A stretch of 64,000 bases of DNA from an uncultured Hyphomicrobiales bacterium (GTDB lineage: Bacteria > Bacteroidota > Ignavibacteria > Kapaibacteriales > UBA2268): assembly GCA_964581505.1 (NCBI GenBank), contig CAZOOR010000004.1, forward strand, positions 3,610 through 67,609. The letters run 5' to 3'. Made by a program: the position numbers and the translations under genes. The notes beneath the pieces were generated by a model, which worked only from the letters and a program-made list of their open reading frames with translations, was not told where the DNA came from and made no database searches. Positions 1-64,000 of the stretch are shown one piece after another (positions within the stretch are counted from its first letter, which is position 1; the number at the start of each line of letters is the position of its first letter).

Positions 1-325
1 AACCTTAAAAATGGCTTCAAGAATTCAAAAACTTTACGAACAGATGGCTGAACCAAAATATGTTATGTCAATTGGTTCTTGTGCAAATACGGGCGGACCT
101 TATTGGAAGCACGGCTATCATGTTGTAAAAGGTGTTGATAAGATTATTCCTGTGGACGTCTTTGTTCCGGGGTGTCCGCCTCGACCCGAAGCTATGGAAG
201 AGGGTATGATGAAACTTCAAAAAATGATTAACGAACAGGCTATCTTTAATAAAAGAAAGCGTTTAGCAGAAGAAGATAAGAAAAATGCTCAGCTAAAAGA
301 AGAAACTAATATTGAAAGCAAATAA
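1..325 (+). CDS. nuoB: NADH-quinone oxidoreductase subunit B, C-terminal part (5' end outside window); carries a K/E-rich C-terminal extension
   Basis: CxxC...GCPP Fe-S motifs ([21 protein letters not shown]); first gene of the nuo series; frame open to window start. Confidence 0.85.
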
Positions 326-327
326 TT

Positions 328-804
328 ATGACTGCAAACGACATATTTGAAAAACTTAAAGTTGAATTCGGAGATGCAATCATCGAATTGAAAGACGAGG
401 CACCATCAGACCCGGCTATAACGGTTGATGCATCTAAAATATTCGATATTTGCCATACTTTACGTGATGACAATACTTTTCTTTTTGACTATCTAAGCTG
501 TCTTAGCGGTCTGGATAAAAAAGAGGAATTGCAAGTTGTTTATCATTTATATTCAATGGCTCATAAGCACACAATAGTTATAAAGGCATCTGTTGCAAAG
601 GATAACCCGCATATTCCTTCTGTAGAAAGAATTTGGAAAGCGGCAGATTGGCACGAAAGAGAAGCCTATGATATGTTGGGTATCATTTTCGATGGACATC
701 ACAATTTGATTCGGATTCTAACTCCTTATGATTGGGAAGGCTTTCCGCTTAGGAAAGACTACAAAGAACCCGAATATTACAACGGCATTAAAGTGTCATA
801 TTAA
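328..804 (+). CDS. nuoC: NADH-quinone oxidoreductase subunit C (30 kDa), not fused to NuoD
   Basis: 158 aa, conserved ERE/YDxLG (HEREAYDMLGIIFDGH) region; position between nuoB and nuoD. Confidence 0.85.
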   Translation: MTANDIFEKLKVEFGDAIIELKDEAPSDPAITVDASKIFDICHTLRDDNTFLFDYLSCLSGLDKKEELQVVYHLYSMAHKHTIVIKASVAKDNPHIPSVERIWKAADWHEREAYDMLGIIFDGHHNLIRILTPYDWEGFPLRKDYKEPEYYNGIKVSY

Positions 805-839
805 TATCATAGATTAATTTATTAAAAGAAGATAAAAAT

Positions 840-1994
840 ATGAGCGACAAAAAAAGAATAGACTTCAATTATAGTCAGATTGAATCCGACAGAATGCGAC
901 TCAATGTAGGTCCTCAGCATCCTTCGACACACGGCGTGCTAAGGCTCGAGGTTGAAATTGACGGTGAAATCGTTACGGAAGTTGTACCGCATATCGGTTA
1001 CCTTCATCGTTGTTTCGAGAAGTATTCGGAAAATTTAAGCTACAATCAGGTTGTTCCCTACGTTGATAGAATGGATTATGTTTCCGCTATGAACAATGAA
1101 TGGCCCTACGTTATGGCTGTCGAAAAACTACTTGATATTAAACTCTCGGATAAAGTTGAATATATCAGAGTCATAATGGCTGAGCTTAATCGTATTGCCA
1201 ATCATCAAATAGCCGTTGCTACATTCGGTCTTGATGCAGGCGCCTTCACTCCTTTTCTCTACTTTTTCCGTGATAGAGAATTTATTCTCTGGATTTTCGA
1301 GAAAAGTTCGGGTGCCAGACTTCTGTTTAACTATTTCCGTGTTGGTGGCTTAGCACACGATGTTTATCCCGATTTCAAAGATGATGTTAGAAAAGTCATT
1401 AAACAAATTCGCAATACCAATAAAGAAGTAATGGACTTACTTATTTATAACAAAATATTTATTGACCGTACTGCAAACGTTGGTATATTACCTCCCGATG
1501 TTGCAATTAACTATGCAGTTAGCGGGCCTACCCTTCGCGGCTCGGGTTACAAATGGGATTTGCGTAAAGATGAACCATATTCCGTATATGACAGATTTGA
1601 TTTTGATGTAGCCGTTGGTAAAGGCGAAGTCGGTACACTCGGTGATACTTGGGATAGAAATATTGTTCGTATGTACGAAATGGAAGAAAGTTGCAAAATC
1701 ATAGAACAAGCATTAGAACAAATGCCTGACGAAGGTGATGTGCAAGAAGCTATCCCTGCAAAACTAAAAACACCAAAAGATGCCGAAGTATATGTCAAAG
1801 CCGAAAATCCAAAGGGTGAACTTGGATTTTATGTAGTCAGTAACGGACGCGACAAGCCCGAAAGGGTAAAAGCACGTGGCACCAGTTTTGTCAATCTTGC
1901 AGTATTACCCGAAATATCAAAGGGATATATGTTTGCCGATTTAATTCTTATTCTCGGTAGCATTGATATAGTTTTGGGCGAAGTTGATAGATAA
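840..1994 (+). CDS. nuoD: NADH-quinone oxidoreductase subunit D (49 kDa)
   Basis: 384 aa; RLNVGPQHPSTHGVLRL signature of the 49 kDa/NiFe-hydrogenase large-subunit-like family. Confidence 0.92.
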   Translation: MSDKKRIDFNYSQIESDRMRLNVGPQHPSTHGVLRLEVEIDGEIVTEVVPHIGYLHRCFEKYSENLSYNQVVPYVDRMDYVSAMNNEWPYVMAVEKLLDIKLSDKVEYIRVIMAELNRIANHQIAVATFGLDAGAFTPFLYFFRDREFILWIFEKSSGARLLFNYFRVGGLAHDVYPDFKDDVRKVIKQIRNTNKEVMDLLIYNKIFIDRTANVGILPPDVAINYAVSGPTLRGSGYKWDLRKDEPYSVYDRFDFDVAVGKGEVGTLGDTWDRNIVRMYEMEESCKIIEQALEQMPDEGDVQEAIPAKLKTPKDAEVYVKAENPKGELGFYVVSNGRDKPERVKARGTSFVNLAVLPEISKGYMFADLILILGSIDIVLGEVDR

Positions 1995-2038
1995 ATTAAA
2001 GATGAATAAAATTAATTTAACATAAAACGGTTTCTATA

Positions 2039-3091
2039 ATGGATGGAACTAATTACTTAATAAACCTACTTGGCGACAATCTGCTAACAATACTGATAAT
2101 TAGCATAATACCTCTGGTATTCCTAATTGTTTACGCATTGCTCGCCATTCTCGGGGAACTAAAAATTTCTGCATTTATTCAGGAACGATTGGGACCTATG
2201 AGGACAGGTCCTTGGGGTACATTACAGCCGCTAGCCGAAGTAGTCAAATTATTACAAAAGGAAGACATAACACCGGATACGGCAAATAAACCCCTATTCA
2301 ATCTTGCTCCGTTTATTGTATTTACGGGCGCTTATGCGGCATTTGCCGTAATACCTTTCAGCCGCTATTTTGTTCCTTCGGGGATAAATCTAGGGCTGTT
2401 CTATATTTTTGCAGTCGGTTCAATTGCCGCTGTCGGTATCTTTATGGGTGCATGGGCTTCCGATAACAAATACTCTATAATCGGTGCTATGCGTTCTGTT
2501 TCCCAGCTGATTTCTTATGAAATTCCCGGTGCTATGGCAATACTTTCTATTGCAGTACTTGCATCAAGCTTGAATATGCAGGTAATCAACCAGCAACAAA
2601 GCGGATGGTTTTGGAACTGGTTTATCTTCGGTGGTGCCGGTGCAATTGATAAAATTTGGGTTATACCTTTCACTCTTGGCATTGCTTTAATATATATGAT
2701 AGCATCACTTGCCGAGACTAACAGAACACCTTTCGATATACCCGAAGGCGAGTCGGAACTTGTTGCAGGTTATCATACCGAGTATTCAGGAATGAAATTT
2801 GCAATGTTTTTCTTTGCCGAATATGCCAATATGTTTGTTGTTGCCGCAATAATTGCAACTGCATTCCTCGGTGGCTGGAACTCACCATTCGGTGATTTTA
2901 TGTCCGGTCCTATTTGGGATATTCTCTGGTTTATTGCAAAGGCTTTCTTTGTGATATTTGTTCAGATTTGGCTCAGATGGACATTGCCGCGATTTAGAGT
3001 TGACCAATTAATGCAATTCGGGTGGAAAATACTATTACCGCTTTCGTTTATATGTTTTCTCGCAATTAGTTTATATAAAATGCTTATATAA
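2039..3091 (+). CDS. nuoH: NADH-quinone oxidoreductase subunit H (membrane)
   Basis: 350 aa polytopic; GWASDNKYSIIGAMRSVSQLISYEIP and ETNRTPFDIPEGESELVAGYHTEYSG motifs; follows nuoD directly (no nuoEFG). Confidence 0.92.
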   Translation: MDGTNYLINLLGDNLLTILIISIIPLVFLIVYALLAILGELKISAFIQERLGPMRTGPWGTLQPLAEVVKLLQKEDITPDTANKPLFNLAPFIVFTGAYAAFAVIPFSRYFVPSGINLGLFYIFAVGSIAAVGIFMGAWASDNKYSIIGAMRSVSQLISYEIPGAMAILSIAVLASSLNMQVINQQQSGWFWNWFIFGGAGAIDKIWVIPFTLGIALIYMIASLAETNRTPFDIPEGESELVAGYHTEYSGMKFAMFFFAEYANMFVVAAIIATAFLGGWNSPFGDFMSGPIWDILWFIAKAFFVIFVQIWLRWTLPRFRVDQLMQFGWKILLPLSFICFLAISLYKMLI

Positions 3092-3132
3092 GTCGATTGG
3101 TGATGATTAAAGTAAATGTGGAAATGGAGTAA

Positions 3133-3780
3133 ATGACTATGATAAAATATTTTAAAAATATGTGGTTGGGTTTGTGGACAGTTTTTGTCGGCATGAAAAT
3201 CACTATTATTCACTTGTTCAGACCTAATGTTACAATTCAGTATCCAAATGAGAGATTCCCAATTCCGGACGGAAGCGACGGAACTCATGTGGGTCGTAAC
3301 AGACTTGAAATGGATATGGATTTGTGCGAAGGTTGTCGCCGTTGTGCTAGAATCTGCCCTGTTGATTGTATTGATATTGAGACAATTATGGTAGTCAAAA
3401 CAGTCGAACAACCGCTTCTGAGCAATGGAGAAAAAAGACCTCTTTGGGTGCCTAAATATGAAATTGATTTCGGTAAATGCTGCTTCTGCGGACTTTGCAC
3501 TACTGTTTGTCCTACCGATGCAATATATCATACTACCGAATTTGAATATTCTACGTACAAGCTTGAAGGCAAAGAAGAATATTGGTTAGACAAAAAAGAC
3601 AAATACGACAAGGCGTTGCTTTATAGTTTTGTCAATAAACCAAAAGAGTTCTTCGACGAAAAAGCCGCTATTCTTGCGGAAGACAAAAAACGCAAAGCCG
3701 CCGCAAAAGCGGCAAAAGCTAAAGAAGCCGCTGCTAAAAAAGCAGCCGAAGAAAAAGATAACAAAAAAGAAAATGATTAA
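3133..3780 (+). CDS. nuoI: NADH-quinone oxidoreductase subunit I (2x[4Fe-4S]) with K/A-rich C-terminal tail
   Basis: two CxxCxxCxxxCP ferredoxin motifs (CEGCRRCARICP; CCFCGLCTTVCP); last ~45 aa are AKAAKAKEAAAKKAAEEKDNKK low-complexity. Confidence 0.88.
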   Translation: MTMIKYFKNMWLGLWTVFVGMKITIIHLFRPNVTIQYPNERFPIPDGSDGTHVGRNRLEMDMDLCEGCRRCARICPVDCIDIETIMVVKTVEQPLLSNGEKRPLWVPKYEIDFGKCCFCGLCTTVCPTDAIYHTTEFEYSTYKLEGKEEYWLDKKDKYDKALLYSFVNKPKEFFDEKAAILAEDKKRKAAAKAAKAKEAAAKKAAEEKDNKKEND

Positions 3781-3804
3781 ATATTAAATAACTGAAAAAA
3801 CATT

Positions 3805-4305
3805 ATGGATTTAGTTGTTTTAACATACTACTTTTTAGCAGGACTGGTAATCGCATCGGCAGCAGTTGTTGTTTTCTCGAAGAACATAATGTATTCGGCA
3901 TTCGCACTGCTATTTACACTATTTGGGATTGCCGGATTATATGTCTTGCTTAATGCTGACTTTATGGCTGTTACTCAAATAATGGTTTATATTGGCGGTA
4001 TTCTTGTACTGATTATTTTCGGTATAATGCTTACCACGAAAGTAACAGGAGTAAATATAAGAACCGGCACTTTGGGAACTGTGCAGAAGTCTCTGGCAGG
4101 TTTGCTATCACTCCTATTTGCCATATCGCTTATCGTAGTATTCAATAGTACAAAGTGGTTCATTGCCGATTACAAGCCCGAACCGAGTACTATTAATCAA
4201 ATTGGTAACGAATTGTTAACAAATTACTTGCTCGCATTCGAAGCGGCGTCAGTATTATTACTGATTGCTATTATCGGTGCGGCATTGATTGCAAGAAGAA
4301 AATAA
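3805..4305 (+). CDS. nuoJ: NADH-quinone oxidoreductase subunit J
   Basis: 166 aa, 5 predicted TM helices, operon position. Confidence 0.8.
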   Translation: MDLVVLTYYFLAGLVIASAAVVVFSKNIMYSAFALLFTLFGIAGLYVLLNADFMAVTQIMVYIGGILVLIIFGIMLTTKVTGVNIRTGTLGTVQKSLAGLLSLLFAISLIVVFNSTKWFIADYKPEPSTINQIGNELLTNYLLAFEAASVLLLIAIIGAALIARRK

Positions 4306-4323
4306 AATTAGATAGGAAAAAAT

Positions 4324-4632
4324 ATGAGTTTAGGACTGACACATTTCCTTACAATTAGCGCGATTTTATTCTCATTGGGATTGTATGGTATTATTACAAG
4401 AAAAAATGCCATTATGGTACTTATGGGTCTTGAATTGATATTAAATTCAGCTAATATCAATTTTATTGCTTTCGCAAAATACGGCGGATTAATCATCGAA
4501 GGACACGTTGCGGCGATTTTTGTTATTATTCTCGCTGCCGCCGAAGCCGCTGTCGCTCTTGCGATTGTGCTGAATATTTATCAAAACTGGAAGCATATCA
4601 ATGTTGATGAAGTTGATACGCTGAAAGACTAA
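4324..4632 (+). CDS. nuoK: NADH-quinone oxidoreductase subunit K
   Basis: 102 aa, 3 TM, conserved GLELILNSANINF-type segment. Confidence 0.88.
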   Translation: MSLGLTHFLTISAILFSLGLYGIITRKNAIMVLMGLELILNSANINFIAFAKYGGLIIEGHVAAIFVIILAAAEAAVALAIVLNIYQNWKHINVDEVDTLKD

Positions 4633-4670
4633 ATAATTGTAAATGATTTTCAATTAAATAAAAACGTATT

Positions 4671-6827
4671 ATGACACAAGAAACAATACTCCGATTATTG
4701 ACGATAATACTGGTGCTACCACTATTAAGTTTTATCATCAATGTATTCTGGGGTAAAAAACTTGGAAAAGCAAGTTCATATATCGGTACTGCTATACTCG
4801 GTACCGACCTGATTCTTGCTATCATAGTATTTATAGGAAAATACTTCTCTCACCCGGACGTGAATTACCTACAATTCAAATTTGAATGGTTCAATCTCGG
4901 AGACATTAAGTTTGTTGTAGGTTTCGGTGCAGATAACGTGGCGGTCGTTATGCTATTGGTAGTTACTCTTATCAGTACTCTCGTCCACCTCTTCTCTACC
5001 GAATATATGGCGGGTGATAAAAGATTTTCCAGATACTATGCATATCTGGGACTATTTACGTTCTCGATGCTTGGCATAGTCATTGCCAACAACTTTTTAT
5101 TTATGTATATATTCTGGGAGCTTGTCGGTATAAGTTCCTACCTGCTAATTGGTTTCTGGTACGAGAAGCAATCTGCGGCTGATGCCGGTAAGAAAGCTTT
5201 TCTAACCAATAGAATAGGTGATTTCGGTTTCTTTATCGGAATTATGATTCTATATATGACTTATGGTACTACTATGTTTGATGATATTTTCCATAGTATG
5301 AGTCAAGGTATTATACCTTTTGATAGTGGTACAATATTAACAATTGCAGGTATAGGTATTTTTGCCGGTGCTATCGGCAAATCGGCGCAATGGCCATTAC
5401 ACGTTTGGCTTCCCGATGCAATGGAAGGTCCTACTCCTGTAAGTGCCTTAATTCACGCCGCTACTATGGTTGCCGCAGGTGTATATCTTGTAGCGAGAGC
5501 ATTCCCGATATTTACAGCCGATGCACTAACATTCATTGCTATTATCGGTACAATTACAGCGTTCGTCGCCGCTACAATAGCAGTTACTCAGCTTGATTTC
5601 AAGAAAGTATTAGCATACTCTACTGTTAGTCAGTTGGGATATATGGTGATGTCGCTCGGTGTAGGTGGATATACTAACGGATTTTTCCATTTGGTTACAC
5701 ACGCTTGGTTCAAAGCCGCTTTGTTTTTGGCTTCCGGTTCGGTTATTCATGCAATGCACCACGCAATGGTCAAGATGAACGACCACCATTCCGACCCGCA
5801 AGATATTACAAATATGGGCGGATTGCGAAAAACAATGCCATGGACTTATGCAACATTTCTTTGGGTAACGATTACTATTTCGGGTGTACCTTTAACATCT
5901 GGATTTCTAAGTAAAGACGGTATTCTCGGTGGCACACTCGCTTGGGCAGACCTCGCCGGTGGCGGTTGGCATTGGCTCGTTCCCCTATTAGGTTTTGCGG
6001 CAGCAGGTCTTACTGCTTTCTATATGTTCCGTTTAACAATTGTTGCATTCCACGGAAAGCACAAAACAGAACTTGCATCACATACTCATGAAAACCGCTG
6101 GCCTATTATTTTGCCTTTGGTTCTATTGGCATTTTTATCATTCTGGTTCATTTATTCGCCGAACCCGATTGACGCTTCTGCCGGCTGGTTCCATCAGAGT
6201 ATTAAACAACCTGCTTCTGTTGTTCCTGCCGAATACCAATGGGATTTCTTGCAGATTGAAAAGCATGATGCTCACGAGCAGATTGCGGAACATCAGGAAG
6301 CAAGCGGTGAACATAGTGAAGGTGCGGCACACGCAGGACATCATTATTTGAACAAATTTCAGGAAGTATCACATCATTACCATATGCCTGCAATGATATT
6401 ATCATTATTAATTGCCGGCAGTGGAATTCTTTTAGCGTTCCTGATTTATCAATTTAAAATATTCAACGCAGATAAATTAGCAGAGCAGTTCAAGAAATTG
6501 CACAAGCTTACTTTCAATAAATGGTATTTTGATGAAATTTATTATAGTACGGTGATTGCAGGTACTATCGGACTGGGAAAAATTATGGCTTGGTTCGATA
6601 ATAAAATCATTGACGGTATGGTTAATCTAAGCGCAACAATTACTAATTTCTTCGGACAAGCTACTGCTTGGTTTGATAATGTATTTGTTGATGGTTTTGT
6701 GAATTTAACCGCCAATGTTACAGGCTTTTTCGGTGCTGTTTTGCGAAAAACACAAACAGGGCGAGTGCAGACATATTTAATTTTGGCTGTTATCGGACTG
6801 TTTTGTATAGTATATTTTCTAATATAA
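4671..6827 (+). CDS. nuoL: NADH-quinone oxidoreductase subunit L (antiporter-like), unusually long with His-rich insertions
   Basis: 718 aa; Mrp/NuoL family motifs (WLPDAMEGPTPVSALIHAATMVAAGVYL); His-rich segments HAMHHAMVKMNDHH and HDAHEQIAEHQEASGEHSEGAAHAGHH. Confidence 0.9.
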   Translation: MTQETILRLLTIILVLPLLSFIINVFWGKKLGKASSYIGTAILGTDLILAIIVFIGKYFSHPDVNYLQFKFEWFNLGDIKFVVGFGADNVAVVMLLVVTLISTLVHLFSTEYMAGDKRFSRYYAYLGLFTFSMLGIVIANNFLFMYIFWELVGISSYLLIGFWYEKQSAADAGKKAFLTNRIGDFGFFIGIMILYMTYGTTMFDDIFHSMSQGIIPFDSGTILTIAGIGIFAGAIGKSAQWPLHVWLPDAMEGPTPVSALIHAATMVAAGVYLVARAFPIFTADALTFIAIIGTITAFVAATIAVTQLDFKKVLAYSTVSQLGYMVMSLGVGGYTNGFFHLVTHAWFKAALFLASGSVIHAMHHAMVKMNDHHSDPQDITNMGGLRKTMPWTYATFLWVTITISGVPLTSGFLSKDGILGGTLAWADLAGGGWHWLVPLLGFAAAGLTAFYMFRLTIVAFHGKHKTELASHTHENRWPIILPLVLLAFLSFWFIYSPNPIDASAGWFHQSIKQPASVVPAEYQWDFLQIEKHDAHEQIAEHQEASGEHSEGAAHAGHHYLNKFQEVSHHYHMPAMILSLLIAGSGILLAFLIYQFKIFNADKLAEQFKKLHKLTFNKWYFDEIYYSTVIAGTIGLGKIMAWFDNKIIDGMVNLSATITNFFGQATAWFDNVFVDGFVNLTANVTGFFGAVLRKTQTGRVQTYLILAVIGLFCIVYFLI

Positions 6828-6866
6828 AATGAGAATTATTAAAAATAAATATAATCCGGAGGATTA

Positions 6867-8504
6867 ATGCAAGGGTCAATAGGATTTCCAATTTTAACCT
6901 GGATAACATTTCTCCCAATTTTGGGTATGCTCATCACCTGGATGATACCCTCAGGTAAAGATGAGAAAAGTAAAGAAGTTTCTAACAAGCTAATCAGATG
7001 GACAGCCGTAGGAATTACGTTCATTCAGCTGATATTAGCAGTAATTATTTTTATGAACTTCAATTATTCCATGACAGGAGTAAACGAATTGAATGGATTT
7101 CAGTTTGTCGAAAAAGTTCCGTGGATAAAAGCTTCCTTACCTCTGATTGGTGATGTGAAAATCGAATACTTTATGGGTATTGATGGTATAAGCGCCCCTA
7201 TGGTGCTTTTAACCGCACTAATCTGTTTTGTTGCTGTATTTCCATCATTCAATATTACCAAAGCAGTAAAAGGATACTTTGCAATGTATCTTTTACTAGA
7301 TACAGGTATGATGGGTGTTTTTAGTGCAATGGATTTCTTCCTTTTCTACGTATTCTGGGAATTGATGTTACTTCCGATGTACTTCCTAATCGGTATTTGG
7401 GGCGGACCTCGTAAAGAATATGCCGCCATCAAGTTCTTTATTTATACGCTAATCGGCTCGGTATTTATGCTTCTCGTTATGATTGGCTTATATTTCAGTG
7501 TCGGTTCGTTCAATATGCTTGATATGATGGACCCGTCCAAATATATTGACGGTTCTTTATTTGCAGGTTTTGATACGACTATACGATATGTAGCATTTAT
7601 GGCATTATTTATAGGATTTGCCATCAAGGTACCATCCGTTCCATTCCATACTTGGTTGCCGGACGCACACGTGGAAGCTCCGACACCTATTTCTGTTATA
7701 CTTGCCGGTGTGCTATTGAAGATGGGTACTTATGGAATGATACGTATTGCTTTCCCGATGTTCCCTGATGCAGTCGGCTATTTCCAAAGTCTGATTGTTT
7801 GGATTGGAGTGATAAGCATTATCTACGGCGCCCTATGTGCCCTTGGTCAGCATAAGATAGGCAAGCGTGATTTGAAAAAAATGATTGCATATTCATCTGT
7901 TTCCCACATGGGTTATGTACTGCTCGGAATGGCATCTATGCGTCCCGAAGGTATGATTGGTGCAATATTCCAAATGTTCAATCACGGTACTATTACAGCT
8001 ATGCTCTTTATGATTGTGGGAGTTATTTATGACCGCTCGCATACAAGAGGTTTAGACGACTTCGGTGGTCTGGCTAACAAAATGCCGATTTATACAGGCG
8101 TGATGTCAATTGCATTCTTTGCCGCTATCGGTTTACCGGGTCTAAGTGGCTTTGTTAGTGAAGTACTAATATTTCTCGGTGCATTTAACACATATCCAGT
8201 GCAAACGATTATTGCCGCTCTCGGTATTATCTTGGGTGCCGCCTATATGCTTTGGGCATTGCAGAAGGTATTCTTTGGGAAATTACCGGAAAAATGGCAG
8301 GGACCTTGGGACCCGACACACAAGAAATATAAGACTGACGATATTAGCGGGTTAGAACTTACTGCTCTTGTTCCGCTTGCAATTATCATCATTTATTTGG
8401 GCATTATGCCTAATCCGATTATCAATATTATGCAGACCTCTGTCAATCATTTTATTGATATAATGAAGCCATTTGTTCAAATTGGCGGCATTTCAGGAAT
8501 GTAA
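6867..8504 (+). CDS. nuoM: NADH-quinone oxidoreductase subunit M
   Basis: 545 aa; WLPDAHVEAPTPISVILAGVLLKMGTYG antiporter-like motif. Confidence 0.9.
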   Translation: MQGSIGFPILTWITFLPILGMLITWMIPSGKDEKSKEVSNKLIRWTAVGITFIQLILAVIIFMNFNYSMTGVNELNGFQFVEKVPWIKASLPLIGDVKIEYFMGIDGISAPMVLLTALICFVAVFPSFNITKAVKGYFAMYLLLDTGMMGVFSAMDFFLFYVFWELMLLPMYFLIGIWGGPRKEYAAIKFFIYTLIGSVFMLLVMIGLYFSVGSFNMLDMMDPSKYIDGSLFAGFDTTIRYVAFMALFIGFAIKVPSVPFHTWLPDAHVEAPTPISVILAGVLLKMGTYGMIRIAFPMFPDAVGYFQSLIVWIGVISIIYGALCALGQHKIGKRDLKKMIAYSSVSHMGYVLLGMASMRPEGMIGAIFQMFNHGTITAMLFMIVGVIYDRSHTRGLDDFGGLANKMPIYTGVMSIAFFAAIGLPGLSGFVSEVLIFLGAFNTYPVQTIIAALGIILGAAYMLWALQKVFFGKLPEKWQGPWDPTHKKYKTDDISGLELTALVPLAIIIIYLGIMPNPIINIMQTSVNHFIDIMKPFVQIGGISGM

Positions 8505-8548
8505 GATTGTTTATTTATTTGAATTTTGAATAAATCGAAATATATATT

Positions 8549-10057
8549 ATGTTATCATTAGATGTTTTCGTAACAGAATTAACCAAAAGTGTGAGCCTCT
8601 TCAAACCCGAAGCGGCAATGGTTGTGGCTTTTATCGTAGCCATTGTCGGTGATTTGATTTTTAAAAAATCTAAAAGTGTTTCGGGTTATGTGGCTATCGC
8701 AGGTTTTATTGTTGCCGGTTTCTTCTTATTAGGTCAATCAGGTATCGAACATAAAACATTTGCAAACCTTTTGGTAATTGACGGATTCGGCAATTTTATG
8801 AAATGGATTATTCTAATATCCAGTTTTATTGTTGTGCTGATGTCCTTTTTCTCAAAAGAACTTTATTCCGAAGACCGTTCTCTCGGCGAGTATTACTCTA
8901 TCATAATCGGTATGACTTTCGGTATGTTTCTGCTTATCAGCTCTACCAACTTGATTATGATTTATCTCGCAATAGAAACGATGTCCTTGTCTTCATATTT
9001 ATTAGCCGGTTACACAAAGGAAATCAAACGTTCGAGCGAAGCCTCGCTTAAATATTTGATTTTCGGCGCTGTTTCGTCAGGTATTATGCTTTATGGTATG
9101 TCGCTAGTTTTCGGCTTGACCGGTTCTCTAAATTTATATGTGATTAATGATTTTCTTAACGCAAATCCGGTAAACAATTTCACTATTCTCCTATCAGGGT
9201 TAATGATAATTGCAGGTTTTGCATATAAGATTTCAGCCGTACCTTTTCATTTCTGGACACCAGACGTTTACGAAGGCGCCCCTGTAACAATTACGGCTTA
9301 TTTATCTGTTGCTTCAAAAGCCGCCGGCTTTGCTGTTCTCCTTAGATTCATCAAAGTTACATTTATTGATGTAGGAGGCGAGAATACTCAGATTTGGTCA
9401 TTAGTTACAAATATTGATTGGCAGTATATTCTCATTATTCTTTCTGTTATCACTATGACTTTCGGTAACCTTGTTGCCGTGTGGCAATCAAATGTAAAGA
9501 GAATTCTTGCTTATTCTGCAATTGCACACGCAGGTTACTTGCTTATGGGTGTTGTTGTTTTGAACGAAATTGGTGTTGCCTCCATACTCATATATTTCTT
9601 CTTTTATATGCTTATGACTCTCGGGGCATTTTTCGTTGTGTTGCTTATTGCCAATAATATTAACAGTGAAGAACTTGATGACTATCAGGGACTTGGTTAT
9701 CGCGCTCCTATACTTGGAATAACAATGACACTATTCTTAATTTCGCTGACGGGCTTACCCCCTACTGCCGGCTTTATCGGTAAATTATATCTGTTCTCGG
9801 CAGTTATTAATTCCGGTTACATTTGGCTTGCAGTAATAGGCGTTCTGAACAGTGTAGTGTCCCTCTTCTACTATGTAAAGATATTCAAATATATGTATTT
9901 GAAAGATATTGAAAGCGATAAACCGGATTTGAAATATTCACCTGCTTCAATTATTATATTATTAATGCTTGCAATCCCTACATTGCTTTTCGGATTGTAT
10001 TTTACACCGATAATTGAATGGGCTAATAAATCTGCTGTGATTTTTCTCGGCAATTGA
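8549..10057 (+). CDS. nuoN: NADH-quinone oxidoreductase subunit N
   Basis: 502 aa, 14 TM; FHFWTPDVYEGAPVTITAYLSVASKAAGF motif; last gene of operon. Confidence 0.9.
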   Translation: MLSLDVFVTELTKSVSLFKPEAAMVVAFIVAIVGDLIFKKSKSVSGYVAIAGFIVAGFFLLGQSGIEHKTFANLLVIDGFGNFMKWIILISSFIVVLMSFFSKELYSEDRSLGEYYSIIIGMTFGMFLLISSTNLIMIYLAIETMSLSSYLLAGYTKEIKRSSEASLKYLIFGAVSSGIMLYGMSLVFGLTGSLNLYVINDFLNANPVNNFTILLSGLMIIAGFAYKISAVPFHFWTPDVYEGAPVTITAYLSVASKAAGFAVLLRFIKVTFIDVGGENTQIWSLVTNIDWQYILIILSVITMTFGNLVAVWQSNVKRILAYSAIAHAGYLLMGVVVLNEIGVASILIYFFFYMLMTLGAFFVVLLIANNINSEELDDYQGLGYRAPILGITMTLFLISLTGLPPTAGFIGKLYLFSAVINSGYIWLAVIGVLNSVVSLFYYVKIFKYMYLKDIESDKPDLKYSPASIIILLMLAIPTLLFGLYFTPIIEWANKSAVIFLGN

Positions 10058-10078
10058 GAATGAACATATTAATTCTAA

Positions 10079-10113
10079 AACGGTTGTTGCAATTTGTAAC
10101 AACCGTTTTTATT
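10079..10113 (+). terminator. Rho-independent terminator ending the nuo operon
   Basis: hairpin AACGGTTGTT..AACAACCGTT followed by TTTTTATTT. Confidence 0.7.
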
Positions 10114-10148
10114 TACTATTTATCTTATTAATTGATAGGCTTTATTAG

Positions 10149-10544
10149 ATGAACGAGGTTGAATTTATTCTCTATGTAAAGGAACAAGAAAAGAGCAAAG
10201 TATTCTATCAAACTTTATTAAAAGTATCACCTTTATTAGATGTACCGGGTATGACAGAATTTTTGTTAGCAACTAATGTAAAATTAGGATTAATGCCTAA
10301 TAATGGTATAGCTAAAATTATTTCGGACAGAGTACCCCACCCTAAAATAGCGCAAAATATTCCAAGATGCGAGTTGTATTTAAAAGTTGATGACCCGAAC
10401 GATTATATGAATAGAGGCATTGCATTAGGTGCTATATTGGTAAGTGAATTACAAAGCAGAGATTGGGGTGATAAAGTAGGATATATTGCCGATTTAGACG
10501 GTCATATTATAGCCTTTGCAGAGAAAAATAGTAATTCATTGTAA
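10149..10544 (+). CDS. VOC/glyoxalase-like domain protein
   Basis: 131 aa; beta-alpha-beta-beta-beta pattern and general similarity to glyoxalase/bleomycin-resistance fold proteins; tentative. Confidence 0.4.
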   Translation: MNEVEFILYVKEQEKSKVFYQTLLKVSPLLDVPGMTEFLLATNVKLGLMPNNGIAKIISDRVPHPKIAQNIPRCELYLKVDDPNDYMNRGIALGAILVSELQSRDWGDKVGYIADLDGHIIAFAEKNSNSL

Positions 10545-10758
10545 GCTGTAAACAAATCTAATATTAGTTTAAGATAATATATTAACGCCATCTACTAATT
10601 CTTTAATTATTCAATTAGTTATACCTATTGCAAATAGAAAGATTGATTTGTTTATACAAATGCTTTCAAGGCTTTTTGTCAGAAGTGAAAACTCCCTGAA
10701 ATACTAAATTTCAAAATTACATTTAACTATAATTTTACTCCCATATACTAAGCAAAAC

Positions 10759-10795
10759 AAAGAGGCTATCTTTTGGAGACAGCCTCTTTGTATAA
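10759..10795 (-). terminator. Hairpin terminator (bidirectional) between convergent VOC gene and TPR gene
   Basis: AAAGAGGCT..AGCCTCTTT 9-bp stem; T-rich tract on minus strand. Confidence 0.55.
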
Positions 10796-10818
10796 TTATT
10801 CAATATTGAATGATTGAA

Positions 10819-12510
10819 CTAATTACATTTTAATTTTTTCACCTGCTTGTTAAGAAAGCCGTTTTTCGGATTAACTTTTAAACCTTTTTTATACGCTCTA
10901 CAAGCATTATCCTTGTCGCCCATTCCCTGCCAAGAGATACCGTGATAAATCCAGGCATAAGCCGATTTTGGGTCATAATCAAGCCATTTCTTTGTGAGTG
11001 AATTCATCTCTTTAAACTGCTTAGTTTCGAGGAGCATATTAGAAATTTTTGCATAAGCTTGCGTTACTTCTCGCTTATACTTTGCAGTATCAGCAAGTGC
11101 AATAGCAAGAGAACTCTCGAATTCTGCTTTTGCCTCATCATTTCTACCAAGAGATGCAATAACATCAGCTCTATATATTCTCGCTTTTAAATTAGTGGAG
11201 TCAAGCTCCACAGCCTTTTTTAGTAAAACAGCGGCTGTATCAGCTTTTTCGAGGCTAAAATAGCATGTACCGAGCAGATAGTAAACTTTTGACTGCAAAG
11301 AATCTTGACAATTTTTATTCCGCGAATCCAAGAAGAATATAGCATTCTGATAATCCTTCATATAGATTGTCAAGTTAGCCAACTGATACATTAAATTACA
11401 TTTTTTCGGGTCCCGTTCAATTACCTCTTTATAATAATTTATCGTCTTTGTTGTATCTTGAATTTTTAGTGAGGCGGCAGCCATACGTTCAATGTCCTTG
11501 ATTTCCAATTCAAGATGAGGTTTGACAGTCTCATATTCCTGTAATGCTTCCTTATATTGATTCTGTTGGAATAGACATTGAGCCAATAATAAACCGGCTT
11601 TATATTTAACAGAGTCAATCTCTACTGCTACCTGACGCAAATGGGAAGCCGCAGAGTCGCAATATCCGGTTTCTACATAGGACTGAGCCAAGTACCATCT
11701 TGCAATCGAATGGTCGGGACGCAAATTCAAGTATTTTTGAAATGAACCGGCGGCAAGGTCAAATCGTTTACCAAAGAATAGAATTCTACCCTGTTCCCAC
11801 CAAGCGCGCGCATATTTCGGCTCTTTCTTTGTAATAATGTTCCATTCCTTCAAAGAACGGTTGAATAATTCGTTAGACAAATCTTTATCATATTCCCTAT
11901 TTGCCATCCAATAATAAGCAGTGGCAAGTTTAATACGAGCATCAGTTAGATTTTCGTCCAACTTCAATGCTTCGTCATAATTATTTTTTGCAAGTTCATA
12001 GACCCTCTGTGCAAAATATAAATCACCAAGAGCAACGTAAGGCTCGGGATTAACTTTATTCTTCTCTCTTGCTTTTGTAATCTGTAATGCCGCTTGGTCT
12101 AAATCACCTTTTGCAATATTCACCTTACCAAGAGCAAGCAATATATTAATATCATCGGGATTATCCTGAGCCGCTTCATTCAATAGTTCAAGTGCTTTAT
12201 CATATTTTTGTAATCTGGAATATGCGAGTGCAAGTTCACTTACAATTTTCGGTTCGTCATCTTCCAAGTCATAAGCCTTTTCAAACATTTTGAGAGCGTC
12301 TTCTAACTTATCAAGCTCTGTATAGATTTTACCGGCAAGCATATATACATCTTCATCTTTATACCTATCCTTGATAGCACCGGCTATATATTTCTCTGCC
12401 TGAACGTAGTCTTTTTGTTTCGAATAAGAACGCATATCGTCCCAATCGGAAGCATATACATTTGCAATAGCAAAAACAAATCCAAGCAATAATAAAATTG
12501 TTTTTTTCAT
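10819..12510 (-). CDS. Secreted TPR-repeat protein (member of the conserved Bacteroidetes TonB cluster)
   Basis: 563 aa; signal peptide; repeated 34-aa A..Y..A motifs throughout. Confidence 0.7.
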   Translation of the reverse strand: MKKTILLLLGFVFAIANVYASDWDDMRSYSKQKDYVQAEKYIAGAIKDRYKDEDVYMLAGKIYTELDKLEDALKMFEKAYDLEDDEPKIVSELALAYSRLQKYDKALELLNEAAQDNPDDINILLALGKVNIAKGDLDQAALQITKAREKNKVNPEPYVALGDLYFAQRVYELAKNNYDEALKLDENLTDARIKLATAYYWMANREYDKDLSNELFNRSLKEWNIITKKEPKYARAWWEQGRILFFGKRFDLAAGSFQKYLNLRPDHSIARWYLAQSYVETGYCDSAASHLRQVAVEIDSVKYKAGLLLAQCLFQQNQYKEALQEYETVKPHLELEIKDIERMAAASLKIQDTTKTINYYKEVIERDPKKCNLMYQLANLTIYMKDYQNAIFFLDSRNKNCQDSLQSKVYYLLGTCYFSLEKADTAAVLLKKAVELDSTNLKARIYRADVIASLGRNDEAKAEFESSLAIALADTAKYKREVTQAYAKISNMLLETKQFKEMNSLTKKWLDYDPKSAYAWIYHGISWQGMGDKDNACRAYKKGLKVNPKNGFLNKQVKKLKCN

Positions 12511-13443
12511 CTAATTCACCTCGTCTATTAATTTAATTTTAGCAAAAGCGGGAGCAATGCCGTAATCAAGAAAATATCTCTGAGCATTTGCATGCTTCGA
12601 TATATACCTTCCCAATCTCATAGCCGCTTCCTTCTCCTTAGAAAATACATAAATATAATGTGTTACAATATACGGATATAATCTTCTTACGATATTCGCC
12701 TGATGTACCGTATGCGGAAATATATATTTTCCACTTGTATCAATATAACTAATTCGCAATGCTCGTAAATCAGGGTCGGATTTGATTTGAGATAAATATC
12801 CTATTCCTATTGCATCATACGTTTTGACGAATGACTTTACAGAATCGTAACTCGGAAAATAATAAATTCTTCTTTTTTCTTTTTTTCCTTTTAGAACCAT
12901 TGACTTCAAATTGACAGCCTCAGAAGAAAGTGGACTGTTAGTTACAAAATGATAATCATTCTTGATTCTCGGGAAATAATCACTAATTGTTTTATGCTTA
13001 TTCATTAATAATTCTTCAATCTGTCCGGCAGTCATTGAATCCAAGGGACTTTCAAACTTAACATAAAAGACTAACGCATCATAAGCAATCGGCATTCTTT
13101 TAAATGGTTTTATATCATACTTATTCATTACAGAGTCCCAATATTTAGTATAGTCCATAGCCGTAATGATTGCTTCTGTATTGCCGGTAAGTAATTCCTT
13201 CATACAATCCCAAGCGGTCGCTTTCTTTAGCGTAATCTCTGCATTCTGGTCTAATGTATCAAAAGTCAAGCAGGGCTTCAACATCATATCGTACACACCC
13301 TCGTCAATATTAATACGAGCGTACTTATATTCTTTTTCCTCATTTGTAAGCGGGCGGCTTTCTTTTTCAGAATCACAGGAATAGAGTAAACCGACAAGCA
13401 ATAAAGCAAAAAGCAAATTAAATGTTTTATTCATTTTCATCAT
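12511..13443 (-). CDS. PstS-like periplasmic-binding-protein-fold lipoprotein
   Basis: 310 aa; lipoprotein signal (LLYSCD); PBP-like organisation; immediately abuts the TPR gene, as in the known exbB-exbD-exbD-tonB-pstS-like-TPR cluster. Confidence 0.45.
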   Translation of the reverse strand: MMKMNKTFNLLFALLLVGLLYSCDSEKESRPLTNEEKEYKYARINIDEGVYDMMLKPCLTFDTLDQNAEITLKKATAWDCMKELLTGNTEAIITAMDYTKYWDSVMNKYDIKPFKRMPIAYDALVFYVKFESPLDSMTAGQIEELLMNKHKTISDYFPRIKNDYHFVTNSPLSSEAVNLKSMVLKGKKEKRRIYYFPSYDSVKSFVKTYDAIGIGYLSQIKSDPDLRALRISYIDTSGKYIFPHTVHQANIVRRLYPYIVTHYIYVFSKEKEAAMRLGRYISKHANAQRYFLDYGIAPAFAKIKLIDEVN

Positions 13444-13639
13444 TTCTGTATCTCCTTAATTGAATACGATAGACAAATATTCTATAAACACCCCATACGA
13501 TTAAAATTATACCGAGAACGCTCATCATTGGTTCATTTGATAATTTGTCCGGCATAAACAATCCGGTCAGCATAACGACACCGAGAAAGACCGTTAGTAT
13601 TTTAACTAAATAATTTACAACAATTAGAAACACTTGCAC
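13427..13639 (-). CDS. Small 2-TM membrane protein (hypothetical)
   Basis: 70 aa, two hydrophobic helices, co-oriented between tonB and PBP-like gene. Confidence 0.3.
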   Translation of the reverse strand: MQVFLIVVNYLVKILTVFLGVVMLTGLFMPDKLSNEPMMSVLGIILIVWGVYRIFVYRIQLRRYRNDENE

Positions 13640-13668
13640 ACCAATATTAATGGGAACATATTATCATT

Positions 13669-13695
13669 AAACAAGGGGCTGTTGCCCCTTGTTTA
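13669..13695 (-). terminator. Hairpin downstream of tonB
   Basis: AACAAGGGGC tgtt GCCCCTTGTT; weak U-tract. Confidence 0.4.
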
Positions 13696-13700
13696 TTTAA

Positions 13701-14483
13701 TTATCTGAGTTTAAATGATATCGGGATACTAACCCAGCAGGTAATAGCCCTGCCGTTTTGAATAGCGGGAGTAAAGACTTGCTTCATTACTGCGGCTTTT
13801 GCCGCTTTATCCAGCATTTTGGAATCTGAGTACTGAACAACGGATTTCTTGGGCTTACCGTCTTTTCCAACCAATACTCTAACTATTACCTGCCCCTCTA
13901 CCCCTGCTCTACGTGCCATTTCGGGATAAATAATACTTTTCTGCAAAGTCGCCAAATCAACAACAGGCTCCTTCTCTACAGGTATAAAATCATCAATACC
14001 CGGTTCATCTTCAATTTTATCAACTTCGAGTTTCTTTTCACCGAAATCAATTTCTTCTACTTGGTCGAAATCAACAATTTGCCCCTTCTCTTTAGATAGA
14101 GATTTTGTTAAATCATCAACATCGGCAAACTCCTTTAATTCCTCCTTGATATCAGCATCAGGTACAGGTACAGGTGTTCCTGCTTTTGCCGCTGTCGCAA
14201 CATCGATTACTGCTTCAGCAGGCGGAGGAGGAGGGGCATCCTCAATCTCATCACTCTGCTGTGATGGAGCAGTCAAAGCTATTTTACTAATAGGTGCTGT
14301 GGGAGCATCAGTCAAATCAACTTCCGTTGCTTTCCCGTAAACCCAATACAATAGAAAGAGTAATAATAGCAAAGCAATTGTAATGAGAAATGCTTTATAG
14401 GTATTCTTACGAATAAACTCTTTCAACTCTACTGCACCGTAGCTAGCCCTCTGCGGTATAGCCATTATTCCTTCGCTTGTCAT
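13701..14483 (-). CDS. tonB: Energy transducer TonB
   Basis: N-terminal TM anchor, Pro-rich spacer (DAPPPPPAEA), C-terminal TonB domain (EGQVIVRVLVGKDGKP...). Confidence 0.8.
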   Translation of the reverse strand: MTSEGIMAIPQRASYGAVELKEFIRKNTYKAFLITIALLLLLFLLYWVYGKATEVDLTDAPTAPISKIALTAPSQQSDEIEDAPPPPPAEAVIDVATAAKAGTPVPVPDADIKEELKEFADVDDLTKSLSKEKGQIVDFDQVEEIDFGEKKLEVDKIEDEPGIDDFIPVEKEPVVDLATLQKSIIYPEMARRAGVEGQVIVRVLVGKDGKPKKSVVQYSDSKMLDKAAKAAVMKQVFTPAIQNGRAITCWVSIPISFKLR

Positions 14484-15073
14484 TTTTTTAACTCCTCAAT
14501 TTTCTTTAAATCATCTTCTCTCATCGGAGCAATTGTAAATTTACGCTTTCTCTTGACAGGTTCTCCTGTTTCAGGGTCTTTATCCTTTGTTATTGCCTCT
14601 GTAATAGGAACTTCTGCCAAATTCAATTCATCTAAAACTTTAATAACTTTATCGTATTTAGCACTTTCCTCTATTTTAAATACGGTTATTAATCTGTTTT
14701 TTACATTTGGTTTTAAATTTAATTCAATTGCTTTTGATTTTAATTTGTCAAAAGCTATTTTTTTAATAGGATTATCAGCAGAAGCAATACCGGTGTAATA
14801 AAACAAAGTCCCGTCTTCCATTAAATTTATTGTAAATAACTCCGATGCTTTCACTTCAACGTCCTGAAGCCATTCAGGAGGCAATTTCATTTCCATTATT
14901 TGCGGTTTCAACATAGTTGTAGTGAACATAAAAAATGTCAATAACAAAAATGTAATATCAACCAAAGGCGTCATATCAAGACTAAATCCTATTCTTGCCT
15001 TCTTTTTTCTTCTGCTTTGCCTACCCCTTTTTTGTCTTACCGGAGGGGTTAAGCCTCCACCACCGCCTGCCAT
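14480..15073 (-). CDS. exbD: Biopolymer transport protein ExbD/TolR
   Basis: LDMTPLVDITFLLLTFFM signature TM segment. Confidence 0.85.
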   Translation of the reverse strand: MAGGGGGLTPPVRQKRGRQSRRKKKARIGFSLDMTPLVDITFLLLTFFMFTTTMLKPQIMEMKLPPEWLQDVEVKASELFTINLMEDGTLFYYTGIASADNPIKKIAFDKLKSKAIELNLKPNVKNRLITVFKIEESAKYDKVIKVLDELNLAEVPITEAITKDKDPETGEPVKRKRKFTIAPMREDDLKKIEELKK

Positions 15074-15170
15074 AATATATTACTCCTAATAATTGTTTCT
15101 TTCATTTAATTATAAGACACATAAGTAACCAAAAAAGTTACACTTTTTTTAAAGATTTCTTAAAATATCT

Positions 15171-15710
15171 TTATTCCTTCTTCTTATCAACTTCTTCGCC
15201 TTTCCTCTTTTCGGTTACAAAGTTAAATGTAAAAGCCTTATTTTTCCTCAATGTATTCATTACATCTTCAATATATTTGAAGCGAACACGCTTATCCGCA
15301 TCAAGAGCAAATGTCGTTCCATTATTGACAGCAATTGTGAATTTCACGAATCTACCCAAAAGTGTAGTATCAACCTTAATTAAGTTTTTGCTCTTAATAT
15401 CCTCAGGAATTTCGGGCATAAATGACAGTACCTTCTGCCAATCCCTTGTATTTGTTAAACCGAAATAGTATGATGTATCTTTGGTATTTTTATCATCAAT
15501 AGCAATATTAATGATAGCAATATCCTTTTCTGGCAATTTGGTCGTATCGGGTGCAGCAAGAGGACGAGTAATCGTAAACTCCTGCTCCGACTCGGCTTCG
15601 GACTTAAATTTAGCCGTAAACATCAAGAAAGTCAAAAGAAGAAAGGTGATATCGACCAAAGGTGTCATATCGATAACAAAATTCATTCTTTTCTTCTTTA
15701 TTCTAGCCAC
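15171..15710 (-). CDS. exbD: Biopolymer transport protein ExbD/TolR (second paralog)
   Basis: IDMTPLVDITFLLLTFLMF signature. Confidence 0.85.
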   Translation of the reverse strand: MARIKKKRMNFVIDMTPLVDITFLLLTFLMFTAKFKSEAESEQEFTITRPLAAPDTTKLPEKDIAIINIAIDDKNTKDTSYYFGLTNTRDWQKVLSFMPEIPEDIKSKNLIKVDTTLLGRFVKFTIAVNNGTTFALDADKRVRFKYIEDVMNTLRKNKAFTFNFVTEKRKGEEVDKKKE

Positions 15711-15723
15711 TTAAGACTCCTGA

Positions 15724-16503
15724 TTATTTTTTAATTTTGGCTGTAAACAGTTCGGTTACGTTCAGAATAGCTTCATCAATCATATATACATAACTATCAA
15801 CTTTTGTAACAAAGAAGTTATATGCAATAATTGAAATAATAGCACCAAACAAGCCGCCGGCTGTATTATAAAGAGCTTCGGAAATACCGACAGCAAGCTG
15901 TGTGGCATCAACCGTTCCGGTATCACCAAAAGCGGCAAATGCACGAATCATACCGATTGTTGTACCTAAGAGTCCGAACAAAGTGGAGATAGAAGCAACA
16001 GTTGAAAGAACAACCAGATTCTTCTCCAAGAGCGGTGTTTCGAGATTAGTAGCTTCATCAACTGCTCTCTGTACCTCTTCCATTTTTTTCTCTGTCGAGA
16101 ACTCAGGGTCGTTTTCTATTGAACGGAATCGCTCAATAGCGGCTCGCATAATGTTAGCCATACTCCCCCGTTGGGATTCGCACAAGGCGAGCGCATCATC
16201 ATACTCTCCCTTCACCAAATGGTCAATTAAATTCTTGACATAAGTGGAAATATCGCCTTTACCTTTGGCTTTATTAATAGAGAAATATCTTTCGAATGAG
16301 AATGTAAGTGATATAATGATTAGACCAATCAAAATAGCAACAATAGGACCACCGGTATAAATCATACCAATAATATTACCGGCTTTGGGCTTTTTCTTCG
16401 CCGCATCTTCAAAGTTATCGGGATTACCGAAATAGAATGAATAAACAGCAAACGCAATGATGAATGCCAATACTATAACGATGACATTAAATAAGTTTTT
16501 CAT
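15724..16503 (-). CDS. exbB: MotA/TolQ/ExbB proton channel protein
   Basis: 259 aa, 3 TM, conserved C-terminal TolQ/ExbB region (LGLLGTTIGMIRAF). Confidence 0.85.
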   Translation of the reverse strand: MKNLFNVIVIVLAFIIAFAVYSFYFGNPDNFEDAAKKKPKAGNIIGMIYTGGPIVAILIGLIIISLTFSFERYFSINKAKGKGDISTYVKNLIDHLVKGEYDDALALCESQRGSMANIMRAAIERFRSIENDPEFSTEKKMEEVQRAVDEATNLETPLLEKNLVVLSTVASISTLFGLLGTTIGMIRAFAAFGDTGTVDATQLAVGISEALYNTAGGLFGAIISIIAYNFFVTKVDSYVYMIDEAILNVTELFTAKIKK

Positions 16504-16534
16504 TAAAACCTCTAAATTAGTTTAATAAATTTTA

Positions 16535-16876
16535 TTACTGTAATGATTTTATTGCTTCTTCAATAGTTTCGAATATCGGAAACACCAATGTCAATTTTGT
16601 TATGACAAAAATGTTTTCTATGGATTTTGCAACATTAGCAAGGATTATCTTTGCATCTCGCTTAGCAAATGATGCGTGTGCGGAAATCAAGACTCCGAGA
16701 GCCGTTGAATTCAAATATGTAACCTTCTCCAAGTCTATTATGGCTGCATTGATACCTTGCTCCGACAGTTCTTTTAGACTGCTTCGCAATTCGTCCGTTT
16801 CATCGCCGCCAATAAATTGTCCTTTGAGATGAACAATTGTACCGCCGATTTGTTTTTCGATTATAACTTGTGCCAT
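16535..16876 (-). CDS. STAS-domain protein (anti-sigma-factor antagonist, SpoIIAA-like)
   Basis: ~113 aa; LKGQFIGGDETDELRSSL...IDLEKVTYLNSTALGVLIS typical STAS; ATG at 16876 (ORF track shows upstream TTG). Confidence 0.65.
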   Translation of the reverse strand: MAQVIIEKQIGGTIVHLKGQFIGGDETDELRSSLKELSEQGINAAIIDLEKVTYLNSTALGVLISAHASFAKRDAKIILANVAKSIENIFVITKLTLVFPIFETIEEAIKSLQ

Positions 16877-16996
16877 AAACAACCTCAATAATTAAAAAAT
16901 TCTAAAATGCTGTTCAAAGAATGTAAAATAATAAAATTAATCATAACTTTAAAATTATGATTTGCAAAAGAGCCAAATAATATAGTAACCCCTTAT

Positions 16997-17872
16997 TTAT
17001 CTGACAATATTCCCGAAAACATATCTGGATATATTGTTAGCATCTTCTTTAATTTCAATAGAAAAAATCTCACTTGAAAAAATCTCACTAATCTTTTCAG
17101 CCTGCCCCCAAGCAAATTCCAGATAGAATTTCCCCTGCCCTTGGAGCATAGTCGGAAATATTTCAGCATAGCGTCTATAGAACGATAAGCCATCGCCATT
17201 ATCAGTCAATGCAAGTGCCGGCTCCCAATCTTTTACTTCCGGTTCGAGGATTTGATAGTCTTCCTCTGCAATATATGGCGGATTGGAAACAATAATATCA
17301 AATTTGCCGTCAATCAATTCATTAGACACATTGATAGTATTAAAAGTTACATTTTTAATGTTATTATGCAACATATTTTTTTTTGCTAATGCAAGAGCGG
17401 CATTCGAAAAATCAATTGCAAGTACATCGGCATCAGGAAACGCCTTTGCAAGACTCAATCCTATACAGCCGCTCCCGGTACCAATATCCAGAATTTTCAA
17501 GCCTTTTCTATTCTTATTTTCATCAATAATCGCCGCAGTTAATAATTCCGTTTCGGGACGCGGCACAATAGATGCAGAATTTACATATATATCAATATTG
17601 ACAAAGGGTACACTGCCGAGAATCATTTGCACAGGCTCGTGATTAATTACTCGTTTAATCAACAGTTTAAATTGAACTAGTTCATCTTTTGTTAGCGGTT
17701 TATCGAAATCCCTATACAAATCCAAACGAGTGCAATTCAACAAATGCGCCAAAAGAAGTTCCGTCTTCAAGCGATATGATTCAATACCGTGCTTGCCGAA
17801 ATAGTTTGAAGTCCACTCAATCAATTGAATGATTTTCCAAATCTTATCATCTTTTGCATAAGTTACAGGCAA
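16997..17872 (-). CDS. prmC: Release factor glutamine N5-methyltransferase PrmC (HemK)
   Basis: SAM-binding DIGTGSGCIGL and NPPY motif (IVSNPPYI). Confidence 0.85.
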   Translation of the reverse strand: MPVTYAKDDKIWKIIQLIEWTSNYFGKHGIESYRLKTELLLAHLLNCTRLDLYRDFDKPLTKDELVQFKLLIKRVINHEPVQMILGSVPFVNIDIYVNSASIVPRPETELLTAAIIDENKNRKGLKILDIGTGSGCIGLSLAKAFPDADVLAIDFSNAALALAKKNMLHNNIKNVTFNTINVSNELIDGKFDIIVSNPPYIAEEDYQILEPEVKDWEPALALTDNGDGLSFYRRYAEIFPTMLQGQGKFYLEFAWGQAEKISEIFSSEIFSIEIKEDANNISRYVFGNIVR

Positions 17873-17893
17873 TATAATTCCAATGTCATATTA

Positions 17894-18823
17894 CTAAACT
17901 GCAACAAACTTCGAGAGCAAGGAAAGTAAAGCCATTCTGATAAACAGCCCATGAGTAACCTGCGTCTCAATCAACACATTCGGGAAGGAACTAATCGTGT
18001 AGTCAAGTTCCACACCGTAATTAACAGGTCCCGGATGCAGAAGTACCAGCTCCGGTTTACTGCTGAATCGTTTTAAATCCACACCAAAATATTTGGAATA
18101 TTCTCGAATAGTCGGCAGTAATCCAGATTCCATTCTCTCTCTCTGCAATCTCAACATAAGCAAAACATCAGACCATTCGATAGCTTCTTCAATACTATCA
18201 AATCTTTCAACGTCCCATTTCTCATATCCGGCAGGTAGCAAAGTACCTGGGGCAAAAATTCCTACTTTTGCTCCGAGTGTTTTCAGCATAACCATATTGG
18301 AACGTGCAACTCTACTATGCAAAATATCACCAACAATACATACTTTTAATCCGTCTATTTTTCCGAAATAACGCATCAATGTAAAAGTATCAAGTAATGC
18401 CTGAGTAGGATGTTCATGCTTTCCGTCCCCTGCATTCAGCACAATGCCATTTGTATTATTCTGAATAAAACGCGGCACACCCGAACACATGTGTCTAATG
18501 ATATACATGTGTACTGTCATCGCTTCAATTGTCCTGATAGTATCAATTAAAGATTCACCTTTTTTCAAACTGCTCTGTGCAGTAGCAAAAGAAAAGACAT
18601 CGGCAGATAATCTTTTTGCCGCAAGCTCAAATGAAAGTCTTGTACGAGTAGAGTTTTCAAAGAATGCTAACGCAACAGTTATGCCTTTCAGGTCATCAAA
18701 TTTTACATCTCGCTTGTAATTATCAAGAAAGAACTTAGTTTTCTCGAAAATCAATTGTATATCTTCGTATGATAAATCCCCAGCTGAAAGCAGATAAGGA
18801 TTTGATAATTTTTCATTTGCCAT
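17894..18823 (-). CDS. pyrB: Aspartate carbamoyltransferase catalytic subunit
   Basis: STRTR carbamoyl-phosphate motif, HPTQ and HPGP motifs. Confidence 0.9.
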   Translation of the reverse strand: MANEKLSNPYLLSAGDLSYEDIQLIFEKTKFFLDNYKRDVKFDDLKGITVALAFFENSTRTRLSFELAAKRLSADVFSFATAQSSLKKGESLIDTIRTIEAMTVHMYIIRHMCSGVPRFIQNNTNGIVLNAGDGKHEHPTQALLDTFTLMRYFGKIDGLKVCIVGDILHSRVARSNMVMLKTLGAKVGIFAPGTLLPAGYEKWDVERFDSIEEAIEWSDVLLMLRLQRERMESGLLPTIREYSKYFGVDLKRFSSKPELVLLHPGPVNYGVELDYTISSFPNVLIETQVTHGLFIRMALLSLLSKFVAV

Positions 18824-18861
18824 AAGTTTATCAAAAATTAATTATAAATATTTAGCAAATT

Positions 18862-18891
18862 TAATAAAAAAGCCGTTCAAAAAGAACGGCT
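18862..18891 (-). terminator. Rho-independent terminator after HU gene
   Basis: GCCGTTC aaaaa GAACGGC followed (minus strand) by TTTTTTATT. Confidence 0.65.
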
Positions 18892-18915
18892 ATTATTCAA
18901 AAACCTATTAAAAGG

Positions 18916-19212
18916 TTATTTTTTCTTTCTTTTACCAGCTACCGTTTCGCGTAAACCTTTTCCGGGTTTGAACTTCGGAACCTTCTTTGCTCCAATTTTG
19001 ATAACTTCACCTGTTCTCGGGTTCTTGCCCTTACGTGCTTTTCTCTTCAAAACAGAGAATGTACCAAAGCCGATTAACGTAACGCTGCCACCTTTTTTCA
19101 ACTCTTTTGTAATTGCCGCAAGAGTAGCTTTCAATGCTTTTTCAGCATCTACTTTTGTCAAATCGACATCTTTGGCGATGGCGTCAACCAAATTTTGTTT
19201 GTTTAATCCCAT
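18916..19212 (-). CDS. hup: HU-family DNA-binding protein with Lys-rich C-terminal tail
   Basis: MGLNKQNLVDAIA...GFGTFSV..RKARKGKNPRTGE HU signature; ATG at 19212 (ORF track extends upstream to 19344); ~25-aa K/R-rich tail. Confidence 0.85.
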   Translation of the reverse strand: MGLNKQNLVDAIAKDVDLTKVDAEKALKATLAAITKELKKGGSVTLIGFGTFSVLKRKARKGKNPRTGEVIKIGAKKVPKFKPGKGLRETVAGKRKKK

Positions 19213-19288
19213 AAAAAACTCCCTCATATAATAATGGATAATGCATGAACTATTCATGCGTTTACTAAAAAAAAATTTAATATAACTT

Positions 19289-19792
19289 CTATTTATTAAA
19301 GAACATATAAATCCAAGGCAAAAGCGCCGCTCCCGAATACACAATTTGCAATGTAACTAAAGTCAATATACCTGCAATAAAATCTCTTTTCAAGAACTCA
19401 CACTTTGGCTCTTTGCATTGTTGGTTAAACAATTTGAAATTGCCTATTATTGGCAAATACAAATAATAAATGGTTAGACAAACAATCGCCCAAAACAATG
19501 TGAACAATACAAAAGGCGACAAGGAAGCAATCCATAATCCAAGCGCTCGCCTAAACACAAATTTATCGTTTTTATCTTTATCTACATTTGCATTATACGC
19601 AAATGCGTAATACGTTATAAAAAGAACTATCAAAAAAAGCAATATTACCGTCTTCCATTCATCGGGCAACAAGAGTGCCGCACCTATTGCGATTATAGAG
19701 GCTATATGCTCTTGAAACCGTGGAATAAAGCCAATCCACAAAAAACTCAACATTGCTATTTTTAATTTATAAAAAAATTTATTCATTAGCAA
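19289..19792 (-). CDS. Integral membrane protein, possibly phosphatidylglycerophosphatase A-like
   Basis: 167 aa, 4-5 TM; overlaps pgsA by 14 nt; weak resemblance to PgpA C-terminal DxxxAG segment; tentative. Confidence 0.3.
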   Translation of the reverse strand: MLMNKFFYKLKIAMLSFLWIGFIPRFQEHIASIIAIGAALLLPDEWKTVILLFLIVLFITYYAFAYNANVDKDKNDKFVFRRALGLWIASLSPFVLFTLFWAIVCLTIYYLYLPIIGNFKLFNQQCKEPKCEFLKRDFIAGILTLVTLQIVYSGAALLPWIYMFFNK

Positions 19793-20399
19793 GTTTTTTT
19801 TTCGTAAAATCGCTCCAAATCTTGCTTAAGAGGGATTTATTCTTAAAAATGTAGTCAATTAGCGTCCAAACGGTCAGTAAAGTTAGTAAAAGCATCAAAT
19901 AATACATTGATGACGAATAAATTATTTTATCGACAGTTGCTGGTAATATTTCAAAAACACCAGTATATTTAATAAAAATCAACACAAGAACAAATGCTAT
20001 GAATACCATTTGCAGAGATGTTTTGAACTTTGCCGGATATGAAGTTTCCAATATGCTTTTCTTCGATATTGCGGCAATACGAAACAGTGTAGTTACAATA
20101 TCCCTAAGAACAATGACAGCCACCATCCAGAGAGGTATAATATTAAATATATAAAAAACAATAAATGCCGATGTAGTTAATATCTTATCTGCCAACGGGT
20201 CAAAGAACTGCCCCCACTTTGTAATCATTCCAAACTTACGCGCATACCAACCGTCAATATAATCGCTAATTGCGGCGAGCAAATATACAAAACAACCCAG
20301 AATAATATATCCTGCATCTTCGGTCAGCATTAGAGCAATAAAAAACGGAGCTATAACAACCCGCGTCATACTGATAATATTAGGTAAATTAAAAAACAT
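19779..20399 (-). CDS. pgsA: CDP-alcohol phosphatidyltransferase (CDP-diacylglycerol--glycerol-3-phosphate 3-phosphatidyltransferase-like)
   Basis: DYIDGWYAR...GQFFDPLADK = D-G-x2-A-R-x8-G-x3-D-x3-D motif. Confidence 0.8.
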   Translation of the reverse strand: MFFNLPNIISMTRVVIAPFFIALMLTEDAGYIILGCFVYLLAAISDYIDGWYARKFGMITKWGQFFDPLADKILTTSAFIVFYIFNIIPLWMVAVIVLRDIVTTLFRIAAISKKSILETSYPAKFKTSLQMVFIAFVLVLIFIKYTGVFEILPATVDKIIYSSSMYYLMLLLTLLTVWTLIDYIFKNKSLLSKIWSDFTKKKLANE

Positions 20400-21164
20400 T
20401 TATACCTTTGCAAGTGCGTTATTATAAATTGCAATAAAACTGTCCGCTTTAAGTGAAGCACCCCCTATTAAAGCTCCGTTTACATTTTTCAATGAAAACA
20501 GTTCGCTTGAATTATTTTCATTTACACTGCCACCGTATTGAATAAGTATCTCGTTAGCAACATCACCGAATAGAGCAACAAGCATCTCGCGTATTTTATT
20601 ATGCGCCTCGTCCACTTGTTCGATAGAAGCGGCAACACCGGTTCCTATTGCCCAAACAGGTTCGTAGGCAATGACGATATTCTTACTTTGTTCCATATTA
20701 ATACCTGCTAATCCTTTTTCCAATTGTTCTGCAAGAATATCAAATGTTCTTCCACTTTCCCTCTGTTCGAGTGTTTCGCCAATGCATAAAATGGCAGTAA
20801 GTGAATTTGACAATACTGATTGAAGTTTTTTATTAATTATTTCATTTGTTTCGCCAAACATTGCTCGGCGTTCCGAATGCCCGATAATAACATATTCGCA
20901 ATCAACCGCCTTGAGCATATTAAGCGATATTTCCCCCGTATATGCCCCATTTTCTTCCCAATGACAATTCTGCGCCCCCAGTAGGATAGTGCTTTCTGCA
21001 ATTATATTTGAAACCGCAGAAAGATTAATAAAAGGCGGGCAAACCAATAATTTGACCTTATTATTAGTATTTTTATATTTTTCTATTATCGCATTCGTAA
21101 GATTTTCAGCATCGGAAATAGTAGTATTCATTTTCCAATTGCCGGCTATCAGAAATTTATTCAT
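20400..21164 (-). CDS. tpiA: Triosephosphate isomerase
   Basis: NWKMN, IGHSERR, AYEPVWAIGTG active-site motifs. Confidence 0.95.
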   Translation of the reverse strand: MNKFLIAGNWKMNTTISDAENLTNAIIEKYKNTNNKVKLLVCPPFINLSAVSNIIAESTILLGAQNCHWEENGAYTGEISLNMLKAVDCEYVIIGHSERRAMFGETNEIINKKLQSVLSNSLTAILCIGETLEQRESGRTFDILAEQLEKGLAGINMEQSKNIVIAYEPVWAIGTGVAASIEQVDEAHNKIREMLVALFGDVANEILIQYGGSVNENNSSELFSLKNVNGALIGGASLKADSFIAIYNNALAKV

Positions 21165-21715
21165 CGCTTTTCTCCACTCACTTTAAATATTTTATAATTA
21201 TTCAAATTTTCATCAGATTCAAATCCCCAACCTTTTAATGTTTCTGAGGCTGATGTGATTTCCACATATTCCGATGAGTATATTTTACGTGTTTTGTTAT
21301 TCCAATGCAAAACCGAAGTTTCAAGTTTTGTTCCGCTACTATCTGCAATCACAATAACATTACCCTTAGCAACCATATTTTTTGTATTGTCATCAATTAC
21401 TGCACTATCAGCTGTCAATTTACTGGTACGTTCACCTGTTTCAGTTGAAAAAAATTGCACTTCAATACCACCATCAAGCAATGTTTCATTTCTTTTTTGA
21501 TATACTCTCGTTCTACCAGCCACTAATATAGCTTTTGTTGTTGATGAATCCACAAATCTAACCGTAACATTCCAACCTGTTTGGTCGGGCGTAAGTCCTT
21601 CAACAATTGTATCTTTATAGATATGCTTGTTTCCACCAGGTTTATCACAGGATTGTATTAATACTGTAATAAGCAAGATAATAAATATATAATTATAAAT
21701 TTTCATATAATTCAA
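21161..21715 (-). CDS. LptC-like/OstA-like periplasmic lipoprotein
   Basis: 184 aa, lipoprotein signal (IQSCD); beta-rich with AKGNVIV segment; between kdsA and tpiA; tentative. Confidence 0.4.
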   Translation of the reverse strand: MNYMKIYNYIFIILLITVLIQSCDKPGGNKHIYKDTIVEGLTPDQTGWNVTVRFVDSSTTKAILVAGRTRVYQKRNETLLDGGIEVQFFSTETGERTSKLTADSAVIDDNTKNMVAKGNVIVIADSSGTKLETSVLHWNNKTRKIYSSEYVEITSASETLKGWGFESDENLNNYKIFKVSGEKR

Positions 21716-22472
21716 TCAGCATATTGGCAAATTCAGAAGCAGAAGATAATGGCAATTGGGAAGCGGCATCACTTTTCGCATTAGTCGGCTCTTGATGTGT
21801 CTCGAAAAATATACCATCAGCACCGGCGGCAATAGCCGCTTTTGCCAACGGAAAAATAAATTCCGGCTTACCACCGGACTGTTCGCCAATTGAGGGTTGC
21901 TGTACCGAGTGAGTAGCATCATATATCACAGTCTCACCCGCCTGCTTCATTGTTACTATTGAACGAAAATCAACAACAAGGTCGTGATAACCGAAGAAAC
22001 TACCTCTCTCAGTAAGCCATACATTATCTGCACCGGCAACTTTTGCTTTATCAGCGGCTTTGAGCATAGTCTCAGCACCAACGAACTGTCCTTTTTTAAT
22101 ATTAATAATTTTTCCTGTTTTAGCCGCCGCTTGAATTAATGAGGTCTGGCGACAAAGAAAAGCAGGAATTTGCAAAACATCAACAAATTTTGACGCAAGC
22201 ATTACTTCATCTTCGCTATGAACATCTGTCAATGTTTTAACATTAAACTTATCACCAACTTCTTTAATATATGATAAAGCTTTTTCATCACCGATACCTG
22301 TAAATGATTTATAACTTGTTCTATTAGCTTTCTTGTATGACGCCTTAAAATAAAACTCAACGTTTTTACCCCGAAGGTTTGATGTTAATACTTCGGCTAT
22401 CTCAAAAAGCATTTCGCGAGATTCGACCACACAAGGACCGGCTATTACAATTAAAGGTTTTTTCATATTCAC
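21693..22472 (-). CDS. kdsA: 2-dehydro-3-deoxyphosphooctonate aldolase (KDO-8-phosphate synthase)
   Basis: 259 aa; FKASYKKANRTS, QIPAFLCRQT, DATHSVQ motifs shared with E. coli KdsA. Confidence 0.9.
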   Translation of the reverse strand: MNMKKPLIVIAGPCVVESREMLFEIAEVLTSNLRGKNVEFYFKASYKKANRTSYKSFTGIGDEKALSYIKEVGDKFNVKTLTDVHSEDEVMLASKFVDVLQIPAFLCRQTSLIQAAAKTGKIINIKKGQFVGAETMLKAADKAKVAGADNVWLTERGSFFGYHDLVVDFRSIVTMKQAGETVIYDATHSVQQPSIGEQSGGKPEFIFPLAKAAIAAGADGIFFETHQEPTNAKSDAASQLPLSSASEFANMLIELYENL

Positions 22473-22602
22473 CCTTGATAAAAAAAAGTAAACGAAAATA
22501 AAACAAAATTATCTTATTATGCCTCATCAGTTCAAACAAATAATAAAAATATTATTAAAAGTCCAAAAAAAAGATTAATTTTGAAAGAAAATCGTATAAT
22601 CT

Positions 22603-23403
22603 GTGAACTTGGATATTAATTTGAAAAACAGCATAATGAAAATTAGAACATATTTTATAACGGAATCATACAAAGAAGAGGAATCAACAGAAGATTCTAT
22701 CTTCATTTATATTGACGTCCTGCGTGCATCAACAACAGTTTGCGCCGCTCTATATGCAGGTGCAAAAGAAATTATTCCGGTCGCTACAATGGACAAGGCT
22801 ATTGCCATTCATCAAAACTTGAGCAAGGAAACGAGTATCCTTGCTGGTGAACGTAACGGGAACAAACCACTTGGTTTCGTACTTGGCAACTCTCCCGGAG
22901 AATTTTTAGCACAGAGTGTCAAAGATAAAACGATTGTTCTTACAACAACAAACGGAACTAATGCTTTCCAAAAAGCAAAGAGTGCAAAGCACAGAATTAT
23001 TGCTTCATTTGTAAATTTGAATATCGTTGTTTCAAATATCCTGAAAATTGCCGAAGAAGAGAACAGCAAATACTGTAATATAATTTGCTCCGGTAATAAT
23101 TCCCGATTTTCTTTTGAAGATTCGCTCTGTGCAGGTGCAATCATTGATAAAGTTGCAAATGCAATTGACAGCGTAAATTTTGATGATGCCTCTTTGGTTT
23201 CACGTGAAATGTATAATACATACAAAGAACATCTTAGCCACTTTATTAAAACTTGTGAACATGCCAAAGTACTGATTGATTTGGGCTTTGAAAAAGATAT
23301 TGATGATGCAGTATCAATTGATAAATATCCGGTTCTACCTACAATATCCGGTAACAGTATTAAACTATCTGCTGTAAATCTGCTCGAAGGGAATAACAAA
23401 TGA
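22603..23403 (+). CDS. 2-phosphosulfolactate phosphatase (ComB) family protein
   Basis: IDVLRASTT, GERNG and GNSPGE motifs characteristic of ComB family. Confidence 0.65.
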   Translation: MNLDINLKNSIMKIRTYFITESYKEEESTEDSIFIYIDVLRASTTVCAALYAGAKEIIPVATMDKAIAIHQNLSKETSILAGERNGNKPLGFVLGNSPGEFLAQSVKDKTIVLTTTNGTNAFQKAKSAKHRIIASFVNLNIVVSNILKIAEEENSKYCNIICSGNNSRFSFEDSLCAGAIIDKVANAIDSVNFDDASLVSREMYNTYKEHLSHFIKTCEHAKVLIDLGFEKDIDDAVSIDKYPVLPTISGNSIKLSAVNLLEGNNK

Positions 23404-26120
23404 GTAAAAATAATGACAATATAATTATTAAACGGGTTAAAAAGAAACCGGCAAGCCCCAAAAAGGAACAGAAGAATAAACAGGATAAAAAAGTTAAGTT
23501 CGAAACACAGTATAAACGCCATTTGAAAATACTTGCAGTGCTATTAATTCTGATTTCTTTTCTAATTATTTTAGCCCTTATCTCGTATTCCACAAAGGAC
23601 GAAGCAAATACACAAATTACATTTGGCGAACTATTTAAACTACTTCGAGGCGAAGAGGAAATACTGGCAAAAATTCAGACTACACACAATTGGTTAGGTC
23701 TTGTCGGTGCAATTATTTCCAATTTTCTATATAATTCAACAATCGGAATAACGGTCTTATCTATTCCTTTTCTTGTAATGTATTGGGCAAAGTATCTATT
23801 TTTTACACAAAAACCGGATAGGCGTATTATTAAAGTTACTGTCGCAACGATTACATTTGCCTTGTTGTTTTCAGTATTCTTTGGTGTATTGGCTAAAATC
23901 TCTTGGCTTTCGACAATTCCAAAAGAATTTCCGGGTGGTTTCGGTTTTTTCATATCAAGTATATTGTCAGGTATTTTCGGTATTATTGGGAGTGTAGCAA
24001 TATTAATAATAATGCTTTCTTCATTATTCTTCTTAGCCTTTAAAATCAATCCTTTTATGGGAATTGATACGGCAAAAGAATATTTATCAAAATCAAAATC
24101 TATGCTTTTAAACAAATCATTATCAAAAGATAATACCAGTGAAAACAAGAAAAATGAAACCGAACCGGAAGTTAGGGATAAGGGACAACAAGAGGAAGAA
24201 GAAGAACCTGCACGAATATTAAAACGAAATCTTGAAAATCAAGACAAAGAACTCGACCCTGTGAACAATCCGCTTAAAGCATATTCGCAGACAATCAAGG
24301 CTCAAATCGAAGAAGAAGAAACAAATATCAAGTCGGCGGATATTGAAATTAAGGCATTTAAACGAACAGAAGCGGCAATTAACGGTCATAGTTCAACATC
24401 TGAAAAAGATATTTCCGACAAATCAGTTAATGAGGAATCTCCCAAAAATGAGATTTCTGAACCAGAAAATACCGACAAGGAATTAGAAAATAGTAACGAC
24501 TTCACTGCAAATGATGAAATAGCGGAAGAAGAGAGTAATAATGATGATAGTAAAAAACTCGTAATTACAGTTACCGAAACATTGCCGGAAGAAGATGTGG
24601 TATTACAACCTGTTAATTTATTAAGCACGAATATTCACGATAGAGAAATTAATTATAAGCAACCTACATTTGAACTCCTAACTGACGATGAAGACAAGTA
24701 TGAAATTAACGAAGATGAGCTAAAATTAAATGCCCGCATTCTTCAAGAAAAACTAGAAACATTTAAAATTGAAATAGAGAATTTAAGCGTAACACCGGGT
24801 CCGGTTGTTACTCAATACGAATTTGTACCTGCTCCGGGAATAAAAATCAGTAAAATAGAATCTCTTGCAGATGATATTGCAATGGCTCTTAAAGCACGAG
24901 GCATTAGAATAATAGCCCCGATACCCGGCAAAGGCACAGTTGGAATTGAAATACCAAACCAGAAACCAATGTTAGTTCGCTTTGGTAGTTGTATCAAATC
25001 ACCCCAATATCAAAACAGCGATTATAAATTACCACTCTGCATAGGCAAAACAATTTCAGGCGAAGTATTTACTACGGATTTATCCAAAATGCCTCATCTA
25101 TTGATGGCTGGCGCAACAGGTACAGGTAAAAGTGTCGGTATAAACACTATCATATCATCATTGATATACAAGATACACCCAAAACATTTGAAATTTGTTA
25201 TTATTGACCCCAAAAAGGTAGAACTGACACAATATGCGGCATTGAAAAATCATTTTCTTGCGGTGTCGCCCGATATTCCTAATGACATTGTTACAGACCC
25301 GCAAGATGCCGTCATTATCTTAAAAGCACTTACCGCCGAAATGGATTTAAGATATGATATTCTATCGCAAGCGGGACAGAGAAATATTTTTGATTATAAT
25401 AAAAAAGTAAGAGAAGGTAAGTTAAAAAATGATAAAGAACTTGTACATAAGGAAATGCCCTATATTATAGTAATTATTGATGAACTTGCAGACTTAATGC
25501 TAACCGCCTCTAAGGAGGTCGAAGCACCCATTATCCGTCTCGCCCAATTAGCACGTGCAGTAGGTATTCATTTGGTACTTGCAACACAGCGTCCGTCAGT
25601 TGATGTTATCACGGGAATAATAAAAGCAAACTTTCCTGCACGGATTTCATATCTTGTTGCATCAAAAATTGACTCAAGGACTATATTAGACGTTATGGGT
25701 GCAGAAAAACTACTTGGCAACGGAGATTTACTTTTCCAATTCGGTGGCAGCACCTCACCAATCAGAATACAAAATGCTTTTCTTTCCACTGACGAAGTAG
25801 AAAGAATATGCGAACACATAGGTAGTCAAAAAGGTTACTCTCAGCCATATTTATTGCCAAGCCTAAATGACGGTAATGATAATTCAGATGGCATTGCACG
25901 CGAGGATAGAGATGTACTATTTGACGAAGCGGCAAGAACAATAGTTAGGCTACAACAGGCTTCCGTGTCGCTTTTGCAGCGAAGGCTTAAAATCGGTTAT
26001 GCCAGAGCCGGACGTATTGTTGATGAACTGGAAGCAACCGGTATTGTCGGACCTTTTGACGGGAGCAAAGCTCGCTCTGTACTAATAGAAAGTGAATCCG
26101 AACTCGAACATTTACTATAA
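23400..26120 (+). CDS. ftsK: DNA translocase FtsK/SpoIIIE
   Basis: 906 aa; N-terminal TM segments, long acidic linker, Walker A GATGTGKS, LVLATQRPSVDVITG, C-terminal gamma wHTH. Confidence 0.9.
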   Translation: MSKNNDNIIIKRVKKKPASPKKEQKNKQDKKVKFETQYKRHLKILAVLLILISFLIILALISYSTKDEANTQITFGELFKLLRGEEEILAKIQTTHNWLGLVGAIISNFLYNSTIGITVLSIPFLVMYWAKYLFFTQKPDRRIIKVTVATITFALLFSVFFGVLAKISWLSTIPKEFPGGFGFFISSILSGIFGIIGSVAILIIMLSSLFFLAFKINPFMGIDTAKEYLSKSKSMLLNKSLSKDNTSENKKNETEPEVRDKGQQEEEEEPARILKRNLENQDKELDPVNNPLKAYSQTIKAQIEEEETNIKSADIEIKAFKRTEAAINGHSSTSEKDISDKSVNEESPKNEISEPENTDKELENSNDFTANDEIAEEESNNDDSKKLVITVTETLPEEDVVLQPVNLLSTNIHDREINYKQPTFELLTDDEDKYEINEDELKLNARILQEKLETFKIEIENLSVTPGPVVTQYEFVPAPGIKISKIESLADDIAMALKARGIRIIAPIPGKGTVGIEIPNQKPMLVRFGSCIKSPQYQNSDYKLPLCIGKTISGEVFTTDLSKMPHLLMAGATGTGKSVGINTIISSLIYKIHPKHLKFVIIDPKKVELTQYAALKNHFLAVSPDIPNDIVTDPQDAVIILKALTAEMDLRYDILSQAGQRNIFDYNKKVREGKLKNDKELVHKEMPYIIVIIDELADLMLTASKEVEAPIIRLAQLARAVGIHLVLATQRPSVDVITGIIKANFPARISYLVASKIDSRTILDVMGAEKLLGNGDLLFQFGGSTSPIRIQNAFLSTDEVERICEHIGSQKGYSQPYLLPSLNDGNDNSDGIAREDRDVLFDEAARTIVRLQQASVSLLQRRLKIGYARAGRIVDELEATGIVGPFDGSKARSVLIESESELEHLL

Positions 26121-26205
26121 GTATATTTATTTATCGTAATATTGCATACAGTTTTTTATATTTGTATTTTAATGATAGACGTATTATCAATCAAAACTCG
26201 ACTCA

Positions 26206-27933
26206 TTGATGCTCAAAACTTTGTCAATACGGAATTACACATTAATTGATGAAATTGAAATATCATTTTCACCTGAATTCAATATATTTATTGGCGAAAC
26301 AGGTGCGGGTAAATCCGTTATTGTTGGAGCATTGATGTTAGCACTCGGTAGTCGCGCCACAACCGAACACATAAGGAAGGGGCAAGACAAAGCGGTCATT
26401 GAGGCAATATTTGAATTGCCGGCGCAACATAAGGCTCTGCAAATGGTTTCCGAATTGGGTGTAGAAGATATGACTAATGAAATTATTACTCGTAGGGAAA
26501 TATACTCTCGGGGTAATTCAAGGTGTTTCGTTAATGATACGCCCGTACCACTTGCTCAGTTAAAAAGGCTCGGTCAATTACTTGCAGATTTCCACGGACA
26601 GCACGACGGCCAATTAATACTAAAACCTGAAAATCATATTAACTTTATTGATTTATTCACTAATGAAGACGAACTACTTGCACAGATAAAGAATGAATAT
26701 ACTAATCAAACAAATTTACTTGATGAATATATCTCAATTCTAAACCAAGAGAAAGAGCTAAAGCTTCAATCTGATGCTTATAAATATGAACTGAATGAAA
26801 TTAATAAAATTGCTCCGCAACATAACGAAGATATTCAACTTGAAAATGAATTGAAAATCCTCGAAAATTCAGAAATACTTTTTGAACAAGTAAATGATAT
26901 GTTGCAATCACTCTATACGAGTGGAAATTCCGTTTACAACGGAATTGCTGATGCTGAAAAAAACATCTCAAAACTTGCAGATATTGATGATGAATTCTCG
27001 TCTTGGTTTGGCGAATTACAGTCTGCCGCTGTTAGCATTAAAGAAATTTCTGAATTTGCGCAGAACTATCGTGAACATATTGATTTCAATCAGGAACGTA
27101 TTGAAGAAATTCGTTTGCGACTATCTTCGCTTGCCGGTTTAAAAAAGAAATACGGTAGCTATGCCGAAATTTTTAGCAGAATGGAATTTCTCGAAAGCAA
27201 ACTGGCTCTTGTAAATAATTTCGATAACGAAATATCAAGGATAGAGAATAAAATCAAGCTTTCAAAAGATAGATTGGGTACTTTTGCCTCCCGCCTATCA
27301 AGAATAAGAAAAAGTAAATCTAAGGAATTCGAGCGATTAATTGTAAAAAAATTAAATGAATTAAGCTTAGACAATGTTGTTTTCAAAGTTGATTTTAATA
27401 GTAGTATAGCAGAAACTTCAATAGCATTCCAAACAGTAACGGCAATGATAGATAGCGAAAACTATATTTGCAGTAAAAACGGTATTGACAGTATTGAGTT
27501 CTATATATCAACTAATAAAGGTGAACAAATAAAGCCATTGGCAAATGTAGCTTCAGGTGGTGAACTATCTCGTATAATGCTTGCGATTAAAGCACTCATT
27601 GCCAATCGTTATCTTATTCCCACATTGATTTTCGATGAAATTGATACAGGAATAAGTGGAAGAGTTGCACAAATGGTTGGTCTTGCTATTAAGGAATTGG
27701 CAGCCAGCCATCAAATTATTGCAATTACACATTTGGCACAAATAGCGGCTATGGGCGACAAGATTATTACTGTCAATAAATATGAAACTAAAACAAAAAC
27801 TACAGTAACCGTAAGAGAGGAAAGCAACGAAACAAAAAATATTGAAATTGCAAAGTTGATAAGCGGAGAAAATATTTCTCAATCATCGCTTGATGCTGTC
27901 AAAGAACTTCTTGATTATCAGCGAAAGGATTAA
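26206..27933 (+). CDS. recN: DNA repair protein RecN
   Basis: 575 aa SMC-like; N-terminal Walker A GETGAGKSVIV, long coiled coil, C-terminal signature/Walker B (LIFDEIDTGISG). Confidence 0.9.
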   Translation: MMLKTLSIRNYTLIDEIEISFSPEFNIFIGETGAGKSVIVGALMLALGSRATTEHIRKGQDKAVIEAIFELPAQHKALQMVSELGVEDMTNEIITRREIYSRGNSRCFVNDTPVPLAQLKRLGQLLADFHGQHDGQLILKPENHINFIDLFTNEDELLAQIKNEYTNQTNLLDEYISILNQEKELKLQSDAYKYELNEINKIAPQHNEDIQLENELKILENSEILFEQVNDMLQSLYTSGNSVYNGIADAEKNISKLADIDDEFSSWFGELQSAAVSIKEISEFAQNYREHIDFNQERIEEIRLRLSSLAGLKKKYGSYAEIFSRMEFLESKLALVNNFDNEISRIENKIKLSKDRLGTFASRLSRIRKSKSKEFERLIVKKLNELSLDNVVFKVDFNSSIAETSIAFQTVTAMIDSENYICSKNGIDSIEFYISTNKGEQIKPLANVASGGELSRIMLAIKALIANRYLIPTLIFDEIDTGISGRVAQMVGLAIKELAASHQIIAITHLAQIAAMGDKIITVNKYETKTKTTVTVREESNETKNIEIAKLISGENISQSSLDAVKELLDYQRKD

Positions 27934-27935
27934 AT

Positions 27936-28520
27936 ATGTCAAAAAACGACTATTTAAGTAAAGCCGAACTGGAAGAAATACTTAATGATAAGATTAATCC
28001 CGAAGATGTAAGCAAAATCATTGGTGCCTATGAAATGGCTGAAGATGCTGAATCTAACGCAACCGACCCTACCGGAACGCCAAAATTTTATCACAATACT
28101 CGTGTATGCAGAATACTTATTGACGAGCTTTCAATCACAGAGCCTAATCTATTAATTGCGGCTTTGCTCCATAATATTTTATTAAGTTCTTCCGAGATTT
28201 CAAGTTCTATTATTGATTACAATTTTGGCTCTTATGTTGCATATTTAGTTCAATTTATGTGTGATGATTATAGAGAAAGACAAAAAGATAAACCCGAAAA
28301 AATAAATATTGATTATTTAGATGATGATGCACTAATCATTATTTTAAGCGACTTTCTTGATATGCTTCGCACATTTGATTTCGATAAATTATTAAATCCA
28401 TTCACATATATCGAAGATATTAAAAAACGCTATTTCCCGCTTGCCACAAAATCTGACAATGATGAAATAGCGTATTTAATTAAAGAAATAAGAAACGAAT
28501 TTAATAAGATTCTAGGTTAG
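27936..28520 (+). CDS. Small HD-domain-like protein with degenerate HD motif (H-N)
   Basis: KFYHNTRVCRILIDEL...LIAALLHNILL resembles the RelA/SpoT-type HD hydrolase helix pair but with HN in place of HD. Confidence 0.35.
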   Translation: MSKNDYLSKAELEEILNDKINPEDVSKIIGAYEMAEDAESNATDPTGTPKFYHNTRVCRILIDELSITEPNLLIAALLHNILLSSSEISSSIIDYNFGSYVAYLVQFMCDDYRERQKDKPEKINIDYLDDDALIIILSDFLDMLRTFDFDKLLNPFTYIEDIKKRYFPLATKSDNDEIAYLIKEIRNEFNKILG

Positions 28521-28528
28521 TTTTCCTA

Positions 28529-29767
28529 TTATCCATTTAGCTTTTGCTTTATCTTTTCTTCTTTTTTAACAATTAGATTACCTCGATAAATTCCCTGCAA
28601 AAGTATATAAAGTACAGCACCTACAAAAGAAAGAAAAAATGCTAAAAAGAACATAACTTTTCGTTTGGGAGCAATCCTATGTTTAGGTACTTGTGCCAAA
28701 TCAAGCGGTTCGACAGTCGGCACATCGCTTGCTTCCTGAATAGCCTCCTGATATTTTTGTGTGGCTAAATATAAATGAACCTGTTCAAGAATTTTCTTTT
28801 TTCTTATTAATCCTTGATATAACCTAATTAATCTCGGAACAGAATCAAGTGGAATCGAAAATTTATCATGCGAGGCTATACCACCGCTCTGAACCCGCTG
28901 ATACTGCTCTAACAGTTTGTTGTACTTATTTTTTGCACTGGCAATAATAGGAGCATCAGCATTATAATCCAATTTTAATAGATTTAATTCAACTTCTGCT
29001 TGGGCTAATTTAGCACCCAAATCAACAGCATTTCCTATTAGAGCCTGGTTTTGTTCTTCAAGTGCATATAGATGATGTGTTGTCCTAAATTTCTCTAAAA
29101 CGGAATCAACATAATTTAGTTCGTTTTTCTTTCTTGCAAGCATCTTTTCTATAAACTCTCGTTTACTTCTTGCTTTCGTGGTATTCTTAGCCCGATTAAC
29201 ACTATCAAGTGCAGAAATAGATGAATTAACAATCAGAGCGGAGAGTTCGGCGGCTTCCCTTTTATCATCTGCATTCGGAAAATATGGAGTAGCAGTTTCA
29301 GCAGAAATAGTGATGAGCCCACTTCTCTTTAATTCAACCTTCAAGGTATTACTAATACCGTCATATAAATCATTTATATTTTCGGATTTGACTTTTAATT
29401 TCTTTTCAAGATTGTTTTTATTGACAATTATTTTAGATACTTCGCGACTTTTCAAAATTTCTCTAAAAATCAGTAATTTATTAGCTTGCCCGCCGCCACC
29501 TAACGATACTCCACCGGATAGAGTTTGCAAAAATGAAGTTAAATCACCCATACCACCGGCGTTCTCGGGCGGCAACACAGTAGCACCTGTTCGATATTGA
29601 AAAGGAGCAATCAAAGAATACAGCATCACAGCAATTACAATAGAAGAGACTATAAAAAGAACTGTTTTTTTCTTCTGTAACAAAAATCTGTAAAAAGAAA
29701 CAAAAGTGAGTTCTTCGTTCATAACATCTTGCTCATTTGCAGAATTTTTTAATAATTTATTGAACAT
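28529..29767 (-). CDS. Polysaccharide chain-length determinant protein (Wzz/GumC family)
   Basis: 412 aa; N-terminal and C-terminal TM helices flanking coiled-coil periplasmic region; no kinase domain. Confidence 0.6.
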   Translation of the reverse strand: MFNKLLKNSANEQDVMNEELTFVSFYRFLLQKKKTVLFIVSSIVIAVMLYSLIAPFQYRTGATVLPPENAGGMGDLTSFLQTLSGGVSLGGGGQANKLLIFREILKSREVSKIIVNKNNLEKKLKVKSENINDLYDGISNTLKVELKRSGLITISAETATPYFPNADDKREAAELSALIVNSSISALDSVNRAKNTTKARSKREFIEKMLARKKNELNYVDSVLEKFRTTHHLYALEEQNQALIGNAVDLGAKLAQAEVELNLLKLDYNADAPIIASAKNKYNKLLEQYQRVQSGGIASHDKFSIPLDSVPRLIRLYQGLIRKKKILEQVHLYLATQKYQEAIQEASDVPTVEPLDLAQVPKHRIAPKRKVMFFLAFFLSFVGAVLYILLQGIYRGNLIVKKEEKIKQKLNG

Positions 29768-29793
29768 AAATCAACCGATAATTATCTATTTAA

Positions 29794-31440
29794 TTATTTT
29801 TTAGTTAAAGCAATAATAATACCTAAAAGACCACCGATTTGAGCAACAACAGTCAAAGTAGTCATAGCAATTTGTCCCCAGCTAATATCTTTTTCCGGAG
29901 GGACAAGAATATAATCACCGGGTTCAATTTTATAGTTCATAGATTCAGCATCGAACTGCTGTCCTTTCTTCTTCACAATCATTGTGCCACTTTCATCGGA
30001 ACGATAGCCGAAACCACCCGCCGCACTAATATAATCCAAATATGAATACCCGGGTTTATAAATAACCATACCGGGATTATTCACTCTACCCTGCACATTT
30101 ACAAAAATCTTTTTATCTGGCACAATAATCGAATCCCGTGCCTTTAGCAAAATATTATCTTCCGAATTATAATCGGACATTAACTTAGGAAAACTGATAG
30201 CCATAACGCCTGGTTTTTCAATCAATTTTGCTTGGAAATATTTATATTCACTCACGGACATATCCCCGGAAGGAATCCGTCTAAGCCTTTCCATCTCAGG
30301 GTCAATAGTACCAATTTCAGATTGTCTGATTAGAAAAGTCGCTTCCAATGAACCTCTATCAGTTATACCACCTGCTTTTCTTATAATATCAGCTACACGA
30401 GTTGTTACTCCGTCAATCGGATATTTTCCGGGATAAAGCACTTCCCCATCAACCATAACTTCACCGGGCATATTTTTTTTCGGGTCTTTGCGGATATATA
30501 CTCTGTCTCCATTTTGCAAAGGGAAATCGCCGAGTAGTGGTTCATTAGTGAATATTTTTTTGCGCCAAGTATTTAGGTCAAGGAAAATAGTCTCAATTCC
30601 TCCGTCAGGTAAGAAACGGGCTAATTCTACACTATCCAGAAAAGATGTATAGAAAAAACCGTGTGCAAATTTAATCAAAGTCGAAAGCGAATCACCCTCA
30701 ACAAACTCATACTCACCGGGAAAAGGCAGTTCACCGCGTATTGCAATTGTTTGTTTTTCACTTATTTTCGGGATAATTATTCTATCACCACCTAAAACAG
30801 TTGGATTTGCATCTTCATCTCCGATTTTAAAAAATTTTACTAAATCTACATTAATCGGCTTATTCAAACCCTTACGATATATTTTGATATTTCTTAACGA
30901 ACCATCAGGTTTTAAACCACCTGCCTTTTCAATTACTTCGGATATACGGTCAACGGCAGAAGCAGGAACAATAGCAGATTTCTTGATTGCACCACTGATT
31001 GATACTTTAAATTTTCGTACATCATATAGAACTACATATATATTACTAGTTCTAAATGTTTTTCGCATTAAATTATAAATAGCCTTTTCACCTTCGGCAA
31101 GTGTCATTCCTTTTAGATTAACAATACCTACATCGGGAATCATCATTTTACCTGATGGAGAAATAGGAATATGATACTTTTTTGTTTTTGAGGAAATAAC
31201 TGCAATATCGAATATATCACCTGGTCCTAAAACATATTTTTCCGGGTCAATCTCTTTTTCCAACAAGCCTTCTGCTTCGGAAACAATCCTTTCAGATGTC
31301 TGTCGCGCTAATGTGTCTATTATTCCCGGCTTTGCACTTGAATATTCATAGTTCTCTACTTGCGAAAAAACACTCGCAAAAGAAAAGAAAAACACTAAAA
31401 ATAAGGTCTTAATAAACATTTGTTTATTTATTTTCTTCAT
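29794..31440 (-). CDS. Polysaccharide export outer-membrane protein (Wza-like, Poly_export + SLBB domains)
   Basis: 548 aa; signal peptide; YVLGPGDIFDIAV Poly_export motif; repeated soluble-ligand-binding beta-grasp segments; C-terminal TM helix. Confidence 0.75.
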   Translation of the reverse strand: MKKINKQMFIKTLFLVFFFSFASVFSQVENYEYSSAKPGIIDTLARQTSERIVSEAEGLLEKEIDPEKYVLGPGDIFDIAVISSKTKKYHIPISPSGKMMIPDVGIVNLKGMTLAEGEKAIYNLMRKTFRTSNIYVVLYDVRKFKVSISGAIKKSAIVPASAVDRISEVIEKAGGLKPDGSLRNIKIYRKGLNKPINVDLVKFFKIGDEDANPTVLGGDRIIIPKISEKQTIAIRGELPFPGEYEFVEGDSLSTLIKFAHGFFYTSFLDSVELARFLPDGGIETIFLDLNTWRKKIFTNEPLLGDFPLQNGDRVYIRKDPKKNMPGEVMVDGEVLYPGKYPIDGVTTRVADIIRKAGGITDRGSLEATFLIRQSEIGTIDPEMERLRRIPSGDMSVSEYKYFQAKLIEKPGVMAISFPKLMSDYNSEDNILLKARDSIIVPDKKIFVNVQGRVNNPGMVIYKPGYSYLDYISAAGGFGYRSDESGTMIVKKKGQQFDAESMNYKIEPGDYILVPPEKDISWGQIAMTTLTVVAQIGGLLGIIIALTKK

Positions 31441-31571
31441 TTTATTCTAATATTTAATTCACATTTACATACAAATATATGTAAAAATTTATAAAAATAC
31501 TTAATTATTCACTGGGCTTCTAAATTTTGTTTATTAAATTTGTAGATTATCTAATTTATAAAAAATAGTTT

Positions 31572-32384
31572 ATGTTTGATGAATTAAAACAATGTGCCAT
31601 TGATGCCGCCTTACTCGGAGGAAAAATCCTCAAAGAAGGCTTTGGCACTAACTTTAGAATATCTTCCAAAGAAGGAAAGAACAATCTTGTTACGGAATAC
31701 GACAACAAATCCGAACAGGCAATAATCGAATTAATTAAATCACGTTTTCCATCTCATCGCTTTTGGGCGGAGGAAAGCGGTGTTAGCGGTGAGGAATTCG
31801 CTGAAATCACTTGGGTAATTGACCCGCTGGACGGTACCGTTAATTTCGCTCACAACTTGCCGATTTTTAGCGTCAGTATTGCCGCCATCAAAGGAAAAGA
31901 AATCCTATGCGGTGTTGTTTATCAACCAATGCTTGATGAGCTTTTTGTAGCAGTCCAAGGACAAGGTGCAAGCTTGAACGGCAAGGAAATTACTCCCTCG
32001 AACACTTCCGATATGTCAGTCTCTTTTTTAGTAACGGGTTTTCCATACAATGTTCACGAAAATCCTGGTTATTGCATTAATCAATTTGTTGATATTATTC
32101 ATAATGGTATCCCAATTCGACGACTTGGCTCTGCGGCTCTAGACCTTGCCTATGTCGCTTGTGGCCGTTTTGACGGATTCTGGGAAATCAATTTACATCC
32201 TTGGGACGTAGCCGCAGGTGTTTTGCTTATTAACGAAGCAGGTGGTAAAGTTACACAATATAATAGAGATGATTATTGGCTTACTGATAATAATATTCTT
32301 ACATCTAACGGTATTGTGCATAATCAAATATCCAATTCTTTAATTTCGTGTTACACTGAGTTTTCACAGAATAATGAAAATTGA
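31572..32384 (+). CDS. suhB: Inositol monophosphatase family protein (SuhB-like)
   Basis: WVIDPLDGTVNF and WDVAAG motifs. Confidence 0.8.
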   Translation: MFDELKQCAIDAALLGGKILKEGFGTNFRISSKEGKNNLVTEYDNKSEQAIIELIKSRFPSHRFWAEESGVSGEEFAEITWVIDPLDGTVNFAHNLPIFSVSIAAIKGKEILCGVVYQPMLDELFVAVQGQGASLNGKEITPSNTSDMSVSFLVTGFPYNVHENPGYCINQFVDIIHNGIPIRRLGSAALDLAYVACGRFDGFWEINLHPWDVAAGVLLINEAGGKVTQYNRDDYWLTDNNILTSNGIVHNQISNSLISCYTEFSQNNEN

Positions 32385-33243
32385 TGTTTACTATATGTCA
32401 GGAGCAGGTAATCTGTTTTCTGTTATTGATAACAGAAAATACAAGTTTGATATTAATACCTTGAAACAACTCTCCCCTATTCTTTGTAGTAAAAATGAGT
32501 ATAATAATTTCATTAGTGAGGGATTTATTGCAATAGAAGATTCCGATTCTTATGATTTTACTGCAAAGTTTTTCAATCCTGACGGTTCCTTTGGGGCAAT
32601 GTGTGGAAATGGTGGCAGATGCGCTGTTCATTTTGCTTTTCATAATAAATTTTTTACTAATAATGCAAACATATTGTTTGATATGGCAGACAATATTTAT
32701 GAAGCAAAAATAGAAAGAGATGGTAATATCACATTAAAATTTCCGCCACCTGTAGAAATAGTACTTAATAAAATAATCGAAATTGATACTTTAAATTTCA
32801 ATCTTACATATATTGATGTCGGTTCACCACATGCAGTTATTAATTATTCAGAACTAAATCTAAATATGCCATTCCGAGAATTTGATATATCTAAATATGG
32901 TAAATCAATTCGTTACCATAATGAATTTCAACCTTCCGGAGTGAATGCTAATTTTTACTTAATTGACAAGAATTGTATCCAATTGCGAACTTATGAACGT
33001 GGTGTTGAAGCAGAAACAGGTGCCTGTGGCACAGGCGCTATTTCAACAGCTATTGCAGGTCATTTCTTGCACGGACTCCCGTTTCCTATTACAATTATTC
33101 CACCTAGCCGGCAACCACTTTCTGTCAATTGTACATTAGTTGGAAATACTATAACTAATTTATTTTTATGCGGACCGACAGATATTTTGAACAAAACAAC
33201 AATTGATATTCCTAAATTTTTTCTTGAGGCAAGCAATGATTAG
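32374..33243 (+). CDS. dapF: Diaminopimelate epimerase
   Basis: SGAGNLF, NPDGSFGAMCGNGGRC, ETGACGTGA motifs (both catalytic Cys). Confidence 0.9.
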   Translation: MKIDVYYMSGAGNLFSVIDNRKYKFDINTLKQLSPILCSKNEYNNFISEGFIAIEDSDSYDFTAKFFNPDGSFGAMCGNGGRCAVHFAFHNKFFTNNANILFDMADNIYEAKIERDGNITLKFPPPVEIVLNKIIEIDTLNFNLTYIDVGSPHAVINYSELNLNMPFREFDISKYGKSIRYHNEFQPSGVNANFYLIDKNCIQLRTYERGVEAETGACGTGAISTAIAGHFLHGLPFPITIIPPSRQPLSVNCTLVGNTITNLFLCGPTDILNKTTIDIPKFFLEASND

Positions 33244-34417
33244 TCCCGACACAATTAAAACAGATGTAGAGAAAATATTTAAGTATTTACAAAAAGTAAG
33301 AAGAACTATACATCAGTATCCCGAGCTATCATTCAAGGAATATAAGACATCAAGATTACTCCGCTATGAGTTGGAGCGGCTTGGCATCAATTATGAACGA
33401 GTACTTGACACCGGATTAATTGCTCGTATCGGTACAGGTAAGAAGTTAATCGCACTCCGAGCAGATATTGACGCCCTACCCATTAATGAAGAAACCGATG
33501 CAGACTTCGCCTCTACTGTCCCAAATATAATGCACGCTTGTGGTCATGATATGCATACAGCTATGTTACTTGGTGCGGCTCGTCTGCTAAAAAATTATGA
33601 AGACAAACTAAATGGTACTGTACTTATTATTTTTCAACCTGGTGAAGAAAAGCTACCCGGCGGAGCTTCTCAAATAATCGAAACGGAAATACTCAATAAT
33701 CCAAAACCGGAATATATTTTTGGTCAGCATGTTTTCCCTGCCGAATCAAGCGGCACTATTTCAATTAATTCCGATTATGTAATGGCATCTGCCGATGAAC
33801 TCTATTGGACAATAAATGGTAAAGGCGCCCACGCCGCTCAACCGCATCTCGGAAACAATCCGGTTATCGCCGGTGCAAATATTATTACACAAGTTCAGAC
33901 TTTGCTCAATTCGATTAATAATCCTATTTCTCCGGCAGTACTGACAATTACTTCTATACATGGCGGCAATGCTCCAAATATTATACCCGAAGAAATTAAA
34001 ATTTCCGGCACATTAAGAACCTTTGATAATGAATTGCGTTTTGAACTTCTAAAAAGAATTGAGGAATTAAGTATTACTACAGCGGCAAATTATGGTTGCA
34101 AGTGTAATTTTTCTCCATTGGTGGGCTACCCACCGTTAAAAAATGATATAAAAGCAACTGAATTAATTTCAAAGACTGCTACCGAACTAATAGGTAAGGA
34201 AAATGTGAAAAAATTTGAACCGAAAATGTGGGCTGAAGACTTTGCTTATTATTACGAAAAAGCGAGTATTCCTTCTTGCTTCTGGTTTCTCGGTGTTAAG
34301 CATAGGGATACTGCCACAATGCCTGGACTTCATCACCCTCAATTCTTACCTGACGAAGAAGCAATGAAAACAGGTACGGCTTTGTTTGTTGCCAGCGCAT
34401 TGAAAGCATTAGAATAG
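33236..34417 (+). CDS. M20-family amidohydrolase (N-acyl-L-amino-acid amidohydrolase/hippuricase-like)
   Basis: HACGHDMH metal-binding motif; ~394 aa; ATG at 33236 (ORF track starts at upstream in-frame 33203). Confidence 0.8.
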   Translation: MISPDTIKTDVEKIFKYLQKVRRTIHQYPELSFKEYKTSRLLRYELERLGINYERVLDTGLIARIGTGKKLIALRADIDALPINEETDADFASTVPNIMHACGHDMHTAMLLGAARLLKNYEDKLNGTVLIIFQPGEEKLPGGASQIIETEILNNPKPEYIFGQHVFPAESSGTISINSDYVMASADELYWTINGKGAHAAQPHLGNNPVIAGANIITQVQTLLNSINNPISPAVLTITSIHGGNAPNIIPEEIKISGTLRTFDNELRFELLKRIEELSITTAANYGCKCNFSPLVGYPPLKNDIKATELISKTATELIGKENVKKFEPKMWAEDFAYYYEKASIPSCFWFLGVKHRDTATMPGLHHPQFLPDEEAMKTGTALFVASALKALE

Positions 34418-34444
34418 TTTGATTATATAATAAGAACTTTTAAT

Positions 34445-34477
34445 AAAAAAAGCCGCTCGAAAGCGGCTTTTTTTTAA
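34445..34477. terminator. Bidirectional Rho-independent terminator
   Basis: AAAAAAAGCCGCT cgaa AGCGGCTTTTTTTT between convergent genes. Confidence 0.8.
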
Positions 34478-34491
34478 CATTTGCCAGAAGA

Positions 34492-35673
34492 TTATTTAGC
34501 TCTGAAGAATTCTACTCTTCTGTTTTTCTGCATATTTTCCGGCGAATTATTAGGAACTATCGGCTCGTCAGGACCTTTACCGTCTGTTGTCAATCTCGTT
34601 CCGTCAATACCTTTTTTGACCAACCAAGTTTTGACTGCGGCGGCTCTATCTTTTGATAGCTGCATATTGAAATCTCTCGAACCGGAATTATCAGTATGTC
34701 CGACAATTTTAAGTTCCATCTCCGGACGGCTTTGCAATGCTTTAAGCACGAAACCGAGTATTCTTTCGGATTTATTAGTAATGTCTGCTTTGCTTGTGGC
34801 AAACTCAATGTTTCTAAGAATTAATTTTCCACCAACGGGAATACTAAGAATATCATCATCAGCATCTAATGGGTCGGCGCCGTTATTAACTTCAATACCG
34901 TCAATAATACCACCACCGTCAGTATCAGGGTCTAATGGGTCTGTTTTGTATTTATTGACCTCTTCGCCGTCAAGCAAACCGTCATCGTCAGTATCGGGAT
35001 TATTCGGGTTTGTGCCGATTTCTTTTTCATACTCATCAGTAAGTCCGTCTCCATCACTATCTCTTTTGATGACTGCAACAGTGTAATGAATACCTAAACG
35101 CCCGTTCCAGTTGCCGTCTGCCCAATCGTCATAAACAGGATTGAAATCATCAGTTGTACTTAAACCGAGACCAAAGTTAAAATCAAGTCCCCAACTATTT
35201 GATAAATCATAAGTAAAGCCTGCAAGAATAGGAATACTCATAGCAAAACCGTTATCAGATGATTCAGGGTCGCGGTTTGTCGGTAGTTCGCTTACTGAGA
35301 AAATATTTGCACCAATACCAAGTGCTAAATATGGATTAAATGTTGTCCCCGGGTCAAAGAAAGAGTATCTAACTCTCAATTCAGGAATAATCTGCGTGGT
35401 TTCGTATTGCGAAAATCCGTCAGTTCTGTCTGTTCCGTTTCCGAGATAAGTAAATGCGAATTCAGGTGTTAAATAATCACCCAAACCATTGATATAAAGT
35501 ACATAAGCACCAAAAAGAGGACCAAAAGTTCTGTCTTCTTGTCTTCCTTCGTTAATACCACGTGAAATACCGCCACCAATACCGACTGCTATTCTTTTAT
35601 CTTGTGCAAATGTATCATCTGCCCAGCTCAATAATAGAAAAGATGCTAAAAATAGAGTAATGATTTTCTTCAT
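34492..35673 (-). CDS. OmpA-family outer membrane protein with thrombospondin type-3 (TSP3) repeats
   Basis: signal peptide, N-terminal beta-barrel, DxDxDGxxD Ca-binding repeats (DSDGDGLTDEYE, DTDDDGLLDGEE), C-terminal OmpA domain (NSGSRDFNMQLSKDRAAAV). Confidence 0.8.
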   Translation of the reverse strand: MKKIITLFLASFLLLSWADDTFAQDKRIAVGIGGGISRGINEGRQEDRTFGPLFGAYVLYINGLGDYLTPEFAFTYLGNGTDRTDGFSQYETTQIIPELRVRYSFFDPGTTFNPYLALGIGANIFSVSELPTNRDPESSDNGFAMSIPILAGFTYDLSNSWGLDFNFGLGLSTTDDFNPVYDDWADGNWNGRLGIHYTVAVIKRDSDGDGLTDEYEKEIGTNPNNPDTDDDGLLDGEEVNKYKTDPLDPDTDGGGIIDGIEVNNGADPLDADDDILSIPVGGKLILRNIEFATSKADITNKSERILGFVLKALQSRPEMELKIVGHTDNSGSRDFNMQLSKDRAAAVKTWLVKKGIDGTRLTTDGKGPDEPIVPNNSPENMQKNRRVEFFRAK

Positions 35674-35997
35674 TAGAACCCTCCAATTTAATTAATTTAA
35701 AAATATTAAAAGAACAATTATCTTTATTAAAATATATAAACGATAGTTTATGCTATTCATTTTATTTTCTATTTTTCAATAATTCAAAAGCAATACGAAA
35801 TTGTAATAATTATTTTTATCAAATTAATTATATTCCTGTAAAATAGTGCAAAAACATCATTAATTCCTAATTATTTTTTATATTATTATCCTCATTTCCA
35901 ACATTTCCATTAGTTTTTCATCTGAAATTTTCTCAAATTCGTATTTAATAATTATTCATTACAAGTAATTATTATTCATAAAGGATAGAAATAACTA

Positions 35998-36507
35998 ATG
36001 AAATTTCTCGGAACCATAATAAAATGTAATGATGATGGAACATTAGTGCTTACCGATATTCCGGGTGAGCTGAGCGGCTTATCAATTCCGGCTGATGTTC
36101 TAATTGGCTATTCGGAACAAACGGCTTCGGCTTATGTTTTGGAGAGTTTTGAATTCAGAGGCAAGCGGCTAATTGTCAAGCTCAAACAAATCAATTCTTA
36201 TGGACGTGCTAAACAATTGATTGAAACGGGGATATTTATTGAAGCCGATTTATTGATTTTTGAAAATAATGAAGGACACTTTGTAAGCGATTTAGTTGAT
36301 TGCACTGTGATTGATGTTGATACTAATGAGATAATCGGCAAATTAATTGATGTATATACTATGCCCGCAAACGATGTCTGGATAGTTAAGACTAATGAAG
36401 GCGAGCTTCCGCTACCTGCTGTCAAGGAAGTAATTAGAGATGTTGATTTGGAAGAAAGAAAGATATTTATTAAAATGATTGACGGATTAAAGGATTTGAT
36501 TACATGA
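35998..36507 (+). CDS. rimM: 16S rRNA processing protein RimM
   Basis: 169 aa; RimM N-terminal beta-barrel + PRC barrel; directly upstream of and overlapping trmD. Confidence 0.7.
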
Positions 36508-37193
36508 CAAACGGAATTAGAATTGATGTTATTTCCACACTACCAGATGTATTCGAATCGGTTATATCAACCGGTATTATTCGTATTGCCCGCGAGAAAG
36601 GATTAGCGGATATTCATATTCATAATCTGCATAATTATTCAAAAGATAAATATGGACATGTGGACTCTACCCCTTATGGCGGTGGTGCAGGTATGCTAAT
36701 TATGTGCGAACCTGTATTTGATTGTATTGAGCAATTACAAGCCGAGAGGAAATATGATGAGATTATTTTTCTCAGTGCGGACGGCGAAAAATATACTCAA
36801 AGTGCTGCAAATGAATTATCATTGAAACAAAATATAATTCTGCTGTGCGGCAGGTACAAGGGTATTGACCAAAGAATAAGAGACGCACTAATCACTCGGG
36901 AAATATCGGTCGGTGATTTTGTATTGAGTGGTGGCGAACTCCCTGCAATGATAATGATTGATTCTATTGTCAGGCTATTGCCCGGCGTATTGGGTGATGC
37001 AGAATCCGCTCTCGAAGATTCATTTCAGGACGGTTTGCTCGAACCCCCATATTACACACGCCCCGAAAATTTCAGGGATATGAAAGTTCCCAAAGTACTT
37101 CTCGAAGGAAATCACAAGGCAATCAAAGAATGGAGAATGGAAAAATCAAGAGAAAAAACAGAGCAAAGAAGACCTGATTTATTGGACGAATAG
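36504..37193 (+). CDS. trmD: tRNA (guanine37-N1)-methyltransferase
   Basis: SPOUT-class fold motifs ([34 protein letters not shown]). Confidence 0.9.
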
Positions 37194-38021
37194 TTATCTT
37201 CTTACAGAATGATACTTGATTGAATCAACAACGGAGTAGGGCATAATAAATTTGCCGAAATTATCATCGTCATACTCCCTATTTCCGTGATAATCCGAAC
37301 CACCTGTTGCCAGTAGCCAATACTGAGAAGCAGTCTTTTTGTAGAAATTGATAGCGGCTTGGTCATGACTTGGGTGAACAACTTCAATACCGTCAATACC
37401 AATTTGGATAATTTTAGATAATTCGTCTTGCGAAAGGTATTTACCCGGATGAGCCAGAACAGCAACACCGCCTGCTTTGTTAATGACTTTTAAGGCTTGT
37501 GAGATTGAAAAATTGGATTTTGGTTCATAAGCGGGTTTGCCCTCTGCCAGATATTTCCAAAATGCTTCCTTGAGGCTTGGCACCATACCGGTTTCCGTCA
37601 ATACGCTTGCTATATGGGGACGGGCAATTGGAGCTTTGCCGGCTTTTTCTTCAACCTGCGAGAAATTAATATTCAGCCCGAGAGCATTCAATTTTTTTAC
37701 AATTTTTTCAGCACGTATATAACGCTCTTCTCTGAATTCTGCTACATAACGCAATAATTCAGCATTGCCGACATCGAAATTGTAGCCGAGGATATGGTAC
37801 TCCTTACCATCTTCGTAACAACTGAATTCGATACCGTCAATAATCTCAACAGAATATTCCTTACTAAAATCCCTTGCTTCAATACAACCGTCAATAGAGT
37901 CGTGGTCGGTTATACTAATTGCCGACAAGCCGGCATCAGCCGCCTTGCTGAGCAACTGTCGGGGTGTTAATATACCATCGGAATATGTTGTGTGAGTGTG
38001 TAAATCAACATAAGCTCCCAT
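37194..38021 (-). CDS. PHP-domain phosphoesterase, TrpH/YciV (RNase AM) family
   Basis: LHTHTTYSDG, ITDHD, VLAHPGKY, GGSDYHG motifs collinear with E. coli YciV. Confidence 0.75.
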   Translation of the reverse strand: MGAYVDLHTHTTYSDGILTPRQLLSKAADAGLSAISITDHDSIDGCIEARDFSKEYSVEIIDGIEFSCYEDGKEYHILGYNFDVGNAELLRYVAEFREERYIRAEKIVKKLNALGLNINFSQVEEKAGKAPIARPHIASVLTETGMVPSLKEAFWKYLAEGKPAYEPKSNFSISQALKVINKAGGVAVLAHPGKYLSQDELSKIIQIGIDGIEVVHPSHDQAAINFYKKTASQYWLLATGGSDYHGNREYDDDNFGKFIMPYSVVDSIKYHSVRR

Positions 38022-38348
38022 TAAAAAAATACCTTATTTAATCTTAATCAGGGATATAGACGTAATATGTTTAAATACATTGAAAATAATTACAAATTAT
38101 TTTTTTTGTTTGGCTGAAAAGCGATTAAATAATTTTTGCAGGAATACTCAATTTTAATTATGTTGGAGAAATATAAAGTAAATTATCTGTTTTTTAGCCG
38201 AGTATTTTACATTTCAGGATATAATTAAATTTAGTATTTAGGACGTACTTTAAACAAAGATGTGGTACTAAGTGAACTAACAGAAATGGCTTTTTTACCT
38301 AAGTATAAGCTGAAAGATGCGGTTATATTCTTTGAAATTGATAGTAAA

Positions 38349-38546
38349 ATTTCTACATTTTACTACTAATTTCTACACTTTATTACGAATTAGTGTATTT
38401 TTACTACACTGCCATACGATAAAGCGGCAATTATGAATTACGGCATAATTAGTTATTATTTCAATATGTTATGAGATTTACACCATTAACCCGTTTTCTA
38501 CACTTTACTACGAATTTCTACACTTTTCTACACTTTTCTACACTTC
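38349..38546. repeat. Two clusters of 11-bp direct repeats TTCTACACTT (>=6 copies) alternating with TACTACGAAT, plus an inverted copy (TAGTGTA)
   Basis: 38349-38412: TTCTACATTT TACTACTAAT TTCTACACTT TATTACGAAT TAGTGTATTTT TACTACACT; 38494-38545: TTTTCTACACTT TACTACGAAT TTCTACACTT TTCTACACTT TTCTACACTT. Confidence 0.85.
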
Positions 38547-38655
38547 GCTCCAAGTATATATTATTTTTCAAAGGACACAGAGTGAGCGAACACTCGTTTG
38601 CAATATAAATGAGTTAGAGTACAATCGCAAAGAAAGGGTTTAAAAATGTTTTAAA

Positions 38656-39690
38656 TCAGAAATATGTGCTTACCGCGAATTCATATTGTTCAATAAAAAT
38701 CTTTTTAAAAGCAGTAATATTATTCTGCTCATAAAATAATAGCATTGCCTTCTTATAATCAACACTATCAACCGTTCTGAAAGAAATTGGACAATAATTA
38801 TTATTAATCAAAATAGCATTACTGACAATCCTCGCAGTCCGTTTATTGCCATCAACAAATGGTTGGATATATGAAATAAGCATTAATGCCAAAAGTGCTT
38901 TTTCAAACACATTATTATTTCCGTTAATCAAATCACACATATTGGTAATGGCTTCTTTAATCTGAAATTCATTATCAATAGGCGTGTAATTAGTACCTGA
39001 AATGCCTACTCGTCTTTTTCTTATATTCCTATCCACAGCAAGTTCTTTTGTTAAAATACTATGAATATCTTCAATTTTAGGAACTATTATTGGAAATAAA
39101 TAATCGGGCTTATCAATAATAAAATCTATTGCATCTTTATGATTTAGCAACATTACCGCTTCTTCTTTGGTCTTGCCTGCGGCAGTTTCTCTTTCTTTCA
39201 ATAATTTTTCAGTTTCCAGTAATGAGTAAGTATTTCCTTCAATTTGTGAAGATTTCCAACTTAAATCAATAGCCAAGCGTTCCAATTCTTTTTTATACTG
39301 GAACTCACTTAGTTCCGAAATATTATTTAAGAAAATTTTCTGCAAAGAATTTAGTTTATTGATTTCATTTTCAGTAAATAACTTAACATTTGGTAAAATT
39401 CTCGTTAATAAATCAAAGTTAAAATTATTAATAATTACCCTTTCATCAATTTCTTTCCGATAGTATAAATCCAAATCAATTGGTTCAAATAATTTGAAAT
39501 ACGGTGAAATTTTATATCGGGTTGTTTTTCCTCTTCCCGTAACTATAACTAATTGATTTTCAATTAATTTTGAAAGAGTTCTTTTTATTGTAGCAATACT
39601 TTTTTTACGTACAATGCCTTGCAATATCTCATTTGATGAGCTTGCATCAGCGGATTTTAGATAATCTAATATTTCTTTTTCAATGTTCAT
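38656..39690 (-). CDS. Fic/Doc-family protein with N-terminal wHTH and degenerate catalytic motif
   Basis: 344 aa; SSQIEGNTYSLLETEKLL (conserved Fic upstream block) and YIQPFVDGNKRTAR at 38830-38865 in place of HPFx(D/E)GNGRxxR (His->Gln, Gly->Lys). Confidence 0.7.
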   Translation of the reverse strand: MNIEKEILDYLKSADASSSNEILQGIVRKKSIATIKRTLSKLIENQLVIVTGRGKTTRYKISPYFKLFEPIDLDLYYRKEIDERVIINNFNFDLLTRILPNVKLFTENEINKLNSLQKIFLNNISELSEFQYKKELERLAIDLSWKSSQIEGNTYSLLETEKLLKERETAAGKTKEEAVMLLNHKDAIDFIIDKPDYLFPIIVPKIEDIHSILTKELAVDRNIRKRRVGISGTNYTPIDNEFQIKEAITNMCDLINGNNNVFEKALLALMLISYIQPFVDGNKRTARIVSNAILINNNYCPISFRTVDSVDYKKAMLLFYEQNNITAFKKIFIEQYEFAVSTYF

Positions 39691-39829
39691 TTTACACCTT
39701 TCAGCTCACAAAGATAAGATATTCGGTTCAATAATACAAAAATATGAGCCGTATTTCCACTATATTTGAGCGGCAATAGGTTTTAAATCATACATATAGT
39801 CATTCAATTTGTTATTTAGTTTGCAGAGA

Positions 39830-40753
39830 TTATTTGTTAATCATTTTGATTAATTCTTCGGGTTCATAAACCATATCATATTCTTCTTTACGAATTTCAT
39901 TACTTGTTAAATCATTTTTTATTCTTTTCAGGAAGTTTTTAAAATCCTTATTAAGTGTCAGTTTATTAATCGTTTCCCAATCTAAATTATCTCTTGTTCT
40001 TGCAGGCAATAGTATCTCGGTAGATAAAGGGTCAGCAATATCAAGCTTAATGATACCAATACCAAAAGATGTTGAAAGACGGGTTAATTCATTCAAAAAA
40101 TCTTCATTATTAGATATCTCTGCGGCAACAAGATAGCTTTCATTAGCCCATGAAGAATTAGATACTGCTTGAAAAAAATTCTCTCTCAATTTACCTAAAT
40201 TCAAATCTCTTTTTAATTCAAATGAAATAATTTTGATTGAGTTATTTCCAACTGATGAACTTAAATTTAGCACTTCCGAACTCCATTCTCCAATTGGAAA
40301 ACAGCATCCAACAATATCAGGATGAACCCATTCGCCATATTCCTTTTTTTTGGATTTTGAATGATTAATTGTTTTTGTATAACATTTCAAATGATAAAAG
40401 GCAAAATGAGCTAAAAACGGATGCAAGTGTTTTTCAAGATATGATTTCTTATGTTTGTTTTCTGTTATGTCTTCGGTATTTTCAGACTTTTCTATTTTCT
40501 CTAAATCAAATAGATATTCCTGTTCTTTTAGATAAAATCTTTTTGGACGTTTCCCTACTACTGCAAAAATCGTGTTGGCGTTATCTCTTTCGTTTACATA
40601 AATCTGCGCCCCCAATGTAGCCCAAGGTGTTTTACCTTGACTATTCAATTTTGAATTATAGCCTTTATCCTCGGCAATCTTCCATATTTCATTTGCAGTT
40701 AATGGTTTCTTCTCTTCTATTAACACTTTCTCAGCTAATTCTAAAAATGTCAT
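39830..40753 (-). CDS. HARE-HTH domain protein fused to putative PD-(D/E)xK-like nuclease domain
   Basis: N-term MTFLELAEKVLIEEKKPLTANEIWKIAE...TPWATLGAQIY..FAVVGKRPKRFYL fits HARE-HTH; C-term EWVHPDIVG ... IISFELK candidate PD..ExK; tentative. Confidence 0.4.
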   Translation of the reverse strand: MTFLELAEKVLIEEKKPLTANEIWKIAEDKGYNSKLNSQGKTPWATLGAQIYVNERDNANTIFAVVGKRPKRFYLKEQEYLFDLEKIEKSENTEDITENKHKKSYLEKHLHPFLAHFAFYHLKCYTKTINHSKSKKKEYGEWVHPDIVGCCFPIGEWSSEVLNLSSSVGNNSIKIISFELKRDLNLGKLRENFFQAVSNSSWANESYLVAAEISNNEDFLNELTRLSTSFGIGIIKLDIADPLSTEILLPARTRDNLDWETINKLTLNKDFKNFLKRIKNDLTSNEIRKEEYDMVYEPEELIKMINK

Positions 40754-41038
40754 TATGTATGAACCCCCTAACTAATTAAACAATGCTTTTTACTTATGTT
40801 AATTATTCGTATTCTAATATCACGATTTATGATATTTTTTTAATACCCATTATTCTACTTCTTCACTGTTTTTATTTTCGTTCTTTATTATAAAGCAATA
40901 TAATAAATTTTATGCTACTGTTTTACACACAGGTAATATTTGCTGTGGGAATTGATGTTATATAGATAGAATAAGATATACTTGGCTCATTTGCCTGTAT
41001 TGAGCAACAAAAGATATGCAGGATTCCAATAAGAAGAA

Positions 41039-42109
41039 TTATTTGTATTCTTTTATTTCCTGTTCGCCTTTGTGTGCAAAATATACGCTCTCGACAAGTG
41101 CGTTTATTTCATCTTCACCGGGATATACTTTAATATCGGCAATGAAGGAAATTCGCTCTCTAAGTAAGTCAATAAGCATTTCGGAATACGCAACGCCACC
41201 TGTAATTAGTATGGCGTCAATTTTACCTTTTAGAACGGTAGCATAGGCACCGATTTCTTTTGAAATTTGGTAAGCCATTGCTTCGTAAACTTCGCGAGCA
41301 TATTTATCACCTACGGCAATGCGGTCTTCGACTTCGACCGTACTGTTTGTACCGAGATAGGAAACAATACCACCGCGTCCGATAATCATTTTACGAATTT
41401 TAATATGGTCGTATTTTTCAGAGAAACATAATTTGGCAAATGTCCCCATTGGTACGGAGCCACTTCTTTCCGGCGAGAAAGGACCATCACCGTCCAGCCC
41501 GTTGTTCACGTCAATTACACGACCCTTGTAATGGGCGCCGACCGTAATACCACCACCGAGATGGGCAACAATTAAGCTGAGTTCCTCATATTTTTTCCCA
41601 CTTTCGCGGGCAAATCGGCGTGCAACAGCTTTCTGATTGAGTGCGTGGAAAATACTAATGCGAGGAAGTAAGCAGTTACCGGAATATCTTGCAATATCGT
41701 CCATTTCGTCCACGACAACAGGGTCAACAATATATGCTTCTTCTTCATTGCCTGCTTCACGTGCGATTTCGCGGGCAAGAATACCACCGAGATTAGAGGC
41801 ATGCTCGCCGAGACGTTGCAATTTAATATCCTCAATCATAGCATCATTAACGCGATAGACACCGCCCGGTATAGGTTTAATCAGACCTCCCCTACCAACA
41901 ACAACGTCAATTGATTGTGGTGAAATTTTGGCAAGTTTCAGAGCATCAATAATAAGATTTTTTCTAAACTCATATTGAGCAAGAATACTTTTAAATTGAG
42001 ATAAATCATCTATATCGTGTCTAATGACGCGAGTAATAACTTCATTCAAGTCGTCATAAATGGCGAACTTGGTAGAGGTAGAACCCGGATTAATTGCAAG
42101 AATTCTCAT
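41039..42109 (-). CDS. buk: Butyrate kinase
   Basis: MRILAINPGSTSTKFAIYDD N-terminus and ASKHG-fold motifs; 356 aa. Confidence 0.88.
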   Translation of the reverse strand: MRILAINPGSTSTKFAIYDDLNEVITRVIRHDIDDLSQFKSILAQYEFRKNLIIDALKLAKISPQSIDVVVGRGGLIKPIPGGVYRVNDAMIEDIKLQRLGEHASNLGGILAREIAREAGNEEEAYIVDPVVVDEMDDIARYSGNCLLPRISIFHALNQKAVARRFARESGKKYEELSLIVAHLGGGITVGAHYKGRVIDVNNGLDGDGPFSPERSGSVPMGTFAKLCFSEKYDHIKIRKMIIGRGGIVSYLGTNSTVEVEDRIAVGDKYAREVYEAMAYQISKEIGAYATVLKGKIDAILITGGVAYSEMLIDLLRERISFIADIKVYPGEDEINALVESVYFAHKGEQEIKEYK

Positions 42110-42121
42110 AATAGCTCCAAA

Positions 42122-43018
42122 TTAATAGGAAGCGGCAAGAGCAATAGACATAAGTTTGCTCCTGTCGGAATCCGCCCGCGATGTTAATACAATCGGTGCG
42201 GCGGCACCGAGAATAATAGCGGCAACCGTTGCCTTTCCAAAATACGTAAAACTTTTGTATAGTGCGTTCGCAGTTTCGATATTAGGCGCAACGATTAAGT
42301 CGGCATCACCGGCAACATCGCTAACAAGTCCTTTATGTTCAGCCGCCTCTTTTGAAACAATATTATCAAAAGCAAGAGGTCCGTCAATAATGGCACCTTT
42401 TATTTGTTTGCGTTTACTCATCATAGTCAGCAAAGCGGCATCTGTTGTTGATTCCATTTTCGGATTAACAACTTCGACCGGTGCAAGGAGACCGATTTTA
42501 GGCTGCGCAATACCAAAACGATGAAATGCTTTAATAGCATTTTTAATAATAGCAGTCTTTTCTTTCAGGTCGGGTGCAATGTTTTGAGCGGCATCGGTAA
42601 GAGCCAGCACCTTGTGATAAGCATCAATTTCAAAAAAACCGATATGACTGAGCAATGCACCTTCTCGCAAACCATTATCTTTATCAAGTACGGCACGGAG
42701 GAAATCGGCAGTACCGACCATACCTTTCATTAAAATATGCGCTTTGCTTTCACGAATAAGCGAAACCGCTTTGCGTGCGGCAATAGCGGGAATATTCTCT
42801 TCGATAATTTCAAAAGAGCTAATATCAAGGTTTTCTTCTGCGGCAATTTTGATAATTTTTTCTTTATTGCCGACCAGAATAGCCGAAGCAATGCCCTGCT
42901 CTTTTGCGGCTGTAACCGCGCTAAGGACGTTATCGTCCTCAGCGGCGGCAACAGCAATAATTTTTCCGTGCTTGCTCTTTGCAATTTCAATGAATGAATT
43001 TAAATTACTTAGTTTCAT
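42122..43018 (-). CDS. ptb: Phosphate butyryltransferase
   Basis: 298 aa phosphotransacylase fold directly downstream of buk. Confidence 0.82.
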   Translation of the reverse strand: MKLSNLNSFIEIAKSKHGKIIAVAAAEDDNVLSAVTAAKEQGIASAILVGNKEKIIKIAAEENLDISSFEIIEENIPAIAARKAVSLIRESKAHILMKGMVGTADFLRAVLDKDNGLREGALLSHIGFFEIDAYHKVLALTDAAQNIAPDLKEKTAIIKNAIKAFHRFGIAQPKIGLLAPVEVVNPKMESTTDAALLTMMSKRKQIKGAIIDGPLAFDNIVSKEAAEHKGLVSDVAGDADLIVAPNIETANALYKSFTYFGKATVAAIILGAAAPIVLTSRADSDRSKLMSIALAASY

Positions 43019-43038
43019 ACTTAATCTTTAATTAATAA

Positions 43039-44562
43039 TTATTCTAAACTACCGACAGTCTCTTCGACATTATCAAGAATTTCGCAAGACTTAACAAGAG
43101 CCTTCATAGTGTTATGGTCTTTGTAGAGCGGTCTGTCAATATCAAGGAATTCAACGTACTTGCGAACAACACTCTTAGCAGTAGAAACACCATCACCGTT
43201 TTTGAAGTCCCTAATATCCAAAGCTTGAGCCGCCGCCATAAATTCAATACCAAGTACGCCATAGGCATTATCAAGAATTTGCCCGTTCTTCAAAGCGGTA
43301 TTCATACCCATTGAAACAAAATCCTCTTGGTCTGCCGCCGCAGGAATAGATTGAATGGAAGCAGGAGACGCAAGTATTTTTTGTTCCACAATAAGCATAT
43401 CGGCTGTATATTGGCTGAGCATCATACCGGAAAACATACCGGCTCTTGTAGTAAGAAACGGTGGCAATCCGACACTCAAAGCCGGGTTAAGCATACGATT
43501 TAATCGTCTTTCGGACAGAACAGAAACCATAGTAATAGCGGCACCTACCATATCCATAGGAAGTGCAACGGGAGTACCTTGGAAATTAGCACCTGTAAGT
43601 GTTAATTTTTCTTCGGTTAGGAAAATCGGGTTATCCCCCACACCGTTCAATTCAATTTCCACTTGTTTCCAAGCATAGGCAATTGCATCGTGAGCGGCAC
43701 CGATTACCTGCGGAGTAGAACGCATTGAGTAAGCGTCTTGCACTTTTGTTTTCATCTTTCCGGTCATTAAATCACTGCCGGTCAGACATTTTTTAATTGA
43801 AACAGCACTGCGTTGCGCACCGGCGAAGCCACGTAATTCGTGAAGTCGAATATCATAAGGTTTTAAATTTGCCAAAAGTGCTTCGAGGGACATAGCCGCC
43901 GCAATTTCGGCTTGCTTCAGCCAACGATTGAAATCATATAATTCCAAAGCACTGATAGCCGTCAGTAGATTAGAACCATTAATAGTAGAAAGTCCGTCAC
44001 GCGCCTGCAAACCGGGAATATTAATTCCGGCTTTCTCGAATGCGGCTTCGCCCGAAAGTCTTTCACCCTGATAGAAGGCTTCACCTTCGCCCAATAAGAG
44101 CAAAGCAATTTGGGACATAGGGGCTAAATCACCACTTGCACCCACCGAGCCTTTTTCGCTTACAACGGGAGTAACGCCTTTGTTCAGCATTTCGATTAAA
44201 GTTTCTGTAATTACAAGACGGCAACCGGAATGACCTTTTGCATGCACATTAATTCTACCGAGCATAGCGGCTCTTACGCGTTCAATCGGAACAGGTTCGC
44301 CAATTCCGGCAGAATGATTGTAAATCAAATATTTTTGAAATTCACTAACCTGTTCGTCATTGAGAACAATTTCCGAAAATTCACCAATGCCGGTATTAAT
44401 GCCGTACATAATTTCCTTTGCGGCAATTTTTTCTTCGAGCATTGTACGGCAAGCATTAATTTTTCCTTTTGCTTCGGGCGTAAGTTCTACTTTTTCGCCG
44501 TGGCGTGCTACTCTAACGAGTTTTTCGATTGTCAGATTATATCCGTCTAAAACAATAGCCAT
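43039..44562 (-). CDS. MIO-dependent aromatic/histidine ammonia-lyase (HAL/PAL family)
   Basis: 507 aa; GSVGASGDLAPMS contains the Ala-Ser-Gly triad that forms the MIO cofactor; substrate (His vs Phe/Tyr) not decidable by eye. Confidence 0.85.
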   Translation of the reverse strand: MAIVLDGYNLTIEKLVRVARHGEKVELTPEAKGKINACRTMLEEKIAAKEIMYGINTGIGEFSEIVLNDEQVSEFQKYLIYNHSAGIGEPVPIERVRAAMLGRINVHAKGHSGCRLVITETLIEMLNKGVTPVVSEKGSVGASGDLAPMSQIALLLLGEGEAFYQGERLSGEAAFEKAGINIPGLQARDGLSTINGSNLLTAISALELYDFNRWLKQAEIAAAMSLEALLANLKPYDIRLHELRGFAGAQRSAVSIKKCLTGSDLMTGKMKTKVQDAYSMRSTPQVIGAAHDAIAYAWKQVEIELNGVGDNPIFLTEEKLTLTGANFQGTPVALPMDMVGAAITMVSVLSERRLNRMLNPALSVGLPPFLTTRAGMFSGMMLSQYTADMLIVEQKILASPASIQSIPAAADQEDFVSMGMNTALKNGQILDNAYGVLGIEFMAAAQALDIRDFKNGDGVSTAKSVVRKYVEFLDIDRPLYKDHNTMKALVKSCEILDNVEETVGSLE

Positions 44563-44638
44563 AAAAATCCTATTTTTTAAAATTCAAAAAACATATTTAC
44601 AAAAATATAATTTTTTGATGATTAATCAGAAAATATAA

Positions 44639-45616
44639 TTATGCCATCAATGAGCAAATAGCGGCAACATTTACCATATCATCAACCGAACAACCGCGTG
44701 ATAAATCGCAGTATGGTTTTGCCAATCCTTGGACGATAGGTCCGACAGCATCAAAACCACCCAATCTTTGAGTAAGTTTGTAGCCGATATTTCCTGCGTC
44801 TAAATCGGGAAAAACAAGGACATTGGCTTTGCCGGCAACAGGTGAACCTTTGCATTTTCTTTCGCCAATTGCTTCAATAAGAGCGGCATCAGCCTGCATT
44901 TCGCCATCAACCAGTAGGTCGGGTGCTTTTTCTTTAACGATATTAGTAGCATTAACAACTTTATCAACATGCGGATGGTCTGCACTACCTTTTGTAGAGA
45001 AAGAGAGCATAGCAATTTTCGGTTCGACCCCGGCAACAGATTTGAAATTTCTTGCAGATGATATTGCAATATCAGCAAGTTGTTTCTCGTTCGGGTCGGG
45101 ATTAACTGCACAATCGGCAAAGCAGATAAGTCTTTCGTCCTTTGCCATAATGAAATAGCTACTTACAATCGAAATACCGGGAGCTACACCGACCGTATAA
45201 ATAGCGGCACGGATAATATCGCCTGTAGCTGATATATTTCCGCCAACCACAACATCAACTTTTCCGGTATTTAACAATTGACCCGCAAAATAAACGGGAA
45301 GGGAAACGAGTTCACGCGCCTGTTCTTCCGTCATTCCTTTTGCTTTCCGCTTCTCGAAAAGAATTGAAGTAAATTCATTAAGATACTCTGATTTCAATGG
45401 GTTAATAATATCAATTCCGTTCAAATCAAGATTGTTATCATTAGCCAAAGAATTAATTTTTTCATCATCACCAACAAGAACGGCTTTTGCAATTTTTTCA
45501 TCACGCAGAACGATAGCGGCTTTTAATGTTCTAATATCTTCCGCATCGGGAAAAGCAACTGTTCTAAATAAATCTTTTGCTTTATTTTTAATTTCATCAA
45601 TAAATGTAATAGACAT
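44639..45616 (-). CDS. pta: Phosphate acetyltransferase (short form)
   Basis: 325 aa phosphotransacylase; upstream partner of ackA. Confidence 0.82.
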
Positions 45617-45656
45617 TTTAAAACCTTAATAATGTTATTGTTAAATTATTTACAAA

Positions 45657-46907
45657 TTACCAAATACGAGGTACATTGAGAACTACGCGTACAGTATCGC
45701 GGGCTAATATTAATTCCTCGTTAGTCGGAATAACGTAAACATCAATTTTACTGTCCTCTGTACTGATTTTCATTTCTTTTCCTCCGACAGCCTGTTCGTT
45801 AAGTTTATCGTCAATTTCGATACCGAAATAATCCATATTGGCAACACTTCTCTTTCTAATTTCAGCGGAATTTTCGCCAATACCACCGGTGAAGCATATA
45901 GCATCTGTACCATTTGTCTCGGCAGTGTAGAAACCGATATATTTTTTAATTCTATGGCAAAACATATCAATGGCAAGTCTTGCTCTTCTGTCATCATGTT
46001 CTTTTTCTTCGTCCAGTAAATCGCGCATATCATTAGTTAAACCTGAAATACCTATAAGACCGGAGCGCTTGTTGAGGACGCTGAACACTTCGTCCATTGA
46101 GATACCTTCGTTATGAGCAAGGAACTCGATAACAGTCGGGTCAATATCACCGCAACGCGTACCCATCATAAGTCCGTCCAGAGGTGTTAAACTCATCGAA
46201 GTATCAACTGATTTTCCGTTCTTGATAGCACAAGCGGAAGCCCCATTGCCGAGGTGCATAGAAATAATATTTACATCATCGCGTTCTTTGCCTGTAATTT
46301 TTCTATATCTATAAGCAATAAATCTATGAGAAGTCCCGTGGAAACCGTATTTCCTGATTTTAAATCTTCTATACAACTGATATGGAATTGCAAACAAATA
46401 CGAAGTTTCCGGCATAGTCGAATGGAATGAAGTATCAAAAATAGCAACCTGCGGAATAGAAGGACCAAAAATCTCACGCGAAGCATAAATACCTTTCAGA
46501 TTAGCAGGATTATGCAGAGGAGCCAAAGGAATGCAATCCTCAATGCCTTCAATAACAGTATCGTCAATACGTACTGATTTTTTAAACCGCTCACTACCGT
46601 GAACAACCCTATGTCCGATAGCATGAATATCGGTCAAATCGTTAATACCCGGAATATGAGATTCGGGATTAGTAATCCATTTAATTGCATAGTTCAAAGC
46701 CGCCTTATGGTCGCGAAGAGGTTCTGCATTCTTGAAAGCAGACTGTCCGCACGCCTTAAATGTAATAATCGATTGGCTGCCGATTCTTTCAATCAAGCCA
46801 ATAGCAAGACGCTTGTCGCTATCATTTTCAATATGCTCAATGTCAGTTTCAATTATTTGAAACTTCAAAGAAGAGCTACCGCAATTAAGAACTAGAATAT
46901 TCATCAA
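45657..46907 (-). CDS. ackA: Acetate kinase
   Basis: MMNILVLNCGSSSLKFQI N-terminus, 416 aa, acetokinase signatures. Confidence 0.93.
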   Translation of the reverse strand: MMNILVLNCGSSSLKFQIIETDIEHIENDSDKRLAIGLIERIGSQSIITFKACGQSAFKNAEPLRDHKAALNYAIKWITNPESHIPGINDLTDIHAIGHRVVHGSERFKKSVRIDDTVIEGIEDCIPLAPLHNPANLKGIYASREIFGPSIPQVAIFDTSFHSTMPETSYLFAIPYQLYRRFKIRKYGFHGTSHRFIAYRYRKITGKERDDVNIISMHLGNGASACAIKNGKSVDTSMSLTPLDGLMMGTRCGDIDPTVIEFLAHNEGISMDEVFSVLNKRSGLIGISGLTNDMRDLLDEEKEHDDRRARLAIDMFCHRIKKYIGFYTAETNGTDAICFTGGIGENSAEIRKRSVANMDYFGIEIDDKLNEQAVGGKEMKISTEDSKIDVYVIPTNEELILARDTVRVVLNVPRIW

Positions 46908-47087
46908 AAAACCTTATAAATTATAGAGAATAACATATTTTTTCGTTGTTTTTTAAATTTCTAAAAAAATCAATAAACACGCATACAAATATATGAATTT
47001 TTTCAATTGAAAAACCGCCATATAACCACATCTTGGTTACATAGAAACACTATTATTTCTTAACAGATAATTCTGTTAATTATTCAA

Positions 47088-47975
47088 TTATTCTTCTTTT
47101 TTCTTTTTAATCTTAGCAATTCGCTCCAAGGAAATACGAGAAGTAATGTGATGTTTACCCGGTTTGGATTTATGATTCGGTAAAAATATGCTCAATTTTT
47201 GTTCAGCTGTTGTATATAGGAATATCGGTATATGACGAGCCAAGCTGATGTAGTATTCCCCGTAGGAATTAATTACGCTTGTAACATTCATATTTATTCC
47301 TGCTTTTTGCGAGAGAACTACACCTTGCCCTGATTTAACGTATTCGAGTTTGGCACATTCCCAACCTAAAGTATCAATTACGGGATGTAATCTAAATAAA
47401 GAAACCTGTTTCATCAACGGAGTAGGATAGCCGTTTTCAACTAATGTATCGGTGGACTGTACAATCCAAGTAGAACCAACCGGCTTGCACCCCCTCAGAA
47501 ACGGCAAGAAGAAAATAGGTTGGAACGAACCTCCGGGAGACATAGCGAAATGTGTTGTATCGTTCTTATCCGAATAATATCTATCTCCCAAACTATCAAC
47601 AACTAAAAATATCTTGTGATTAAGCCAAGGAGAATCGAAAGTTTCAACATTTTGCTTATCCTTGAAGGATTCCTTCGCTTTATAATCTATCAATTCAATA
47701 CTTAGATGAAATCTATTCATTTTATCTACTTGCTCGCAAATAACGCGATACTTTTCCAATCTCACTCTTTTTAGCGGACGTTCATAATTGATAGATATAC
47801 TGTCATAAGAAAAAGCATTATAAATTAGTGTATCTCCTTTATCAAATTGTATCTTATAACATAGAGTATCATACTTGATTAAAGGAATGCTCTTATCAGG
47901 CGGATGCAGCAATTGTGCCGACATCACTAATGGAATGAATAATAAAAATAGTGTAATAATAAAGTTCTTTTTCAT
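47088..47975 (-). CDS. Secreted hypothetical protein
   Basis: 295 aa; signal peptide; no recognisable motif; K-rich C-terminus. Confidence 0.5.
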   Translation of the reverse strand: MKKNFIITLFLLFIPLVMSAQLLHPPDKSIPLIKYDTLCYKIQFDKGDTLIYNAFSYDSISINYERPLKRVRLEKYRVICEQVDKMNRFHLSIELIDYKAKESFKDKQNVETFDSPWLNHKIFLVVDSLGDRYYSDKNDTTHFAMSPGGSFQPIFFLPFLRGCKPVGSTWIVQSTDTLVENGYPTPLMKQVSLFRLHPVIDTLGWECAKLEYVKSGQGVVLSQKAGINMNVTSVINSYGEYYISLARHIPIFLYTTAEQKLSIFLPNHKSKPGKHHITSRISLERIAKIKKKKEE

Positions 47976-48052
47976 ATTTGAAATACATAAAATAAAAAAA
48001 CAGCAATCTTCAATTGCAAAGACTGCTGTTTTGGAAATTTCTTGTAAAAAAA

Positions 48053-48715
48053 CTATAAGGAAACCTTGAACCTAAACACCAAGTCATATCTTGAATTAAT
48101 AAGCGGGAACAATAGTTTAGGTACTTTCTGATCTTTGGTCTTGCTGTAAACCGCTTTTATAAAAAAATGCGGTTTGGCTTTAAGTGCAAGAGAAATAATT
48201 TTTGCAACGTCAGTCGGCACTTCCAATATATGTTCGGGATTTCTGTAATAATCTTTTACATTCACATTATAAAATTCACCCAATAAATAATCCGGTGTAT
48301 CCGGGTCTCGAACATAATTTGACGAGTCGCTCGGGTCGTTTGGATTTGGAGGGTTATCCCTCCATACTGCAAAATGTAAATAAAACTTAACGAACTTAAA
48401 TTCAATGACGGGGCTATTTTTATCATTCGGATTATAAGGAACTCCATTGGCAGTAACAAGAGAATCTACCCAATAATTGAAAGATAATATTTCTGCAATT
48501 TGAATTTTATCTTTATTGTCCCTATATTCTGGATAGTCATTTAAATTGGTAAAATCCCAAGAAGTATCGGGAGCAAACCTATCAACCCAATTTTTATAGA
48601 AATAAACAGGCAACTGAAATTTAAATGTTGATAGACTATCAACGGTATTAGTATAACAACCTAATAAGCCGATACCAATAACTATTGTCAATAAAATGAT
48701 TAGATTTTTTTTCAT
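48053..48715 (-). CDS. Hypothetical lipoprotein
   Basis: 220 aa; lipobox LLGCY; N/D/P-rich middle segment. Confidence 0.5.
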   Translation of the reverse strand: MKKNLIILLTIVIGIGLLGCYTNTVDSLSTFKFQLPVYFYKNWVDRFAPDTSWDFTNLNDYPEYRDNKDKIQIAEILSFNYWVDSLVTANGVPYNPNDKNSPVIEFKFVKFYLHFAVWRDNPPNPNDPSDSSNYVRDPDTPDYLLGEFYNVNVKDYYRNPEHILEVPTDVAKIISLALKAKPHFFIKAVYSKTKDQKVPKLLFPLINSRYDLVFRFKVSL

Positions 48716-48761
48716 TGTATTATTTTGATTAATTAAACATCGAAATTAAATTAAAAATTGA

Positions 48762-49862
48762 TTATTTAGCTTTACCAATTTTTTTTCTTTTCTTCATTTG
48801 GCGTTCTTTTTCAAGGTCTTTACTATTACCCCATTTGGCAAAAGAGAAAGAAATTCCGGCAGTCAGAATAGGTTGCGAAGCCCAAGCGGCATCAGCATGC
48901 AATTCAATGGAACCGATTTTGTAGGAAATACCACCCAATAATCTAAATTTATTGAATGAAGAAATATCAACATTCAGGTCTTCCAAATTTCTAATTTCTT
49001 TATAGGGACTATTTGTATAGTCGTCCGCATTACTTTTATCTCTGACGGCTTCAAGTTTACCACTAAGAGTTTCAAATTGCAGACCTGTATAAAAAGTCAG
49101 CCCAAAATCCCAAGTTTTACTAAAATGTCCACCAATAGCAAAAGAAGAAAAATTAATTCCTTCATCTCTTGAAGCATGGGCATAAGCAATATGAACGGCA
49201 TACGCCATTCTCTCTTCTGGTAGAAACGTTTGGAAAAATTGGTCAAGTCTTTGCGATGCTGAAATTCCCCAATAAACTAATGGCTCTCCCGAAACACCTA
49301 TTGATAGGAACTTGAACCTTATCTGAGTTCGGGAAGGCAATCCGACTGTTAATTGCATAGTAGGCAAACCGGACATAAAGCTGATGTCATTACCTTCAAC
49401 ATAACCAATAGTTTTGTTAGTAGAATCAGGAAACCATGGATTCTGACGAGCGGCATAAATTGCCGTTGAACGCCCTCCGTAAATTGTCGGTTGTTCATTA
49501 TTCTTTATATAGTCAATTAGGGTATTGCCTCCACGTCTTTCAGCGGTACGAACAATTTTTGAATTACCAAATTCTTCGGGTCTCTCTGCATTGAAAAACA
49601 TTTGCGAATTAGGAATAAACATACCCGAAACGGAAATATCAAGCCCAACCGACCAATAATCTTTATAATAAGCGGTTGAGAAAAGATTAGAGTTGATGCT
49701 TTCTTCAATTGAAGTAAAGAAAGGTTTAATATATCCTTCCAAATTTTTAGAAGTAAAAAGATTAAACTCGTTACTAAATTCAATTTTATCTCCGGCATAT
49801 ATTGAGCCGGAAACCATAACGGTTAAAAGAAAAGAAAAACAAAGAATAGTGAAACGTCTCAT
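48762..49862 (-). CDS. Hypothetical outer-membrane beta-barrel-like protein
   Basis: 366 aa; signal peptide; alternating hydrophobic beta-strand pattern, aromatic-rich; K-rich C-terminal tail. Confidence 0.45.
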   Translation of the reverse strand: MRRFTILCFSFLLTVMVSGSIYAGDKIEFSNEFNLFTSKNLEGYIKPFFTSIEESINSNLFSTAYYKDYWSVGLDISVSGMFIPNSQMFFNAERPEEFGNSKIVRTAERRGGNTLIDYIKNNEQPTIYGGRSTAIYAARQNPWFPDSTNKTIGYVEGNDISFMSGLPTMQLTVGLPSRTQIRFKFLSIGVSGEPLVYWGISASQRLDQFFQTFLPEERMAYAVHIAYAHASRDEGINFSSFAIGGHFSKTWDFGLTFYTGLQFETLSGKLEAVRDKSNADDYTNSPYKEIRNLEDLNVDISSFNKFRLLGGISYKIGSIELHADAAWASQPILTAGISFSFAKWGNSKDLEKERQMKKRKKIGKAK

Positions 49863-49976
49863 ACATCTCCCTAATAATTGACTAAATATTTATTACACTT
49901 GTACATTAAAATACAATTTAAACATTTTTTTATAATAATACAAATTCGTATTTTTGTCTGTCAAAAAAATACAAAG

Positions 49977-50051
49977 GGCGCATTCGTCTAGCGGTTAGGA
50001 CGCCGGCCTCTCACGCCGGTAACAGGGGTTCGATTCCCCTATGCGCTACCA
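49977..50051 (+). tRNA. tRNA-Glu (anticodon CTC), CCA encoded
   Basis: cloverleaf by hand: acceptor GGCGCAT/ATGCGCT (G-U at 1:72), anticodon stem CCGGC/GCCGG, loop CTCTCAC, T-arm AGGGG TTCGATT CCCCT; strongly similar to E. coli tRNA-Glu body. Confidence 0.85.
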
Positions 50052-50345
50052 GAGCCAAATTTTTCAATGCGGAAATCTCTGTAACGCCCCTGTTTATGCG
50101 GTAATACGGTTTTTTAGGCAAGACTAACAAAAAGTGGCTTTTAACACATTTTTTCCTGTTTTTTACACATTTTTGACACATTCGATATTCGCTTTATTTC
50201 CATTTTCATCATTTCTCTTCCTTGATTCAATAAATAAACTTTTTACTTTGAGTTCAAATAATAATAATTTCTTAATCATAATGTTTGCTTTTGCATTTTT
50301 TTTTATATTTTTGCTATGCAGCGTACAAACTAAAATTGAAATCGA

Positions 50346-53300
50346 ATGAATAAGAAAGCCAAATATTTAATATTGATATATTTAAGCGTTATCTTGACGC
50401 CTGCACTTTTCGGACAGAAGAGATTGCAAATTCTGGATTATGATTTATCTTCTTACCCGAATGTTAATATATCATACTTTACATTTGATGATGATGATTT
50501 GCCCGATTTTTCATATAAGGTTAATGACTTTGAGGTTTCGGATAACGGTAAAAGTGTTCCCGTGAATCATCAAAACTGCTTAAGCATAAATCCGTCCAAT
50601 TCGGCTACTATACTTCTATCTGTGGATTTATCTATCAAAAACAATGTGATGGGAAACAAAGTTGCAAGAACTCTTGATTTTCTAAAAGAAATCATTGCAA
50701 ATATAAATAAATATAACATCAGAGCCGGGCTTCATAGTTTCAATGCACTTGCATATTTGAATCAAGATTTTACAACAGACCAAAACATATTGAATAACTT
50801 TTTGCAAACTTTACTCTTTTCGAGTGGTTCAATTATTGACACAGGCTTCTTTTCCAATCCATTAGGTTCAATAGCACTGCTGGATAAAACCGAAGACAGT
50901 AAATCAATAATTTATTTTTCATCAACTTTTTCCAAATTTAATGTCGCTGAAGTGATTGCAAAAGCAAAGGCAAGTTCAATAAAGATTTTTCCTGTGTTTT
51001 TGGGCAATGAAATGCCTAAGGCTCTAAAACAATTAGCCGATTCCACAAATGGCTTTGCAATGTTACTGCCGAAAAACGTACAAGATGTAAAAGGACAAGT
51101 ACTCTCATTACTTGCTATGAGCAAAGATTATACCCCCTGTAAATTAGTTTGGAAGAACACTTTGGACTGCTCTTCACTTCATTATGAAACTGTCAAAATT
51201 ACAAGTGCAAATATTCAAGACACAATTTCATTTACAACCGGTGATGAGTTCAAAGCGACAATCGTTAGCACTCCACCCTATCTCCGTTTCAGTTCTGTTA
51301 GGATAGGTACATCAAAAGCGTTACGTCTATCGTTTAAAGCAAAGAACGGTGATTTGACAATAGAAGATTTACTTCTTCATAATCCGCATTTTACAATTGA
51401 TTCCGGCGACATATCATCTCCCGTTCTACTGCGCAGGGACAGCAGCCGTACTGTAAAAATCAAATTTAACCCAACAGATTCGGCAATTGTTTTCGATAGT
51501 TTGGAGATTGTTTCCAATGCATGTTCCGGTTCGACAATACTAATTACCGGAGGTTACCCGAATACGCCCCCTAATGAGCGAACACTTACTCTACTAACCC
51601 CAAAATGCGGAGCAAAATTAATAGTTAATGATACTTCTACCGTCAGATGGACAGGCTTATTGCCTGCCGATGTTATTCAATTGCAATATTCAACAAATAA
51701 TGGAGCCACTTGGGATACTCTGGCAACAGATATAACAGGGCTTTCGTACAGATGGACAGTGCCTAATTTTGAGAGTGATTCCTGCTTAGTGCGTATCATA
51801 CAGTTATGGCCAAATAATATAGGTCGGACTATGGTTCTGCCACATAAAGGAGGTGTGAACTGTGCAAACTTCAATAGAGACGGTTCACTTGTAGTAACAG
51901 CGTGTAATGATAATAAGGATTTGGTTAGAATTTGGAATGCAAATAACGGACAGTTGCTCCATGAATTAAAGGGACATACAAAAGCAATAAACTGGGTAAA
52001 TTTTGACCATAATGATAAGTATATCGTATCTACATCTGATGATGGCTCAATTATTATTTGGGATTCCAAAAAAGCGGTTATTGTACGTACATTAACGGGG
52101 CATAAAAATATTGTACGAGCGGCAAATTTCAGTCCGGACGGCAAGTATTTAATTTCTGCCTCTAAGGACCGCTCAGCATATATTTGGAATGTAGAAACAG
52201 GTGCGAAAATCGGTACATATTCTACAGGCAATGCGTTATGGTATGCTGATTTCAGTCCGGACGGCAAATATTTTGTAATCACAGATGATAATGGCAAAGC
52301 AGTCGTTTATAATTTCCAAACCAAGAAATTATATAAAGTATTCGACTCACATATTGGGGTGATACCCTTTGCTTCATTCAGCCACGATATGACGAAACTT
52401 GCGATAGCGGGCTGGTTCGGCAAGGCTATTGTTTGGGATTTTGCAACAGGTATGGAATTATTTAGGGTAGCACACGATACAAATAAAATTGTTCCTATTA
52501 ATTCCTGTACCTTTGATAATACGGACAAACACTTACTGACAGCAGGCGCCGACACGGTTCCCAGATTGTGGGATTCCAATACCGGCAAACAAATTGCAAC
52601 ATTGCTAAATGAGCATACAAGCTCAGTCCAAATTGCTACATTCAATTTTGATGCTAAGAGAATTTTAACTGCAAGTTGGGACAGCACTGCAAAGGTCTGG
52701 AATCGAGAGCAAATCGGATTGCAGGTAGATACATCTGATTGCATATTTAGTATTCAACGGTTAAAGGTAAATATTGATGATATTCATTTTGCCGATACTC
52801 CGCTTGGTACAATTAACGATTCGGTAGTAACGCCATTTATAACAAATTTGCTTAAATTCCCTATTCAAGTTAAAAAATATAAAATAACCGGAGTAAACGC
52901 CGACGATTTTGAAGTTATTAATAATTTACCCCCACACCTGATAGATTCAATGGGGCATAATTATATTGAGGTGAGGTTTAACCCATCGGCACTCGGACTA
53001 AGGAAAGCAATATTGGAAATCAGTTTACCGGGAAATGTTAAAAAAATTCAATTGTCGGGCAACGGGATAAACGGCTCATTACGACTCTCCTCAAACGTAA
53101 TTGATTTCGGGCTTGTCGATATTGGTGATTTTAAGGATACAACTGTCAGCTTAATCAATAATTCGGGACAACCGGTTAGTATTGACTCTCTTATAAAATT
53201 AGGACCGGATTTCTTCCATTTCAATGTAATAAATGATATTAAACATCACATAATAAAAGCAGGTGAACGCATTGATATATCTCTAAGATTTATGCCGGAA

Positions 53301-54074
53301 TCAATAGGTCGATTGAATTCGCTTGTTAGAATTAGGCATAATGGCATCGGATATCCGATTGATTTATCAATGTTCGGCGAAGGAGTTTTGCCGCGGATAG
53401 ATACTGCAACAATTGTGATTGGAGATGTAAGCGGAAAGCCCGGTGATATTATAAATATTCCGGTTAAAATATCCAATATTTCTTCAAATGGAATTGCACC
53501 TGCAATTACGGGGTTCAATATAACATTAGAATTTAACTCTACATTACTTGCTCCAACAGACAATAAAAATATAAATATTGCTCAGGGTTTAAGGATATTA
53601 CAAATTCAATTGCCTGTTGCGTTTGATAAAGATTCGGTATTGAAGCAATTGCCATTTCGTGTAGGCTTAGGCAACGATACTATTTCAGCATTAAAAATTA
53701 CCGAGCTATCTCTAATAGGCAAAGGAAAGATGGTGCTATTGGGTAAGGACGGAGTTTTCAGACTAACAGGCTACTGTATGCGTGGCGGTAATCGCCTATT
53801 TGAATCGGACGGCAGAATTAGTTTGGGAAATAATGTCCCCAATCCGGTTGTAGATGCAACGAAAATAACTTTTGAAGTAATCGAAAAAGGCAATACGGAA
53901 CTTTATTTAATTGATGTTCTCGGCAATAGGATAAGAACACTTGTGTCCGGAAATATACCTGCCGGAATATATAAATACAAATTAGATGCAAACGAGCTTC
54001 CAAGCGGAAAACTATTCTATATATTACAAACACCTACAAAATTAATTATAAAATCTATGGACGTATTAAAATAA
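50346..54074 (+). CDS. Large secreted WD40 beta-propeller protein with T9SS C-terminal sorting domain
   Basis: 1242 aa; signal peptide; ~7 WD repeats (e.g. LKGHTKAINWVNFDHNDKYIVSTSDDGSIIIWD, LTGHKNIVRAANFSPDGKYLISASKDRSAYIWN) at ~51840-52720; Ig-like middle; last ~80 aa match Por-secretion CTD pattern (LGNNVPNP...LYLIDVLGNRIRTL...AGIYKYKLD). Confidence 0.8.
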   Translation: MNKKAKYLILIYLSVILTPALFGQKRLQILDYDLSSYPNVNISYFTFDDDDLPDFSYKVNDFEVSDNGKSVPVNHQNCLSINPSNSATILLSVDLSIKNNVMGNKVARTLDFLKEIIANINKYNIRAGLHSFNALAYLNQDFTTDQNILNNFLQTLLFSSGSIIDTGFFSNPLGSIALLDKTEDSKSIIYFSSTFSKFNVAEVIAKAKASSIKIFPVFLGNEMPKALKQLADSTNGFAMLLPKNVQDVKGQVLSLLAMSKDYTPCKLVWKNTLDCSSLHYETVKITSANIQDTISFTTGDEFKATIVSTPPYLRFSSVRIGTSKALRLSFKAKNGDLTIEDLLLHNPHFTIDSGDISSPVLLRRDSSRTVKIKFNPTDSAIVFDSLEIVSNACSGSTILITGGYPNTPPNERTLTLLTPKCGAKLIVNDTSTVRWTGLLPADVIQLQYSTNNGATWDTLATDITGLSYRWTVPNFESDSCLVRIIQLWPNNIGRTMVLPHKGGVNCANFNRDGSLVVTACNDNKDLVRIWNANNGQLLHELKGHTKAINWVNFDHNDKYIVSTSDDGSIIIWDSKKAVIVRTLTGHKNIVRAANFSPDGKYLISASKDRSAYIWNVETGAKIGTYSTGNALWYADFSPDGKYFVITDDNGKAVVYNFQTKKLYKVFDSHIGVIPFASFSHDMTKLAIAGWFGKAIVWDFATGMELFRVAHDTNKIVPINSCTFDNTDKHLLTAGADTVPRLWDSNTGKQIATLLNEHTSSVQIATFNFDAKRILTASWDSTAKVWNREQIGLQVDTSDCIFSIQRLKVNIDDIHFADTPLGTINDSVVTPFITNLLKFPIQVKKYKITGVNADDFEVINNLPPHLIDSMGHNYIEVRFNPSALGLRKAILEISLPGNVKKIQLSGNGINGSLRLSSNVIDFGLVDIGDFKDTTVSLINNSGQPVSIDSLIKLGPDFFHFNVINDIKHHIIKAGERIDISLRFMPESIGRLNSLVRIRHNGIGYPIDLSMFGEGVLPRIDTATIVIGDVSGKPGDIINIPVKISNISSNGIAPAITGFNITLEFNSTLLAPTDNKNINIAQGLRILQIQLPVAFDKDSVLKQLPFRVGLGNDTISALKITELSLIGKGKMVLLGKDGVFRLTGYCMRGGNRLFESDGRISLGNNVPNPVVDATKITFEVIEKGNTELYLIDVLGNRIRTLVSGNIPAGIYKYKLDANELPSGKLFYILQTPTKLIIKSMDVLK

Positions 54075-54158
54075 GCTGCAATCATATAATTGATAATTCA
54101 TACTTTTTTATTATCTTTGCAGACTTATTTGGATTTCAAATTATAAGGAGTATATTAA

Positions 54159-54905
54159 ATGAACATTTTAGTATGTGTTTCGCGTGTCCCGGATTCGGCG
54201 GCGAGAATATTGGTCGGAAATGATGGAAAATCCATTGACCCGCAGGGCGTTAAATACGTAGTAAATCCCTACGATGAATTTGCTATCGAAGAAGGATTAA
54301 GATTAAAAGAAAAAAACGGCGGAACTGTAACGGCAATAACCGTTGGACAGGAAACAGCCAAAGAACAGTTGAGAACATCTCTTGCAATGGGAGTTGATAA
54401 GGCTGTTCTTGTAAAAACAGATAAGGAATTCGATTCATTCTTTGTCGCCAATAATATTGCAGAATATGCAAAGCAGAATAATCCCGATATAATTTTCTTG
54501 GGACGTCAGAGTATTGATATGGATTCATTACAGGTTCCTTCAATGTTAGCCGAGCTATTGCAATTACCTTCTGTGTCGGTTGTCTCAAAGATGACATACG
54601 AAGAAGGCAAAGTAATAGCAGAGAGAGATATCGAAGGCGGTAAGGAAGTAGTAGAAGCCGTAATGCCCTGTATAATAAGCGCCCAGAAAGGATTAAATGA
54701 GCCAAGATACCCAAAACTACCGGATATTATGAAAGCTCGCTCGAAACCTATTGAAGAAGTTGATGCAGTTGATTCCGATAATAGAGTTTCCGTTTCGAAA
54801 ATCGAAATTCCGGTAAAGCAAAGAGCAGGCGTAATTCTCGGCGGTGAGGATACGGATGTTGATGAATTGGTAAGATTGCTTCACGAAGACGCAAAAGTCA
54901 TTTAA
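54159..54905 (+). CDS. etfB: Electron transfer flavoprotein beta subunit
   Basis: MNILVCVSRVPD...KYVVNPYDEFAIEEGLRLKE typical EtfB. Confidence 0.9.
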   Translation: MNILVCVSRVPDSAARILVGNDGKSIDPQGVKYVVNPYDEFAIEEGLRLKEKNGGTVTAITVGQETAKEQLRTSLAMGVDKAVLVKTDKEFDSFFVANNIAEYAKQNNPDIIFLGRQSIDMDSLQVPSMLAELLQLPSVSVVSKMTYEEGKVIAERDIEGGKEVVEAVMPCIISAQKGLNEPRYPKLPDIMKARSKPIEEVDAVDSDNRVSVSKIEIPVKQRAGVILGGEDTDVDELVRLLHEDAKVI

Positions 54906-54928
54906 TCAAATTGAAAGGAAAGAAAACA

Positions 54929-55885
54929 ATGAATAAAATATTAGTATATCTCGAAGCAAATAAAGGCGAATTAAAAAGAAGTTCTTATGAAGTAATTACA
55001 GCGGCAAGGAATCTCGGATTGCCAACAGTCGGTTTGTTAATTAATGGGACAGAAGAACAAGCAAACAAAGCGGCGGAATACGGACTGCAGGAGCTTTTAC
55101 TTGCAGATGTTCCCGATTTGTCTAACTTTTCATCAATGGCATACTCCACATTTACGGCAAATGCGGCAAAAGAAAACGGTTGTGATGTAATACTCTTTTC
55201 GGGTAATGCCGCCGGTTTGGAGTTAGCCCCGCGTGTAGCAGTTAAGATGAATGCAGGTTATATATCCGATTGCGTTGCTCTTACAGTTGAAGATAATAAT
55301 ATAACTGCCAAGAAGCCCGTATATGCCGGCAAAGCACAGATAACAACAAAAGTTGAAACCGATACAAAGATTTTCACATTGCGTCCAAATGTATTTACAG
55401 CAAGCAAGGAAGCAACAAGTCTGAATATCACAAAATACTCGCCGGAATTGAATAATGATGATTTGAAAGTAAAAGTGGTTGATGTTGCAAAGAACGAGGG
55501 TAAACTTGATGTACTGGAAGCCGATGTAATTGTATCTGCCGGACGCGGTATAAAAGCACCCGAGAATTATAACATTATTGAGGAATTGGCATCAGTTCTT
55601 GGTGGAGCGGTAGGAGCATCACGTGCAGTAGTTGACGCAGGTTGGCGTCCACACAGCGAGCAGGTAGGACAGACTGGTAAGACCGTCTCTCCCTCACTCT
55701 ATATTGCCGCAGGTATTTCAGGCGCTGTTCAGCATCTTGCGGGTATGTCCACATCGAAAATAATAGTTGCAATCAATAAAGATAAAGATGCACCGATTTT
55801 CAGTGTTTGCGACTATGGATTAGTCGGGGACTTATTTAATATCGTACCGAAATTGAGCGAAAAAATCAAGGCAATCAAAGGCTGA
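54929..55885 (+). CDS. etfA: Electron transfer flavoprotein alpha subunit
   Basis: FAD-binding C-terminal domain (VSAGRGIK..., YIAAGISGAVQHLAGM); ATG at 54929 preceded by AGGAAAG (ORF track begins at upstream TTG 54911). Confidence 0.9.
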   Translation: MNKILVYLEANKGELKRSSYEVITAARNLGLPTVGLLINGTEEQANKAAEYGLQELLLADVPDLSNFSSMAYSTFTANAAKENGCDVILFSGNAAGLELAPRVAVKMNAGYISDCVALTVEDNNITAKKPVYAGKAQITTKVETDTKIFTLRPNVFTASKEATSLNITKYSPELNNDDLKVKVVDVAKNEGKLDVLEADVIVSAGRGIKAPENYNIIEELASVLGGAVGASRAVVDAGWRPHSEQVGQTGKTVSPSLYIAAGISGAVQHLAGMSTSKIIVAINKDKDAPIFSVCDYGLVGDLFNIVPKLSEKIKAIKG

Positions 55886-55902
55886 TAATTGTAATTTAGG
55901 AA

Positions 55903-55934
55903 AGCCGCGTCTTTTTTTGACGTGGCTTTTTTTT
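55903..55934 (+). terminator. Rho-independent terminator after etfBA
   Basis: AGCCGCGTC tttttttg GACGTGGCT TTTTTTT. Confidence 0.7.
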
Positions 55935-55998
55935 GCAATAATAAGTATTTTATGCAGTCATTTATTAAACGATTGTACATAATTAATTAAGTAGAAAA

Positions 55999-56589
55999 AT
56001 GGAAAAAGTACAAGTAGCGGTTCTCGGTCTGACGGCGCATTCTTCATCAAATAATGCTTATGCATTGTATTTGAAAGAAATCGAAGGAAATCGCAAATTT
56101 CCTATTATAATAGGAGCATTTGAGGCACAGGCAATTGCTTTGGAGCTTGAAGGAGTACGCCCTCCGCGCCCGATGACACATGATTTAATCAGAACAATAA
56201 TTGAAAGCTTAAACGCAACACTTGGCGAAATATATATCAATGATTTACAGGACGGAACATTTTATGCCAAATTGATTTTCGAGAATATCGGTTTGGAAAT
56301 TGACGCACGCCCGAGTGATGCCATAGCTATTGCAGTAAGATGCAATACTCCGATATTTGTAAATCAGGATATACTTGACGAAACATCAATTATTGATGCG
56401 TCCGCCGAAGCTGACGAGTTTATGAAGGATAATAGAGATATGGGCTTCCCTGCTCCCGAAAAGAAGACAAAAGCTAAAAATAAAGTAGAAGTTTTACAAG
56501 AGCAATTGGACGAAGCAATCAAAAAAGAGGAATATGAAAAAGCGGCTCAATTACGTGATGAACTAAAAAGAATTTTAGAATCTTCATAA
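55999..56589 (+). CDS. Bifunctional nuclease (BFN/DUF151) domain protein with C-terminal UVR motif
   Basis: N-terminal DUF151-like block (IIGAFEAQAIALELEGVRPPRPMTHDL); C-terminal EYEKAAQLRDELKRI UvrB/C-like helix. Confidence 0.65.
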   Translation: MEKVQVAVLGLTAHSSSNNAYALYLKEIEGNRKFPIIIGAFEAQAIALELEGVRPPRPMTHDLIRTIIESLNATLGEIYINDLQDGTFYAKLIFENIGLEIDARPSDAIAIAVRCNTPIFVNQDILDETSIIDASAEADEFMKDNRDMGFPAPEKKTKAKNKVEVLQEQLDEAIKKEEYEKAAQLRDELKRILESS

Positions 56590-56665
56590 TTTTTCTTAAA
56601 TTTGTGTTCTCTATTAGAACAGCAAACAAAAAAGCTTATCTCGAATAGGCTTTTTTATTGATAGA

Positions 56666-56739
56666 GCCGGAGTAGCTCAGTTGGTTAGAGCATCGGAATC
56701 ATAATCCGAGTGTCGGGGGTTCAAATCCCTCCTCCGGTA
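56666..56739 (+). tRNA. tRNA-Met (anticodon CAT; elongator Met or lysidine-modified Ile2 cannot be distinguished), CCA not encoded
   Basis: acceptor GCCGGAG/CTCCGGT, TAGCTCAGTTGGTTAGAGC D-arm, anticodon stem TCGGA/TCCGA with loop ATCATAA, T-arm GGGGG TTCAAAT CCCTC. Confidence 0.8.
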
Positions 56740-56745
56740 CACAAA

Positions 56746-56776
56746 AGCCCGAATTGAAGTTCGGGCTTTTATATTT
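56746..56776 (+). terminator. Rho-independent terminator after tRNA-Met
   Basis: AGCCCGAA ttgaag TTCGGGCT TTTATATTTT. Confidence 0.7.
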
Positions 56777-56850
56777 TGTACTATTTTTTTTCTTTCCAAT
56801 AATTATATATTTTTGTATTGATTATTCATATTTATAATGAAGGTAATACA

Positions 56851-57630
56851 ATGTTCCGCCCTTTATTTATTATTGCTATTATTATTGTAACATCAAATTT
56901 GTATTCGCAGACTGAATGCAATCTTTCCGAACTTTATCCGAATATTTTTAAAATATCAAAACAGATATACGAAGGAGAGGAATACCTAAACGTATTTGTC
57001 ATAAGCAAATTAGATACGAATACTAAATTCGGGAAGTTTATTAATGAGAATTATTTATATACTGATTATTTATATAAAACATTTTCGGATTATTCAAATT
57101 ATGAAAAATTAAAAGCCATAAATGACAGTAATGAACTAAGGAATGTATTTCTCACCGATTTGCTCCAAGATACTTTGTTCAATGCGATGATGGATAAATT
57201 TCTTGCAAGAATTTGTAACAAACCGGATTTTATTCCTGATACTATTACAATAAATGAATTAATGAATATAGCCGTAAAGTTTTTTTATCTCCCCAAAATA
57301 TCCGAACAAGGTAATTACCATATACAGATTTGCGTAGGTATAAATGGAATAAAGAATACATTAAAGAAAAGAAGACCACAGGTCGAAGCATTTTGTTTTT
57401 CATCAATTTTTACTCATGGGAATAGTGGAGATTTTAATATTCAAAAAGAATTTAGAAGTACCGTTGGAAAATTATATAAACTGAGTTTGGGTAATAATTT
57501 AGAAGAACGGCTTCTACGCGCACAAGGTGCCGTATATATGATGATGAGAGATAATGATGTATTGAAAAATATGCTACTATCCGAATATAAAAAGAATATG
57601 AATTATTTACCATTTGTAATTATAGATTAA
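56851..57630 (+). CDS. Secreted hypothetical protein
   Basis: 260 aa from ATG 56851 (signal peptide MFRPLFIIAIIIVTSNLYSQ); no recognisable motifs. Confidence 0.5.
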   Translation: MFRPLFIIAIIIVTSNLYSQTECNLSELYPNIFKISKQIYEGEEYLNVFVISKLDTNTKFGKFINENYLYTDYLYKTFSDYSNYEKLKAINDSNELRNVFLTDLLQDTLFNAMMDKFLARICNKPDFIPDTITINELMNIAVKFFYLPKISEQGNYHIQICVGINGIKNTLKKRRPQVEAFCFSSIFTHGNSGDFNIQKEFRSTVGKLYKLSLGNNLEERLLRAQGAVYMMMRDNDVLKNMLLSEYKKNMNYLPFVIID

Positions 57631-57810
57631 CATTATCTACCATTCTCTTTGTGCAAAATGCAAAATGTTTTTCCAATTATATTTTACTTTAATATATTAG
57701 GAGAAAAATATTCTAAATAAATTCGGGCATTTAAAATGTAAATACATCGTTCTGCAAATATCATAATTCATTTACCGTCTTATGTCTTTTTATTAAAAAC
57801 AGGGTGCAAA

Positions 57811-58626
57811 ATGGATATTGACTCAATTATGAAAACACTTACACCACTGGTAGTGGAATACGGCTTAAAACTACTTGGTGCTATAGCTTTCTGGTTTGTC
57901 GGTGCATACATTATCAAAATAATAGTGAAACTTATTGGCAAATCACTTGACAAACGTAATACAGATGAATCGCTCAAACTTTTTCTGTTGAATATTACAA
58001 AGAAATTACTCTATGTGGCTTTGGTTATAAGTATTATGACTATGCTCGGAGTGGAAATGACCTCATTTATAGCGATACTCGGAGCATTCGGTTTAGCTGT
58101 CGGAATGGCTCTGAGCGGCACTTTGCAGAATTTTGCGGGCGGTGTGATGATACTTCTTTTCAAACCATTCAAGGTAGGTGATTTGATTGAGGCACAGGGC
58201 TATCTCGGTGTAGTCAATGAAATTCAAATTTTTAACACAATTCTTAAAACGCCCGATAATAAGACAATTATTATACCTAACGGCGGTTTATCCAATGCCT
58301 CAATGGTTAATTATTCCACTGAGGAAATTCGGCGTATAGATTTGTCGCTTGGGATAGGATACGGCGATGATGTCGAGAAAGCACGGCAAATTCTTAATGA
58401 CATTGCCAAATCAGATAGTCGTATTCTTACCGCACCTGCCCCATTCATAGGTTTAACGGAAATGGCTGACAGTTCGGTTAATCTTACTTTCAGAGTTTGG
58501 GCTAAGGGCGCCGATTATTGGGCAGTCTATTTCACTACTAATGAAAAAGTTTATAATGAGTTTAACAAGCAGGGTATCAACATTCCTTTCCCACAGATGG
58601 ATGTTCATTTGTTCAAACAAGATTAA
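57811..58626 (+). CDS. mscS: Small-conductance mechanosensitive channel (MscS family)
   Basis: 3 TM helices then conserved MscS beta-domain (GDLIEAQGYLGVVNEIQIFNTILKTPDNKTIIIPNG). Confidence 0.85.
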   Translation: MDIDSIMKTLTPLVVEYGLKLLGAIAFWFVGAYIIKIIVKLIGKSLDKRNTDESLKLFLLNITKKLLYVALVISIMTMLGVEMTSFIAILGAFGLAVGMALSGTLQNFAGGVMILLFKPFKVGDLIEAQGYLGVVNEIQIFNTILKTPDNKTIIIPNGGLSNASMVNYSTEEIRRIDLSLGIGYGDDVEKARQILNDIAKSDSRILTAPAPFIGLTEMADSSVNLTFRVWAKGADYWAVYFTTNEKVYNEFNKQGINIPFPQMDVHLFKQD

Positions 58627-58648
58627 TCTTTGGTTAGTATTAATTCCA

Positions 58649-58676
58649 AAAGGCGGCTTATGAAGTCGCCTTTTGT
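58649..58676 (+). terminator. Rho-independent terminator after mscS
   Basis: AAAGGCG gcttatgaagt CGCCTTTT. Confidence 0.6.
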
Positions 58677-58726
58677 ATATTTCATTATTGCCGGATAAAT
58701 AGCCAAACACACCCGTGGACAATACA

Positions 58727-58753
58727 AAACCGCACCCTGAAGGATGCGGTTTT
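58727..58753. terminator. Hairpin terminator downstream of cytochrome c gene (minus strand), bidirectional
   Basis: AAACCGCA ccctgaaggaTGCGGTTTT. Confidence 0.55.
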
Positions 58754-58784
58754 AATATTTGATGATATAGTGGCGGTGCTTGGT

Positions 58785-59144
58785 TTATTCTTCTTTTGTT
58801 TCACGGAGTGTCATTAATAATCCTAAGAGAGAAGCAAATTCATCTTCGGTTCCATTGAATTTTATTGGGTGTCTCTTCCCATTCATCTTGGATTTTTTAA
58901 GTAACCAATTTACAAAGAAAGAAGGCTCGTGTTCAGCACCAACGTTTGATAAATCAGGTGCTTTTGATTTCTTGTTTTTTCTTTTAACTTTGAGAATTTT
59001 AACGCTATGACAAGATGTGCATTTTTTGCTTTTCAAAATTTTAATAGGGTCGTCATTGCTTTTTTGTGCATTTACAGTATTTGCAAACGAAGCCATAAAC
59101 AAAGCGGCTATAACAAGTATTCCGATAAAATATTTCTTTTTCAT
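58785..59144 (-). CDS. Small secreted monoheme c-type cytochrome
   Basis: 119 aa; signal peptide; single CxxCH (CTSCHS). Confidence 0.6.
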   Translation of the reverse strand: MKKKYFIGILVIAALFMASFANTVNAQKSNDDPIKILKSKKCTSCHSVKILKVKRKNKKSKAPDLSNVGAEHEPSFFVNWLLKKSKMNGKRHPIKFNGTEDEFASLLGLLMTLRETKEE

Positions 59145-59167
59145 TTTGCAGTCTCCTTATAGTAATT

Positions 59168-59677
59168 CTATGAGTTCAATAGTAATACGATTTTATTTTC
59201 ATCTTTTTTATATTCATAATTATATTCTTTTAACGGTTCTGTTTCTATATTGTTGGGATTAGCAACAATACGACCGGCGCTATCGGTGTTTAGAGAAAAC
59301 ACAGTTTGATGTCTCGGGCAAATAATATTATGTTCCTTATTATTATTAGCAGGTAGTATTTGGTCTTTTTGATGCGTACAATTCGATTGAACGACAATAA
59401 ATTGATGATTCGGCAATACACGAACAATTACAACAATATATTTATTAGTATTTGCAATTTTATGAGCTTTGCACCTAACCACAGTTTCGGGAATAGATAA
59501 TCCAGGGTATTTATTTATATCTATTTCATATTTAATAGGCGAATCATTATGCTTATTCGGAATAGAATCGCAGGCATTCATCAAAGGGGATAAAAGCGGC
59601 AGTGCAAAACCGCTACTTATTAAAATCCCAGTCTTTTTTAGGAAATTTCTTCTTTGCAAATTTTCTTCATTTTTCAT
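59168..59677 (-). CDS. Tat-exported Rieske-type [2Fe-2S] domain protein (low-potential type)
   Basis: twin-arginine motif RRNFLK then hydrophobic stretch; CTH-x17-CPRH = CxH...CxxH ligand pattern without the disulfide Cys pair; ATG at 59677. Confidence 0.6.
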   Translation of the reverse strand: MKNEENLQRRNFLKKTGILISSGFALPLLSPLMNACDSIPNKHNDSPIKYEIDINKYPGLSIPETVVRCKAHKIANTNKYIVVIVRVLPNHQFIVVQSNCTHQKDQILPANNNKEHNIICPRHQTVFSLNTDSAGRIVANPNNIETEPLKEYNYEYKKDENKIVLLLNS

Positions 59678-59862
59678 AAATATTATCAAATTAATTGAGC
59701 AATACTCATTCTTCCATAGAATAGTATAATGAATAACACACAATATATGCCAAAAGTTTCAATGAAAGTAAAAATAGTTTCAATTGATTTATACAAATTC
59801 ATACAATTTTTTTGGAAATATTCAGTTATTATTATGTCAGAAAAACAAATGATTGAACTAAA

Positions 59863-61692
59863 ATGAAACTATATACACTGATATTTACGCTTTTAATTCT
59901 TTCGGTAAATTTCGTTTATTCGGAAACAAGTTTCCACACACAATTGAATTCCAACAATGTTTCTGTCGGGGATAGAATAGAAGTATCATTTGTTTTGGAA
60001 AATGCGAATGGTAGTGGCTTCAAGGCTCCGAGTTTCAAGGGGTTTTCGGTTTTGAGCGGTCCTAACCAATCTCAAAGCACACAGTGGATAAACGGAGTAA
60101 CGAGCAGTTCCATTACATATTCATATATTTTATCAGCTGACCAATCGGGTAAATTCACAATTAATTCGGCATATATTACAGTAAATGGTAAACGCTTTAA
60201 GACACAGCCGGTAACAATTACAGTAAGAAAGGGTAATAAACAAACTAAAAAAGAAAAATCGGGAGATGTTAATCTTAATTCGCAAGCAGAAAAAATAGTA
60301 CGTAAAAATCTGTTCTTAAAATTATATGTAGATAAAAGTCAGGCTTATGAAGGTGAACCGATTGTTGCAACCTATAAATTGTATGTGCATCCGCAATTGC
60401 AATTAGTCAATTTGGGACAACCTACAATGCCGACATTTAACGGGTTCTGGACACAGGATTTGGGAATTAAGGAATTAAAATTCCATACTGAGACACTAAA
60501 TGGTATCCCCTATCGCGTTGCGGATTTGAAGAAAGTGGTATTACTTGCGCAACAGAGCGGTGATTTAAAAATTGAGCCTATGAAAATTGAATCAGTTGTC
60601 AGATTGGAAATCAAAGGACGCAGACGTAGAAGCAATAGTCCATTTGGCGATTCTTTCTTTGATGATTTCTTTAATCGGAATTATCGTGATTTTAAATTCA
60701 CAATAACATCACGCAGTACAAAAATTCATATTAAAACTCTACCAGCCGGAGCGCCGGAGAATTTTACGGGTGCTGTTGGTGTTTTCAATGTCAAGACCTC
60801 TATTGATAAGAATAAAGTAAAAACCGGTGATGCAGTTACTCTAAAAGTGAAAATATCAGGCATAGGCAATCTGAAACTAATTGATGCTTTGCCATTGGAC
60901 TTGCCACCGGATATTGATATGTTCGACCCGAAAATCAGCGATAATATCAATGTATCAAATTCGGGAATGTCCGGCAATAAATTATTTGAATATTATCTAA
61001 TACCACGTACACCCGGCAAGTACAAAATAAAACCACTTGTTTTTTCCTATTTCGATTTGAAAGAAAAAAAATATAAGACATTAAGTTCAGATGAATTTGT
61101 CATCTCAGTTTCGCAGGGTTCGGGCAATTCCTCTTCAATTGTTTCCGGCGTAAATAAAAAAGATGTCAAATATTTGGGTAAGGATATACGGTTTATCAAG
61201 ACAAGTTGGTCAGGTGAAACTATGTCAAAAGCAGGTTTTTCTTCATCAATATTCTTTTATATGCTTTTATTATTAGCACCGATTATATATTTCATTATAT
61301 TTTTCTATGCAAAACGGCGGGAGGAACTGAATCGCGATGTTATGTTGATGAGAAACAGAAAAGCCAGTGCAGTTGCCAAAAAAAGGCTATCAGTAGCACG
61401 AACATATATTGAGAAAAATTCCGAGAATGAATTTTATGAAGAAATTTCAAAAGTGCTAACAGGATATACTGCGGATAAATTATCTATTCCACTCTCGCAA
61501 TTTACGCGTGAGAATGCTCTTATGGAATTAAATAAATACAATGTTGATAATGATACAATTGAACGTCTATTATCCACTATTGATTATTGCGAGTCTGTAA
61601 GATATGCACCGACATCTGAAAAACTCTCAATGCAAGAAGTTTATGATAAAGCATCAAAAATAATTACGGATTTGGAGGGAATTCTACGATGA
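59863..61692 (+). CDS. batD: BatD-family protein (aerotolerance-operon-associated, DUF4381-like)
   Basis: 609 aa; signal peptide, large extracytoplasmic domain, single TM near C-terminus then cytoplasmic tail; overall collinear with Bacteroides BatD. Confidence 0.65.
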   Translation: MKLYTLIFTLLILSVNFVYSETSFHTQLNSNNVSVGDRIEVSFVLENANGSGFKAPSFKGFSVLSGPNQSQSTQWINGVTSSSITYSYILSADQSGKFTINSAYITVNGKRFKTQPVTITVRKGNKQTKKEKSGDVNLNSQAEKIVRKNLFLKLYVDKSQAYEGEPIVATYKLYVHPQLQLVNLGQPTMPTFNGFWTQDLGIKELKFHTETLNGIPYRVADLKKVVLLAQQSGDLKIEPMKIESVVRLEIKGRRRRSNSPFGDSFFDDFFNRNYRDFKFTITSRSTKIHIKTLPAGAPENFTGAVGVFNVKTSIDKNKVKTGDAVTLKVKISGIGNLKLIDALPLDLPPDIDMFDPKISDNINVSNSGMSGNKLFEYYLIPRTPGKYKIKPLVFSYFDLKEKKYKTLSSDEFVISVSQGSGNSSSIVSGVNKKDVKYLGKDIRFIKTSWSGETMSKAGFSSSIFFYMLLLLAPIIYFIIFFYAKRREELNRDVMLMRNRKASAVAKKRLSVARTYIEKNSENEFYEEISKVLTGYTADKLSIPLSQFTRENALMELNKYNVDNDTIERLLSTIDYCESVRYAPTSEKLSMQEVYDKASKIITDLEGILR

Positions 61693-62450
61693 AATTATTC
61701 CTTATTATTTTTACGTTCTTAGCGGCTATAGTTAATACATCTGCGGAGCAGATTGACAATAAAAGTATCTTTGAGCGTGCAAACCAATTATATATCAATA
61801 AAGACTATGCAGGTGCTGTTCAAGAATACGAAAAATTAATTGATAACGGTTTTGAGTCGTTTGAAATATATTTTAATTTGGGTAATTCGTATTATCGTTT
61901 ACGTAAGACGTCTGATGCAATATATTTCTACGAGAAAGCAAAAAAACTAAAACCGGAAGATAAAGATATTAGATTTAATCTAAATGTTGCAAACCTGCGT
62001 GTAGTAGATAAATTCAAGACCGTACCGAAGTTTTTCCTTAGCGAGTGGTACGGGAACATGGTTAATGGCTTTTCGTCTGATACATGGGCATTATGGACTG
62101 TAATTTCTTTATGGGTGGCGATGATACTCTTTGTTGCATTTTTATTTGTATGGAGTCTGAAATTGAAGAAATCTATATTTGCAATTGCTTCACTATTTTT
62201 GATTGTATTTTTATTATCGCTTGTATTCACTTTCAACAGGATTAAAATTGAAAATACAGCAGACGAGGCGATAATATTCTCAACAAGTGTGTATGTGAAA
62301 AGTTCACCCGATGATAAGAGTACGGATTTATTTATTCTTCACGAAGGTACAAAGGTGAAGATTAAAGATAAAATAGGCGAATGGTTGGAAATTACACTGC
62401 CAAATGGAAATGTCGGCTGGATTCCTGCCGATAATATAAAAATAATTTAA
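61689..62450 (+). CDS. batE: BatE-like TPR + SH3b domain protein
   Basis: TPR repeats at N-terminus, 2 TM helices, C-terminal SH3-like (LHEGTKVKIKDKIGEWLEITLPNGNVGWIP); overlaps batD stop by 4 nt. Confidence 0.6.
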   Translation: MKLFLIIFTFLAAIVNTSAEQIDNKSIFERANQLYINKDYAGAVQEYEKLIDNGFESFEIYFNLGNSYYRLRKTSDAIYFYEKAKKLKPEDKDIRFNLNVANLRVVDKFKTVPKFFLSEWYGNMVNGFSSDTWALWTVISLWVAMILFVAFLFVWSLKLKKSIFAIASLFLIVFLLSLVFTFNRIKIENTADEAIIFSTSVYVKSSPDDKSTDLFILHEGTKVKIKDKIGEWLEITLPNGNVGWIPADNIKII

Positions 62451-62460
62451 CGCCGAAAAT

Positions 62461-64000
62461 TTATTTACCTTGATATTTTATTTTAAAATCGCTTACAGTC
62501 CATCGCGGTTTGATATGAATAAATCCGGGAATTTTTAAAAATTTCTCTGCCGGTTGCCAAGGATACGGTTTGCCAAAGTCATATTTTTCGTTTTTGTTTA
62601 TGTCTGACGCAATTTCAATAGTATAATCACCCTCCGGCAATCGCTCGAATTTCCACTTTTTCGATTTAGTGTAACAGATGAAAGGTGTGTTATTTATGTT
62701 ATTCTTATCCTTGGGGTACAGAGAGATGATGTAATGCCCATTATATCCCGAGCTGTCAATAATGATACCAGATAAGCCGCCATAGTTACGTTCATCGGCA
62801 GTTTTAAAAGTAAGTTGCAGAGTGGTATCAGTATTGACGAAAAGATTTCTGATTCCAATAGCATACTCGCTAATACTCTCCAAATTTTGTTCGGGTACTA
62901 TGCGAATGATGTTTTCTTGTGGTGTAATAAAGGAATATGGAACTTTGCTTTTATTTTTTGTTTGAATAAAATTAATAATGAGACTATCTTTTCTATGTAT
63001 GATGGAATTATTGAAAATAAAATCAATATATGCGGTAGTAGCAATGTTTTCACTACTATCAGCAGGGAATGATTGCACTAGTTTTAAATCATTTGTATCA
63101 ATGTCATTAACCGCATAAAAATATGCTGAAGAGACTGTATCCTGAATAATATTCCCGGACGAATCCCTAATTGCTTTACTGTCGTTTGTTAGTGCTTGCA
63201 GTTGCCATTTAGGTTTTGCGTCAAGGGCATTTTCGGTAATAATTAGCACTTTGTTTCTTGTCCCATTTAGCAAAAAGGCAGATTTTATTTTTGTTTCTTT
63301 TGTTCCGGTGCTATCAAGAATTATAAAAGACGCGGCTCTGATTGTCGAGGAATCAAGGGACTCGCTGAATTCGGTTAAAACAGTGCTTTTAGTCAAAGCT
63401 TCCGCACTATAAAGCATAGGTCCAATATCGTCAATCGGTTTAGATATTTTTAATTTAATATCCGGTGATAGCGTGTCATTAACAAACACATCATTTAATG
63501 CGGAAGCGAAGCCATCTGTTCCATGGTCATATTGTCCGTCTTTCATCATATCCCTGACGGCAAAGATTCTGTATTTACCGGGCTTCAATGCACCGAAAGA
63601 GAATAAACCGTTACTACCGATTTGCGTTCTGTATGTAGGTTTAGTATGTGCGGGATTGAGGGTATCCGAATTAATACCGAGCAGATAATACGCAAATACA
63701 AATGTACCTTCCGGCTTTTTAGAATAGAGCTTGCCTGTAATCTTGCAGCTATCAATTTTATTGCCAGTTGAGAAAATAATTGAATAAGACATATCCGGTT
63801 TATTTCCACGTAAGTCGGTGTAATCCGTACCTAAGGAAATGGAATATGTGGTTTGCGGTTTCAGTTCTTCAAGAAATTCCAAATATAGTTTTTTACCACT
63901 CCAATTAAAATTGACATCAATATCAGGAGAAATAAATATATTTTCAATCACTTTTGATTTATTCATATATTTACTAAATTCAAAAGCCACTTCATCAGCA
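62461..64000 (-). CDS. Large hypothetical protein, beta-rich/Ig-like; 5' end beyond window
   Basis: frame stays open to window edge (ORF-track start at 63990 is a GTG, no signal peptide), so likely N-terminally truncated here. Confidence 0.5.
   Translation of the reverse strand, partial: ADEVAFEFSKYMNKSKVIENIFISPDIDVNFNWSGKKLYLEFLEELKPQTTYSISLGTDYTDLRGNKPDMSYSIIFSTGNKIDSCKITGKLYSKKPEGTFVFAYYLLGINSDTLNPAHTKPTYRTQIGSNGLFSFGALKPGKYRIFAVRDMMKDGQYDHGTDGFASALNDVFVNDTLSPDIKLKISKPIDDIGPMLYSAEALTKSTVLTEFSESLDSSTIRAASFIILDSTGTKETKIKSAFLLNGTRNKVLIITENALDAKPKWQLQALTNDSKAIRDSSGNIIQDTVSSAYFYAVNDIDTNDLKLVQSFPADSSENIATTAYIDFIFNNSIIHRKDSLIINFIQTKNKSKVPYSFITPQENIIRIVPEQNLESISEYAIGIRNLFVNTDTTLQLTFKTADERNYGGLSGIIIDSSGYNGHYIISLYPKDKNNINNTPFICYTKSKKWKFERLPEGDYTIEIASDINKNEKYDFGKPYPWQPAEKFLKIPGFIHIKPRWTVSDFKIKYQGK

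Follow-up and report, generated by a model that had tools for sequence, protein, structure and literature searches.

A candidate solitary nuclease of the HrgA/COG2958 family that joins a HARE-HTH domain to a predicted PD-(D/E)xK core

The window, a 64,000-nucleotide stretch of DNA from an uncultured bacterium, carries a gene whose sequence marks it as an ordinary member of the widespread HrgA/DUF511/COG2958 family. We predict, with moderate confidence, that this gene encodes a solitary, horizontally mobile HrgA/COG2958 endonuclease that acts on foreign DNA and that is possibly modification-dependent. Naming the formerly unnamed open reading frame as an HrgA/COG2958-family HARE-HTH + PD-(D/E)xK nuclease is in itself routine annotation. 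The family is nevertheless large and its active site is conserved, and although hrgA was named more than 20 years ago, its activity is still only predicted.

Family membership and domain architecture

39830–40753, minus strand: complete HrgA/COG2958-family gene from the ORF list, with an ATG start and its stop codon at 39830–39832

The 307-amino acid product of this gene has homologs in 4568 clusters (E ≤ 1e-3; some 4,500 clusters when grouped at 90% identity). A BLASTP alignment with an annotated Helicobacter HrgA runs over the full length of both proteins (residues 3–304 against 5–314, 32% identity, E = 7e-45), and the E, PD, ExK and FQAxSNSSWA motifs all line up in it, so that the two proteins share full-length homology, length and domain order. 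NCBI names orthologs at 84% and 68% identity ‘COG2958 family protein’, and the tblastn matches are annotated either in this way or as ‘HrgA protein’. The architecture is not new: the combination of a winged helix-turn-helix (wHTH) with a PD-(D/E)xK domain has been in print for the family since 2010 and 2012, DUF511/HrgA having been assigned both folds (PMC3045609) and COG2958 having been placed in the PD-(D/E)xK superfamily (PMC3424549). As the family is already named and its fold prediction published, the gene is less novel than the original prediction implied. A literature search returned no demonstration of nuclease activity, or of an effect on phages or plasmids, for HrgA/COG2958 members; the ‘DUF511’ match in a 2025 defence preprint is in reality DUF5112.

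The protein divides into four segments, which are listed below together with the codons of the conserved motifs.

40529–40753, minus strand: HARE-HTH winged-helix domain, residues 1–75, the presumed reader of DNA or modified DNA (Pfam and AF2)
40436–40528, minus strand: variable linker, residues 76–106, part helical and part of low confidence (conservation and pLDDT)
40046–40435, minus strand: PD-(D/E)xK nuclease core, residues 107–236 (AF2, conservation and Foldseek)
40433–40435, minus strand: codon of E107, the motif I glutamate that opens core helix a1 (translation; invariant in 114 sequences)
40316–40321, minus strand: codons of P145 and D146, motif II ‘PD’ (translation WVHPD at 40316–40330; invariant)
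40211–40219, minus strand: codons of E179, L180 and K181, motif III ‘ExK’ (translation SFELK at 40211–40225)
40145–40174, minus strand: signature FQAVSNSSWA, residues 194–203, in and after core helix a2 (translation and conservation)
39833–40045, minus strand: C-terminal extension, residues 237–307, a strand at 246–249 and three helices (AF2)

The original prediction assigned about 75 N-terminal residues to a HARE-HTH domain, and Pfam agrees, as PF05066 matches residues 1–66 with E = 1.1e-14 and 55 bits (cut-off 25.9 bits). The same model matches 113 of 114 family members and is the only Pfam assignment for the protein, KilA-N and DUF6712 being sub-threshold noise. We obtained two AF2 models, one of the full-length protein (pLDDT 93) and one of the C-terminal domain alone (pLDDT 91.7, pTM 0.89). 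The N-terminal domain of the former (pLDDT 91–97) contains helices at residues 3–14, 20–30, 32–35 and 43–57 and a hairpin of strands 63–66 and 72–75, which, judged by element order only, corresponds to a winged HTH with an extra helix and a β-hairpin wing. The HARE-HTH domain of the RNA polymerase delta subunit contacts the polymerase, which weighs against a reader of modified DNA. The linker that follows is the least conserved segment of the protein (15% mean identity), and pLDDT falls to 55 for the block of residues 91–100.

In both models, the C-terminal domain displays the α-β-β-β-α-β element order of the PD-(D/E)xK core: a1 (107–121), b1 (125–128), b2 (147–151), an inserted helix (159–167), b3 (174–184), a2 (186–200) and b4 (205–213), followed by a3 (217–230) and b5 (233–236). 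Structure prediction, which had been proposed as a check for a restriction-endonuclease-like fold, has thus yielded the element order of one. The motifs of the original prediction, an hPD and an ExK about 30 residues further on in a predicted strand context, are present as WVHPD and SFELK, and E179 follows D146 at a distance of 33 residues. In the AF2 models, E107 opens a1, P145-D146 stand just before b2, at its N-terminal edge, and E179-x-K181 lie within b3.

Conservation indicates that these motifs are not a product of chance. In our main alignment, which comprises 114 sequences with 35–84% identity to the window protein, E107, W142, P145, D146, E179, F194 and W202 are invariant, whereas K181, Q195 and S198–A203 are conserved in at least 90% of sequences; K181 is invariant in a second family alignment. 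The core (residues 107–236) is the most conserved segment, with a mean identity of 53%, compared to 39% for the C-terminal extension, in which D258, N268 and F274 are at least 90% conserved. Variants from viral contigs retain the same catalytic motifs. The invariance of E107, D146 and E179 and the near-invariance of K181 suggest that the protein is catalytically competent, and Q195 is a likely additional active-site residue.

Structural comparisons point in the same direction. A Foldseek search of the PDB places restriction and repair nucleases first (PaqCI, Ecl18kI, FokI, EndoMS/NucS, MUS81, MspJI and AspBHI), in matches that are weak and never reach E ≤ 1e-3. Among the BFVD viral models, eight matches have E ≤ 1e-3 (best 5e-6), MmcB-like repair nucleases included: MmcB-like and ‘DNA repair’ proteins span E values from 5e-6 to 8.5e-4, and restriction-endonuclease entries appear only at about 0.1. 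PDB sequence searches, whether with the complete protein or with profiles of the family and of the C-domain, produced no meaningful match. Taken together, the motifs, the AF2 element order, the Foldseek ranking and the published fold assignment support the putative PD-(D/E)xK nuclease that had been proposed for the C-terminal half, and the description of the domain pairing as typical of uncharacterised restriction- or Abi-like proteins was a fair one.

The low-GC island and the neighbourhoods of relatives

38022–41038, strand not assigned: low-GC island of about 3 kb, GC 0.25–0.32 against 0.40–0.47 in the flanks (composition profile)
38656–39690, minus strand: 344-amino acid wHTH + Fic protein, downstream of and co-oriented with the HrgA-family gene (Pfam Fic, 1.1e-13)

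The island, which is acquired, contains the HrgA-family gene and the Fic gene only. It is flanked by a PHP-like gene and a butyrate-kinase-like gene, both housekeeping and both named by eye from their translations. The Fic protein matches the PADLOC models SoFic (4e-17) and PDC-S04 (7e-17), and its active-site motif, QPFVDGNKR, is degenerate and lacks the catalytic histidine. DNA homology to the loci of relatives from other lineages (75–80%) is confined to positions 39833–40760 and stops at the ends of the coding sequence, a pattern in which the HrgA-family gene moves alone. The island and its immediate flanks contain no methylase, a comparison of locus DNA found no DUF3644 remnant in the window, and Rfam, promoter and terminator scans of the island did not rise above chance level.

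The family extends, with near-identical lengths and a patchy distribution, over many bacterial phyla and archaea at 45–84% identity, and it includes plasmid-borne homologs; INPHARED phage genomes contain no homolog. The nearest relatives are from Bacteroidota and Melioribacteraceae. Peptide patterns derived from the FQAVSNSSWA stretch retrieved 581 genome loci. We analyzed the neighbourhoods of 81 loci (the window and 80 genome loci), in which 1086 ORFs were clustered. No neighbour cluster is common to more than 8 of the 81 loci, i.e. the gene has neither a conserved operon partner nor an obligate one. The 144 immediate neighbours carry 153 different Pfam families, and seven of the eight families that occur more than once are related to nucleic acids, toxins or modification (ResIII, Nmad3, YhcG_C with DUF1016_N, DUF4160, HepT and Fic), the eighth being CarbopepD_reg_2. 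A PADLOC scan of the pooled neighbours was uninformative, with many redundant models falling on the same two proteins.

The closest relatives have HEPN/DUF3644, Shedu-like, TIR, HNH, methylase and type I restriction-modification (R-M) genes nearby. P0010 (83% identical) sits among SduA_C/ResIII, HNH and C5-methylase genes; P0014, P0017 and L002 (78–79% identical) are translationally coupled to a HEPN/DUF3644 gene; P0103 lies immediately 5′ of a type I R-M operon that contains an embedded RhuM-Fic gene; and P0110 adjoins either TIR, GmrSD_N-HNH and EcoRI-methylase genes or a Gp49/HTH pair.

Proposed role and competing explanations

The mechanism that we propose would start with recognition of non-self DNA by the HARE-HTH domain. 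The recognised feature would most plausibly be a modified base or backbone, in line with the Aravind-group proposal for this domain; binding to modified DNA is a prediction. The Dnd 2024 and BREX 2026 papers report a proposal in which HARE-HTH + REase fusions near Dnd and BREX systems serve as effectors that discriminate between modifications. Binding would bring a Mg2+-dependent nuclease core onto the duplex; D146, E179 and E107 would hold the metal, and K181, aided by Q195, would activate a water molecule for phosphodiester cleavage. The protein would thereby behave as a single-polypeptide type IV (modification-dependent) restriction enzyme, a class that needs no cognate methyltransferase and in which wH-nuclease fusions have been characterised as m6A-dependent enzymes (PMC11037411). 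As several relatives adjoin active-looking methylases, a modification dependence cannot be directed at the common m6A and m5C marks.

The Foldseek results also bear on a different function, that of a DNA repair or recombination nuclease that the winged helix would target to lesions, crosslinks or branched intermediates of the host chromosome. The best significant structural neighbours are labelled ‘MmcB-like DNA repair protein’ or ‘DNA repair protein’ and the PDB matches include EndoMS/NucS and MUS81, but the TM scores of the fold matches are just 0.36–0.46. Purely housekeeping neighbours are found at many of the 81 loci, as in the window outside the island, whereas the recurrent neighbours are defence and toxin families with no recurrent repair genes among them. 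Conservation across phyla is high. Set against this are (i) the patchy, cross-domain distribution of proteins of near-identical length, (ii) the low-GC island, the DNA homology that ends at the CDS borders and the plasmid carriage, and (iii) the finding that H. pylori can dispense with hrgA and hpyIIIR and that the two genes are interchangeable there (PMC3045609). We consider a repair function unlikely. The 40–60% identity across phyla is itself unusual for an arms-race gene and, like the many loci with housekeeping neighbours, the lack of PADLOC and PHROG matches and the weakness of the PDB matches, speaks against the role in defence; a housekeeping repair role would fit this level of identity too.

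The protein could instead be one half of a two-gene toxin or Abi module, in which the adjacent Fic protein of the window or, in the closest subclade, the HEPN/DUF3644 RNase would regulate or complement the nuclease. The three Fic genes at the +1 position (in the window, L002 and L006, all on the same strand) are the sole Fic-motif ORFs among the 1086, and the RhuM-Fic gene lies 3.4 kb downstream in L165–167. However, +1 Fic genes occur in only 3 of the 81 loci, that of the window lacks the catalytic histidine, and the adjacent Fic proteins share just 26% identity against 79% for the nucleases, which means that the two were not inherited together. Fic as an obligate partner was rejected on these counts. 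In L002 and L085–L087, the start codon of the nuclease gene lies in a 4-nt overlap with a DUF3644 gene, and the upstream genes of L088 and L089, incomplete at the contig end, show a like overlap; DUF3644 is, moreover, a HEPN domain with defence roles shown in the literature, where a HEPN family overlapping DUF3644 is also found fused to wHTH and REase domains. Nonetheless, of the 80 genome loci just one has an adjacent DUF3644 gene, the window has none, and most family members stand alone. A module of this kind is accordingly quite improbable.

The nuclease fold might also serve as a binding or oligomerisation scaffold in a DNA-binding regulator, a chromatin-type protein or an RNA polymerase-associated factor. 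The conservation of E107, D146, E179 and K181 described above is the pattern of an active enzyme and not that of a degenerate scaffold, and the gene is accompanied by neither a conserved target operon nor a divergent promoter. These observations make a regulatory function highly improbable, even though the DUF511 N-terminus has its closest PDB match in the HARE-HTH domain of RNA polymerase delta (PMC3045609), some HTH-fused PD-(D/E)xK families have been proposed to be transcriptional regulators (PMC3424549), and the Foldseek list includes TrmBL2 and ScpB at low ranks.

Sequence-specific type II enzymes do not typically show high conservation of the whole REase sequence from phylum to phylum, which counts against assigning the protein to this class. 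We regard a classical type II restriction endonuclease, with its methyltransferase elsewhere in the genome, as the least probable explanation of all: hrgA takes the hpyIIIR slot upstream of hpyIIIM in H. pylori (PMC3045609), a homolog lies immediately 5′ of hsdM in L165–167, and N6_Mtase genes occur within 10 kb in 6 of the 81 loci, but the island and its immediate flanks are free of methylases, none is positionally conserved in the 81 loci or in published comparisons (PMC3045609), and some strains that carry hrgA survive with an inactive hpyIIIM (PMC3045609), so that HrgA is not the partner expected of a classical type II system.

Returning to the solitary nuclease acting on foreign DNA, we extend this prediction tentatively to the family as a whole: HrgA/COG2958 may be an unrecognised, widespread single-gene immune nuclease of bacteria, archaea, plasmids and prophage ends that is missing from defence catalogues, in which the HARE-HTH domain would recognise modified DNA or some other mark of non-self and to which HEPN (DUF3644) or Fic partners would have been recruited in some lineages. 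PADLOC-DB v2.0.0 contains no model that matches the protein at E ≤ 1, and neither NCBIfam nor PHROG gives a match. As the nuclease domain lacks a model in Pfam and in these three collections, genomes show an ‘HTH domain-containing protein’ only and defence finders miss the family. Proof of this prediction would explain the role of hrgA in Helicobacter pylori and would provide a prokaryotic HARE-HTH domain with its first experimental ligand. The contexts of the relatives (coupling to HEPN/DUF3644, islands with Shedu, TIR, HNH and R-M genes, adjacency to Fic) make the gene a cheap and well-defined candidate for phage and plasmid challenge.

Comparison with known systems

The closest known system is HrgA of H. 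pylori (hpyIIIR-replacing gene A; DUF511, formerly PF04373), a protein of about 305–325 amino acids with the same wHTH + PD-(D/E)xK architecture. The window gene belongs to another lineage and, in place of a neighbouring GATC methylase, has a Fic gene beside it in a low-GC island; a location upstream of a methylase, as at the hpyIIIM locus, is a trait of the H. pylori founder and not of the family. In addition, the Helicobacter N-terminus misses Pfam HARE-HTH at E ≤ 0.1, whereas the N-terminal domain of the window protein scores strongly.

The HARE-HTH + REase fusions of the Aravind group (Aravind & Iyer 2012), as the Dnd 2024 and BREX 2026 papers describe them, follow the same logic of a reader that precedes a PD-(D/E)xK domain, and their predicted role as counter-invader effectors is the one proposed here. 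In these descriptions, the fusions adjoin Dnd or BREX modules, to which the window gene and most of its family are unlinked.

The type IV enzymes MspJI, AspBHI, DpnI and HhiV4I likewise combine a reader and a PD-(D/E)xK nuclease in one polypeptide without a cognate methylase, and the window protein, with no conserved neighbour in 81 loci, has this stand-alone arrangement. Their sequences bear no detectable relationship to that of the window protein, and their readers are SRA or DpnI-type wH domains and not an N-terminal HARE-HTH.

At the level of fold, the best match among solved structures is the nuclease domain of the type IIS enzyme PaqCI (PDB 8em1), with a Foldseek probability of 0.97–1.00, a TM score of 0.43 normalised to the C-domain and 178–184 aligned columns at an rmsd of 4.8–5.0, although E is just 2e-3 to 1.6e-2, identity is 8–10%, and PaqCI itself is a multi-domain enzyme of 480–490 residues with other recognition domains. 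The MmcB-like nucleases match the C-domain with E values of 2.2e-4 (rank 7) and 3.3e-3 (rank 13) and TM scores of about 0.35–0.39 over about 165 columns; they are only 145–214 amino acids long, 11–15% identical and devoid of a HARE-HTH domain, and the likeness is one of fold alone.

Domain architecture and predicted catalytic residues

The gene under study encodes a two-domain protein of the HrgA/COG2958 family, and a Shine-Dalgarno-like AGGGGG can be read in the sequence about 11 nt 5′ of its ATG.

39830–40753, minus strand: nuclease gene, a 307-aa ORF with an ATG start
40316–40330, minus strand: codons of the WVHPD motif, located by translation
40211–40225, minus strand: codons of the SFELK motif, located by translation

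The original prediction was of a HARE-HTH domain fused to a putative PD-(D/E)xK-like nuclease. In a Pfam search, residues 1–66 match the HARE-HTH model PF05066 with an E-value of 1.1e-14 and 55 bits (score threshold, 25.9 bits). The PD and ExK motifs quoted for the C-terminal half are both present, as WVHPD and SFELK. Chance alone can produce motifs this short, and conservation is thus the real test. In an alignment of the window protein with 113 homologs of 35–84% identity (114 sequences), E107, W142, P145, D146, E179, F194, and W202 are invariant, while K181, Q195, and the run S198–A203 are at least 90% conserved. K181 and Q195 are also invariant in an alignment of the C-terminal domain (CTD, 37 sequences). 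The predicted catalytic set is strictly conserved, and the original observation is confirmed. The linker between the two domains is poorly conserved, with a mean identity of 15%.

The AlphaFold2 model of the full-length protein, calculated from the 114-sequence alignment, has a pLDDT of 93 and a pTM of 0.73, and a separate model of residues 97–307 has a pLDDT of 91.7 and a pTM of 0.89. The modeled N-terminal domain (NTD) comprises three helices, a short inserted helix and a β-hairpin, matching the expectation for HARE-HTH. The predicted elements of the CTD (α107–121, β125–128, β147–151, α159–167, β174–184, α186–200, β205–213, α217–230, β233–236) follow the α-β-β-β-α-β order of the PD-(D/E)xK core. 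E107 is located at the start of helix 1, the PD motif at the edge of strand 2, and Q195 and the conserved SNSSW in and just after helix 2; ExK lies within strand 3. The model bears out the strand context predicted for this motif and supports the nuclease call.

In a Foldseek comparison with solved structures, the top ranks are occupied by restriction and repair nucleases (PaqCI, Ecl18kI, FokI, EndoMS/NucS, MspJI, EcoT38I, MUS81, AspBHI), but the best E-value is only 2e-3 and no match reaches 1e-3. Against predicted viral structures, the CTD gave eight matches with E ≤ 1e-3 (best 5e-6), including 'MmcB-like DNA repair protein' and 'DNA repair protein'; 'Restriction endonuclease' entries are found lower in this list, at E of about 0.1.

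Mobility and neighborhoods of the relatives

We compared 80 genome loci from Bacteroidota, Ignavibacteria-type lineages, Planctomycetota, Verrucomicrobiota, Spirochaetota, Clostridia, proteobacteria, and ANME-1 and Archaeoglobaceae archaea, and clustered 1086 ORFs of these loci and the window. No neighbor family is present in more than 8 of the 81 loci, and the most frequent cluster (8 loci) consists of histidine kinases, a background paralog family. The 144 immediate neighbors carry 153 different Pfam families. Eight of these recur (ResIII, Nmad3, YhcG_C with DUF1016_N, DUF4160, HepT, Fic, CarbopepD_reg_2), and all except CarbopepD_reg_2 (7/8) are related to nucleic acids, toxins or modification. 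The DNA similarity of 75–80% between the window and loci of other lineages starts and stops at the CDS. As the neighbors are not shared and the similarity is limited to the CDS, the gene moves horizontally as a single-gene unit and has no obligate partner.

The main rival explanation is a repair or recombination nuclease. The structural similarity to MmcB-like proteins speaks for it, as does the high degree of sequence conservation, but the distribution of the family is patchy and mobile and repair genes are missing among the neighbors, which makes this role unlikely.

Archaeal copies (L029, L033, L040, L047, L048, P0030) are 51–68% identical to the window protein and come from ANME-1/Methanophagaceae, Archaeoglobaceae, Halobacteriota and an 'Asgard group' MAG, which points to recent inter-domain transfer or binning contamination. 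The family was not found in INPHARED phage genomes. IMG/VR viral contigs contain 75 relatives (L090–L164), in about one third of cases no more than 1.5 kb from the end of the contig, and these could be prophage-edge cargo or the product of miscalled provirus boundaries. Most align only to residues ~69–294 of the window protein, and the ~80–100-aa N-terminal regions of the IMG/VR relatives and of Helicobacter HrgA are not recognized as HARE-HTH by Pfam; lying beyond the reach of this model, they indicate that the NTD evolves faster than the nuclease core.

Homologs frequently reside among defense genes, and the Pfam-annotated surroundings of individual homologs are clearly defense-flavored.

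Surroundings of individual homologs (P, proteins; L, loci), with percent identity
P0010, 83% to the window protein: ResIII/SduA_C (Shedu-like) gene, HNH nuclease, C5 methylase
P0014, P0017, L002, 78–79% to the window protein: DUF3644 gene with a 4-nt overlap with the nuclease start codon
P0103 (marine; L165–L167, 5001–10936), 63% to the window protein: 54 nt upstream of hsdM-PDDEXK_3-hsdS-RhuM/Fic-hsdR
P0110 (L168–L170, 1–5000), 64% to the window protein: variable hotspot with either TIR, GmrSD_N-HNH and EcoRI methylase, or a Gp49/HTH pair
P0003, P0025, 89% and 68% to the window protein: unremarkable
DUF3644 genes (325 aa, HEPN): L002 7889–8869; L085 155–1132; L087 119–1096; also upstream in L086

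The operon 3′ of P0103 is a type I restriction-modification system with embedded PDDEXK_3 and RhuM-Fic genes. The upstream cargo of the P0110 hotspot differs by sample (TIR/GmrSD_N-HNH/EcoRI-methylase versus a Gp49/HTH toxin-antitoxin pair). Defense roles have been demonstrated for DUF3644, a HEPN RNase domain, and the L002 protein keeps the Rx4H motif (RHEIEH). In L088 and L089, the upstream genes are truncated at the contig edge and unannotated, but overlap the nuclease start in the same manner. The 4-nt overlap suggests that the 78–79% subclade carries an operon of a HEPN RNase and a HARE-HTH DNase. DUF3644 is absent from the window, where tblastn found no remnant.

The low-GC island and the Fic neighbor

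38022–41038, no strand: low-GC island of ~3 kb with sharp edges (GC 0.25–0.32 vs 0.40–0.47 in the flanks)
38656–39690, minus strand: gene of a 344-aa wHTH+Fic protein, in the same orientation as the nuclease gene

Only the Fic gene and the gene of the HrgA-like nuclease lie in the island, which interrupts a series of housekeeping-type genes that mostly share one orientation. By gene names assigned by eye from translations, HAL/PAL-like, phosphate-butyryltransferase-like and butyrate-kinase-like genes flank the island on one side; the other flank has PHP and, past it on the opposite strand, trmD. The island showed no integrase, no tRNA and no direct repeats at its flanks, and Rfam and promoter/terminator scans of it gave no useful signal.

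Two PADLOC models, SoFic and PDC-S04, hit the Fic protein. Its active-site motif, QPFVDGNKR, lacks the catalytic histidine: in QPFVDGNKRTAR, Gln takes the place of this residue and Lys, Doc-like, that of the second Gly. Judged by this motif, AMPylase activity is unlikely, and the protein may have lost its activity or been put to another use. Same-strand Fic-family genes at the +1 position occur only in the window, L002 and L006 among the 81 loci, and the adjacent Fic proteins are far too divergent for Fic to be a co-inherited partner. Pairing with Fic or HEPN as a two-gene module may hold in sub-lineages but cannot be the general mode of the family, and we consider it improbable.

Downstream of the Fic gene, the 635-bp spacer carries roughly eight repeats of the 10-nt sequence AGTGTAGAAA at 38350–38544 (minus strand); they form two groups and are phased by 10 or 20 nt. 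This interval holds 8 of the 15 window-wide matches (chance expectation for the entire window, 4.7), and neither an ORF nor an Rfam match accounts for the repeats. The array might bind a protein, in the manner of iterons or arm sites, or might be left over from the end of a mobile element. Another very AT-rich spot, 35600–35999 (GC 0.20), is intergenic, between an ORF ending at 35673 and one starting at 35998.

Family assignment and proposed mode of action

The window protein has 4568 homolog clusters (E ≤ 1e-3, 90%-identity collection) and 1571 representatives at 50% identity. Its Persicitalea and Pontibacter orthologs, 84% and 68% identical, are named 'COG2958 family protein' by NCBI, and plasmid tblastn returned homologs labeled 'HrgA protein' in Helicobacter, Proteus and Vibrio. 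Helicobacter HrgA aligns over the full length (BLASTP, 32% identity, E = 7e-45) with every motif matched. Laganeckas et al. already described DUF511 (PF04373), with H. pylori HrgA as type member, as an N-terminal winged helix, most similar in the PDB to the N-terminal domain of RNA polymerase delta, joined to a PD-(D/E)xK domain in which all three motifs are present; they called its function unknown and found no methylase to be conserved in position (PMC3045609). Steczkiewicz et al. placed DUF511/COG2958 in the PD-(D/E)xK superfamily as group 101 (PMC3424549). Considering the fold, the motifs and these assignments, the original reading of the domain combination is correct and coincides with the published prediction: the window gene adds one more ordinary member to a named, computationally predicted family. 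Our literature search found no experimental test of HrgA/COG2958 activity.

The nuclease domain has no covering model in current Pfam, NCBIfam, PADLOC or PHROG, and public annotation therefore reads only 'HTH domain-containing protein' or 'hypothetical protein'; the DUF511 model did exist in 2010–2012. The finding flags this annotation gap and provides a tractable candidate single-gene defense nuclease.

A non-catalytic regulator is at odds with the invariant active site and is very improbable. A classical type II enzyme, which lacks its methylase here and conflicts with the H. pylori data (PMC3045609), is hardly credible. We give an even chance to a mode in which the HARE-HTH domain would locate a feature of foreign DNA and the PD-(D/E)xK core would then cut that DNA. 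This mode would resemble that of a single-chain, type IV-like restriction enzyme. Papers of the Aravind group regard HARE-HTH–REase fusions as modification-discriminating effectors.
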